Part shown: positions 1-64,000 of the stretch, in pieces
How the letters are laid out: each line of letters begins with the position of its first letter
Numbering within the stretch: the first letter of the stretch is position 1
NCBI GenBank assembly: GCA_951406725.2
Contig: OX597821.1
Span: forward strand, 52,080,001 to 52,144,000
Reading direction: 5' to 3'
Length of the DNA stretch: 64,000 nt
Source of the DNA: Octopus vulgaris
Taxonomy: Eukaryota
The notes under the pieces: generated by a model
Told to the model about the DNA's origin: nothing
Databases searched by the model: none
The model's input: the letters and a program-made list of their open reading frames with translations, nothing else
Position numbers and translations under genes: made by a program

Positions 1-1
1 G

Positions 2-166
2 TGGGGCGCAGTTGAGCGAGAGACCAACAAATCTTGTAACACCAAATATGAACTGAAGGCAAGGGCTATTCTCCAACTTAAACAAGGTGACCGTCCAGAA
101 GAGTTGCAAGAGATTGTGAAGTCGTCTGAAGGCGTGGTTGAGGCCAGTGGCGATTTTATTGACTAA
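2..166 (+). mobile_element. C-terminal fragment of a Tc1/mariner (maT/DD37D-like) transposase
   Basis: Frame 2 reads WGAVERETNKSCNTKYELKAR...EGVVEASGDFID*, matching the C-terminus of the copies at 17.7-18.5 kb and 51.3-52.2 kb (WGAVEEDTNHFACNTKTELM...VLEVGGGYF). Confidence 0.7.
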
Positions 167-283
167 ATTTACTCTTTATTATTTCAAGATATTTTTATAT
201 AATTTTGGTAAAAATGTTAAAATGAGATGTGAGTCTTATTTTCATATTTGCGTAATTGAGACGACAGTTTATTCATCGCACTC

Positions 284-319
<36 letters not shown>

Positions 320-320
<1 letters not shown>

Positions 321-695
321 CTCTATATATAAACCGCAGTTTGTCTGTGCGTGTTTCTGTGCGTCTGTTTGCTTGTACCCTCACCCTGACCACGGCTTTC
401 AACCGATTCTGATGAAACTTGACACACACATAGCCCAATGTCATAATTCAAAACTAACGCAGCGAAAATTTTGAAAAGTTCCCCCAGTTCTGAAAAAAAT
501 CGATAAATTCGACATGGGGTCGAGAATCAGAAACACAAACCGCAAACTAGGGGACGCAACTCCACCTTTTTAACTAAAAAAAAAATTTACCATCATTTTT
601 TTCCATTTTTTTGCTATTTTTTGGCTATAACTCTCTAAAAATGCTTTATAGTTATTTCCCTTACAAACCTGAGCAACGCCGGGCGATACTGCTAG
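320..695 (+). mobile_element. Non-autonomous Helitron
   Basis: Starts A^TC (TCTCTATATATAAA), has a subterminal GC-rich hairpin CCTGAGCAACGCCGGG and ends CTAG^T. No TSD; inserted in (AT)n. Confidence 0.8.
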
Positions 696-1235
696 TATAT
701 ATATATATATATGAGTATATACCCAAACACACACTGACATATATATATGTTCATCTATGTATACAGGTACACATAAAAATGTACATGCATAAATGTATAC
801 ATGCAAATACATAATATTTATATTACATACATATAAGAGGGGATTGACCACTACGTGGACATCCATATGCTAGAAGTAGATCCGCTATGGTCTTACCACT
901 AAGAAATATATATTGTAAATATATATATATATATATATACGCACTTGTAACCCGCCCCCATACATCCAAATACACACATATCTACAAATATATAAGTACA
1001 TACACAGGCGTAGATAAACTTCGATACGCACACAACCGTACATACCTGTGTGCAGAAAGCGTACAATGGAGTAATTTATTTTTCAGATTGTATTCTTACT
1101 TAATTAAAGATCTTTGTTCTCTCTGTTATATTTATCACGAAACGGCAGGATGTTAGTTTCTATTATAAAAGTTAATTGAAACTTGACATGCGCATGTACT
1201 AGCACACTATACGCTATCCCTTGCATGTCTATAGA

Positions 1236-1266
<31 letters not shown>

Positions 1267-1271
1267 CATAC

Positions 1272-1310
<39 letters not shown>

Positions 1311-1314
<4 letters not shown>

Positions 1315-1409
1315 ATGTATCTGTGTGTATGTGCACGCGTGTGTACATATACATACATATATATATATATACATGACTGTACTATATATATATATATACA
1401 TATATATAA

Positions 1410-1440
<31 letters not shown>

Positions 1441-1471
1441 CACACATAGACAGACACATACACATACAGAC

Positions 1472-1504
<33 letters not shown>

Positions 1505-1644
1505 GTATCTGTGTGTATGTACGCGCGTGTGTACATATACATACATATATATATATATATACATGACTATACTATATATATATATACATATATATAAACA
1601 CATATATATATATATACACACATAGACAGACACATACACATACA

Positions 1645-1648
<4 letters not shown>
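1311..1648. repeat. Tandem duplication of a ~190-bp compound microsatellite unit
   Basis: TAATGTATCTGTGTGTATG...ACATGACT.TACTATA...CACACATAGACAGACACATACACATACAGAC occurs at ~1311-1471 and again at ~1501-1648. Confidence 0.75.
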
Positions 1649-1678
<30 letters not shown>

Positions 1679-2040
1679 AGTGTGTATGTGTGTGAATGCG
1701 TGTGAATGTATGTCTATATATGTGTGTGTGTATGTGTAGCTATATATGTGTGTGTTGTCTGTGAGTGTGTGTATATGCGTATCTATATGTGTCTATGCAT
1801 ATGCATGTACGTTTATGTGCGTGTCTGTATACGTGTGTGTGTATGTATAAGAATCGAAGTATGTAGATATATTCGTGAAGTATATATACCGTTTATACGG
1901 TCATTGTTCACATAATACATGTTATATATACATACATGCATAAACATGCAGGAACATTCATATACATACATCGCACACTCAAGTAACCCCCTCCTACAGA
2001 CGCATACACACACACATTTACATTAAACATACGCAATTTT

Positions 2041-2080
<40 letters not shown>

Positions 2081-2451
2081 TGTTCAAAATTCCACCACTT
2101 AGCCATTACCATACATTCTCTCCAAAGACACACTCGTCATAACCTCTATAAATGGTAATGCCACTTAAATGCGTATCACTAAAATATAGCTGACGTAATA
2201 GAACTGAAGGAGAATATGACATTCGATTTAAATAAATATACATACATGTATGTGTATATATTTATGTACCCTCGCTCACATACACACAACACACATGTAG
2301 ACACAAACGCACACACACACACACGCACCTTATATATAGCGGAAGTAGTAAGACGTCACTCTTGCACTTAATTCTGGGTGCGATGTTCCTTCTAGGGAAA
2401 CAGCTATAAGCTAATGAGAGTGATTACGTTATTCCTGTTCTTTTGTCATTA

Positions 2452-2519
<68 letters not shown>

Positions 2520-3086
2520 GCAGACACATGCTCATACGCATTTCTAGGAGAAGGCACACATACACACACATGCACACACATGCACAGACGCAAACGCACA
2601 CATACACTGATAGACACACTCAAATACAGACACTCGTTTGTATGTGTTTATCAAAAGAATCAGTGAAGTGTTTCGGTGTCTGACACCGCACATATAAATT
2701 TCTGATACTACTATCTAGCTATCAAATAACTTGATCTGAGACGTTTTAAACACACATAACCATAGGCATACAAAAAAAAACAAAACAAAAAAAAAAAACA
2801 CATACACATACACAAATACAAACATACACACTTTTATTTTGGGCAGAAGAAATCCAAATAGATTGATTCTAAAAGTTTCTACTTGTGGTTGATATGTTTT
2901 ATCAGTTGAACGTTCCGATTCCAACTTGTTTACTTGATAAATCAGATGCGAAAGAGTAGGGAAAGTATGGAGCTTCAATCCATATGACCTCAGTTAAATA
3001 TTTCTTGAAATTAGCTATTGATTTAATTTTTCGCTATAAAACTCAACCGACTCTTGTATAATCAGAGGCAGCTAAATCCTATATAT

Positions 3087-3113
3087 GTAGAAGGTTGAAA
3101 AGGAACACACGAG

Positions 3114-3164
<51 letters not shown>

Positions 3165-3343
3165 GGAAAAAAGTCAAGGTAGAAAATGCTAAAGTAATTT
3201 TATAAAAAAAACATTTCAGTACCGGTTTCGGTCATTGAAACTTTTTCAACTGTAAGTATGGAAAACAATTAGATTTTGGAAAAATTGAATGAAAAGTATT
3301 TTAAAAGAATATTTGCATAGTAATCAAATACAAGGGGCATTTT

Positions 3344-3347
<4 letters not shown>
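3087..3347 (-). mobile_element. Dispersed repeat, putative PLE terminus, copy 1; carries a U3-A8 hammerhead-like motif
   Basis: Clearly homologous to 14215-14448 (GTAGA.GGTTGAAAAGGAACACA...AGTACCGGTTTC...CTTTTTCAACT...TCAAATACAA). PLE origin is inferred from the minimal hammerhead. Confidence 0.6.
3217..3252 (-). ncRNA. Minimal type I hammerhead-like motif, U3-A8 core variant
   Basis: Minus strand: CAG-UUGAAAA-AGUU UCAAU GACC-GAAAC CG GUA-CUG. Stem I is CAG/CUG, stem III is the palindrome ACCGGU and the cleavage triplet is GUA. Stem II is partly decayed. Confidence 0.55.
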
Positions 3348-3380
<33 letters not shown>

Positions 3381-3382
3381 CA

Positions 3383-3523
3383 TGACGGGTTTCTTTGAGT
3401 TTCCCTCTATCAAATTTACTCACAAGGCTTTGGTTGGTTCGAGGCTATAGTAGAAGATACATGGTTTAGCTACTACGTAGTAGGACTTAACCCGGAACCA
3501 TGTGGTTAGGTAGCAAGCTTCTT
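3383..3523 (-). mobile_element. tRNA-derived SINE family A, 5' fragment
   Basis: Matches the 5' half of the full copies at 20033-20517 and 21477-21879. Confidence 0.75.
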
Positions 3524-3625
3524 ATTTATGTATGTAAGCATGTATGTACGTGTAAACACACACTCACACACACACATATATATATTACGGAGATGTTCTT
3601 GAATAGCAAGTGTGCTGAAACAAAA

Positions 3626-3870
3626 ACAATTGCACTTTAGAAGGTGTTTATAAGCCATTTAAAGCACACACAAAATCGTTAGATTCACTTCAACGTTCAA
3701 ACTTAAATTGTGAAAAAATTTAGTGATGCATCACGAAATTTTTTCAGTGAACAGGTCGCGGTTTCAAAGTGAAGAAAATATTTTGACAATTTAAATTTAA
3801 ATGCTGATGTGAACCTAACGATTTTGTGTGTTTTTAAAAGGCTTATAAACACCTTCCACGTTGCAATTGT
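3626..3870. repeat. Fold-back (palindromic) element built from a putative PLE terminus
   Basis: The left arm ACAATTGCAC..AGAAGGTGTTTATAAGCC..CAAAATCGTTAG.TTCAC is the reverse complement of the right arm. The symmetry axis is in GTGATG|CATCAC (3723-3734). A related single-arm copy lies at 13241-13332. Confidence 0.8.
3744..3786 (+). ncRNA. Minimal type I hammerhead-like motif, G3-C8 core variant
   Basis: UCA-GUGAACA-G-GUCGC GGUUUCAAA GUGAA-GAAA-AUAUUU-UGA. Stem I is UCA/UGA and stem III is the palindrome AAUAUU. The same core occurs in the copy at 13271-13317. Confidence 0.5.
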
Positions 3871-3873
3871 ACA

Positions 3874-3913
<40 letters not shown>

Positions 3914-6314
3914 CTGTCTATCTATCTGTCTATCTGCCTATGTATGTATGAATGTATGTATGTATCTATCTACCTACCTACCTGCATACCTCTCTCTCTC
4001 TCTATCAGTCTGTCTGTCTGTCTGGATGTATGTAAGTGTGCGTAAGAGGTGAATTGATAAAGTTGCTAGAGCACTAGATACAACATCTCGCGATATTTGA
4101 TCCGGCTATCTGCATTGCCGATGTTGGCATTGACTTTCAGAGTTGATAAAAATCCATCAATCTAAGCAAGGATTGACCGAACTGAGCGAGTGTCGGACGA
4201 GATTCCTTGCTGTATCTGTACCAGTAGTTTGTGCTCTGAAATCTGTATGAATTAGCCCGGTGTAGAAAAACTTACGTATTTAGGCAACTGCTTGCCCAGG
4301 TCCGCTCTTTGGAAAGGAGTTTTCCTGTGTACAAACCTATAGTTTGTAGACTGGAAGGGTCATATATGTATGTATGCATATAGTGGACCCTCCTGTCCTA
4401 TATCCCTCTGCAGTAGTCGGTAAGTTTGCTTATGGATACATTACTTCAGAGACTCAGGCGCCAGGACTTAACACAAGAAGGTTCTGGTGTCATCTCTAAT
4501 GGTTGAACCACTCAGTCGGTGAATTAACTTGTCTTCTATTACCAGATGACCAGTACCAGTTTGACGATGATGAGGCAGCAAATATGGAGAGGAAAAGGTG
4601 ATGGGTGGCATATCTTCCTCGTTTATATTTTATCTAGTTGCAAATATTGCGGCTGGTTCTGCTTCCTATTTCTTCAAGATCTGTAATATATCTTTTAAGT
4701 AGAATTGAAACTGCATCGTCATCAACGACGCTTGTATGAAGTTGTGGCAATTGATCACGGAGCCCTATAATTAATTAATTAAAGTTGATCAAAATTTGGT
4801 CCTCCTGATCTTAATTCAGACATGCTGTGTCTAGAACCACTTTCTCTCAAGTGAATTTTCTTTTCAAAACGAAAAAATGTTATTCAAGGAGATCAGCCAA
4901 AATTGTGAGCCTTCGCTATGATTCCAACTCCAACATTTTCAGTGATATAACATAGTTGAGTCTGAAGAATCACAAGAGTGTATCCAGTGACGTCTAATAG
5001 TACCAGAACCTATCATAATTTATCATAGAACTATCAAGCATTAGAAAAATTATTCATCCACCGTATTATATTCTAAATTAATTTTAATTGACTTAAGTTA
5101 AGAGAAAAGTGCTTTTAGTGGGATGATATCTCCTATTTGGTGGTGCTTCCCCTAGTTTGTTAGATATATTGAGTCTTAAGAGTGATCCTTCAAGAATAAA
5201 CAGTTTATCCACTTATCTTTGCAAAACTTGCTAACATTTGTTTAGTCAATCGATTTGTTCTTCGTAGTTCAATCCAGAAATAACTTCTGATATTTCCATA
5301 AACAACATTCTGATAAATTCCTGATGCGTTATACCAATGGGTGCTATGTTATCTTTGACTCTCTACCGATTTAGTTAATCTAGAGTTTGTAAGTTGTAAC
5401 TACAGAGATGTCTGAAGCCATTTCACTCTTGAGAGAAATATATCGTTGAATATATCGATCCTAGAACAATGAAATGCAAGACTGACTACGATGGAATTTG
5501 AACTCAAAATGTAAAATCCCTTAACTAAATACTACAAGGAATCTAATGATTTTGCTACGATATTAATAAGGCTGAAGGAACAAGTTATCTGGGAAGCAAA
5601 GTATTCATTGTTTTATAGCCATCACTCTTGGCATTCTTTTTCAAAGGAAAATAGCCCACATCATTTGTAGGAAGGTTTAGAATTTCAAGAAATTTCAAGA
5701 AACAACATAAAAATTCGGTATAACTCATACTTGTAAATTGGTAAGCACGATTTTATGTGGAAGATAAGGAAAAAAAAAGAAATGTTTTCTTTGAGGATCA
5801 AGACCATAATTTTTGATAGTTTGATGAAACAGAACTAAAAGAAAAATTACAAAAAAATACGCGTAAAAAGAAAAAAAAATCACTTGCGGTTTGATGTTGT
5901 GCATATCAAATCGATGGAACTGGTCTCATTGGAACAAATGAATAATGTGTTACTTGATTTTCCGAATATAAATCAGACTGTTCTGTCCATTTATTAAAGA
6001 AACCAGACCTTTCTCCAAGGGGAATAAAAAAGGTATCGGAACAGCTGTTTTTCATCTTTCTGCAAAATCACTAATTACATCGTTTCTATTAAATTGCGTC
6101 AGTATGTCCTTGTTTTTTAAAAATTTCCCATTTCACTTTCTTCTTCTGTATACATGAAAACTATGAAAGGAATTTTATGTCAGCAACACATATTTCTAAA
6201 ATGTTTTAGCTTTATTCCTCTTCTTTAGAGTCTACCACATGCTATTTAATTTCCGTGGTAGAGAATTCGATTAACTTGATATCAATCAAGTGGGGAACAA
6301 TTGAGAGAGAGACT

Positions 6315-6490
6315 ATGCTAGAAGTAGCTGTCAAAACTCTCTCAATTCATATCTTACCGTCTTAAAACAGAATCTGTGTATAGAATGTAATCATAGATAT
6401 ATAAAAAAAAGATAAATAAGTCACGGTTGGTAGCCTTAGGTTAACTTGATTTGAGCTGACCAGGAGTCAAACTACAGCAACAACAACAAT
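6315..6490 (+). repeat. Old dispersed repeat family D, ending in a (CAA)n-like tail
   Basis: GCTAGAA.TAGC.GCCAAA...GTCTTAAAA...GGTCACGG.TGG...GCTGACC.GG..AAACAACAAC recurs in decayed form near 8905, 12950, 20560(-), 30660, 43395(-), 44900(-), 49370, 49555 and 52290. Confidence 0.6.
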
Positions 6491-6589
6491 AGGCTAAATA
6501 TCGATTACTAACTTCAGAAGATATAGCCTAAAATCAATACTTAATTGAATCAGAGGGAACGAAAGACGTCTCTTCCAATAATATTTGAA

Positions 6590-6780
6590 CTCAGAATAGC
6601 GTTGTTTCGAAATGCTAAAATATCCAATCAGACTTTCAACTACCTTGGTCACATATTTAGCGAACAATAGGCAACCCGTTCTCCAAGAGTATAACAAAGT
6701 TATTGTGAACAATCCAACATTCCGGTTCAGATTCTCAGTTGGAGTTATTTCAATTTACTTGAATCGATAATGGAATTGAA
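6590..6780 (+). pseudogene. Highly degraded Gypsy-like RT/RNase H fragment
   Basis: TTCAACTACCTTGGTCACATATTTAGCGAA reads FNYLGHIFSE, resembling the Gypsy YLGH motif. The surrounding sequence is full of stops. Confidence 0.3.
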
Positions 6781-7967
6781 AATGCATGAAACTCAATACT
6801 TAGAATTTATTGTTTCCTAAAATTATAGGCTTTGAATCCAGAACAAGTTGGTATTGTCAGCTACAAGCTAAACTGATCCGGTTTCAAATTAAATTCTCAA
6901 ACATATTGATTTATTTTGTTTATGCAATCGATAAATTAACAGGTATTTACTTATCAATATATCTCTATATCCAGTGCGCTGAGTTCAACTGAACATTATC
7001 GATTTACCTTCGAAATAGTGACGTTCTTATCAGTGTTACCAATAATGTACCTAGTTCCACAGCTTCCAATAGCCACTCACTTCTTACACTCTCTCAGATC
7101 GTGGCAAATGAAATGGTGAAGCGACGGAGATTTTATTTTTAAGAGGTGATAGTTACTTTCGTGAAAAACTATTCTTACGTTAGTTCTTACGTAATATATC
7201 AGAAACCTGATGTTACATGTTGGTTTACTGAAATGACTTGAAAACAAAACTCTCAAACTTTTCTGTAACTGTCTAGCAATTTGTAATTTTATGCTCTGTT
7301 TTCAAATCCTGTAGCTGCCAATTTTGTCTTCAAATTTTTTTCGGAGTCGAAAATAAAGTAGCGGTTAAGTACTTTACATCATCAACATCATCGTCTCTTC
7401 CCTTCCCGTAACCCTCTGACATCGTACTTGTGTTAGAAATACAAAGGTGGCAAATTGTTAGAATCGGCGGAGCGTCAAAATGCCTTGTGATATTTTTCCC
7501 GTCTCTTTACCTTTTTTGAGTTCAAATTTCATCTTAGCATTTCATCAATCTGAGACCGAAAAAAATAAATTACCTGTCAAGTACTAAGGTTGATATAATC
7601 GGCTGCTCTGTTCTTAAAAAGTTCTGTCTTCTTAACAATAAAAAAGCGTAGCATAACGGGAAACCCGACTGAGAACACACGCACACAAATGGAGGTAAAA
7701 GCGCGCACACATACATAATCAAGCAGAAATGTGGCGAATACTAATCGAATTCCATTGCTCAAAATTGTTCTGTGAAACCATTCCTTTCCGTAGATATGAA
7801 ACATTTGGACTGAAGGACAAATTTATGGCTACACTTTGTTCAAAGGAAGCATGTCAGTTTGCCTTAAGTTATCGAAGAAAGAATTAGAAACAGCTATTGC
7901 AGACATGTTGATTGAAATCTCCTTGCTTAAACGAAGGAGAGAGCGTATGACACCACAGGTGCCATAT

Positions 7968-8178
7968 TTTCTTTCTACTATAGGCACAAGGCCTGAAATT
8001 TTTGGAGCGGGAAGAAATCAATTACATTAACCCCAGTGCTCAACTGGTACTTGTTTTATCGACTCCGAAAATAAAAAAAAAGCCTCAGCGGAAACTAAAG
8101 TAGGAATGTACAGAACCTGAAGAAATACAGCTAAGCATTTAATCCAGCGTGCTAACGGTCCCGCAAATTCATCGCCTT
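7968..8178 (-). mobile_element. SINE family C, diverged copy
   Basis: Reverse complement resembles AAGGCG..GA..TG...GA..CGTTAGCACGC...AAATGCTTAGC...GTCGATAAA..AGTACCAGTTGAG. Confidence 0.65.
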
Positions 8179-10793
8179 CGTAGAGGCGGTTTATAATAGC
8201 CTACCCTTTTCAAGCGGCGATAGCTACTTTTGCGAAGAACTATTCTTACGTTAGTTCTCACATGAAATATCAGGAACCTGATGTTACATGTTATTTTTCT
8301 GATAGTAAAATAACTTGGAAATAAAGTCTTCTGGTTCCAAATTCTATTGGATCCAATTTTGTCTTTTAATTTTATTTTTCAGGATGGATAAAATAAAGTA
8401 GAAAACGAGATGAAAGCAGAAATCCAAATATTACAACGCTCACCTGTCCATAAACTAGTTTCACAGTATACTTGAAGAAAAAGTTCAAGGTACACTATCA
8501 AAAATCTTAACGTCAGCCAATGTTTCGCGATCACCTTCGTGGTATAAAATGGACAGATGGCCAGTGATAATGCAACTTTCGAGGATATATGGTCGAAATA
8601 GAAGGGGATCACTATGGACATACAAGTCCCCATGACACTGCAACATCAAAAAACAATCGAAACTAACTTCTTTTAGTCACAAAACGACTAGTTTCTGGTC
8701 ACACTAATTCTACTTAACCTTAATTAACCAGTTGCTAATCATGGTAAATCCTATTTAACCCCATCAGAAAGATTTTCTACCTTGATACTATTAAATTCCA
8801 TGAGGTTCAGATTCTAACCAAACTAAGTCTATTTACTCCAACGAACGTCAATTTGTAACCACTGCGATACTATTTTCCATAGGTAAAAATCATATCTATG
8901 ACGAGTTACCTGACCTGTTAAGGCAGCAGCAGTAGTTCAATGTAGTGAGTGTAGGACATGAATTTTGAGAGCCGGAACCATCTCTTGAATGTAAAGATAA
9001 AATGGTTGGGCGGACAAAGCTTTGAGCAGCCAATTTCCAGTTTATGATACAAAATCAGTTGTTGGTGTTCCATTCAGTTTCTAGACAAATTCATTGTTAT
9101 TTCCTCCTTTCATTTCATTGTCAATTATAAATGGAGTTGGATAAATTACTTATGGGAGAGACTGACTTCCTGGTTAAGATTAGCTTCGTCTTCCATTAAC
9201 TGTTTATTGCCTCAAGTTCTAAAACAGTTTTGTCGTTTTTAATTTGCTCATTACATAGTAGCGTTAGCTTGACTTGACTACAGTTTTTCAGACAGATTGA
9301 GTCTGAGTGGATTCTCTTACTAATGTTTCTTAAAAATCTCTTCGAAATTAGAAGGCATTTGCGTTATATTGTGTTTACTTATGATCAGATGAAGATGGTG
9401 CATTTGCTAATTAAGGTGGTAAATTGACACTCGTCCACTATAGTGCCCATTTACACTAGATTGAGTTCCTGTTAGGCAAACTTTAAAAGTATATAAATGG
9501 ATTGACGTGATCAGTATTAAATGTCTTCATCACAGTCGGAGTTAAATGCAGGATCAGTAATGAAGATCGAACTATTGTCTCTACCTGTTATATATATGGG
9601 TCTCTTTAGTTAGAATATCATTTAACCTTAATTCATTAGCTCACACTCACACAATATCACATAATAGCTTTATTCATTTACTAATCAGCTCTGGCAATTA
9701 TAATTCGAAGCGTGTGTGTGTGTGTGTGTCTCTTTCGTATTTGGCCCATCTCCAATATTTTCAATCGTTGCTTTAACAAATATTAAACTTTTCGCTCCGG
9801 CTTCAGAAGTTATTGAAACTTCTGGCAACTACTCATAATGTTTGCAGAAATGCCAAGACATATATTTGGGATGAGGTATATTACATTTCTTAAGATTAAC
9901 TCCAAGAAAACCAAAGTTCTTAACATCGAAGTACTACGTCAAAGTGGCACCATCTTATATCTCAATAGCAGCAGTAATCGATGCAGTGAAATTCACTCTC
10001 TAAACCAATTAATCAACCACAGAAATTAATAGAACAAATTAAGAAACTTTCAATTATCTTGAAGATTTAAAAGGTAAATGGTGACCGATGTACTTTTATA
10101 CGACATCTCATTAAACGATTAATGAAAACTTCTTGAAATTTATCTACGGTGGAAATGTCTCGTCTAATCAACAATGTATTTCAAAGGCAATCATTTAAAT
10201 TACCGTTTTGGTTTAAAACATTTGGCCTTTAATGAAGACAAAGTGTAAATGCTAATAGACAATACTAGAAATAACCTGATAGACTCGTCTGGTCAATAAT
10301 TTAGTTCTACATTCGGAAGCATTTATCAATATTAAAGTGTTTTCTTTGGGAATGATTCATTCAGCTAAATTCTTCATAGAACCACTGTAAAATGGTCAGA
10401 TATTTATTACTGATTGCTGCTGGTGGTGGGTGGGGGGACGGAATCTAGTTTAAGGATGCATCTTTATCGTAGTCATTGTTGTTTAGCATCACAGCTCTGA
10501 TCCAACCGTGACCATTTCAAATGATAATAAACCAAAGAGGGTGCCTTGACCGCATTTGTGTACCCGTACATGTTTTTGTATAAAGCATTTTATATAATAT
10601 GCGAGGATCTTGTGGCCTCTCAAAGAAAAGATTCGGAATATAAAAATCTTTGCGTATTTCTTCTGGCTCTTCACATTCTAAGTTCAAATCCCGCCGCGGT
10701 CAACATCGATCTGGGTTCGTTTAAATGAAGTATTAGTCAAGTATTGACACACTCTATACTCTCTAAATTGCTGGGATTATCCGAGAGTCAGAA

Positions 10794-10794
<1 letters not shown>

Positions 10795-10863
<69 letters not shown>

Positions 10864-10880
10864 TTATTTTTATTATTATT
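10795..10880. repeat. (ATT)n microsatellite
   Basis: Direct trinucleotide run; explains the poly-Leu ORF. Confidence 0.95.
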
Positions 10881-11030
10881 TTACGTTCTGAGTTCAAGTT
10901 CGGCCGAGGTCGGCTTCACATTTTACCCTTTCGGGGTCGATAAACTAAGTACCAGTCAAAAACTGGGGTCGATGCGATCAATTATCCCTCTCCTCTCAAT
11001 TCCAGGCCTTGTGCCTATAGTAGAAAGGAT
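10881..11030 (+). mobile_element. SINE family C, 5'-truncated
   Basis: TACGTTCTGAGTTCAAGTTCGGCCGAGGTCG...CCTTTCGGGGTCGATAAA...GTGCCTATAGTAGAAAGGATT, flanked by (ATT)n. Confidence 0.8.
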
Positions 11031-11041
11031 TATTATTATTA

Positions 11042-11330
11042 TCCTATCTTCTGAGTTATATATATCACGTCTCAGCTCCATCCCGCAGCTGGAGACACAA
11101 AACTTTTCTTTAACAAGTGTTCTTCCAAGTATTACTGCCAACAAAATACTTCCTATGAAGTTTGGTATTCGTAGCTTTTGATGCCAGAATATTGCTTTCT
11201 TTGAGACTGTCCCAAGTACAACGATCATGATAAGTATCACATTCACCTTCGAGGCTCTATGGATGCAGATTTCATTCAATGATAGGTTTTGGGATTTCCC
11301 GACTTTCTCGCATTTTGGTCTGCAGGTATG
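11042..11330 (-). mobile_element. 3' fragment of an R4/Dong-like non-LTR retrotransposon (RLE C-terminus)
   Basis: Translation IVVLGTVSKKAIFWHQKLRIPNFIGSILLAVILGRT resembles the C-terminus of the 33.7-35.1 kb element (PIIVGSLGTVRK...LQKAALIGT). It ends in (TAA)n. Confidence 0.6.
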
Positions 11331-13270
11331 GCTATGTTGACGGAGGTCCATTCTTATCAGAAGGATTAGTAAGAAAAGTGTGATGTTGTCTCTTTACCAC
11401 TAGAGGTCAGAAAGTAATATTATACCTGGTTTGCAGGTGTCGTAAGAAACGGGAACGAAAAATCCATGAAAAAAAATCCAGAGAGGAAATTTTGATCGTT
11501 AGAGTTATGTATCTTGGAAAGGGATCAGGCAGTGTCAAAACAGTGTATGAGGTAAATACCTGTACAGTAGGGGCGGGAAGTGGCGATGAGCAGGGTCAAT
11601 CTTGAAATCATGTGTGGATGTGTATATACATATGTATGTATTTATTTGTAATAAGCTGGGTGTGCCAAACTTTATGTCAAAAACTCAGACTGTGGTGATG
11701 AGAAAAACCGATGGTGGAAGCTCCTAGCGTTTATATTCAGGGTTCGGTCCTCCAGGATTCAAGGACATAATCTGTATTCATGAGGGCAAGACCGGAAATT
11801 TTGCTCTTACAGTTTGAATTAGTATCCGAGTGAAGAGAATTCTTCAGTATAATGCTTTTCTCAGCCACATAGAGACTGCATCTCTCACTGCCAGAGGACT
11901 AAGTTTTGTACTTTTCCAGTACACTCCACATTATGTTGTGATCTGTGAGCTTTCTTCCAATGATCATATGTGCCTGATACGGCTGTAACATTTTGCGTCC
12001 ACTGGATATTGAAGGAGGACTTGTGATTACTAAATTTGGTTCTGAAGGGCACATATGTATATGTGAGTGTGCGTGCGTGTGTGTGTGTGTATGTAAATAT
12101 AATATATTATATGCATATAAATATAATATGATATAATATGATATAGGATAACAATATAATATACATATTTCTATGTCCGTACTTATGTTTACCGGCATAA
12201 TCCGGTAAGAAGATATTTAGCTTAATGTCAAGCCACTTAACCTCGTAATACGATAGATGGAGATCAATATTTAATAAGTGGTATATTGAAATAAGTACAT
12301 GAGATCGATATTATCGCAGAAAAAAGCCCTTAAAGGCGGTGCCCCAGAATAGTCGCAGTTCAATGTCTGAGACAAGCAAGTTACCGAATAAAAGGCCGGG
12401 TAACGTGTGAAAGAACAGCGGTTATAGAAGGTGTGATAGTTTAATGGTGTGATATAATATTGCAATAGACTAATGAGGTGTGAGTCAGAGTGCTTGTGGG
12501 GTACGATGGTGGGGATGGTAGTGCAAGTGGGAGAGGGCAGAGTATATACGAGGAGAGACAGAGAGTTAAAGAGATAGATAGGGAGAGAGAGAAAGAGAGG
12601 GAGAGAGAGAAAGAGAGGGAGAGAGAGAAAGAGAGGGAGATAAGAGGAGTGAATACAAAATTGGAGGTGAAAAATGTTAGAAGTGGAAGATAAACTAAAA
12701 GAGTTTATCTTTTATAAAATAGTTGTTCTATATGTCTAGACGTGTAGAGGTTGCAAGCCGGTGTTGACGGCACAGTTAGTACGGTGTCGGGCCATTTAGG
12801 TGGAGTGAGGTGAGAGGTAGTCAATACTACAGACGCTTCATTAGCAATGGAAAGAGTGAACGCCAGAGAATATTGTGCATGTTATTCCTACAATTAAATC
12901 AACACGGAACCAACAAAAGAGCTCTCATATTCGTTCACGCATCATGCCTGAAATAACAGCCAAATAACTCCAAAATGACGCTCTACAACCTTAGAAAAGG
13001 ACAAATTTGTTACTGTGGTCGAGGTGCAATGATAATAAAACAAGAAAAAAAATAAAGGTTTGTTGATAAAGGAATAGATGGGGCTGAAACCAACAATAAT
13101 AACTATAACAAGCAGTTTAAGATTGGCACAAAAATAAAACCGAAATACAGGTATTTTGGGAAATAAGTGTGTATTTTGAGAATATATGGTTACAACACGT
13201 CTGTCAAATTATTTGTAACACACACGCATACATATATATAAAATTCACTTCAACATTTAAATTTAATGTG

Positions 13271-13317
13271 TGTCAAAATATTTTCATTGCTTTGAAACCG
13301 CGATCTGTTCACTAACA
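13271..13317 (-). ncRNA. Minimal type I hammerhead-like motif, G3-C8 core variant (second copy)
   Basis: Minus strand: UGUUA-GUGAACA-G-AUCGC GGUUUCAAA GCAAU-GAAA-AUAUUU-UGACA. Stem I is 5 bp with one G-U. Confidence 0.5.
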
Positions 13318-13735
13318 AAACTTCGTGCTGCCTTTTGTATTTGATATAGACATATATACGTACTTGCATACATCTATATATGACACATACCCATACATGC
13401 ATGCATATACAACCTCATATACACACACATGCACAAGTACGCTAAAATATACATATATCTACACATATATTCATACATACTAATCTATATGCAATCATAA
13501 GACTATATATAATTACATATATGTAGTTCAGTATCATGCTTCTCAACATGTATGTACGAATTTCTTCATGTAAATGAGAGAAAGGGGTGGTTATAGATGG
13601 GTACTCCCGAGTGGAATCTGGTTGTTACCCCATTCGGATTTACGGTTGAGGGTAGGTTTGTATTCCAGTATACAGACAACTTCGGTGACTTGTCTCCGCA
13701 TTGCATCAGTGGTATGTGTAGATAGGATATCTAAC

Positions 13736-14145
13736 CTAAGTCTTCCCACAGAGCCACCGTGGCAGTTTACAGCATGCTGATAAAAGATGGAGTTTGGTTT
13801 TTTTCTTAATGTAGCTGTCTAGGTGTTCTTCGAACCTATCATTGATGCTCCTAGTTGTCTCACCAACATAGGACTCTGGGATAACCGCGCAAGTCCCTTT
13901 CTGGTACTTAATCTGGTATACAGTGTTTTTCTTTTTGCAGTTCAAATGTGAGTGTGTAGAACATACTACATAATTATTCCGACACGTGATTTTATCAAAT
14001 GGGTATGACTTACTTAATACAGATTTGATAATTCTACATGTCTTTTGTACAACTTTGATTTTGAGGCCAGTTGCACGTAGAATTTTCTTAAATGCCCCCT
14101 CCACCCTATTCCAGAACTTGCTGCGGTATAGGGGGCATATGCCGT

Positions 14146-14148
<3 letters not shown>
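13736..14148 (-). mobile_element. Penelope-like element fragment (Cys-rich linker plus GIY-YIG endonuclease)
   Basis: CRNNYVVCSTHSHLNCKKKNTVYQIKYQKGTCAVIPESYVGETTRSINDRFEEH contains the VY..YVGET.R..R..EH GIY-YIG signature. Confidence 0.85.
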
Positions 14149-14195
<47 letters not shown>

Positions 14196-14214
14196 GTGTG
14201 TGTGTGTGTGTTTG

Positions 14215-14448
14215 TGTAGATGGTTGAAAAGGAACACATGTGTTAATATATAAAAGGAAAATAAGACAAGGTGGAAAATGTTAAAATAATTTTATCATAA
14301 AGAATATTTTAGTACCGGTTTCAGACTTTGCGACTTTTTCAACTTAGGGTAAAGTATGAAAAACAAACTAAATTGAGAAAAAAATTAAATGAAATGTTTT
14401 TAAAAAATATTTCCATAGTCTTCAAATACAATGGTCATTTTCCTTTAT
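14215..14448 (-). mobile_element. Dispersed repeat, putative PLE terminus, copy 2
   Basis: Homologous to 3087-3347. Confidence 0.6.
14309..14346 (-). ncRNA. Minimal type I hammerhead-like motif, U3-A8 core variant (second copy)
   Basis: Minus strand: UAAG-UUGAAAA-AGUC GCAAA GUCU-GAAAC CG GUA-CUAA. Confidence 0.5.
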
Positions 14449-14449
14449 C

Positions 14450-15622
14450 TATTTTTTATGAAAACTGGTATTTTGAATGCGCCCTTACTGTTTTTATTGT
14501 GATGTCACATGGGTTAAAGTTATTGCTTGTCAAGCATAGTCAAAGAACTGCAGAAAGAACTCCATCATATGTAGACTCTTTATGGAACTTTGCCACCACA
14601 AATCTGCATTTGCTTACAATTCTGAAAATCCTTTCCTCAGGTGACAACTGGCTTGAATATATGTTTTGTATTTCAGAAATATGGTCAGTTGTGAGAGGAG
14701 AAAATACAAATCAGCCCTGATGTCTTTTGCTGTATTTGTGCATATTACACTGTACCCAGGCATTGAAATAAAATCACAGATATTTTGAAGAAAGTTTACC
14801 TTACTTTGGCAAGAAACTGGGTGGCACAATACAGTGTATAAAACTATACACACCATATCCTGTGTAAAGCATGTTGAAACACTGAGACAGCTTTGTCTTG
14901 TGAGAAAATTAAGATTGGTGTGTTTGATGGGCCACACATTAGGTGGCTATTACATGACGAGCAGTTTTTGGAGGCCATGTATGGCATTGTAAAAAATGTT
15001 GCTGAAGCTGCATTTGATTTCCTGGGAAATAGGAAGTCATTAAACCACGAAAAACCTGTGCAGACCCTGTTCACCAGTTTTCGAGCACTGGCCAGTAACA
15101 TAAGTGTAAAAGTGCATTTCTTGCACATTCATCTGGACTACTTCCCTGAACATCATAGTGCAATAAGTAATGAGCAAGGAGAAAGATTCCACCAAGGCAC
15201 CAAGACCATGGAGACTAGGTATCAAGGCGGGTGGAAAAGAAGCATGATGTCTGACTACTGCTAGTCTCTGCAAAGAAGCTGTCGTGATATAAGTTATTCA
15301 TATAAAGTAGTAAAAGGAAAGTTCACGCCTTGAAGCTCATAAGATGTGTAATTAAACGTTTGAGTAATATATCTGTTAAGTAATAAATGCAACAATTTGG
15401 TTTGTGTTAGTTTCTTATCTCAGTATTGCATTTACTGACAAAATTGACATTTTTCGGTCAAAAAAATGAATTCCTATTTAACCCTTCCACAAAAAAAAAA
15501 AAAAAAAAAAATTGATGTGATAGAACATTTCTGAGGGCATTTCTGAACCCAGCATCACTAAATGAGGTAGGAATAATTGTAAAAAGCAAGACAACTTTTC
15601 TTGTCGAAAATGTTCCCCAGTG
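14450..15622 (+). mobile_element. Internally deleted Chapaev3-like (CMC) DNA transposon
   Basis: An N-terminal remnant PDVFCCICAYY..KKVY..YFG.KLG (~14700-14890) is fused to C-terminal motifs GVFDGPHIR, FLGNRK, KVHFLHIHLDYFPE and SNEQGERFHQ..KTMETRYQG.W..SMMSDYC. The 3' end is TGTTCCCCAGTG followed by TTA. No 5' TIR is seen. Confidence 0.75.
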
Positions 15623-15624
15623 TT

Positions 15625-15836
15625 ATCAATAAAATAATAAAAACGACTGATCAGCCCTATTACTTATGGGTAAATAATACAATTCTGATTATTCAGAGAG
15701 TAAACTGTTAAAAAGTAAAAAACGTGACGAGATATAACAAAATGGTGTGTAGTTTTGAAATCAGCATGTCAATTTCAGTCAAAATCAAGTGAACAAGCAA
15801 ACCCAACAGAAATTATGTTGAAATTGTTTCTCTGTG
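15625..15836 (+). mobile_element. Second Chapaev3-like 3' terminus
   Basis: AAAACGTGACGAGATATAACAAAA...TTTGAAATCAGCA...AATTGTTTCTCTGTG parallels the preceding terminus (ATTGATGTGATAGAACA...CTGAACCCAGCA...TGTTCCCCAGTG). Confidence 0.5.
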
Positions 15837-15945
15837 TCATGTAATATAATATGATATAATATAATGTAATGTAATATAATATGATATAATATAATATAAT
15901 ATAATATGATACAATATAATATAATATAATATATATATATATTTT

Positions 15946-16232
15946 CGTGACCAACCAGGCTATCGGATAGTGCTATACATCGCTGGTCACAATGCGCTTC
16001 ATATTTTAGCCTTCAAATCACGCCACCCAGCAGGCTAAGCGAGCAGGCCAACAGAAAAAAGAGTGAGAGAAAATTGTGGCGAAAGAGTACAGCAGGGATC
16101 GCCACCACCCCTGCCAGAGCATCGTGGAGCTTTAGGTGTTTTCGCTCAATAAACACTCACAACGCCGGTCTAGGAATCGGAACCGCGATCCTACGACCGC
16201 GAGTCCGCTGCCCTACCCGCTGGGTCATTGCG
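15946..16232 (-). mobile_element. tRNA-derived SINE family B, tail type 2
   Basis: Same head and body as 22184-22566 but a different 3' tail; homologous to 28965-29252. Confidence 0.85.
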
Positions 16233-16599
16233 GTATACACACACAATTACATTTACGAAATCATGTTTTTCTTCATTATCTTATCGTACAGAATCTATAC
16301 ACAAGAACAGTAGTAATGGTTGTACTTACCCTGACAATATCTTGCATCAAGGAGTATCTAAACATCCAGTCGAGTTTTATTTCATCGTTCTCCAGGATGT
16401 CCTGAAATGAAGTGAAATACATAATATATAATTATGTATGAATGTATGTATGTACGTACGTATGTAGCTATGTACGTTGGATCAATCGGGGTCAGTGAAA
16501 AGAAAAAACACTTTAAGATAACTGGCAAGAAAAATTACATCAGTTTATGCGAAGGCTATTTTAAAAAGTCTTATACAAACCATTAATCTTCTTTCCGGC

Positions 16600-17340
16600 G
16601 CATCAACAAAAGTAAAGCCAGTAAGTTGTAGCTACGTATAGGGTTGGAAAACCAGATGCACAGCACATACAATCAAGTGGAGAATCGTGGAAGGATCCAT
16701 GCCATATGTAAATGGATCTAAGAAATGCAACTTATGCGTAGCAGAAAGATCGAACATTATTTTCAGATCCAAGAATTCCATCACACTACTTAATTTCAGA
16801 TCCGAACTTTTCAATAAATGCAAGCATATGGACAAATTTCTTTTGGCGAATTGGAGGACACCACACTCTTCGTGTTGAGCTGCTGTCTCGTAGCCTTTGG
16901 ATTTCTCTCTGTTTAAGCATTTTCTTTCTTTTCTTTTCTTTCCTTTCTTTTCCGTTTTTATCCATAGTTTGTCTTCTCATTATACGTTTGCATCAACCTT
17001 TATCTTGCTCTTTCTCGCGGTTTCTCATGTAGCAGCATCCTAATTTTCAGACAAAACATATCATGTGCTCAAAGCTCGTAGATTGCTTGGAGATACAAAG
17101 CACTTTATAAAAAACTGCTTAACCACGTTTCTTAATGGTCAGAAACTATTAGTAGCACTTATTTTATACAGGCCATATATAATTGAGTCTGAAAGATTGT
17201 TTGTAAACACAAGGCATGTTGCACAAGGTTGTCAGTTTGTTGTGTTTTAACAGCATGAAACTAATAGAAGCTCGAATATAAAATACTGAATATATTAAAT
17301 CTAATTTATCTCTCACTGGATGGAATACGTTTTTGTTGGT
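16600..17340 (+). mobile_element. 3' end of a Penelope-like element (end of GIY-YIG ORF plus 3' region with a decayed hammerhead)
   Basis: IKWRIVEGSMPYVNGSKKCNLCVAERSNII...LLNFRSELFNKCKHMDKFLLAN resembles a PLE C-terminus (CxLCxxE...LNxRxE...CxH). A pyrimidine-rich UTR follows, with a hammerhead relic at 17183-17275. Confidence 0.75.
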
Positions 17341-17721
17341 CTTACCCTAACGGAACAGTAAATTATAATCGAAGGAAAAGGCAAAAATAAGGAAAAATAA
17401 TTTAATAATTTAATTCACTAGATTTCCAAGTTATCAACATTGGAAATATGCATTAGAGGGGAGTGGGATGGCGGCGGGGAAGTGACAGGAATTTAAGATG
17501 AAAACAGAATGGGTAATAGAAATCTAAGTATAGCGTAACAAAAAATTACGATGGATACCATTTCAATGATGCTTCAATCATATTATATAATTAGTTCCAA
17601 GAAGTTTCCTCTTCAAATCATATTGCATCAGAAGGTGAATAAAAACTGTACCGTGGCTAGGGTCCAGGCAAAGCAGTTATACGGTTTGATACTAAACGAT
17701 AAAAGTGATAAACTGAATGTA

Positions 17722-18549
17722 TAGGATGTTCGGGTTACATTTAACGATATTTTATGACTTTTTTTTCAGGAACAGCTTGATATGTTGGTGAACTATCAAC
17801 GTCGTTGGAGAACATAACGATTAAAGTAGAAGTTGAGAAAATGATGGCTGACATGGAGAACCTGAAGCCACTTGAATGTCGGAAAAAAGTTACGTGTATC
17901 ATGATGATTCGCACCAAATATCAAAATGCCGACATCACGACAGCTGCTGAATACTCTGTGGACATTTTCAAAACTGTGAGATGTGACATGGGCAGCTGCA
18001 ACGGAAACTACAAGTTGCGAAGGGACACAACAGGCGTTTCGAATCGCACTTTAGGTTCAGTTCAGCTACTGGAGATTGTGGTCAAAGCCCTGACTGGAGA
18101 GAGTTGGTGCTGGAAGGATATATGCGCAGCAGCAGGATTCGATCCCTTGCCATACCTCCTGAAAGAGCCACAAGTGGTTGCTGGAAGCTTTATAAAACTT
18201 TATCAGTCCTAATTTCTGGTGTCCTAATTTCCCCCGACTGTAATTTCATGGATTTCTATTTGTGGGGCGCGCTTGAGGAAGGCAACACCCATTCTACCTT
18301 CAACATCAAGACCGAGCTGATGGTTTCAACATCAAGACCGAGCTGATCAAGATGATCGAAGACTTTCCCATGATACAGTGAGGAATGCATGTACTATCTT
18401 CCGGGGTTGTATTTAGGGCGTGCTGGAAGCTGAGCGCGGTTACTTTGTTCAAACAGCTATCTCTAAGACATAATAAAGTTGATACATTTTGAATTCTTAG
18501 AATACTTTTATTTTTGGATGAGAAATTGTCAAACTTTGCCGGCATGTTG
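17722..18549 (+). mobile_element. Internally deleted, decayed Tc1/mariner (maT/DD37D-like) element
   Basis: Degenerate TIR (TA)TAGGATGTTCGGGTTACATTTAACGATATTT. Peptides KKVTCIMMIRTKYQNADI and SPDCNFMDFYLWGALE are homologous to the copy at 51322-52182. Confidence 0.75.
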
Positions 18550-18716
18550 GAAATAACCTTTTTGTTAAATTTTGGTTGGTTTACAATTTTTCTGATGAGA
18601 TAGTTAATGATTTATTGTACTGAAAAATATGGATGTTAAAATATGATTTTCTATATACTAAAAATAGACAAATATCTTTCTTATAAGGGCACATAGGATA
18701 AATTCACCATATATAA

Positions 18717-18983
18717 ACTCTCTTTACTCTTTTACTTGTTTCAGTCATTTGACTGTAGCCATGCTGGAGCACCGCCTTTAGTCGAGCAAATCGACGCCAG
18801 GACTTTTTCTTTGTAAGCCTAGTACTTATTCTATCTGTATCTTTTGCCGAACTGCTAAGTTACGGGGACGTAAACACACCAGCATCGGTTGTCAGGCGAT
18901 GTTGGGGGGACAAACACAGACACACAAACACACACATATATATATACATATATACGATGGGCTTCTTTCAGTTTCCGTCTATC
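18717..18983 (-). mobile_element. SINE family A, 3' portion
   Basis: CTCTTTTACTTGTTTCAGTCATTTGACTG...GGAGCACCGCCTTTAGTCGAGCAAATCGAC, near-identical to the full copies. Confidence 0.85.
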
Positions 18984-19204
18984 AGTCAATAAAATCATAA
19001 GTAATTGTTCTCCTGAGATTTTCTTTTACCGAAAGCCAGAAACGTTTCAGCATCCCCACGTACTCATGCAAAGTGTACCTCCCCCATCCACCACAGATGT
19101 TCATCTGTACGTCTACCTGTACATATACACACTAACACATATATACAAACACTCACTTATGGTTATTTATGGTGATTAGGGTGTGTGTATTGGTATGTAT
19201 TTAT

Positions 19205-19437
19205 GCGGTGAGCTGGCAGAATCGTTAGCAGGCCGGGCGAAATGCTTAGTCGTATTTCGTCCGCCGTTACGTTCTGAGTTCAAATTCCGCCGAGGTCGAC
19301 TTTGCTTTTCATCCTTTCGGGGTCGATTAAATAAGTTCCAGTTACGCACTGGGGTCGATATAATCAACTTAATTCGTTTGTCTGTCCTTGTTTGTCCCTT
19401 TTGTGTTTAACCCCTTGTGGGTAGTAAAGAAATAGGT
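19205..19437 (+). mobile_element. SINE family C
   Basis: GCGGTGAGCTGGCAGAATCGTTAGC (A box), GAGTTCAAATTCC (B box) and the central CATCCTTTCGGGGTCGAT domain. Confidence 0.85.
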
Positions 19438-19709
19438 ATATATTTATGACTTCGACTCTATGTGTGTGTATTGGTTCGTGCATGTATGTATGCATCTATC
19501 TATATGTATAAATGAATACGTGTGTGTGTGTAGGTTTATATGAGTGTGTGCATGAATGCATATGTGTGAGAACAACAGCAACAACAAGAATGACAACAAT
19601 AAGGTCAATCCAGAGGTATCATAAAGAGATTCACCATACCAAACAGCGTTCATTAATACTGGAAAAGTCACACCGATGTTGATTAATAGGCGCGCACCAA
19701 AGTTTTTGC

Positions 19710-19743
<34 letters not shown>

Positions 19744-20032
19744 ATTGTTGTTGATTGTTGCTAACGAACTTTAAATTTAATAGCCGACGCACTAATTACT
19801 CACTCATGCTATTAACTTTTAATTACACTTTCAATTAATTACAATTCTGATATGTTAAGGACCGTTAATCCCCCCAAATCCTTGATGATTAAAATATCAA
19901 CTTTCATTACAACTTTATAAAACGTTAACTACAAGTTGAAGGTGAGGAAATGACGATTGTCATTTCTAATGCTGGAGTTGCTGTTGATGCTGTTATACAT
20001 ACATACATACATACATGCATACATACATATGT

Positions 20033-20265
20033 ACTCTTTTACTCTCTTTTTACTCTTTTACTTGTTTCAGTCATTTGACTGTGGCCATGCTGGAGCACCG
20101 CCTTTAGTCGAACGAATCGACCCCAGGTCTTATTCTTTGTAAGCCTAGTACTTATTCTATCGGTCTCTTTTTGCCGAACCGCTAAGTTACGGGGACGTAA
20201 ACACACCAGCATCGGTTGCCAAGCGATGTTGTTGGGACAAACACAGACACACATACAGACACACA

Positions 20266-20360
<95 letters not shown>

Positions 20361-20517
20361 GACGGGCTTCTTTCAGTTTCCGTGTACCAAATCCACTCAC
20401 AAGGCTTTGGTCGGCCCGAGGCTATAGTAGAAGACACTTGCCCAAGGTGCCACGAAGTGGGACTGAACCCGGAACCATGTGGTTCGTAAGTAAGCTACTT
20501 ACCACACAACCACTCCT
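20033..20517 (-). mobile_element. SINE family A, full length, with internal (TA)n(TG)n
   Basis: Minus-strand head GGAGTGGTTGTGTGGTAAG...GGTTCAGTCCC (A/B boxes), a conserved body and a (GAGTAAAA)n-like tail. Confidence 0.9.
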
Positions 20518-21476
20518 ATAATGATTTAAGTAATGGGAAGATTAATACCAAATCCATTAGGTCAGTTATGAGTGAGATATGATCAAAGCATTCCAGCCTT
20601 GACTGTCTTGTTTTATTGAGATCTACATTGACTACTGTATATGAATATAGTTTTACACACTTTAGAATGCGTTTTGGGGAAATATGACTGCTGTTTCTAA
20701 TAAAACATAATGATCGTATAGAGTCACCTTGTTGGTGGACATGCTTGAAAGATGACCAGAAGTCTTGCGATATTTACATCAACCCCCTTTATTCATTCCT
20801 ATAGATTCAAATCCCGTTGAAGTTGGTTTTATTGTTTCTGGTGTCTATGCAAATAAACACGAAATATCCTCCAGAGCAGACCAGATCAAACATCCCCGTT
20901 CTTAACACGTATTAGACTTGCATCTAGAGATCCAATGAATCAATATTAAGATGATTAAGAATAAATACGTGGTATACACTGAGTGGCTAGCTATCATAGA
21001 GGAAACAATCTCTCATAGATGAAGTTAAGCTGAGGTGGGTTTGGAAGTTTGAAATTTAAATCAAAGAGTAAATACGGTGTTCAAGAATATACACATTTAA
21101 TATTTCATTTGTATTTTTCACTTAAAGATCTTAAAATTTATTGTCGTTGGTAGCCATGTACACTGCTATTTCCATGCTATTTAATCCTTGTTTATAATCG
21201 TAAGTACGACATAACCCGAGCTAAATAAATTAAGCTAAATTAAACGTTTTACGAAGTTGGACAATTATTAAAGGGGGAAAATAGTTTACATTTTAAAAAG
21301 CATTCGTGGGATATGAATTTGTTCTGTCTGATCATAGAATCTTTAATTGCTCAATTAATGTTTATTGAATAAAAATAAAATTGATCAATAGCATTTGGGT
21401 ATAATTCTTAATGATTTATAGCAACAACATTCAACAGACCTACTCCAAAATGGCTGTTGTGGTTTCTAGATTTGCA

Positions 21477-21879
21477 CTTTTACTTGTTTCAGTCATTTGA
21501 CTGTGGCCATGCTGGAGCACCGCCTTTAGTCGAGCAAATCGACCCCAGGACTTATTCATTGTAAGTCTAGTACTTATTCTATCGGTCTCTTTTTGCCGAA
21601 CCACTAAGTCACGGGGACATAAATACACCAGCATCGGTTGTCAAGCGATGTTGGGGGGACAAACACAGACACACAAACACACACACACACATACACACAC
21701 ACACACACACACATATATATACGACGGGCTTCTTTCAGTTTCCGTCAACCAAATCCACTCACAATGCTTTGGTCGGTCCGAGGCTATAGTAGAAGACACT
21801 TGCCCAAGGCGCCACACAGTGGGACTGAACCCGGAACCATGTGGCTGGTAAGCAAGCTACTTACCACACAGTCACTCCT
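21477..21879 (-). mobile_element. SINE family A, full length
   Basis: Near-identical to 20033-20517 apart from microsatellite length. Confidence 0.9.
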
Positions 21880-22183
21880 TGCTGGTCAACTAACTGATGT
21901 TGGGTATATGAGACTGCGCGTGGTACTTTAAGCAAATTTCTTCTACGATAGAATAGGGTAGGCGAAAGCCTTCTGAGTGGAAATTGGTTGAAGGGAAATG
22001 TGAGGAGATTTAATGTTAAAAAAACCCCGTCACCCGAGTTCACTGGGTAAACATTCAAGGATTCCCCAACTGAAGTTAGCTGGTTTTTTTTTGTACTGAA
22101 ATATGCCAACTCTTAAAAAACACTTAAACCCACATTTGCTTCACTCCTAATCTTTGATACATTTGCTTTATATTTAAACATTG

Positions 22184-22566
22184 GTGGAGGCGCAATGGCC
22201 CAGTGGTTAGGGCAGCGGACTCGCGGTCGTAGGATCGCGGTTTCGATTCCCAGACCGGGCGTTGTGAGTGTTTATTGAGCGAAAACACCTAAAGCTCCAC
22301 GAGGCTCCGGCAGGGGATGGTGGTGATCCCTGCTGTACTCTTTCACCACAACTTTCTCTCACTCTTACTTCCTGTTTCTGTTGTACTTGTATTTCAAAGG
22401 GCCGGCCTTGTCACTCTCTGTGTCACGCTGAATATCCCCGAGAACTACGTTAAGGGTACACGTGTCTGTGGAGTGCTCAGCCACTTACACATTAATTTCA
22501 GGAGCAGGCTGTTCCGTTGATCGGATCAACCGGAACCCTCGTCGTCGAAACCGACGGAGTGCTTCC
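22184..22566 (+). mobile_element. tRNA(Arg-like)-derived SINE family B, tail type 1, with 12-bp TSD
   Basis: A box TGGCCCAGTGG and B-box-like GGTTTCGATTCC. TSD ATTTAAACATTG at 22172-22183 and 22567-22578. Confidence 0.92.
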
Positions 22567-24071
22567 ATTTAAACATTGATTTTGCAATCTTTCTTCATCA
22601 GAACTGTTTTCTTCCCTGTAATTCATCTGTTTCACTTTTTCACTGACTGCCATGTTCAAATAAGAATGAAACTACTTGATCAGTCCTGTTCAAATTCTTA
22701 CGGGATTGTTTCCAAGAAAGAGAACATTTGTTCTTCCTGGATTGAGTGGAAACATAAATGAAGGTAAAGGTGAAACTGTAGCAAATAATACTACAATTCC
22801 AGTTGTGCAAGAGACACATTAACCCTACACACATCTATGCTACCACACGATAAAGGAAGGCCAAATCTAGTGTTTCTTAGAAACATTCTAATAAAACTTT
22901 GAACATGACTGATCAAGTACTTTAATTCCCATTTGGACACCAATAATCGAAAGGGGCAGCTTTAATTCATCTAAGGTTCAAATCTATGATCAGTACAAGT
23001 TGACATCTAAATTCCTCTTTGGCATTTTTACATTCATTTTTCTAAATTCAAACCAAGCTAAATCTCGTAGATTACCATTGCAGTGACACATTTCAAGTGC
23101 TGTGAACAGGAAAATCTCTAAAAGTAAAAATAAAATAATTCTATAGCTTGTATTTCCGATTCTTCCAGTAAAGCCCAGCTGATTATACAGCAATTCCATC
23201 ATGATGGTTATTATTCCATTCTTCAGAATTTAGTCGCTTTTCGATACGTAATTGTCAACGAAAATGTCGATGGATGATGTAACACATTTTCAATTCTAAG
23301 AAGACATTTGGAATCCATTTAGAATTTGCCAATATTTAAATAAATTACACATTAACCACATTCCACCACCACAACCGCCACCACATCCTCCTCCTCCTCC
23401 TCCTACTACTACTACTGCAGTTGCTGCTACAGCCTCCGGCTCCGTCTCCACCGACACCACCACTACCACTACCACCATCGCCGCCGCCTCATTTTTCAGA
23501 ACTACGCAACAAGGAATGAAATAATCACTTGCATAACATTGATATTCTCTCTATCATAGTCAACCAGTAGAGTTCTGAAGAACTCAGTTATTGTTGGAAT
23601 TTTATTTTGATGTTGATATGTATATATATATATATATATATATTTGTATGTGTGTTTTCTTAATCCGTCTTATGTTAACTGTAATAAATTGGATTTATAT
23701 TGCTTTTAGTTCTAATGTATTCTATTTTAATGTTACACTAATATATTAACTTACACACGTGTATCCATCCATCCATTTATCTGTCGAATTACATACATAC
23801 ACACAAATATATATCTCTTTATATTTACATATATATGTACATATTTACGTACATATTTATGTGAGTGTATGTGCGTGAACATAGATGTATACGTATGTGT
23901 GTATATATATGAATATAGTTGTAAATGAACGTATATATATGCATATCTACATAATCTTACACATACACACACACATTTATATAGACATCTAAATATATGT
24001 ATATATAGCTATACATACAAATACACACAAATAAGTATGTCGTATACATGTGTGTGTGTACTTTGTGAGTA

Positions 24072-24123
<52 letters not shown>

Positions 24124-25531
24124 CGCGCGCATATATCATTCAGAGCAACAGTAAAATGGATGAACTGTTCTTGGTAGTTATTTAATAAGTTCCAATCTAT
24201 CACCATTCTCGACAATACAATCAAACGTATAAATTCTGACATCGAATGAATTTCAAAGACAGTTGGTTAGATGAAAGAGCAACAAGCAAGATGAAGGAAC
24301 GGCAAGAGAGAATAGAATAAGAAACGATAGCGGGAAGAAGAAAGAAAATTGTAAATGAAAAAGAAGAGGAACGTCAGAAAAGGTGATGGTAGTTTTAACA
24401 ATAAGGATATAAGAACGATTAGATTTACTGATTCGTCGCAAACTATATCATTACTGTTGGTGAAGAACAAGAAAGAAGATGCTAAAGTTTTCCTTGTCAA
24501 TACCAACAGCATCAACAACTGCTTTTCATCCTAGAAGTACCACTCAAAGATATATTAGTCGCTTCATTCCTTATAGTTGTACTGAGAAAGTTAATCAACT
24601 TCTGCTGAAAGAGCAGCTTTATTCAAACAGGATGAAAAGGGAATTTTGCATTACGTTACACATGGAAAACGCGCGAATATTTACATACATACATGCATAC
24701 ATACATACACACAAACACACACGCTTACACATACATATATTTGGCCATCTATATATTACACCCAAAATCTCTAGAACTGGAATCAGTGGATTTAAAAATG
24801 ATGTGTAATCAAATCTGCTTATAGTAGACAAGTGGAAATCATTGTTGAAATTTAAGACATCTTTCCTTTAGGGAAAGAAACAGAGACTGAAATATTAATC
24901 AAAGGAGGTGTAAAAACATGTCAGTCGTATGCAGTGGATTTCCATCCGAGTTGAATGGAAGACAAAGGCATTTTCGAATGTTTGAAAGATGTGGACATCA
25001 AATACCTATCCAAGCTTATGCGAAAACTACTAATCTTTTGGGCAAAATAATTTCATAAAGGAACTGAATCAGCGTTTTCTGATTGGCTGTGTAAGTTTGA
25101 TGTATATTTTTATGGCGTCAACATTTCATATTCTCGTCACTTAATTGCATTTGGTTGAGAATAATTATCAACGAATCTTTAAAATATTAGTAATATAAAT
25201 CAAATAAGATCATTAAATTAATGTATTTAATAGCATATATGCATGCATACATACACTCACACAGACATAACCATTCACAGCTGATTAATTAAGAGTTTTG
25301 CTTCTTAATCTGGTTAGTTCAAAAATGTTTGTAACATATAAAACTTTAAATACTATTTCCCTGCAATTTACTATGGCGAAAACATTCTCGCTTGTAGTAA
25401 AAGGTGCTTCTCATATCGTTCGTGATATATACATATGCACCCACACACATTTGTATGTATATATATATATATAAACACACTTGTATATGACAAATGTATG
25501 TGTGAGTATATATACATATACATACATACAC

Positions 25532-25576
<45 letters not shown>

Positions 25577-25579
<3 letters not shown>

Positions 25580-25986
25580 TCTTTTACTCTTTACTCTTTT
25601 ACTTGTTTCAGTCATTTGACTGCGGCCATGCTGGAGCACCGCCTTTAGTCGAGCAAATCGAACCCGGGACTTATTCTTTGTAAGCCCAGTACTTATTCTA
25701 TCGGTCTCTTTTTGCCGAACCGCTAAGTGACGGGGACGTAAACACACCAGCATCGGTTGTCAAGCAATGCTAGGGGGACAAACACAGACACACAAACACA
25801 CACACACATATATATATATATATACATATATACGACAGGCTTCTTTCAGTTTCCGTCTACCAAATCCACTCACAAGGCATTGGTCGGCCCGAGGCTATAG
25901 CAGAAGACATTTGCCCAAGATGCCACGCAGTGGGACTGAACCCGGAACCATGTGGTTGGTTAGCAAGCTACTTACCACACAACCAC
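25577..25986 (-). mobile_element. SINE family A, full length
   Basis: Near-identical to the other family A copies. Confidence 0.9.
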
Positions 25987-26335
25987 TAATATATATATTA
26001 GAAATACGGTTAAACACAGGTTTATATGATAAAATCCTATGTGCATTTCCCGATTACGATTGCTTGGTGCCATAGAATAGGTTTCCTAAATGCTCAACTT
26101 TGCTGATCATCAAAGAATACTATATTAATTCACCTCTCACCTATCTCTTACCTACCTTTCCCTCCACTCTTCATTCCTCTGTTCATCTCTTCCCTACCTC
26201 TTAGCTATATGTATGTATGTATTTAATCAAATTAATTTATTTAATATATTTGTATTTTGCATAACTATATCCATTCCATGTAAAATAGCATATTAATATG
26301 TTGTTCTGTATTATAATTTTATATTATATATTTCG

Positions 26336-26375
<40 letters not shown>

Positions 26376-26408
26376 ATATTATATGCATTTATTTTATTCA
26401 GTTTTGCT

Positions 26409-26733
26409 GGCTTAGCTGTGTGGTAAGAAGCTTGCTTCTCAACCACATGGTTCTGGGTTCAGGCCCCCTGCGTGACACCTCGGGTAGACAGAAATTGAAA
26501 GAAGTCCTCCGTTTATATTCATTATGTGTGTCTTTGTATCTGTGTTTGTCTCCCACCACAAACTAGTGTTGGTGTGTTTACGTCCCCATAACTTAGCGGT
26601 TCGGCAAAAGATATTGATAAAATAAGTACTAGGCCTGAAAAATAAGTCATAAGGGTCGATTTGTTCAACTAGATACTTCAAGGTAGTGCCTCAGCGTGGT
26701 CGCAGTCAAATGATTGAAATAAATAAAAGATAA
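26409..26733 (+). mobile_element. SINE family A, diverged and internally deleted
   Basis: GCTGTGTGGTAAGAAGCTTGCTT...GGTTCAGG...CGGTTCGGCAAAAGA...CAGTCAAATGATTGAAA. Confidence 0.8.
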
Positions 26734-26972
26734 ACATTTCTGCCTAATTGTACAAATTAATCACCTATTTTCTTTATACTTGTCTCACTCTCTTTTCCTT
26801 TTTCTCTCTTTCTAATTCTTTTTCTATCTTTATTCTCTACTTGCTTTCTCTTGCACCTAACGTACTTCTTTCGCTTCAAGTTGCTTTCTGTCTATTTCCC
26901 TCAATAGTTAAAAAATGCCTCACAATCGATCCAAGTTTGGATATAGTTATATGTAACTTAACGCAATAAAGT

Positions 26973-27059
26973 GTTCCCTGATGATCTGTTGTGGTTGTGC
27001 ATTTAGAAGACATATTCTAGATCTCCAGACAACTATAATGGTGAAACGCGCGTAGGAAC
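26973..27059 (+). ncRNA. Type I hammerhead ribozyme with an extended stem II, in a probable PLE 3' end
   Basis: GUUCC-CUGAUGA-U-[CUGUUGUGGUUGU...ACAACUAUAAUGG, 13 bp including G-U]-U-GAAAC GCGC GUA-GGAAC. Stem III is the palindrome ACGCGCGU. It is preceded by a pyrimidine-rich UTR-like tract, as at 16.9 kb. Confidence 0.75.
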
Positions 27060-27367
27060 CATTATATAAAACTGTGTTTATCCATATTTTCCCTACATTT
27101 GGCCTGTAATTCATAACTAGAAACACTCCTCGATATGAAAGCTACTCAACAACTATACAGAAAGCAGACAGAATTATGAAAATCTTCAAAGAGTTCTAAA
27201 CCTAAAAGTAGTAGTTGTACATCTATTCGTACATATAGTTTCATATATATATATATATATATATATACAGGGGAGAATTCACAAAAAAAAAGAAAAACAA
27301 AAGACAAAGACAGGTGGTGTAGACAACAAACAGATGTATTAGTATAACGCTCCGGAAGTGAAAAAGT

Positions 27368-27403
27368 CTTTAACATTTCGAGCCTACACTCTTCCACAGA
27401 AAG
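27368..27403 (-). ncRNA. Hammerhead-like motif with A6U change, in a short repeat (~27270-27480)
   Basis: Minus strand: CUUU-CUGUGGA-A-GAGU GUAG GCUC-GAAAU GUU-AAAG. Stems I and II are intact; the core is non-canonical. Confidence 0.45.
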
Positions 27404-28080
27404 GAATACAGAAAGAAACAAGGAGAGAAAATAAAGAATGTGTAGTGGCTAGCGATCTATCATGGCGAAGGCCGGATAAATATATATATATATATATAAA
27501 TATATATATAGACAGACAGATACACATACACAAACAAACTTACATACACATATTTATAGGCTGTCTGTGTATTATTTGGAAAATATCAATATTTATATCT
27601 TTAACAAATCACTATTAAAATTTTTTCGCTTAGCAAAAGGAACATAAAGATTACTTATTCGACTAACGTTAACTTTTCATAGATCTTTGCCGACTTTTAT
27701 AGCTCTAACCTAAGTAAAAATAAGTCACATAAGTTGAACAACCAATACAATTGTTGTAGACTCAATCCTTAACAAAGAGTAGTGTATTCCAATGTATAGT
27801 GAGAACCAACACTATAACACTTTATCCACATCACACTCATTTAGCCTTTGGTATACCTTCCACACCCACACCTTAAAAAAAACTCTGGTAGATTGAACTT
27901 ACTAGTTATGCCCTTAAGGGAACTAACGTTTTCACCTGAATTAGAATAATTTACTTTTCTAGAAAGTAAAATGTTCTAATTTAAAGAAATCCTAAAAAAA
28001 ATTATTTAAGAAACAAAATGCCTTTCAACCATCGTAAGAGTGAAAACTTTGTAATACGTTTTGCCAAGTCCCTTACAAAT

Positions 28081-28264
28081 CAGTATTTCAAATTTTTACC
28101 ACAAGCGCAGCTTGGGGGAGGTGATAATGAGTCGATTCAACTGGTACTTATTTCATCGACCCCGAAAGGAGGAAAGGAGGAATTCGAACTTAAACGTAAA
28201 GACGGGCGATATGCCGCTAAACATTTTGCCCGGTATGCAAACGATTCTGCCAGCTCGCCGCCTT
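28081..28264 (-). mobile_element. SINE family C with 16-bp TSD
   Basis: TSD CAAGTCCCTTACAAAT at 28065-28080 and 28265-28280. Confidence 0.88.
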
Positions 28265-28638
28265 CAAGTCCCTTACAAATAATAAACTCTCTTAGCATTT
28301 CACATCAAACATGCACAAGGCTTTAAAGATGTGTAGAGACTTTAAATCCTCTAAATCTCCACATATTCATCTGAGCTGAAATTGTTTACTTTTCTAGAAA
28401 CTAGAACGTTCTAATTTCGAGAAATCTTGAAATATCTTATTCAGGTAATAAAAAACCATGTAACCCTTGCAAAAATTAAAGCTTTGTAATACGTTTGCCC
28501 AAGTCCGTTATCAACGATGAAGATCTGGGCAAAGTTTATACTAGTCAAATAGGAAATATTAATGACTCTTTTAAATTAGCAAAATTTAATGATGCTACAA
28601 ATGATGTTACAAATCTTTCCCAAATATCATACTGACGT

Positions 28639-28696
<58 letters not shown>

Positions 28697-28698
<2 letters not shown>

Positions 28699-28896
28699 AT
28701 GTTGGTACATAATTATTGCGGCTTTTTTTCAATAAATTTTATTCAATAAAAAATTTAAACAAAACGCCAAACAGAAATTATAGTAGATAGTGAATATGCT
28801 CCGGAATAATCATTTAAAGATGTTTTTGTTAAATGTTATTGTTTTTGTTGAATCAAATTTATTGAAAAAAGCCGCAATAATTATGCACCAACTTTA
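28697..28896. mobile_element. 200-bp mariner-derived MITE
   Basis: ~55-bp inverted termini TAATGTTGGTACATAATTATTGCGGCTTTTTT / TAAAGTTGGTGCATAATTATTGCGGCTTTTTT, flanked by TA. They resemble the Hsmar1/MADE1-type TIR (TTAGGTTGGTGCAAAAGTAATTGCGG). Confidence 0.8.
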
Positions 28897-28964
28897 TATA
28901 TATACATATATATATATATGTATGTGTGTGTGTGTGTCTGTGTGTGTGTGTGTCTGTGTGTGTG

Positions 28965-29252
28965 TGGAAACACAATGGCCTAGTGGTTAGGGCAGCGGAC
29001 TCGCAGTTTCGATTCCCAGACCGGGCGTTGTGAGTGTTTATTGAGCGAAAACACCTAAAAAGTTCCACGAGGCTCCGGCAGGGGCTCGTGGCGATCCCTG
29101 CTGTACTCTTTCGCCACAACTTTCTCTCACTCTTTCTTCTGTTGGCTTGCTCGCTTAGCCAGAGGGGTAGCGTCATATGAAGGCTAAAACAATGCGATGC
29201 GCATTATGACCAGCAATGTGTAGCAACATCTGATAGCCTGGACGGTCACGGT
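28965..29252 (+). mobile_element. SINE family B, tail type 2
   Basis: Head CAATGGCCTAGTGGTTAGGGCAGCGGACTCGC; tail GAAGGCTAAAACAATGCG...CTGATAGCCTGG.CGGTCACG. Confidence 0.85.
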
Positions 29253-29277
29253 GATGGTGATATATATATATATATAG

Positions 29278-29357
<80 letters not shown>

Positions 29358-31970
29358 GTATATTTGTGTAAAGAACGATTATATATTTCTATTTCTTTTA
29401 AGTTTCGCTAGTTTATTATTTCTTTTATCTGTTCCCTTTTTTACAGATTCCTTTATCTTCTCATTATATACTTCCTAGAATGACATCTCTATGATTACTC
29501 ATCTTTTTCTATCTAAAGAGACTGTTATATTTATTCTTTGTAAACATACCTTGCTGTCTATCTACCACGTTTCTCTGTACCTAAACAGTAGAGTCTATTT
29601 AGACGTTCTAGAAAGGCATTCGTATTTAATATCAGTTATTATTTTATTTGTCTCAAGTTTTCTTTTTATTTTGTAATGTTTATGGTTTACTTGATTTTAT
29701 CAACATTCTTTTTCGTTTTCTAACTACTCCTTGCTTTCTTTTTATCTATTTTTCCATCTTGTTCTTTCTCCGTGAAGCTTAACGATCCATTCTATATATT
29801 TACCTAGCTCACTCTGCCTTATCATACAACTATCAAAAATTTCTATTTAGTTATTTATATGCTTATCTCAATCACACTAGATAAAGTATTCTACTTATCT
29901 ACCCATCCTTCTCTTCGTAAGTAGACAACTCTCAATGTATTCCCTTATAGTTTTTTGCAGTTTTCTATATCAGTTCTCGTGTAGTTCTCTCTTTCACAAA
30001 GGTTTTCTCACTTGTTTATCCATTTATTAGCTAAAGATTATACCAACACCAAAAAATAAACCTTTATATCTTTTCGTTTCTGATTGTTACTTTAATCTTT
30101 TATACACATCTCTTAACAACCGGCTATCAATCTAGTTTCCATTTCAAATTCATTATAATCTTTACCTCCACTTCATTTCCCATTGTTCACCTTCCATTTC
30201 AATGGGTAATTCTCATTCTTTCTTCATTTTCTTAACCACAGTTCCGGGTTCAGTCCCACTGCGTAGCACCTTGGGCAAATGTCTTATACTATAAGCTTTG
30301 GGTCGGCCAAAGCCTTGTGAGATAGTGGTCATGCTGGTGCACTCCTGAAAGAGTTTTTTAAAATACAATATTGACTTCGGTGTTTATTTTATCGTTTATC
30401 GAAGCTCCAGGCAATAACACTGGTTTTGAACCGGTGGAAATGCACACATTCATGTATACGCACAAACACAAGCACACAGACACACTCACACACATACTAA
30501 GATGCATTTGTGTTAGTTGCTACTCAAATTCTGAAAAAATTTGTTAGATTTGAATGCAATAAAAAAAGAAATTGAAACCGCGATACTATCATATTTTGTA
30601 TCGTAAAGTAAAACAAATAAAACCTGTTAAAAAAGATAATTTTGTACAGACAGATATCGATCTGTTAGAAATAATATTGAAATCTCCCCCAAACTAAAGC
30701 GTACATTTGAAAAAAAAATTGAAAGAAAGGGTCCCTTTGGATGAATAATCTGAGATATAGAAAAAGGCGGGGTGGTAACGAATAGAACATCTCTTATCAG
30801 GGATTTGTTCTATCAGAGTTCACCTGCAATTATGCAACATCAACGACAACAACACTTTCTTAAAAAGAACTACAAAGAAGTATTCTGAATTTTGAGATAT
30901 GAGTGTACGCTACATGCAATCACGTGCAAAAGGAATCGGAGAATGACAAATGGCTTATTAGTGCGTTTATGAAATGATTTAGGCTGTAACGGAAGGTATT
31001 TTGTTTAAAATATTCTGAGTGAAAATTTAGTAAAAACAAAATATTATTTTGTATGAAATGCTAAAAAACATTCGGAAACATAACTCCTAGTTATCACCAA
31101 AGCAATATTCTAAAACTGTATAGTTTTTCAGTGTTGGTTTTTGTTATTCAGTAAATAAACCCCCCAAAAACAACAAAAAAAACAAAAAACAAAAACGAAA
31201 GTGGATATAAAGTCCTATCTGTTGAAAATACTGCCATTGCTTCAATTAAATTTTAAAAATAATGAAGAATTTATCAAAATAACTTCATCACTATTAATCT
31301 GGTGTTTGGAACATAAATTAACATGAAATTTTGATGGAAGGTTTTTAGATCACTTTAAAACGGAATTTGTTTTATAAAACCATGGACGGTTTCAGGCAGA
31401 GTAGTATCAAAAGGGTGACTTTCAAGTCTCATTATTACACTGCCCTTAAAGAAGTTTGTTTTCCTTATTTGATGCGAGTTATATGTATCATAAGTTATGT
31501 TGTGACAGAGGTGCATGTATCGATAATACATCGAGGTGTACCAACAGGAGATTTCTTGCTGTTGGAGTGGTGAATGGTGATAATTTAACAAAGTACTTCA
31601 GAAACAGAGGACAAAGCAAAATGCTATCAGTTTTTGCGGTTGAAATTCTATCGTCAGGGCTTTGTATAACAACAACTCAGAAAGAAAAGACTATAATAAA
31701 ACCTATAATCAATCGATGTAGGACAATTATGAGTATAGCAACAGTACATCATATATTCAGTATTGAAGTTTACTATAGTTGTAGGAAGTTTTCTAAAGAA
31801 TTACTCTTGCTTTTAAAGTAATTCCCTTGTGTTACCATTGATCTGGTTATATCGATACATTAACACCAAACTGATCGAATTAAGTTAGTTTTTATGATAG
31901 CTTTTATATATTTTCATATTCTATTTTAAATCCCTGTTACAGGATTCAAGTGGTGATGCATACATACATA

Positions 31971-32037
<67 letters not shown>

Positions 32038-32054
32038 ATGTGTGTATATATAAG

Positions 32055-32106
<52 letters not shown>

Positions 32107-32501
32107 TATATATATGTATATATGTATATCTCTCTATATATGTATGTATATATATCTCTCTCTATATGTTTATATATATATATATATATATATACTCTCA
32201 CATACACACACATATGCATGTATGTATATGAGTGTGTGTACAATACCGACAGATAGCTATGAATATTTATATATGAATTCGTATCCCCGATCTAACAGCG
32301 ATTTAGGAAGGCAGCAACAGCAGGTAGTAGTGGAAGGTAGAAGGCATCAAAGCTACAACTGTGAAAATACTCATCACCCACAATGCGTTCTGCAGCTAAT
32401 AATAGAAAGTGCCAACAGGAAGAGGGCTTCTGCTATTTCCGTCAACTCGAATAATGACAGAAACCATAACGTAAACAATTACAGTAGCCACAACAGTATG
32501 A

Positions 32502-32617
32502 GACCGATAGAATAAGTACTGGGCTTACAAAGAATAAGTCCCGGGGTCGAGATACTCGATTAAAGGCGGTGCACCAGCATGGCCGCAGTCAAAATGACTG
32601 AAACAAGTAAAAAAAAA
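32502..32617 (+). mobile_element. SINE family A, 5'-truncated 3' end
   Basis: GACCGATAGAATAAGTACTGGGCTTACAAAGAATAAGTCCCGGGGTCGA...TGACTGAAACAAGTAAAA. Confidence 0.85.
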
Positions 32618-33336
32618 CAACAACGAAGAACATACCAGCAACAGACCCCCACTCCAAAGAAGAAAATAGGTCTCTTCCCAACTCACACCACACAGTCATA
32701 TCACGCGGAGAAAAAACGGTGAGGAGCCTAAAAGGCAAAAATGCTACTGATGGAAAGAAAGAAAAAGAAAACAAAAAGACGCCAACGACAACCCCTTCAA
32801 AATTAGGAGATCTGAATACACGGAAAGCGATTTTGAGGAAGGTGCACCAACATAATCGTAAACAGCAGCTGTACCTGTACTATCAGCATCATCACCTCCA
32901 TTCCCAGAACCCGCCATTACAACAACGATCTGAACTTAATACACATACACAACAAAAATCTCATCTCTCACTACAACGCAAGCAAAAAAAAAAAAAAAAA
33001 AAAAAGAAATAGGTATCATTACACGGCTATAAACACAATCAATGAAGAACAAATGTATCGCATACACCAACATACAAACGTCACACGCAATAATTATATG
33101 ACATTAACTAAAAGCATTGCAGCACACACACACAAATCATGTAAATATCGCAACATACATATAAAAAACTAAACACTGCAGCGGAGTAGAACACTTTAGA
33201 GTAGGAGATTTAATAATAATAATAATAATGATAGTAATAATATTTTCTGTATTATTCACTAGGGAAAAACAAAAAGAAAAAAAAAACCTAAAAAACCAAC
33301 AACTTTTTGTGAATCCTTAATGAATAATACAGAAAA

Positions 33337-33401
<65 letters not shown>

Positions 33402-33402
33402 T

Positions 33403-33618
33403 AAGGCACCGAGCTGGCAGAATCGTTAGTACTTTGGGCGAAATGCTTAGCAGTATTTCATCTGCCGCAACATTCTGAGTTCAAATTCCGCCGAGGTCGA
33501 ATTTGTCCTCATCCTTTCGAGGTCGATAGATTAACTACCAATAAAGAACTGGGATCGTTATAATCGACTAGTCCCCTCCCCACAAATTTCAGACCTTTTG
33601 CCTATAGTAGAAAGGATT
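33403..33618 (+). mobile_element. SINE family C within (ATT)n
   Basis: AAGGCACCGAGCTGGCAGAATCGTTAG...GAGTTCAAATTCCGCCGAGGTCG, with ATT runs on both sides. Confidence 0.85.
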
Positions 33619-33659
33619 GTTATTGTTGTTGTTATTATTATTATTGTTATTATTATAAT

Positions 33660-35075
33660 TGCCTTTGCACAGCTTCTAACACTGGAGGAGTCATCATTAT
33701 CATTGTTCGACCGTGGTCGAGACAATGGAATTTACCATGCTACGCCAGACTTCACGGTCCATCATGGCATTGTACTACAGCGTTAGCTGTTCACTACCAG
33801 CGAACTACGGTAACAACTCTTATTTTTCGAGCACCTCCCAGAGTATTCGATCGGTTCCAATCAGTGCTGCTTTCTGCAAGTGCTCCACCATCATTGCAGC
33901 CCCTGTTTGTTCCACGTGCTTCTCGAGACTTTTGCGCACTGTTCCCAGGGATCCGACAATTATTGGTACTACTGCTACCTGTTTCATCGACCACAACTGC
34001 TTCACTTCCCAAGCAAACCTGTCATATCTCTCAACTCTTCTTTCTTCCTTATCGCATACCTTGTTGTCAGTTGGGCATGCTCTATCTATGATCCAGCAGA
34101 GTTTGTTTTCTTTCTCAATTAAGACTACGTCCGGCTTACAATTCTCTATCTCATGGTCGCACTGAATCATAAAATCCCATAGGACTTTTGCATTTCTACT
34201 TTCGACGATACTTTCAGGTTTGTAGTTGTACCAAGTTTTTGCTCTGCCAAGTCCATACTTGTTGCAAAGTGTCCAATGGACAAGCCTAGCTATATTGTCG
34301 TGACGTCTCTTATATTCCTTCTGAGCTAGTGGCGTACATTGGCTGGTAATATGCCATACGGTTTCACCGTATTGTCCTCAGATTCTGCACTTATCACTTT
34401 CTGATGTGTTGTCTATTCTGTATTTTATGTAGTTTGTTCTTAGTTCTTGCTCTTGGGCAACACAAATTAGAACCTCCGTTTCCGGTTTTAAATCACTTTT
34501 AGTCATCCACAGCCATCTTTTTCTCTGTCTGTCTTATCTTCAACATCCCTATGAAATTGACCATGAATTCTTTTCTTTACCCACCTATTTCCAGTTTCAT
34601 TTGTTTTCAATTCCTTGTGTAGTGCTTTATCTTTACAATCTTTCATCCTACATAAGCCTGACCTTCTTATTTCTAATAAAAGCGGTTCTATGACTTTTTA
34701 CATACCATACTATGTTGTTTTCTTCTGCTTTAATGCTGTGTTCGCATCCAATAAGTCCTCTTACCACTCTTTTTCTTGGTGCATACAGTTTGTCTGTGTA
34801 ACTTCTTGGGAGAAGTGACCCATATCAAGTTAGCAACTTCCTTGTCTTTCTGTCTAAGCTGTTTAGTTCGTCTACTGTCCATGTGATTTCCCCTGCTCCA
34901 TATCTAAGGTGTGAAACCGCCCAGGTGTTGATAGCTTCGATCTTATTCCGTCCATTTAATTTCGACTTAAGGATCAGTCTCAGTCTGTGCAAGTACTCCA
35001 CCTTAAATTTTTCTTTCATTTCTTTCTGCATCAATTCATCCATTTCCAAAATCTCCAAGTACAGAGGTCCAATAG
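33660..35075 (-). mobile_element. 5'-truncated R4/Dong-clade non-LTR retrotransposon (RT thumb, CCHC knuckle, restriction-like endonuclease), pseudogenised
   Basis: Peptides [62 protein letters not shown] and KPDVVLIEKENKLCWIIDRACPTD...PIIVGSLGTV...LQKAALIGT. The 3' end abuts (TAA)n. Confidence 0.9.
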
Positions 35076-35153
35076 AATAGCTCTCAGAGACAGATCACCT
35101 ACAAATTCGTTCTTCACAACACCTGGAGCTGCTTTCAGATGCGATCCATCCCA

Positions 35154-35366
<213 letters not shown>

Positions 35367-35372
35367 ATTATT

Positions 35373-35636
35373 ATTATAATTTAGGGTATCTACGAGATAC
35401 CGCCATGCTGAAAATAGCAGCCAAGATCTGACTCTAAAACCAAATTAAATGTTCATATAGCACCATTTCTAAATGCAAAGCCAGAAATACGGGATCTCGA
35501 ATTATCCAGTAATCTTTTACTAGTTTTATTTTGTCTTCTCTCCTTGTGCTATATAAACATTTAATGTGGTTTTAGAGTCAGATCTTGGCTGTTATTTTCA
35601 GCAAGGTGGTATCTCGTAGATATCCTAAATTATAAT
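35373..35636. repeat. MITE-like fold-back with ~90-bp inverted arms
   Basis: 35373-35463 (ATTATAATTTAGGGTATCTACGAGATACC...GATCTGACTCTAAAACC...ATATAGCAC) is the near-perfect reverse complement of 35546-35636, with an ~82-bp spacer. Confidence 0.85.
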
Positions 35637-35944
35637 TTTAATAATTATTACCTTTGGAGGTATTTATTTCCATGCTGGCCACTTGATAAGATCATTATTT
35701 AATTTGAATTAACGATCTTAACCTTATTTATATAAATTTAAATTTATTTCGTCACTGTATTTACTGCGGTGATGTTTTAGCCATATCACAAGATGAAGTT
35801 ACAAAGCGGGCAATCTAAACTGGTCGTGTTGCATACGTGTATATATATGTATTTATACGTTCATATATGTAAGTATTCGTATGTTGTATTATATATATAT
35901 GTGCATTTAAGTTTCTCTCTGCGTATATTCCACTGATGAGGCAA

Positions 35945-36995
35945 AGTTAACAGATTCTCTACCTTCCACCTAACACCACTCCTATCCTGCAGTCCATGGA
36001 CCAGCAGGAGATCTCTAATTTCAAGAATCTCTTCACCAAGCACCTCTTCCGCCGCTGCTTTGAGATCATGGAGACCACAAACCTCACCCATCGAGAGTTC
36101 TGGAAGGACCACTATAACATCATAGAATGCTTCAGAATTATCGATATGGCCTGGTAGGGTGTTACAAAGAGGACTTGTGGCCTGAGGTTGTGTCTGAAAC
36201 GGACTTTGAAAGACGCAAACCCGAAGCGGTAGTGGTGGAGGAGATTGTATTACTCGGCAAATCCAAGGCCTGCACGTGGATGAAGGTGATATCAATGAAC
36301 TCATCTAGGAGCTCTCCGAGAAACTGACAACGGAAGAGCTAAAGGAGCTACAAACGCAGCATTACACGGTGGTTTTGCAGGAAATAGGTGACGCGGAGGG
36401 GATTGAGGTGGTTATCTCTACCAGTGTGATAAAAGGAAATGTTGGGAATGTGGGAGAAACTTTCAGACTTTATTCAAAAGAAACACCTAGAAAAAGTTGC
36501 AACTTGGCGTGCGACGGGACCATTTAAAGACATTTGCCTAACTCATTCTAGAAACATTGAGGATAAAACAGACCTTATTGGACAGATTTTTATCGAAAAT
36601 TCCTGCAGATGAAAGTGAGGAAAGCGTGGCAAAAAGGGGCAAAAATCAGCGAATAAAACTCAATTATTCAGTTCAGCCTTTCTGCTCCACCTCCGTCAGT
36701 ATCCCCAAGTCGTTTGATCTCCAAGGTAAATGCTGTACATTATACTTAATAAAACCAGTTTATTGCAGTACGTTTTATTGTATTGTTTTCTTTGTATACA
36801 CTATTCGTTATTTATAAGTACATTTTTCTTATTTAAAAACACACAACAAAAAAATTGCGGTGTTTTTGGGGCGTTCGGAACGGATTAATGGCATTTCAGT
36901 TCATTACAATGGAGAAACTTGATTTGACATACGAGTAATCTGAGTTACGAGATCCGGCACGGAACGAGTTAAACTCGTAAGTCAAGGTACCACTG
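35945..36995 (+). mobile_element. 3' half of a pogo/Tigger DNA transposon
   Basis: Frameshifted YLPPNTTPILQSMDQQEISNFK..F..HLFRRC...EFWKDHYNI...IDMAW. The right TIR is AAACTCGTAAGTCAAGGTACCACTG followed by TA. Confidence 0.85.
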
Positions 36996-37740
36996 TATTA
37001 CATCATGTAAAAAAAAAAGAAGTCTTCTTCAGATTTAATACTTAAAGTTCTTCATATAAACAGAGCGTAATGCAAGTTGACTCTCCCATCTTGGTTACGG
37101 CTATGAGAGTGAATAACGAATGCTATTTCAAAGTAAATATACATGGTAATAAATTAATGAACTTGTCTAAGGGACTGAAATAGAGGAAGGAAATCAATGG
37201 AAATAGAAAGAGAATAAAAGGAAAGAGGAAAGGGAAAGAAACCTTTCCATTCACTTAAAGGATATCAAAGGGTTTTAAGGACTAACAGTCAATGGGAGGA
37301 GATGTTCAGCCATCATTTGGTGGCATCAAGATAAGCATGAGAATGAGAGATGGTAAATAAAATTAACATGAGGTGCGATAAAGATGAATGGAATAAACTG
37401 AAGGCATGACCAGAAAACAGTAAATGGGGCGCCAAGAAGGTTCACACATACGCTCACATACACACATACACACATACGTGAATACATGCATATACACACA
37501 TACGTGAATACATGCATATACACACATATGTGTACACGCAGCCACATACCGGTATAATACATCCGCACCACTCGCTAGAATACATAACAGATTGCAAAAA
37601 CTGTACAAATGACATATGTATATATATATATATACATATATAGTTAATCCAAACAAGAAAGCACAAAAAAACACAACAACGCGAGGACGTGGAACAAATA
37701 TAGTATCATTGGACGCTTAAGAAAGAAGGAAAGAAGGAGG

Positions 37741-37775
37741 GTTTAACGTTTCGAGCGGAGCTCTTCGTCGGAAAC
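37741..37775 (-). ncRNA. Ultra-minimal hammerhead-like motif with U4C change, in a short repeat (~37650-37846)
   Basis: Minus strand: GUUU-CCGACGA-A-GAGC UCC GCUC-GAAAC GUU-AAAC. Stems I and II are perfect; stem III is the loopless palindrome ACGU. Confidence 0.55.
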
Positions 37776-37846
37776 ATAGGAGAAGGAAAGATCTAGAGAA
37801 GGGAAGACAGAGGAAAAAAAAATCGCCAACGGTACACACGCGGTCA

Positions 37847-38123
37847 CACACGAGAGTAAGCATATAAATTGAAACAAGGTAGAAAAAAATAGTACTCAAA
37901 TACCAGAAGTAGAATAATATGCTTTATTAAAAAGCATCAAAAAATCACAAAAACTGTTACTCAGATTCTAAACAAAACTGTCTGACGAACGGGAACGTGA
38001 AACTCTGAGTAACAGTCTTTGTGATATTTCTGCTGCTTTTAAATAAAGCATATTATTCTACTTCTGGTATTTGAGTACTCATTTTTCCACGATGTTTCAC
38101 ATTTACGTGCTTACTCTGGTGTG
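37847..38123. repeat. Fold-back element with ~118-bp inverted arms around a hammerhead
   Basis: 37847-37965 (AGAGTAAGCA...AGTACTCAAATACCAGAAGTAGAATAATATGCTTTATT...CTGTTACTCAGA) is the reverse complement of 38004-38123. Confidence 0.88.
37977..38016 (+). ncRNA. Canonical minimal type I hammerhead ribozyme
   Basis: ACUGU-CUGACGA-ACG GGAA CGU-GAAAC UCUGA GUA-ACAGU. All core nucleotides are present, stem I is 5 bp, stem II is 3 bp with a GNRA loop, and stem III is the quasi-palindrome ACUC-U-GAGU. Predicted cleavage is after GUA at 38011. Confidence 0.85.
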
Positions 38124-38244
38124 CGTATATATATATATATATATATATATAGAAGGAGCTTCTACAGGACTAGAACTGTTTCATTCAGATGAAATGTATT
38201 GAGTACCTTATTTACTGTGGTTAACCCCGACTCAACCCGGGACC

Positions 38245-38316
<72 letters not shown>

Positions 38317-39088
38317 TTTAGTTGAACAAACTAGAAATACAACTCAGTGCATGAATATATGTATTTTTCAATGGGTGGAAATAATAATAATGTGACTGAA
38401 GGGCCTAAAGTTTCGTACATACCATTTTTGTATGTATGTACGTATGTGTGTGTTTGTGTGCATGTGTGTGCGTGTATACGTGCAAGATTCTTCAGGCTTG
38501 TCTGCATGTGTGAACTGAGTTTTTGTTTTACATTTTACACAAAATAGTCGCCATAGTTGTTTTTTTTTTTTACAACACAACACACATGACACACAACACA
38601 ACATAATGCATACAACACAACACACACAATTGTTATCTGGTATTGCTGAACTCCTGAACACTTTCACTCTACGGCAGTTTGTATGTGTGTGTGTGTAGGC
38701 GGGTGCATGCTGTGTATGATAGTGAGACTATGCGTGCTCATTTGTTTGGTTGTACGTCTGTCTCAGTACTCACACACACATACCCACACGCATGTAAACA
38801 CACACACACACATATGTTTAATTCGAATGTGTGTATGCAGCATAATTATGTCTATGTGATTGATAAGACAAATTACAAGAGCTAACGACAAAAACGTTTC
38901 AGTATATCTCGAGTTTTATTATTTGTTGCCCTTTGCTAAGTAAGGGCTGTGAAAGGTTTTTGATAAATACCAAAGTTCTCTAACACCAAGATAGCAGCAA
39001 CAACTGTTTTACAGATGCAATGGCCTCTGGCTTCACTTTTATCTCTGACATTTACTCACCTCATATATATGATCTTTCTTACTTTTCC

Positions 39089-39220
<132 letters not shown>

Positions 39221-39309
39221 ATACACACACATTTTCATACGTACATTCATAGATATTTCTGTATACGTCCGTTAACCAATGTTTGTCAATCTGTCTTTCT
39301 GCCAGTCCG

Positions 39310-39357
<48 letters not shown>

Positions 39358-39499
39358 TACATATGGGATCTCTTAACACTTTTACTCTATAGATTTCTTT
39401 AATCTCACTTCAATGAGTCCCTTCATTGAGTCTCTCTTTCTATTTTTTCATATTTCACATAGTTGTAGGTGGACGTCGCAGCAGTACAAATTGGCAGGG

Positions 39500-40045
39500 T
39501 TCTATATTTAAGAGATGAGGAATTATGTGGATTATTTACATTAAACAGATATTTGTCATCTTGTGTGTTGTATATCGGCTGATATACCCTCCAGCCTACT
39601 TCAGGTGTCTTGGGGAAATTTCGAACCTGGGTTCTCATGCCTAAGGTATTTTTCGATTTTATATTATTATTATTATTATTGTTCAGGTCGAAGTCGTAAT
39701 CTTGGGGTTAGTAGCCCGCACTCTTAACCACTATGCCATATGCCCGTGGGCAATTATGCAGTGAATTTTAGGACTATTAAATCTAATATTTTTCTATCCT
39801 TCCTATTCGTTTACCCTTATTTTGAGGGGGCGGCATGTTTCGCCTTTATGTAACCTACCACAGCTGAATAGCATGGTCATATTCTCTTCTATTGGTGGTT
39901 TTATCCGAAGAAGAATTTTGCGAAGTGTTGCATTACTCTTGAATACTGTTCTGATGTCATATGGGCCGCATATCTTTTGTATCTTTTCGGAGAGGCCTTT
40001 CACATAGGGTAGACTGGCCTCATCCTCTCTCTTCTTCATAATTGG
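39500..40045 (-). mobile_element. Inverted Penelope fragment plus terminal region with tRNA-like promoter and two decayed hammerhead-like motifs
   Basis: LPYVKGLSEKIQKIC..YDIRTVFKS..TLR..L...KPP...SCGRLHKGETCRPLKIR duplicates ~40428-40695 in inverted orientation. Downstream lie an A box TGGCATAGTGG (39738-39728) and hammerhead relics (39646-39570). Confidence 0.8.
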
Positions 40046-40860
40046 AAACCAGCACTATGGCTACGATATGCTAATGACACCTTTATACTCTGGCCCCACC
40101 AGGGAGATGCACAAGAACTGTTAAATCATGTCAACTCAATAAAGCCATCCATACAGTTTACAATGGAAAAGGAAAAAGACATTCCTAGACGTAATAACAC
40201 GCACCAAATATGGATTCAGGACATCCGTATACCGCAAGCCGACCTTCACTGGACGATATCTCAACTTCAATTCCCACCATCCATACAATGTAAAGAGAGG
40301 GATTGATCAGTGCCTAAAACATTGTACAAAAAATATAAGTAGCGATCGTGATACACATCACGAAGAAATGATCAAGCTCAATAACGATCTGTTAGGCAAC
40401 AACTACGCCAAAAGTATACTATCCACGCCAATTATGAAGAAGAGAGAGAGGATGAGGCTGATAAACTCCACAGTCTGTTTACCCTATGTGAAAGGCCTCT
40501 CCGAAAAGATACAAAAGATATGCGACATCAAGACAGTATTCAAGAGTAATACAACACTTCGCTAATATCTCCTTCGAGTAAAACCACCAATAGAAGAGAA
40601 TATGACCAAAGACTACGTGCACTCCATCCCATGCAGTAGTGGTAGGTTACACAAAGGCGAAACATGCCACCCCCTCAAAATAAGGGTAGGCGAATATCGC
40701 AAAACTGTGACACGAGGAGATATTGATAAATCGGGTATAACTGATCATGTATGGTAAAATGGAGACCACCTATCCCTGTGGGATGAAGTTAAAATAATAG
40801 AGAGAGAACACCACTAGAAAATACGAAAATTAAAAGAAGCAGCACATATGCTAGAACAGA
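40046..40860 (+). mobile_element. Penelope-like retroelement fragment: RT C-terminal motifs, thumb and GIY-YIG
   Basis: KPALWLRYANDTFILW (RYVDD motif decayed), IQFTMEKE..FLDV, TSVYRKPTFTGRYLNFNSHHP, LPYVKGLSEKI and VHSIPCSSGRLHKGETC. Frameshifts and stops are present. Confidence 0.9.
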
Positions 40861-40964
40861 CCGTGTGTAGATATGAGCACCGGTATTAAGAAATGATAAA
40901 AAATAAATGATATATACATAAATACAAACATGGATGCATATATGCATACACACACACACACACA

Positions 40965-41001
<37 letters not shown>

Positions 41002-41321
41002 CTGTATATATACACAGATATACATACACATTTATGTGGGTGTACTTGTGCAAGCACGTTTTGTAAAATGATTGATGATGTTTTACATCGATTTCCGGTG
41101 CAACTAAATTATGCACGAAAGGCAAAATTGCTGTATTTTCTATTTTTCTATAACAAATAGTAGGAAGAAAACGAAAAGAGACCAGTAAACTGTCAAAGAC
41201 TTCAACCAATTCTATCACTTATTTGAGGATGGAGAGAGTGTTTGAACTTAGCTCAGCTCCGTTCTCGTAGATTTGCCTTTGCAATTGTTCCAACAAAACA
41301 ATTGTAATTCGTATTTGTCGG

Positions 41322-41530
41322 GAGGCAGGGAGCTGGCAGAATGGTTAACACGCCGACAAAATGCTTTGCAGTATTTCGTCCGTATTTACGTTGTGAGTTC
41401 AAATGCCGCCGAAATCGATTATGCTTTTCATCGTCTCGGGCTCGAAAAGTTTGCACCAGTTGAGTACTGGGCTCAATGTAATCAGCTAATCCCTTTCCCC
41501 TCAGATATCCGGCTGTGTGTATAGTAAAAA
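41322..41530 (+). mobile_element. SINE family C, diverged
   Basis: GGCAGGGAGCTGGCAGAATGGTTAAC...GAGTTCAAATGCCGCCGA. Confidence 0.75.
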
Positions 41531-42099
41531 GAAAAAATTAATACTCATTGGAAAAATAAAATAGCAAAAAACAAAAATAGAAGGAAACGCAAAAAACAGA
41601 AACAAGAAATGCTTGTTTTATCACTGCGATAATAAATGGCCGCGTTTATATGTAATCTCAAAGTTCCAAAAAGTACTGGTTAGTCAGCTCCAAATATTTG
41701 CGGCTTTTCAACACTGTCATTATACCCCATAACAGGCACTTCCATGGGAAAGAAATTGCCCAATTTGCTCAAGTTTAAAATTTTAAAAATGGTAAAGCAT
41801 TACGACGTGTCGTTGCTGATTGAATGAGATTCGGATATGATAAGGGAAACCGCAATTAACTTTGCAGAACAATTCGTGAACATTCCTCCCTTTCATAGGA
41901 TTACCGCCCTGATAAAAGACTGACTGATACACGCTATTGCTTCAAATGAACTTCGCCAAACCAAAACAAATGTCATCATTGTAAATTATGTCTCCCAAAG
42001 ATGCAATGTATAATGTATGCAGCCGTGCATCAAGATTTGAAGGTGAAGGTCTCACCGATTGACTTTTATCTCATTTATCTGTCCTAACAAATACTGCAC

Positions 42100-42700
42100 C
42101 AGAAAATGCTCACTCTTAATATCCTACCAGACTCATGAATATCCTTATTTATCATAGCGAAAGGCGATGAGCCCACAAATTTGTAGCTGCTTATAGTGCC
42201 ATTGATATTTGAGAATCAACTGTGAAAGAATACTTCGATGCAAGTATAGGCAAAACAGATGTGTAAAAGAATGACAAAAAGCCTTGCAGGGAAGGTCAGA
42301 CGCAGATATAATTTCTTTATTGTCGATATGAATGGGAAGGCTTGCTTGAAATCAGTAGTAGTCCAATAAGCATTATGTTTCAAATTAAAGAATATCTCGA
42401 ATGGTGTGTTCAAAATCATTTATAGTAACTTCAACATAAAAGCAAGAATTTGATAGCAAGAAATACGTTAACTTCCACATATACAAGCAATGGCGAAGAA
42501 GGAATAGCTCATGTTGTAGTTTCAAGTTTTGAAATTATTTGTCAGACGCACTAAAACTGTTTGTTTATAATTTTAAAGACAATCAATAGACTCTCTGGTC
42601 ATTGGGGCACTGAGTAAAGTCTTGTCAATAAGACCCAGAACTGGTGGAAATTTTGATTAAAATGATTATCGTCATATTTTTGTAAACAAGCAATTAAGCG
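42100..42700 (+). pseudogene. Very degraded LINE apurinic-endonuclease remnant (RTE/CR1-like)
   Basis: Scattered motifs appear in the expected order: AYSA, FFIVDMNGK (cf. GDFNAKVG), NLIARNT (cf. L.I.NT.F) and NDYR (cf. SDHR). Confidence 0.3.
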
Positions 42701-45700
42701 TTAACACCTCGAAGAGACTTGTTAATGCGCAATAGCAATACGAGAGTATAGTGTAGACAATATGTTTAAGAGTTTGACACTAAACTGGCTATACTTCTTT
42801 CGATTCTTTGAGATGTTGAGGCCTTAGAAAGTTCCCGAATAAGAATCACTGGAGAAAGAATGATATATTCTCTATCGTAATCCGTGACTAGAAGGCGTGC
42901 AGATTGGAAAATGATTTTTGTTGGTGTTGAAGTGTGTTTTGCAGGTAATGCACTTAGGTAGTTGCTAGTAGGAAATGAGCAACTGGGAATTAGATCTCTT
43001 GCAGCTCTTTGTTGCATTAAAGTTGACCATATGCTTTAAGGGAGAAACATTATTATGTGATCACGCATTTGACTCGATTCAATTACGATTATTGATATCA
43101 AGTAAATCGATTTTGAACATAAATTCGGATATTATATTTTTAACCTCTTGATCGACAATTCACTTCTGTACCACAACGGCAAGTAATTTATATAAATAAT
43201 AATTTTTCCAATGTGCATATGAAATATAAAGTTTTTAGAACAGAGGAAATAAAAATGAGATAGTCTTCATGCCCTTCTCTAAAACATTTGTGTCGTCAAC
43301 AGAAGGCAATTTCAAATGATTTTCTAAAATGGTAAGTTTAGTGAAGTGAATTGATGAAATGCAAATTGTATCACGCTTTCTAGTTTTTTACTCTTGTTGC
43401 TTAGCCCAAGTTCAGCCTGATCAAATAGACATAATGATTAAAGGCCTTCCCGCCATGACCATCCTGTATACATCCAGAGCCACGTAAAGCAACGTATCCT
43501 TTTCTAAGACGTTGGAGATGTGACTTAAGAGAGAATTGGTTGCTACTTATCTCATGCCATATGACTACGTAGAACCGTCCTCCTTTTAATGCTACTCCTT
43601 ACAGTGTAAGGTTACAAGAAAATGTAATAATAAATCAAAACTGATCTCTATTAAAATCTCTTTAGTATTGGTCTATTATATAGGCTACAAATGACAACAA
43701 ATATCTGTGGGAATAGAAGCTATTATTATGACTGGTACTTTACTTTTTTTTATCCTGGAGTGCTGGAAGGTGAATATGTCTCTGTATTATTTTAATTCAG
43801 TAGAACTAAATTTAATGTTATTCAATGCAAAACTATTTCCACAAGTATGAATAATTTTAAACATCATTAATTAGCAGATAATTAGATTAGATACCAAGAT
43901 TATATTTAAACATTACACGAAGAAAACTTACAATGGACTTGAATTATATTAAAGACAAGCATTGAAGGCTGTGCCTTTTTGAATATTTTCACTATTATTA
44001 GACAAGCGATATATTTAGAATCAAAGAATTATTGATGTTACTAGATTTCTCTCTCGTCAGCAGAGCTTTTAAAGAAATGGCTCTATTTATGGTTGGCATA
44101 AAAGAATAAGAATGATTTTCGTATTTTTATACATGTTTTGTAAAGGAAATTCCACAGATCTTTTATGTTTCAACGATGTATATAAAGAGTATCGCAGAAA
44201 CTGTGGAATAACGAGCTAAAAGTTTGCAGAAACGGTAAAACATGTTAAATGCATAATATTGTTTAATTTTATTCTTCTTACGTTCGAAAACCTATGGCAA
44301 TTCTATTTCCCTTTCGGATTAATTTAACCGACTATAACCATAACCATTCACAACGAACATTATTCCTGTGCTTCATTATAAGAAATTATGGTCAATGGGA
44401 CGTGAACATGAAAACAGATATTACCTTAGACTTAACGCCTATTTCCATATCACAATCAGTGGAAGTGACAGAAAATCTCAGCTGATATTTTTTAAAGCTG
44501 AATACTTTGTATGTAAAATATATTTTTTCAAAAAATAAAGTAAGAATTGTGCAAGTATTTTGCTGAAAATAAGGAATTTAGAATTTATTGTGAATCGAAA
44601 CCTTCTTCCTAACACTTACCGTTTCCTGAGTGTCAAGTATTACATAAATCCATTGATTGTTTGAAAGATAAGGGGGTGTTCTGATAGAAAAAAATAAGCC
44701 ATCAGCCAATAACGATAAAAATGTGTTTTTCTGACTTCAGCTGATATTATTACACTTCATAGAGATTGGCAATATCTTTAGGTATTGTCGTTGTAGATCT
44801 TTATTTCCTTAGACAAAAGAAATCAATACAATACACGTGTTAAACTCTCATAGATTGTCATAAAACGATGGTTCACTGCAGTTTTTGTGGTTTTTACCAG
44901 GTTGCTGCTGTTGCTTAGCCCAAATCGGCATTGATCAATTAGATCTACAATCATGGACATCCCAGATGTCGCTATCTCATTTATTTTTCAGGATTAATAT
45001 ATCCAGGACTGTATTATCCAATATAATCTAGTTTAAGGACGGTAGGATGTAATTTGAAGGAAATTTGGTTGCTATTATGTGACGGTTCCCCCGAGAGCTC
45101 ACGTGTTCCATACCAGGTAAACTAAAAGAGTGTAAATACCATATTGGATGTACAATCTCATAGTCAGTTGAGCCTATGGTGGAGGGACCGTCAGTGAGTT
45201 CCATGGTGGAGGTATAGTCTCTTAACCGTATGAGTTTGCAACACAAGTTCAGGGGCTGTTCTAACTATTGTTTACATAAAATAATGAAAATGAGAAAATC
45301 TCAGTGATTGGTATGGGGTCTGCTGTCTGATTTGCTCTGGATTCATAACATGAGAAAAAGAAGTCTTTAGTGTTCCAGTTCTCTACGCTCTGAGTTCAAA
45401 TCGCTCCGAAGTCAACTTTACCCTTCATCCCTTCCTGCTCAATAAAATGAAATATCAGTCCGGGACAATGAGCAGGTGAAACTATTTTGGTTCGAGCGAG
45501 ATACCTTGTGGTATCTGTTTCAACTCTGTGCGTTCTGGATTTTTAAGTGTTAGACTTACACCGATTACTCGGTTTAAGGCTACCACCTGGTCCTTGGGTC
45601 TCTGTAGAAGAGTCCACTTTGTTCTAAGCAATCGCACCAGATCTCTGATTTATGTATAAATTCTAACGGAAGCCGCGAAAAACCAAAGGTCGTATTTTAA

Positions 45701-48272
45701 AGTAATAGGATTCTAATCTACCTTCGCTAACTAAATGGTGAAAAAATTATTAGAATTTTGAAGGATTTAAAGCAGAAAGAGTGATATTAAATATCTTGTC
45801 AAAAAAACAACACGTACTTTTACTCGCTGAAAGCATACAATGGCTCCCAGGCATTTCGATTTTTATTTCTATCTGTGCAGTGTATTCGCAATATATATTA
45901 AAAGTGAACCTTGATATGTTCATGAATTCACCTCATACAGGTATTAACTTGTCAGTAGTTTGTATTTTAATTCTTGATTAGATACAACCTCTTTTACTAA
46001 ATGTAGGATGATAAAAGGCAGAAAAGAAATCAGCATTAAAATTTATGTCTTTAACTTTAGTTCTAAAGTTTCAACTCATTAAGAAATCGTTATCATTTCA
46101 TTTTAACACAAACTCCGTCACAACTCACCAATCGAAAAAAATTAATAACTATTTAAATTGGAAGTTAATGAAACGAAAGACTTAACCAGTTGAAATAAGT
46201 ATAACGCGGAAAATATGTAAAAGAATATATAAGTAGGTAATAAGAAAGTCATTAAAAATAGATTTATCCCCAGGAGGCATTTCTGATGGAAATTTCGATA
46301 TAATTTACCAAAGATTCTCCAAAGTAACAAGAAATAAAAATAAATAAAATTCTTGAGATATATGGAAATAATTTAAAATGGTGATATAGGAGATGAGAAG
46401 TCGAAGAATATATGAACTGATAAATGATTCAAATAATGTAGATACATTAATAAATATTATAGATTTTTACCGATATGAAAACAGAGTTCGAAGATTCACG
46501 AAAGGAAAACAAAATAAAAATACTAAAAACAAAAAAGCAACTAAAAATTTTAAAATAGCAAAGAAATGACTTCAGGGAGGTGGCAGAGGAGGGAAAAGTT
46601 GAAGAAGAAAAAGAACAACAATAATGATAGTAAGAAAAAGAAAGAAGAGAACAGGCACAATTAAGAAGAAAAAAAAAAAGAAAAGGAAATCAGGTCGTTG
46701 CATGCAATCAAGATAAAAGATTTTTTCCTTCCTGAAATACTGCTGAGAACTTTATTTAGTACGTTTCCATTGAATCAATATAGCTAAATTGTCTTTTAGA
46801 AATTATTTCTTTAGTTTAGATCTTAATCGAAAGTAAAATGAGTATAAAGTTGACATAATTTTATTTGGAGATTCTTAATTAAATTTATTAACCATGTTGC
46901 TGTTGGTGATAACAGTGTTAATATCTGTAAAACTGTGATATGCGTTATACTGTTATATCAGTAAATATGGTAGTAACTAATTTATAACACCGATACTATG
47001 CAATAATTCACCTCAAGGTGGATGTTACTGAAAATTATAGCATTTTCTAAGAAGAAATGACCACTAGCTTTAGATATGGAACTGAAAACTGATTCTTATG
47101 AGATTAAAAGCATAATTAACAAAAAAATTAAATGCTTCAGTAATTGTTCAGTGTAGCCTAGACTTTTGATCCCGTTGACCAGAAGGTGAGGAACATAAAA
47201 ATAAGACTTCGTATTTAATTAAAATGAAGTTATACGAGGTAAAAAAACAACAACAACAAAGGGTTTCATGGATGCAGTAAAACAGATAAATGGCGATTGT
47301 GCTGCCGTTTCTGGGTCAATAAAAAGCAAATAGTTGATGCATTTCAAAATATATTCAAACGCAGGTTTTACCATGTAGTGAAGAAGTTTGCTTCACAACC
47401 ACGCAGTGAAGAATTTTGCTTCACAACCTCGTAGATCCATCTGGATCTTAATGTGGAGTAGATTGGAAAAAATGTCAACTATTGCAGTTTCGGTTCGAGT
47501 TAGAACTAGTAAATGGATTCTGGTATCTATGAAGCAGACTCTGTCTGCCTGTCTATATATTTCCCCCTCTCTCTCTCAGTCTCTCGATACACACACATAT
47601 ATTCATACATGGTGTGGTGTGCATAAATATTAATTATTTAAACTTCACCACTGAGCAGCATACAGTATGCAGATTAGCCTAGTTGTTACAACCACTTTCA
47701 AGTTTGTGCTTGATTTAAATAGCTACCTACAGTAAGTTTTCTTTGTAGGTAGAGAGTGGGACCGGTATGCAACAATGCCTTTAAGTGGAAGGTCCTGAAA
47801 TGGTTCGCATCCTCTCCTAATGAAACCATAAACTAACATCTGCTATACGAAGCTTTCAACTGGTAGCACATGCATCTGCAAATTGTTTGCAATATATTTA
47901 TATATGTATGTATGTATATATATATCTCGGCAAGGCTATAGACAAACAGACGCGCACAAACACACACACAAGCACACACACAGTGATGATGCATAATCTA
48001 GGGGTTAGGGTGGTGGGCTCGCAATCGGAATGCCGTGGGTACAATTTCAAGACTGGGTGTCACTTCATTTTACATTGTTCCAGTTTATTCAACTGTAACT
48101 AGTACTAGTTGTGCTGCATCAATGATAAGGAGGTTGAGAGAGCGTCTGTGTCTACACAGGCTTTGAAAACAATTTGCGAAATCATGGTATATGTTTGCAA
48201 CACGTACTCGTTATATAAATGAATTCCAACCGTTTTTTCCACTATCAAATCTTACTCACAATTTATTAAGGG

Positions 48273-48580
48273 AAGGCGCGTGGCTTAGTGGTTATGGTGT
48301 TCGGTTCACGATTGTAAGGTCGTGAGTTCAATTCTCGGCGGCGAGTTGTGTCCTTGAGCAAGACACTTAATTTCTCATTACTACAGTCCACTCAGGTGCT
48401 AAAAATGAGTTGTACCTGTAATTCAAAGAGCCAATCTTGTGGAATTCTTTGTCACGATAAAATAATTCTCCTTGAGAACTACGTTAAGGGTACACATGTC
48501 TGTGGAGTGCTCAGTTAATTCCACGAGGAGCCTGTTCGGTTGGTCGAATCAACTTGAACACTCGTTGTCGTAACCGACGA
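48273..48580 (+). mobile_element. tRNA-derived SINE with a different head and a family B type 1 tail
   Basis: Head GGCGCGTGGCTTAGTGGTTA...GAGTTCAATTC...TGTCCTTGAGCAAGACACTT. The tail GAGAACTACGTTAAGGGTACACATGTCTGTGGAGTGCTCAG...GTCGTAACCGACG is shared with 22184-22566. Confidence 0.75.
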
Positions 48581-50218
48581 CAAAACAGGCCAAAGTATTA
48601 GCCAAAGATAGGAGATGTTTGTTCAAAGTGCTGCTCAGTGTGATCGAAACCGGAACCATGCGATTGAGAATCCTACGTAAAATAATACTAAATAAGAGGT
48701 CAGTAAAAGAGCAGAGTCAACATCAAATTGTCACCTAACGATATTATTGATTCCCAAGTGAAGAGATTGTCACAAAGCATGTAATGACATTGCCAATAGT
48801 GGTTCATGTGGTTTATCTGTCAAAGTACATGGAAATTGTTTTAACGGAGCACTCAACTTTAATTATAGAAATAACAATAGCAGCAATATCTCAAACAAAA
48901 GAAGTAAAAAAAATTAACAAAGTAATTAAGAAATAATGACAAAGTCAACCAGAAAATAACTTGACTTAAAATCTAAAATTGCTTAAACTCAACTTTCATT
49001 TGTGTGTGTATAAATCAGAGAAACTATGTTTTGTTAAAGACAAATGAAAAGCTTTTTATTTTTCTTACAGCTTCTAAATGTAATACGAGAATCTATCCAT
49101 TTGTGGAGAGAAAACAAATTTAATGAAAACTCAAAAACAAACACACAAAAAAGATCAATTTAATGGATTTCAAGTTTTCTTCTGACTCTAAATAAAGTTG
49201 TTGAACAATCCTAGAGTTTTCGTTGTCAAATAAACATTTTAGCATCTCAGATTTTAAAATAATTCCACAAATATCAATAAATTTAAAGAATTCAGATATT
49301 TTGCGATATGAACGAAATTGTTTCGCATATTAAGTTAATATCAATGTTCAGGAACCTCAGCATGGCCGATCGACATGCTAGGAAAGACAGTTAAATATTT
49401 CTCAAATCATGCCGCAACGTCTTAAAAATGAAGAACACAAGATTATACTGTTGTAAAAAGACTGGGTTGTCTTGGCTGGAATGTTTTTGATTGTAAGTCG
49501 AGAATGAATAAAATTGACCTGGGATTAAATAACATCTGAAAGAACAAACGTGGCTGTTCTATCTGCTAGATATAACAGCCAAACAAAATCTGTATTAAAC
49601 AGATAAGAAACGGATTGATGTGGTCTGAGAAACATTTAGTAAAAAAACAGGTCGGTCACCTCTTGAGCGTTCTTGGTCATAGGTTGGTTTAATCAAGTCT
49701 GATGCGGGGTTTATTAACTACGACAGTAATCAGCATTCACAGATTATTCTATTTCTTTTCTAAACTGACATTTTGTTTTGTTTAAAAATATGTAAAATAT
49801 TTTCTTCAGTCTAAATAAAATATCTGCTTGGTGTTGCCGTTGTCCTTGTTGCGATGATTATGCCTTCCATAACCTTGACTCATCAAACCTATAAACGGAG
49901 TTTTCCACCCCACTTAGAATATCTTTACGTATTTCATATTTGTATCTAGGACAACGCTTTCAAAAGCGTACTTGCAAGAATTTTCAAAACGACAGTTTCT
50001 ATCTTTCAAGTTCAACTCATAAGCCATTGACCGACCTGAGGCTACAGTAAAAGACTAACAAATTTATAACTAAGCTGATTAAAAAAGAAATTCGTAACTA
50101 TACATACAACCACAACTGTGCTAATGGCTAATAATCTTATCTCTTTAACAGACCTACAGCGATTTGGTTTCCTTCAGAATAATTTCAGAATGCCCTAAAT
50201 ATCTTACTGGTCAAATAT

Positions 50219-50367
50219 AGGCGTGACAGTGTGGTAAGAATCTTGCTTCGCAACCACATGGTTCGGCGTTCAATCTCATTGCGTGGCAACTTGAGCTTCT
50301 ACTATAGCTTCGGCTGACCAAAGCCTTGTGAGTGGATTTGGTAGACGGAAACCAAAAGAAGCCCGTC

Positions 50368-50413
<46 letters not shown>

Positions 50414-50640
50414 GTGTCTTTGTGTCAGTGTTTGTCCTCCTCCACTGATTGGCAACCGGTGTTGTTGTGTTTACGTCCACATAACCTGGCGGTTCAGCAA
50501 AAGTTACCGATAGAATAAGTACTAGGATTAAAAATGTAAGTACTGGGATCGATTCATTCAACTAAAAATTCAGAGCGGTGCTCCAGTATGACCGCTGTCT
50601 AATGTCTGAAACAAGTAAAAAATAAAAGACAAAAGATAAA
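50219..50640 (+). mobile_element. SINE family A, diverged full length
   Basis: GTGTGGTAAGAATCTTGCTT...CCTTGTGAGTGGATTTGGTAGACGGAAAC...(TA)n...CCGATAGAATAAGTACTAGG. Confidence 0.85.
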
Positions 50641-51321
50641 TGGAGCAGATTATGGAAAACATCGAGAAAATTATTGATTTTCTTCAATTTCATTCCACCG
50701 TATTGTCAGATTATCTATACTGGCTGTAGGCATGCCTGATGGCCAATTGGAGGTTGTACGGAATACCGCCGTAGCTAGCAATTTAGACCTGGTACCTAAG
50801 TAAAATTTGAACTCAGAGTATAAAGAACTGGAACAGAAGGCACAAGACATCATCTCTCCCGAAGCAATAGCAATTCTGTCAATGAACTATCCTTCTATGA
50901 CACTATTTATTCCCAGCCTTGAAAATTTGTAAACCAACCAGTGAGATTTGAACTAAGAATGCAGTGAGATAGAACATACTGGAAGATATTCTAGCTAACA
51001 TTCTTACAGCTCTACAAATTCGCAGCATTTAAATTCTAGGTTGGAAGTTGTTGGTTTGAGGAGAAAGAAAATGATTTTCGCAAAAGTATAAACATTATTT
51101 AATGAATCAGTTAAAGTTATGCAAAATTAATGGGCTCGCTCTGTGATATTAAACGTTATTTAAAGATTCATTCATTTAGAATAATATTTTTTCCATTGGG
51201 TCTCTGATCTCTCGCTCTTTCCTTAATTTATAGATTATTATTCAGTTATACGAATTTATAATTAATGGTGCTCACCCAACGATACAAAGATTATTTAACG
51301 AATTATTGAGTGAAAATAATA

Positions 51322-52182
51322 CAGGGTGTCCGTGTTAAATTTGACAGTTTTCATAAAAGGAAAAGAAAAGATAATATTCCATTCAAAAATAAAAGTATTA
51401 AAAAAAGTTAAATATCAACTACATTATGGCTGGGAGATAAGAGTTTACTCAAAAATAGCCGCCCCCAACTTCCAACACAACCTTAAGACGGCTCCGGAAC
51501 GTGGCGCATGAGTTCCTCACGGTGTTCCTGGGAAGATCTTCAAACACCTTGATCTCGGCCATCAGTTCGGTCTTGGTGTTGCAGGCAAAGTGGTTGGTGT
51601 CTTCCTCAACCGCTCCCCACGCAGAGTAATGCATCGAATTACAATCGGGCGAATCTGGAGGCCAGAAATTGGGTTGGTGAAGTTATAGGAATTCTCCAAC
51701 CACTTCTTGATTCTTTCCGGAGGTGTGGCAAAGATCCGAATCATGCTTCCTAACATACGGCCTTCCAGCAGTAACCCTCTCCAGCCAGAGTTTCACCACA
51801 GTCTCTAGCTTCACATAGCCATCTACATTGAGCCTAGGGCCATGTCTTGTAATTATGGGATGAATTCCGGTGTGCAGATGCCCTACCGGCCACGAGTTCG
51901 TAGTCACCGTTACATGTCTTCCAGCCTTTACAGTGTTCATAGAGCACTGAGGAGCAGTCATGATGTCAGTATTTTGATACCCGGCGCAAATCATGAGACA
52001 GGTAACTCTTTTCCAATATTCAGATGACAAGGAGGATTGGTTTCCAATTCTCCGATTCAGCTAGCTTTTTCTCAAATACAACTATAATTCTTATGCTCTC
52101 CAACACCGTTGACTGTTCAACAGTACATGAAAATTTCTTAAAAGGGAAACATAAATATCGTCAAATTTAGCTCGGAACCATG
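51322..52182 (-). mobile_element. Internally deleted Tc1/mariner (maT/DD37D-like) element
   Basis: Imperfect TIRs CAGGGTGTCCGTGTTAAATTTGAC and CATGGTTCCGAGCTAAATTTGAC, each flanked by TA. Peptides RLNVDGYVKLETVVK.WLERV.AGRPYV..HDS..CHTS, FWPP.SPDCN.M.Y..WGAVE and FRSRLKVVLEVGGGYF. Confidence 0.82.
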
Positions 52183-53468
52183 TATAAATTTAATGGGTCT
52201 CAGTGAAAATCGTCCCACTATTAAATTAAATGGAACAGGCCTGGAGTTAGCGAGAAGACCTATATGTGTTCATTGGTTCTGAGTGTAATAAATCCACGCT
52301 TCCCTTAAATAACTTAAAATGGTTGGTAGAAAAGAATATGGCACATTAAATAACTTAGTTTGAGATACCATATATCATAAAATAAGACGAGGTGGTCACG
52401 GCTACACTTGCTTTGACAAAAATGTCTACTCAGTCAGAGTTGGTCTGTCTCTAAGACACAACAGTAATAACAAAAGCAGCAGTAGCTGCAGTAGTAGTAG
52501 TAACAGTAATATAAACGCAAAATATTTGATCATCTCATGTTTTTAGCTAGAATAGGTGGTTATGCAAGACAGAACAAGAGTAATTTTTCAGGAAATATCA
52601 AATAGAAACGACACCAGATATACACAAACACACTGATATATTCCTGTATTTTTCAACACAGATTTCACTTAAGCCTTTCAAACACTTCCTAATTGCATCG
52701 AAGCTACGAGTAATAGGTTAAATTGCTTTGTTGCAAATGGTGTGAAATAACATTTAAGTGAAAACCCCCCAGAGTGGTCAACATTTGTTCTTTCAGGTTA
52801 AGTATTCTAGCTTCGTTCATAAATCTAATATTACATTAAGAGAAACTATCAGACGAGACTAAATCAACAAAAATCCCACAATCAAGTGTTTTAGGTTATT
52901 TAGATGGAAATATCGGTTGCTGATTTGTAAAACATTTTTTTTTTATCTCAGGAAAATATGTTTATTTGTATCTCTAAAATGATTTATAACTAAAGAATTA
53001 CACGTTTTTCCTCGATATATTCTCTGATAGCTTTTACTTTCAGACACAATATCTATATATCAGAACGAATTTAGTTAGATGGCAGAATCATAAACCAACC
53101 ACAAACATACAAATATACTCAGATATACTCACACAAATATATATACACATATAAACACATAAACGAACATATAAATGTACACACACACACACACACACAC
53201 ACACATACTCGCATATGTACAAACAGATATATAAACATACATACACATAAAAGAATTTGGATAAAATTGCAATAGAAAACCTTTTTATTGGGACAATAAT
53301 TCAGAGCCAATGTTTAAGTGGATATTTGTGTTTTGATTCAGAAATTCTGTGTTTGAAATAAATGTTTTCAACTACGACAATAGGCAATACACACAGACAT
53401 ACATCTCAAAACAGAAGACTGAAACAATTGGGTATACATAGATTCATTTATACACACAAGAATTCATA

Positions 53469-53560
<92 letters not shown>

Positions 53561-54063
53561 CATATACATGATGCATACGTACAAAGAGACACATACATAC
53601 ATGCATGTATATGGCACGTTCAGACGTTTTAATAACAGTATGGAAAGTAAAGCAAATAGTAAAGTTTATGGTTAGAACAACACAGATGATCAAATTAACA
53701 CCAAGACCAGCTTAAGTGACCAAATTTATAATTAGAGCAATAGAAATAACCGGAATTTATAGATGGGCCAGCATAAATGGCCAGAATAATTTTCAGACGT
53801 AGGTAAATGATCTTATTCGAGTTTGAATAAGATAAGTAGTTAATTCGTAGTTAAATCAATAAAATTAATCAGGAGTCATAGTCAAACTTAAATAGCCCGA
53901 TCCATTGATAAACTGGTAGAATTAATCTGAATTCATAGCCAGTATGATTCGCATTTAGACTAATATTGGTATGCATACATACATACACTCACACACACGC
54001 CTTTCTGTATACATACATGCATGTATGAATATCATAATACTTAATTGCCCACATTCACATACA

Positions 54064-54123
<60 letters not shown>

Positions 54124-54314
54124 GCATGTATAATAACTGGATCGACATAAATGACAAGATTCATAATTAGAGAGTAACACAAAAGGCTAGCATCTTAGAA
54201 CAATTAAAATGACCGAGATTGCTAGTTAGGTCACCGTAGTTGGTCAGATACGTCCTGAAACGAAGACAAATGATGAACTTATCGAATAGCCAAAAACAAA
54301 AGAGAAGAATCATA

Positions 54315-54526
54315 TATTTTATCTTATTTCATTCATTAGACAGCGACCATGCCAGGACACCACCTAAGATAATTTTTAATGGAATGAATCGACTGCAATA
54401 CTTAGGTTTGTAAAAACCTGATACTTATTCTATTAGTCTGTTTTGCCGAACCGCTAGCTTACGGAAGACATGATTACAACAACGGTTGCCAAGCATTAGA
54501 TGAAGACAAACGCAAAAGCACGCACA

Positions 54527-54585
<59 letters not shown>

Positions 54586-54770
54586 GCGCGTGCACACACA
54601 CACACACACACAATATTCTTTCAGTTTTCGTCTAGCAAATCGATTTACAAGCCTTCGGTCGGTCCGCAGCTATTGTATAACATATTTGCCCAAGGAGCCA
54701 CGCAGTCAGTGGGATTGAATCCGGAGCAATGTGGTTGAGGTGCATCTTCTTATTACACTCCCACACCTGC
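54315..54770 (-). mobile_element. SINE family A, old copy
   Basis: Diverged match to family A including the internal (CA)n; another fragment follows at ~54780-54910. Confidence 0.7.
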
Positions 54771-56386
54771 ATCTATCTTTTATATTTTGCTTGTTTCATC
54801 CACTGGACTGCAACCATACTGGGACATCACTTTGAGGGGTTTAGTCGAACAAATCGACCTATGTACTTATTTTGAAGTCTGGTACTTATTCTATGTGTCC
54901 CTTTAGCCTAACTGCAATGAAATTCGCACACAGAACGCAGAGTCAAAATTGACCTACATTATTCCGTAGGTCGAAAAAAAAAATTAATGTACCAGCCGTG
55001 ACCGTGGTTGATTTAACCAACTATTCTTTCCCTTAATAACACGTTGCCTTGTGTCTGTCTAATGAGAATAATTAAATTATATACCTGCGACAGAAAGACG
55101 CTGGTGTGTTTTTTTTAATAGTTTAATATGCTAGTGTCTAACAAAATGTTTACAGAGTCTAATGAAATAAGATTTAAAGAAAATACTGTAAAACTAACGA
55201 CAGGATCAAATGCAAAAGAAAAACAAACTTAAAAACACTAACAAAACTAAAATCAACAAACTATAAAAAATGAAAAAGAAAACAGCGAATATTTACAGTC
55301 AATATAATCAATCTGATTTTATTGATTTCTGGACAAAATAAATGACGGTCGGTGAAGAAACTGATTGGAATTTAAATGATGATGTGGGGTCCAATTTTTA
55401 AAATAAAATGAGTCCGGATTTATCAACCAGTGAAGGATGTATAACATTTTGAAACACACGTTAATTATCACTTCTAGCCATTTAAGTATCATACTTATAT
55501 ATCATACATATACATATGTATATACACTATTGAAAGCATGATACTGTGGTTTACGGTAGAAAAAAAATTCTCACAGACGTAAAACACTCAAAACGAGACG
55601 AATCAAAATTGTTCTAAGTGTGATGCAAGATATATATTTCGAACTTTTTGGACTTTATCAATGACGTGTACGTACTGGCCACATGCCTTGACGAAATTTT
55701 CCCCTTTCAATATATAGGAAACAATTGAATTATACACTCACTGCTATTGTGAATAGCCACCAGGCTGAGCGAAAACCCAGTGTACGCAAATAAAAAAGGA
55801 TTAAATTTAAATCAATATTTATGTTCCATACTTAACATACTTACGAAGCAAACCACCGCAGCATGCCTTTTAACAGTGTATATCCAGTATGATACATTGA
55901 TAGCTATTTTATTCTAACACTGTCTGAATTGCGTACATCGGATTTTTATTCAACCCAGCAGTCTATTCGCAACAACAGTGAATGTATAATTCACTGTCTC
56001 CTATATAAGGAGGGACAAATTTCGTCCAGACACGTGACTAGTGGGTACTTATTATTGATATGGCCTGAAAAGGACGAAATGCTGCTGGCTTTCTTGTGAA
56101 TTACTGCTAAGGCAATTCCATTTCGCCTCGCTTCGGTATATACTGCGTTTCACACAATATATATCTATGAAGAGATTTTATCCATAGAATGGCCATAGCA
56201 TCATGGTTCTCAACAATGTCTATATATTGCATGGGATATATAGATGGCTTTTTTATTTGCTGCTCTTTCAGTCGCGTACACTAAATTTATACTGATGCAT
56301 CTCTCTCTCTCTCCCTCCCTTTGCATATAGGCATACATATACGTACATACAAACATATTGATATACATCTACACCTACCTACCTAC

Positions 56387-56481
<95 letters not shown>

Positions 56482-56717
56482 CCTACCTACCTACCTACCT
56501 ACCTATCTATCTGACGATTTACCTACCTATACATGTATAATTTCCAATACACAAAGACAGTGTTTCCAACATATATCCATATATCTTCGTTATCAAATAA
56601 CATTATTATATGTAAATGTGAAAAACAGAAGTAGAACAATACCAAATAACAGCTTTAGTTTTACTATATTACAGTTTCTTAAACTAGCTCTCTTCTACTT
56701 TCTGTATTAAGCTATAT

Positions 56718-57082
56718 GTGGAAGCACTCCGTCGGTTACGACGATGAGGATTCCGGTTGATCCGAATCAACCGAACAGCCTGCTCGTGAAATTAACGTGT
56801 AAGTGGCTGAGCACTCCACAGACACGTGCACCCTTAACGTAGTTCTCGGAGATATTCAGCGTGACACAGAGAGTGACAAGGCCGGCCCCTTGAAATACAA
56901 GTACAACAGAAACAGGAAGTAAGAGTGAGAGAAAGTTGTGGTGAAAGAGTACAGCAGGGATCACCCCCATCCCCTGCCGGAGCCTCGTGGAGCTTTTTAG
57001 GTGTTTTCGCTCAATAAACACTCACAACGCCCGGTCTGGGAATCGAAACCGCGATCCCATGACCGCGAGTCCACTGCCCTAC
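56718..57082 (-). mobile_element. SINE family B, tail type 1, with 12-bp TSD
   Basis: Near-identical to 22184-22566 but slightly 5'-truncated. TSD ATTAAGCTATAT at 56706-56717 and 57083-57094. Confidence 0.92.
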
Positions 57083-58282
57083 ATTAAGCTATATACATAC
57101 ATATGCACAGACACATACGTATGTATATATATATGAAGTTGCTTCAACTTAGTTTTAGTTACAAGGTAATTTTAAATAGCGGCAGAATAGTCAAATATTT
57201 TACTTGATGACTATCGATAAATCTTTTATCAGTATTTTCTAAATTAATCTGTTAATATTTAACAGGGAGAATTTATTAAACGTACACAGGCACACATACA
57301 TGCGTGCATACACGTAGAAAATTCAAATTAGTTTTATGCACAATCGCATACACAGAGACAGACGAGCAGACATACGAGCAAACAGACAGACGAGCAGACA
57401 TACGAGCAGACAGACAGATAGACAGACACAGACACACACACGTGTTTGTGTACGAATATATTTGTGGAAGTACCATTTTCAGCAGCTTCTTTCTTCCTAT
57501 CTGAACCTGCCTGTTTTGTTGTTTGGCCGTATCTGTGTTTCTGTCAGTCTGTCTGTCTGTCTGTCTGCCTCTCTCTCTCTCTCTATCAATGTGCGTGCAT
57601 ACGTAGGTATGTATATATCTGTCTCTCTCCATCCCCTATCTATCTGTCTGTCCCTCTCCCCCCTCTCCCTCTCTCTCTCTCCTCTTCCTCTCCCTCTCTT
57701 CATCTATATGTATGGAAGAGCCTGCTTCTGTATGATTTCGAAAATTTAGAATATATTTCATTTAAAACAACATGCTGAAAGACATTGTTAATAATTTAAA
57801 CCTGGAAATTTATGGTAAACAAATGTCAACAGGAAATCTCAGAAGAGGTAGATTATTCTTGCTTGACGTCAGTTCTTTCCGTTTATTATTCAGGCGCAAT
57901 TGTCTCATATTTCTACGCAGGTGTATTTATCTCATTTTTCTACACAAGTATAATTATCTCACTTTTGTAAAAGAGAGTCTTCATGTTGTCATAAATGTAA
58001 CAAAGTTCGGATCGATAGGAAAGTGTGTAGAGTGCAAAAACACGTAACATGTGCGTGCAATTGTAGGGGATGTGTGTATGAGTATGCGTATATGCGTATG
58101 TTTGTGTGCATGTGTGCTTTTGTATTTGCGTAGAGATTTAAATGTGTGAGTTCATATATATATATATAACACAAAAGAGATACCTAAAGAATAGGATATC
58201 TGACTCGCTAGAAAGAGCAGTTAAAACTCCAAGCCACCAATTGTTGTAATTCCGAAAGTGATTGGAAAATAAAAACTTTTAC

Positions 58283-58430
58283 CTTAATCCTAGACCCTGC
58301 AAGGTTTCTGCAGACTTAAATACAGATTGAAATAAAATAATTTCAGTCTATATCTGGTGCTGCTTCTTCAGTAGGTTGTCAGGACTGAACACATAGGCGC
58401 GGAGCGATAAATAACCCGCCACGTGTCTAT
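58283..58430 (-). promoter_or_regulatory. Candidate Pol II core promoter and non-coding first exon
   Basis: Locally CpG-rich, apparently non-repetitive sequence. The minus strand has CACGTG (58425-58420), TTATTTAT about 28 nt upstream of an Inr-like TCAGTC (+1 at 58386) and a donor-like AAG|GTAAAA at 58283. Confidence 0.3.
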
Positions 58431-58558
58431 AGGTTCTAGTTTTTCGAATCTACCGCGCAGAAGCGGAACTCAACCAGCACTAAAAAAATAAACAGCCGAT
58501 TTTAATTAATGATAAAAGATTTTAATCCTTGCTACCCTAAGATTTTAATTAATGATAA

Positions 58559-58602
<44 letters not shown>

Positions 58603-58854
58603 CACGCACACACGTGCACACATATATTTTGTAGCCCTCAATTTTGATTTCAAGCAGAACCATTTTCCCCATTGCAGACATTCGCCTGTTCCAGATTTGG
58701 TATCATTTCACATGATTACCTATGTTTGATTTTATTTTGAATTTTTCTTTATTTGTAAAAAAAAGTGTAGCACATAATTTGGCCAAGAAGGACATCACCC
58801 GTAGTTTCACTCTTACGCAGTTGTCCAAAATTGATTTTCAGCCCACCAGTAGAA

Positions 58855-59430
58855 GAACTGAGGATTAGTGATTGCTGGAGTTCTGCGCACTGATCTGCAG
58901 TGTTTCATAATACAAAGATCTGTTCGGTGTGTGATCTTCTTGCCCGGAACACTGCTGGCTCTTCCCTGAATTTTTCATCTTGCGCGTCTTTCAAACATTG
59001 TAGTAGGACTGATGTTGAATGCATTTTACCAATGGTGGGTGAGCACAATGCTCAAGATCATTTACAGAGACAGAGTCAAAAACTCTTAAGTCCTGAGAAG
59101 AGCCAATCTGCGCAGAATGCAGGAGGTTGTGGAAAATAATGAGACATGCAAGTAATGTTTCCTCAGAACCCTCTACTGTTCAGAGTTTCAATAGCATGCA
59201 ATTTTATTGTATCATGTTTTACTATTTGAAGGGCAATTCGAATTTTCTCAGCAGCAAAATGTTGCAAAGACAGGTGAGCAATTTTAATTTCTATCTGAGC
59301 AAATTCGTTTCTCCGGGTTAACAAAGCTAACTGAAGCTTTCTTAATTTTCAATATCATTTCGAAATCAAAAGATCCATCCTTGTACAAAGAGCTGCTAAA
59401 ATACACAAAACAATTCATTTCATCGAGTCT
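58855..59430 (-). pseudogene. Degraded RTE-clade LINE reverse transcriptase fragments
   Basis: LQCLKDAQDEKFREEPAVFRARRSHTEQIFVL*NTADQCAE (cf. LREEQAGFR.GRSC.EQIF.LR.IIEQC.E) and FVYFSSSLYKDGSFDFEMILKIKKASVSF (cf. F.YLGS....G....EI..RI.KA..AF). Confidence 0.7.
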
Positions 59431-59656
59431 TGTTGTACGTGTCTCTCTTGGAGGAAGTGTAAATAGCACCTTTTTTGAGGGTTATAGTAAGTTATTAACT
59501 TACGGGCACTAGAGAGGTGGCTCATTATTTTCTGTATAACTTGCTCCAAATAAGTTACAAATACATAATCGTCAGAAAACAACAAATCACAAAAAAAAGT
59601 TCGAAAGTGCATTTGAAACAAAACTAAAAGGTGTACTCGTTGTGCGTTAACAAAGA

Positions 59657-61063
<1,407 letters not shown>

Positions 61064-61215
61064 ATATATAATTGAAAAAATATAAACGTGGACGAGCTTT
61101 ATACTGTACTCTAATACGTTCTTAACAGAATATACCATAACTATATATATATACTCTTTATTAGTCACGGTTAGAAATATATGATATAATATAATATATG
61201 ATGATATAATATATA

Positions 61216-61925
61216 TCTTTATATATATAAAACTGAGAATGTGTGTCTGTCTGTCTGTGTGTTTCCCTAAAACTTGAGAACTACTCAACCAATTTCATTC
61301 AAATTTTACACATGTCTGACTTAGGGAAGTGTCATCGGCAAAAAAAAAAATTTGAACTTTTTGCCTAGGGCGAGCCCACAGCAATATCATATCTTCTCCA
61401 CTACGATTCCCTAAAACTTGAATACATACTTTGAACACATGGAGGAAAGCACCTTCGAAAAGTGTCTTCATGCGACTATGAAAGGTATCTAATCAAAGGC
61501 GGTAAATTCGTCACAATAGAAGCAAGGTTCGAGTCAACGGAGCGTGCAAGGGAGCACTCGACTCGAACTTGCAAACTGGAAATATTTTATTTTTACCTTT
61601 ATATCTGGGACGTAGGACGTCCCGGAAAAAAATTAAAAATCCCCCTCCCCAGAGGTAGAGGTAGGCTGGATTGTAGCCACACTTCTATACAAGAGGGAGG
61701 ACAAGATACAATTGATCGAAATTACTAGAGACGGGCTTACAATTCCAGTCTGTTATATATTTTGAGTATTGTTATCACTAGCGATATCAAGATATAACTT
61801 TGTATTTTGTATTTTATGTGTAGATGTATATATATAGATGTACATGTAATATGTACACATATATATACACATATATATACATGCACTAGCACTATGACCC
61901 GGCAACGACGGATCTTTAATGCTAG
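61216..61925 (+). mobile_element. Non-autonomous Helitron
   Basis: Starts A^TC (TCTTTATATATATAAAACTGAG..TGTCTGTCTG), has a subterminal hairpin CCCGGCAACGACGGA and ends CTAG^T. The 5' organisation resembles 320-695. Confidence 0.75.
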
Positions 61926-61940
61926 TATATATATATATGT

Positions 61941-62296
61941 CTTTCATATTTTATTTGTTTCAGTCATTAGACTGTGGTCATGCTGGGGCACTGCCTTGAA
62001 GAATTTTTAGTTGAATGAATCAACTCCAGTACTTTTTTAGGCCCGGTACTTATTCCGTCGATCTCTTTTACCGACCCGCTATGTTAAGGGGGCGTAAACA
62101 CACCAACGCTGTTTGTCAAGCACTGGTGAGGAACAAACACAGATGCAAAGATCACACACACACACACGCAGGCACACATATTTGCACGACAGCTTACTTC
62201 CAATTTCCGTCTGCTAAATTCACTCACAAGGCTTTGGTCGACCCGAGGCTAAAACACACAAAGTGCCACGCAGTAGAACAGAACCTGGAACCATGT
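61941..62296 (-). mobile_element. SINE family A, diverged
   Basis: TTTGTTTCAGTCATTAGACTGTGGTCATGCTGGGGCAC...CACAAGGCTTTGGTCGACCCGAGGCTA. Confidence 0.75.
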
Positions 62297-62370
62297 AGAT
62301 GGATTCGAAAACGTTTGTGTTATCAGGAAAAAAGCAGTACACAATAACATATTTCAATAGTTCTTGCAAA

Positions 62371-62808
62371 AGCTGTGAGCTGGCAGAATCGTTACTGCAC
62401 CGGGCAAAATGCTTAGCGGCATTTTGTTCGTCTCTACGTTCTGAGTTCAAATTCCCCCGAGGTCGACTTTGCCTTCTAGCCTTTCGAGGTCGATAAAATA
62501 AGTACCGGTTGAGTACCAGAGTCGATGTAAGCAACTTAGCCCTGAAACTGCTTGCTTCATACCAAAATTTGAAATCAATATTTCCCTTGCAAAGGCGCTG
62601 AGCTGGCAGAATCATTAGCACACCGGAAAAACGCTTAGCGACATTCCGTATAACTTGACCTTCTGAGTTCAAATTTCGCTGAGGTTGCCTTTACTGCTCA
62701 TCCTTTTGGGGTCGATAAAATAAAAACCAGTTGAACACGGGGTCGCTGTAATCGACTTACCCTTTTCCTGAAACTTCTGACCTTGTGCCAAAATTTGAAG
62801 GCAATATT
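62371..62808 (+). mobile_element. Two tandem SINE family C copies
   Basis: GAGCTGGCAGAATC.TTA..GCAC...TTCTGAGTTCAAATT...GGTCGATAAAATAA occurs twice (62371-62580 and 62592-62808), each preceded by CTTGCAAA. Confidence 0.85.
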
Positions 62809-63002
62809 CTTGTTCTTTCTAGTTCCATTGAAATATTGAAGTCTAACGAAATAATGATCAAATATATCAACCTACATCCATCGCTTTGAGCAATGAACTC
62901 TATCCTCCTAAAAAAGCCTTTCATAACGAAGTGAATTCGATTATTGTCTGTTTGTTGTTTGTCTCTTCTTTGAGATACTCCACAGTGCAGGGTTTTAAAA
63001 CT

Positions 63003-63146
63003 GGAACACAGTGCTATGACATTGAGCTAAAAGTCAGTGTAAGAGCTCAATGCTGAAATACAGTAGTGGAACACAATGCCAGGAAACAGTACCAAAATAT
63101 AGTATCGGAATTCAGCAGCAAAACACAATACTGGGATTCAGCGCCA
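63003..63146. repeat. Degenerate 13-bp-period minisatellite
   Basis: Consecutive units GAGCTCAATGCTG, AAATACAGTAGTG, GAACACAATGCCA, GGAAACAGTACCA, AAATATAGTATCG, GAATTCAGCAGCA, AAACACAATACTG and GGATTCAGCGCCA. Confidence 0.6.
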
Positions 63147-64000
63147 GATTGTTGGTCATCAAACGCTTATCGATTTAAATCTCCCCAACTCTTCTAAAAA
63201 TAAATGTTCAAACTATATTTCCTGCCTCCAATGCCATATTTGTTTTGGTTTTCGCCAAATTGAATCTAAATTATGAAGTTTGTTGAGGCGTTTATATAAT
63301 ACAAATCTAAAATTACATTTTTAACCTTTATTTGCTTCTCCCTAAAATTATTGAAGCCGGCAAAGTGTTTGATTATGAGATAACTCTAAATCAAAATGAC
63401 ATTTTTGTTTCTTTAACGAATTTGTAATTTTACATTTCATCGCAATTAACTTTGTAGTAGCGACCTTTGTTAGCGGACTGAAATGTTTTATGGATAAAAG
63501 CAAAATGTTTACACCATTCATCACAAAATATGTCATTAAAACAAAATATAAAATATTAAAAAATAGCAAATAATTTATTCCTAACCACAGAAACAATTCA
63601 TTAGAAAGTTATCGAAATAATAATTTTTTTCAACCAAATTTGTCTTCCAAAATATTATTTAACTGATATTTTTAACGATAACCATGAAATAAAAATGTAT
63701 AATTTAGTAACTGTTGGGGAAGATCGAGTGCTAATCCAATTATATATCGTCTACTCCTTTCTCCCCCATTCTTTCACTTGCCTCGCTTTGTTCCATTCAC
63801 TCTTTATTGCTTCCATGCTGTTACTTCCAACCTTACTTTTTCAAAAATTCTTTAATTCTCCACTTAATTTCGAAAATTTTATTCAGTTTCACAAACCAAA
63901 GGGATGAAAGAACAGGGAATTTTATTGATGGAGCGTTGGATTTTGAGATCTCTATACAAAGACAACTAATCCTCGCATCTAGATTCATTGACCCCAGGGA

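What the first reader, a model, noticed from the sequence alone, without database searches (positions are those of the whole stretch)
3744..3786. G3-C8 swapped hammerhead core, conserved in two diverged copies
Seen: GUGAACA in place of CUGAnGA here and at 13271-13317 (minus strand). Both have one extra G before stem II, GAAA, a palindromic AAUAUU stem III and a UUU cleavage triplet. The copies differ in stem II (GUCGC/GUGAA vs AUCGC/GCAAU) but keep the core. Inference: the double change C3G+G8C is family-wide and compensatory, which would be a rare natural variant.
Basis: partly seen in the sequence, partly recalled or inferred. Interest (0 to 1): 0.72.

Follow-up and report, generated by a model that had tools for sequence, protein, structure and literature searches.

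The report
Swapped-core hammerhead in Penelope retroelement
These are two worn-out copies of the end of a jumping gene whose family, with thousands of copies in this animal genome, carries a hammerhead-shaped RNA in which two paired core letters have traded places; it likely still cuts itself weakly, but cutting is untested and most genomic copies run straight across the predicted cut site.

Summary
The motif is real and family-wide, but the two window copies are decayed. Both are fragments of the terminal repeat (pLTR) of a Penelope-like retroelement: longer copies put an RT + GIY-YIG ORF about 1 kb upstream, and copy 2 has its own endonuclease fragment at 14149-13618. A family pattern has 7,807 matches; 96 of the first 100 read G3-C8. 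Intact copies fold into stems I and II; the window copies do not, and their stem II differences are decay, not covariation. The extra base, palindromic stem III and U17 are ordinary for Penelope hammerheads; only G3-C8 is unusual. It maps to one branch and survives loop and stem changes. One sister family has C3-G8; another mostly has unpaired C3.A8 or U3.G8, which weakens the case for strict pairing. 86 of 100 copies span the predicted cut; 45 start about 21 nt before the core, often with an extra G (likely a capped start). Engineered G3-C8 partly rescues a Penelope hammerhead (PMC11167929); I found no natural case in print. This scan reported the variant before, in this and other genomes.

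The parts
3740..3790 (+). Hammerhead-type motif, copy 1 (stem I 3740-3746/3784-3790; G3 3747, C8 3752; extra G 3754; stem II 3755-3759/3769-3773; palindromic stem III 3777-3782; predicted cut after 3783). Decayed: pair 10.1-11.1 and one stem I pair broken
3725..3870 (+). Sense pLTR copy without tail; begins at the family's usual 5' end
   Evidence: 85% to a young element's 3' end; 5'-end map
3585..3728 (-). Inverted pLTR copy joined head to head, carrying the ~55-nt tail (about 3585-3625); the hammerhead interior is deleted from this arm; palindrome at the junction (3711-3746)
13265..13319 (-). Hammerhead-type motif, copy 2 (G3 13312, G12 13285), decayed
13243..13331 (-). pLTR fragment holding copy 2, cut short at its 3' side
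13618..14149 (-). Broken GIY-YIG endonuclease end of the element's ORF, upstream of copy 2 on the same strand (56% and 77% amino-acid identity to a young copy in two pieces)
   Evidence: tblastn E 4e-70; 78% nucleotide identity

Best explanation
Both sites are decayed copies of the terminal repeat of a Penelope-like retrotransposon family whose members carry a minimal type I hammerhead fold with the 3-8 core pair reversed to G-C, which likely remains a slow self-cutting RNA that would need a second copy or the element's own protein to work. Shown: family, architecture, ORF linkage, family-wide G3-C8, intact stems in young copies, copies spanning the cut site. Inferred: a promoter in the 3' UTR starts a capped RNA about 21 nt before the core (TATA-like run at -30, TCA+1 start, extra G in copies); the element's RT/endonuclease copies this ~200-nt RNA, mostly uncut, into AT-rich DNA, often as head-to-head pairs with a tail on one arm; stem III forms only between two copies through the AAUAUU palindrome or with protein help; G3-C8 keeps the core geometry at reduced rate, so cutting after U17 would be occasional and not needed for insertion.
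For: ORF linkage: 1025-aa open frame with RT motifs and GIY-YIG (Pfam E 1.8e-5), motif ~1 kb downstream on the same strand; window copy 2 has its own endonuclease fragment. Penelope hallmarks: inverted truncated partner, tail on one arm, (TA)n flanks (described in PMC8557442, PMC3846280). Fold: young copy has stems I and II as its minimum-energy structure, z -3.05; 83 of 85 descriptor hits in 130 loci are G3-C8, 1 hit in 30 shuffled windows. Constraint: old versus young masters differ at 0 of 42 ribozyme positions, 5 of 9 loop II positions and 11 of 153 others (Fisher p 0.021; 0.064 without the loop), while the endonuclease differs at 56 of 461 sites; the one common change inside, A1.3 to G (12 of 79), keeps a U.G pair. 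An older relative (family C, 67-71% identical) has G3-C8 with other N7, loop II, stem I and a shorter palindrome; main + C form one side of a 100/100 branch. Chemistry: engineered C3G/G8C partly restores cleavage, including in a Penelope hammerhead that is protein-assisted and dispensable for insertion (PMC11167929). 5' ends: 45 of 100 at -65..-55, extra G in 31 of 53.
Against: No cleavage data. 0 of 100 copies start exactly at the predicted cut and 86 of 100 span it, so the genome holds no footprint of cutting. Sister family B is C3.A8 in 20 of 30 and U3.G8 in 6 of 30 with good stems, so this clade can amplify without a Watson-Crick 3-8 pair. The swap is one event; family C was found with a pattern that forced G3 and C8. 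The constraint test is borderline and the whole pLTR is conserved. The AAUAUU duplex is predicted at only -0.2 kcal/mol, and cofolding two copies gave other dimers, not the double hammerhead. No Rfam hammerhead model matched a young copy at E up to 10. Pfam RT match is weak (E 0.055). The cap reading is inferred from DNA only; the same site also reads as a splice acceptor.
Confidence: 0.6

Rival explanations
1. The motif descends from a Penelope hammerhead but no longer cuts; the two-stem fold is kept for another job (protein binding, RNA stability or promoter-proximal sequence) or by inheritance, and G3-C8 is a neutral drift product that happens to pair.
For: No copies begin at the cut; family B carries C3.A8 in 20 of 30; in the one tested Penelope system catalytic mutants insert normally and no RNA ends map to the cut (PMC11167929); after two random changes a Watson-Crick pair is not improbable; constraint outside loop II is not significant (p 0.064).
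Against: U4, G5, A6, A9, G10.1-C11.1, G12, A13, A14, A15.1 and U16.1 are the majority letters in the main family and families A and B and recur in family C although loops, stem I and stem III changed; three families keep different self-complementary stem III words; G3-C8 persists from family C to the youngest copies.
Confidence: 0.34
2. The 285-bp fold-back is a MITE (DNA transposon with long terminal inverted repeats) and the hammerhead likeness is accidental.
For: Long inverted arms at 3626-3721 and 3776-3870; no Rfam hammerhead match.
Against: Inner ends of the arms vary from copy to copy, a tail sits on either one arm, flanks share no fixed duplication; long copies run into an RT + GIY-YIG ORF; a sister family has a canonical CUGAAGA core at the same place.
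Confidence: 0.02
3. Side rival for the 5' pile-up only: the site 21 nt before the core is a spliceosomal 3' splice site (branch-like ACUAAC, pyrimidine run, AG), and copies start there because spliced or splicing-derived RNA is the template.
For: The sequence fits an acceptor; D. virilis Penelope has an intron ending at hammerhead stem I (PMC4209133).
Against: Copies share only one extra G upstream and nothing further that could be an exon; they keep the AG itself; a TATA-like run lies at -30, as described for rotifer pLTRs (PMC3846280).
Confidence: 0.15

Closest known systems
Minimal type I hammerheads of metazoan Penelope-like elements (Cervera and de la Pena 2014, PMC4209133; main text parts 1-2 of 4 and supplement file 2 parts 1-2 of 3 read)
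   Same: Location in the pLTR; one extra base between 9 and 10.1; G10.1-C11.1; short palindromic stem III (6-nt palindrome as in D. virilis); U17 common, a UUU triplet in the oyster example; thousands of dispersed and inverted copies.
   Different: G3-C8: among the 56 aligned representatives I read 53 C3-G8, 2 U3-A8, 1 U3.G8 and no G3-C8. Extra base is G (published consensus H; G in 1 of 56). Stem I is longer (7 bp).
Natural U3-A8 core covariants (Perreault et al. 2011, PMC3088659, section 8 read; Schistosoma Cercyon elements, PMC4209133)
   Same: Natural change of both partners of the 3-8 pair.
   Different: Those are two transitions; here two transversions reverse the pair.
Engineered C3G/G8C hammerheads, including the anole Poseidon (PAc) hammerhead (Frangieh et al. 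2024, PMC11167929, parts 1-2 of 4 read; review PMC8495972, passages)
   Same: Same base pair; partial rescue of cleavage; uncut RNA is the main insertion template; tail explained by two RT start sites.
   Different: Laboratory mutant, not natural; in PAc the ORF starts inside the hammerhead, which I could not check here.
EN+ Penelope-like elements with C-terminal GIY-YIG (structure as in Craig et al. 2021, PMC8557442, passages; Arkhipova et al. 2013, PMC3846280, passages)
   Same: RT then GIY-YIG in one ORF, inverted 5'-truncated partner, tail on one end, microsatellite targets, ~200-bp pLTR with TATA and initiator-like motifs; CX3CX2C linker fits the Neptune-type motif.
   Different: Tail is ~55 nt rather than 30-40; DKG reads DKSG; clade not established by a tree.

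Membership tests
Penelope-like element (EN+) | One ORF with RT followed by GIY-YIG endonuclease | tested here: met
   1025-aa frame, GIY-YIG E 1.8e-5; RT motifs and match to another Penelope-type RT E 2e-9; Pfam RVT_1 only E 0.055; no PDB sequence match
Penelope-like element (EN+) | Inverted 5'-truncated partner and tail on one end | tested here: met
Penelope-like element (EN+) | Direct pLTR-ORF-pLTR tandem | tested here: inconclusive
   None of the 10 long loci examined had a same-strand pLTR upstream of the ORF; the copies seen were 5'-truncated or inverted
Penelope-like element (EN+) | Clade (Neptune, Nematis, Poseidon) by RT tree | not tested
   Only the linker motif was noted
Minimal type I hammerhead of PLEs | Core U4 G5 A6 A9 and G12 A13 A14 A15.1, U16.1, H17 | tested here: met
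   Each is the majority letter in 74-78 of 79 copies
Minimal type I hammerhead of PLEs | C3 and G8 identity | tested here: not met
   G3 71 of 79, C8 68 of 79; canonical C3-G8 in 1 of 7,807 family-pattern matches
Minimal type I hammerhead of PLEs | Watson-Crick pair between 3 and 8 | tested here: met
   G-C complementary by sequence; formation of the pair in 3D not testable
Minimal type I hammerhead of PLEs | Stems I and II with G10.1-C11.1, extra base before stem II | tested here: met
   Met in family majority and young copies; not met in the two window copies
Minimal type I hammerhead of PLEs | Palindromic stem III allowing a dimer | tested here: inconclusive
   Palindrome present; predicted duplex -0.2 kcal/mol and cofold did not give the double hammerhead
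Minimal type I hammerhead of PLEs | Self-cleavage 3' of N17 | not testable with these tools
   No assay; no genomic 5'-end peak at the site
Rfam hammerhead families | Covariance-model match | tested here: not met
   None among the 150 listed of 254 window matches or the 5 matches on a young copy
MITE / TIR DNA transposon | Fixed termini and target-site duplication | tested here: not met
   Variable inner ends, asymmetric tail, unrelated flanks in 30 loci
Non-LTR retrozyme | Tandem direct repeats each with a hammerhead | tested here: not met
   Copies seen are single or head to head and link to a coding ORF

The most novel reading that the evidence does not exclude
G3-C8 is a natural, active but throttled hammerhead core, fixed once and kept through successive waves of a still-young Penelope family in several related species; with its sisters (C3-G8, U3.G8, C3.A8) it forms a natural series of 3-8 pair states in one scaffold, and the capped ~200-nt pLTR RNA that carries it is retrotransposed uncut in thousands of copies, so the swap may tune how much RNA survives to be copied.
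Probability: 0.3. Interest if true: 0.65.

Novelty: new variant of a known kind. Interest (0 to 1): 0.45.

Why it matters
Descriptor searches that fix CUGAnGA or UUGAnAA would miss this core, so hammerhead counts in animal retroelements are probably low. A natural G3-C8 family would complete in nature a base-pair swap known only from engineered mutants, and the four related families give ready constructs for the open question of what Penelope hammerheads do, since cutting seems unnecessary for insertion. The chemistry itself is not surprising, and the two window copies are ordinary dead fragments.

Tried and rejected
Rfam scans: no hammerhead match. Descriptor scan of the window: 0 hits. Within-family compensation at 3-8: rejected; 23 double changes among 7,807 matches are 6 A-U, 1 U-A, 1 C-G, 4 U.G and 11 mismatches. 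A G8 subfamily as an intermediate: not found; 11 G8 copies need 7 changes on a rough tree of 56 rows. 5'-end peak at the cut site: none. Spliced copies: no shared upstream exon; no splice-like joint in four laid runs. Expression: no RNA holder listed on record, no evidence either way. Two other repeats caught by the G3-C8 pattern (L311/L329/L339 type and L319/L325/L328 type) lack stem I or III and were dropped. ORF 5' end and a full pLTR-ORF-pLTR unit: not found. Two hand-picked alignments each had one row on the wrong stretch or strand and were not used for counts. Papers not held: Lunse et al. 2017, Hammann et al. 2012 (75), Martick and Scott 2006 (91), Przybilski and Hammann 2007 (97); supplement file 1 of PMC4209133 was not searchable (89); figures of PMC3088659 not visible. 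Any of these, above all the ~150,000 variants I recall from Lunse et al., could hold a natural G3-C8.

Full report
Observation. The two match at 84% over 88 nt. The window is AT-rich, microsatellite-dense DNA from a 2.8-Gb genome; an octopus is my inference, not a tool result.

What the copies are. Copy 1 sits in a fold-back: arms 3626-3721 and 3776-3870. A genome search gave 2,706 candidates, 40 scored. In 30 aligned loci the inner end of the inverted arm varies, a ~55-nt tail lies on one arm only (either one), and flanks are often (TA)n. This is the layout described for Penelope-like elements (PMC8557442, passages; PMC3846280, passages). Walking upstream led to a GIY-YIG frame about 1 kb before the motif on the same strand (Pfam E 1.5e-5). 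It has at least 150 scored matches among 8,462 candidates, and one locus holds a 1025-aa frame with RT motifs (Pfam RT only E 0.055). Head-to-head arms up to 99% identical suggest recent activity. Window copy 2 has its own broken endonuclease fragment at 14149-13618. So the motif is in the pLTR of an EN+ Penelope-like element, not in a MITE.

Is G3-C8 family-wide? Yes. With positions 3, 7 and 8 free, a family pattern has 7,807 matches (control 0); 96 of the first 100 are G3-C8. A shorter pattern gave 7,447 matches, 92 of the first 100. Among 100 copies chosen by an anchor 3' of the ribozyme (8,811 matches), 67 of the 79 that reach stem I are G3-C8 (a few of the rest are alignment run-ons at fold-back junctions). 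Contigs from four runs under four coded organism labels list no variant at 5% or more at G3 (7943) or C8 (7948) of L126; depth there is low and RNA status is a guess.

Fold. The family majority has stem I UUUGUCA/UGACAAA and stem II GUCGC/GCGAC. A young natural copy folds so as its minimum-energy structure (-15.4 kcal/mol, z -3.05; an old copy z -1.93). The window copies do not (z +0.51, +0.42); copy 1 has lost G10.1-C11.1. Their stem II differences are private decay, so they are not evidence of conservation. A descriptor with any Watson-Crick 3-8 pair found 0 hits in the window, 1 in 30 shuffles, and 85 in the 130 loci then held (overlaps not merged), 83 of them G3-C8. Rfam models did not match.

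Is it compensatory? Within the family, no signal: 23 double changes, 8 Watson-Crick, 1 back to C-G, and G8 copies are scattered. That is expected of dead copies. Between masters there is some. Old and young masters differ at 56 of 461 endonuclease sites, 34 in third codon positions, yet at 0 of 42 ribozyme positions against 5 of 9 in loop II and 11 of 153 elsewhere (p 0.021; 0.064 without the loop). Related families were found through. Family A is C3-G8 in 27 of 30, with a weaker stem I, and one of its loci has an endonuclease remnant 38-54% identical. Family B has good stems but C3.A8 in 20 of 30, U3.G8 in 6, U3-A8 in 2 (chosen by likeness to a C.A copy). Family C (about 11 loci, 67-71% identical to the main family) has G3-C8 with C7, another loop II, stem I GUGUYG/UGACAC and palindrome AAUU, but was found with a pattern that forced G3 and C8. 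A tree of 29 copies puts main + C on one side of a 100/100 branch, also without the ribozyme columns. The swap is thus one old event that has persisted; family B shows that this clade can spread without a Watson-Crick pair.

How it likely works. Mapping 5' ends of the 100 anchored copies: 45 start at -65 to -55 from the predicted cut, about 21 nt before G3; 5 extend beyond -70; 86 start 8 nt or more before the cut; none starts exactly at it (three arms within 5 nt). Seven of the 100 are near-copies of one re-amplified fold-back. A binomial test, run with 46 rather than 45, gave p about 2e-22. Where copies begin at AGAUG, the base before is G in 11 of 23 (anchored set) and 20 of 30 (other sets), against a templated C or T and 18% background G. 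With a TATA-like run at -30 and a TCA start, I infer a capped transcription start whose cap G is copied (cap copying is recalled from LINE work, not from a call). The ~200-nt RNA from this start to the tail would be reverse-transcribed mostly uncut. This agrees with the anole Poseidon element, whose hammerhead cuts only with protein, is not needed for insertion and is partly rescued by C3G/G8C (PMC11167929). I therefore read the motif as a slow, dimer- or protein-dependent ribozyme (0.6), with a non-cutting structural relic as the serious rival (0.34). Folding gives little support for the dimer.

Comparison with print. In Cervera and de la Pena 2014 the extra base, palindromic stem III and low dimer activity are standard; their 56 representatives include U3-A8 and U3.G8 but no G3-C8. 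Perreault 2011 reports natural U3-A8 only. Full-text searches found G3-C8 only as an engineered variant (PMC3884650, passage; PMC8495972, passage; PMC11167929). An Octopus repeat-annotation paper has no 'hammerhead' or 'ribozyme' in its main text (PMC13282606). Also seen: PMC2377424, PMC6765202, PMC6466107, PMC2920678, PMC10085705 (passages) and bioRxiv 10.64898/2026.07.22.740005 (part 1 of 5); none added a natural case. Four key papers were not held, so absence from print is not secure.

Earlier scan notes report this variant twice in this genome and in others. My tests agree on family and core, and differ on the sisters: one note says they keep C-G or U-A, whereas my family B sample is mostly C.A and U.G.

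Verdict. Real, family-wide, a new variant of a known kind; chemistry foreseeable from engineered mutants; activity untested; window copies dead. Interest 0.45.

Noticed in passing
L242, L278, L279, L281, L282, L287, L304 (G000 C1): Seven of 100 anchored copies share one identical fold-back junction and a shared repeat after the tail: a fold-back of this family that seems to have been re-amplified as a unit.
   Followed up: partly
L171-L200 (family B): Related Penelope-type end with good hammerhead stems but C3.A8 (20 of 30) or U3.G8 (6 of 30); both are one step from C-G and could be wobble-type pairs; stem III AGGACU could self-pair with tandem G.A.
   Followed up: partly
window 3710-3721 (inverted arm of copy 1): The inverted arm lacks the hammerhead interior from about G3 to the start of the 3' strand of stem I, as if reverse transcriptase or repair skipped the structure.
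   Followed up: no
window 13345-13570: The 3' UTR between the endonuclease fragment and copy 2 looks partly inverted and shorter than in young elements.
   Followed up: no
L091:927-3368: A different Penelope-type ORF (RT and GIY-YIG, one stop between them) with its own inverted partner lies just upstream of a member of this family; its 3' end gave no descriptor hit.
   Followed up: partly
window 40143-40565 (+), 34377-33820 (-), 60841-60338 (-): Open frames that by eye resemble a Penelope-type RT thumb region, a non-LTR endonuclease region and a mariner-type transposase start; not tested against libraries.
   Followed up: no
window 22653-22939, 28670-28923, 33211-33368, 35361-35648, 37847-38123, 55636-56080: Several other fold-back elements of 150-450 bp, possibly other Penelope pLTR pairs (self-alignment).
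   Followed up: no
L088 (-) near 2635 and L073 (-) near 205: Single descriptor hits with canonical C3-G8 and with U3-A8 cores and 8-nt palindromic stem III, unrelated to this family.
   Followed up: no
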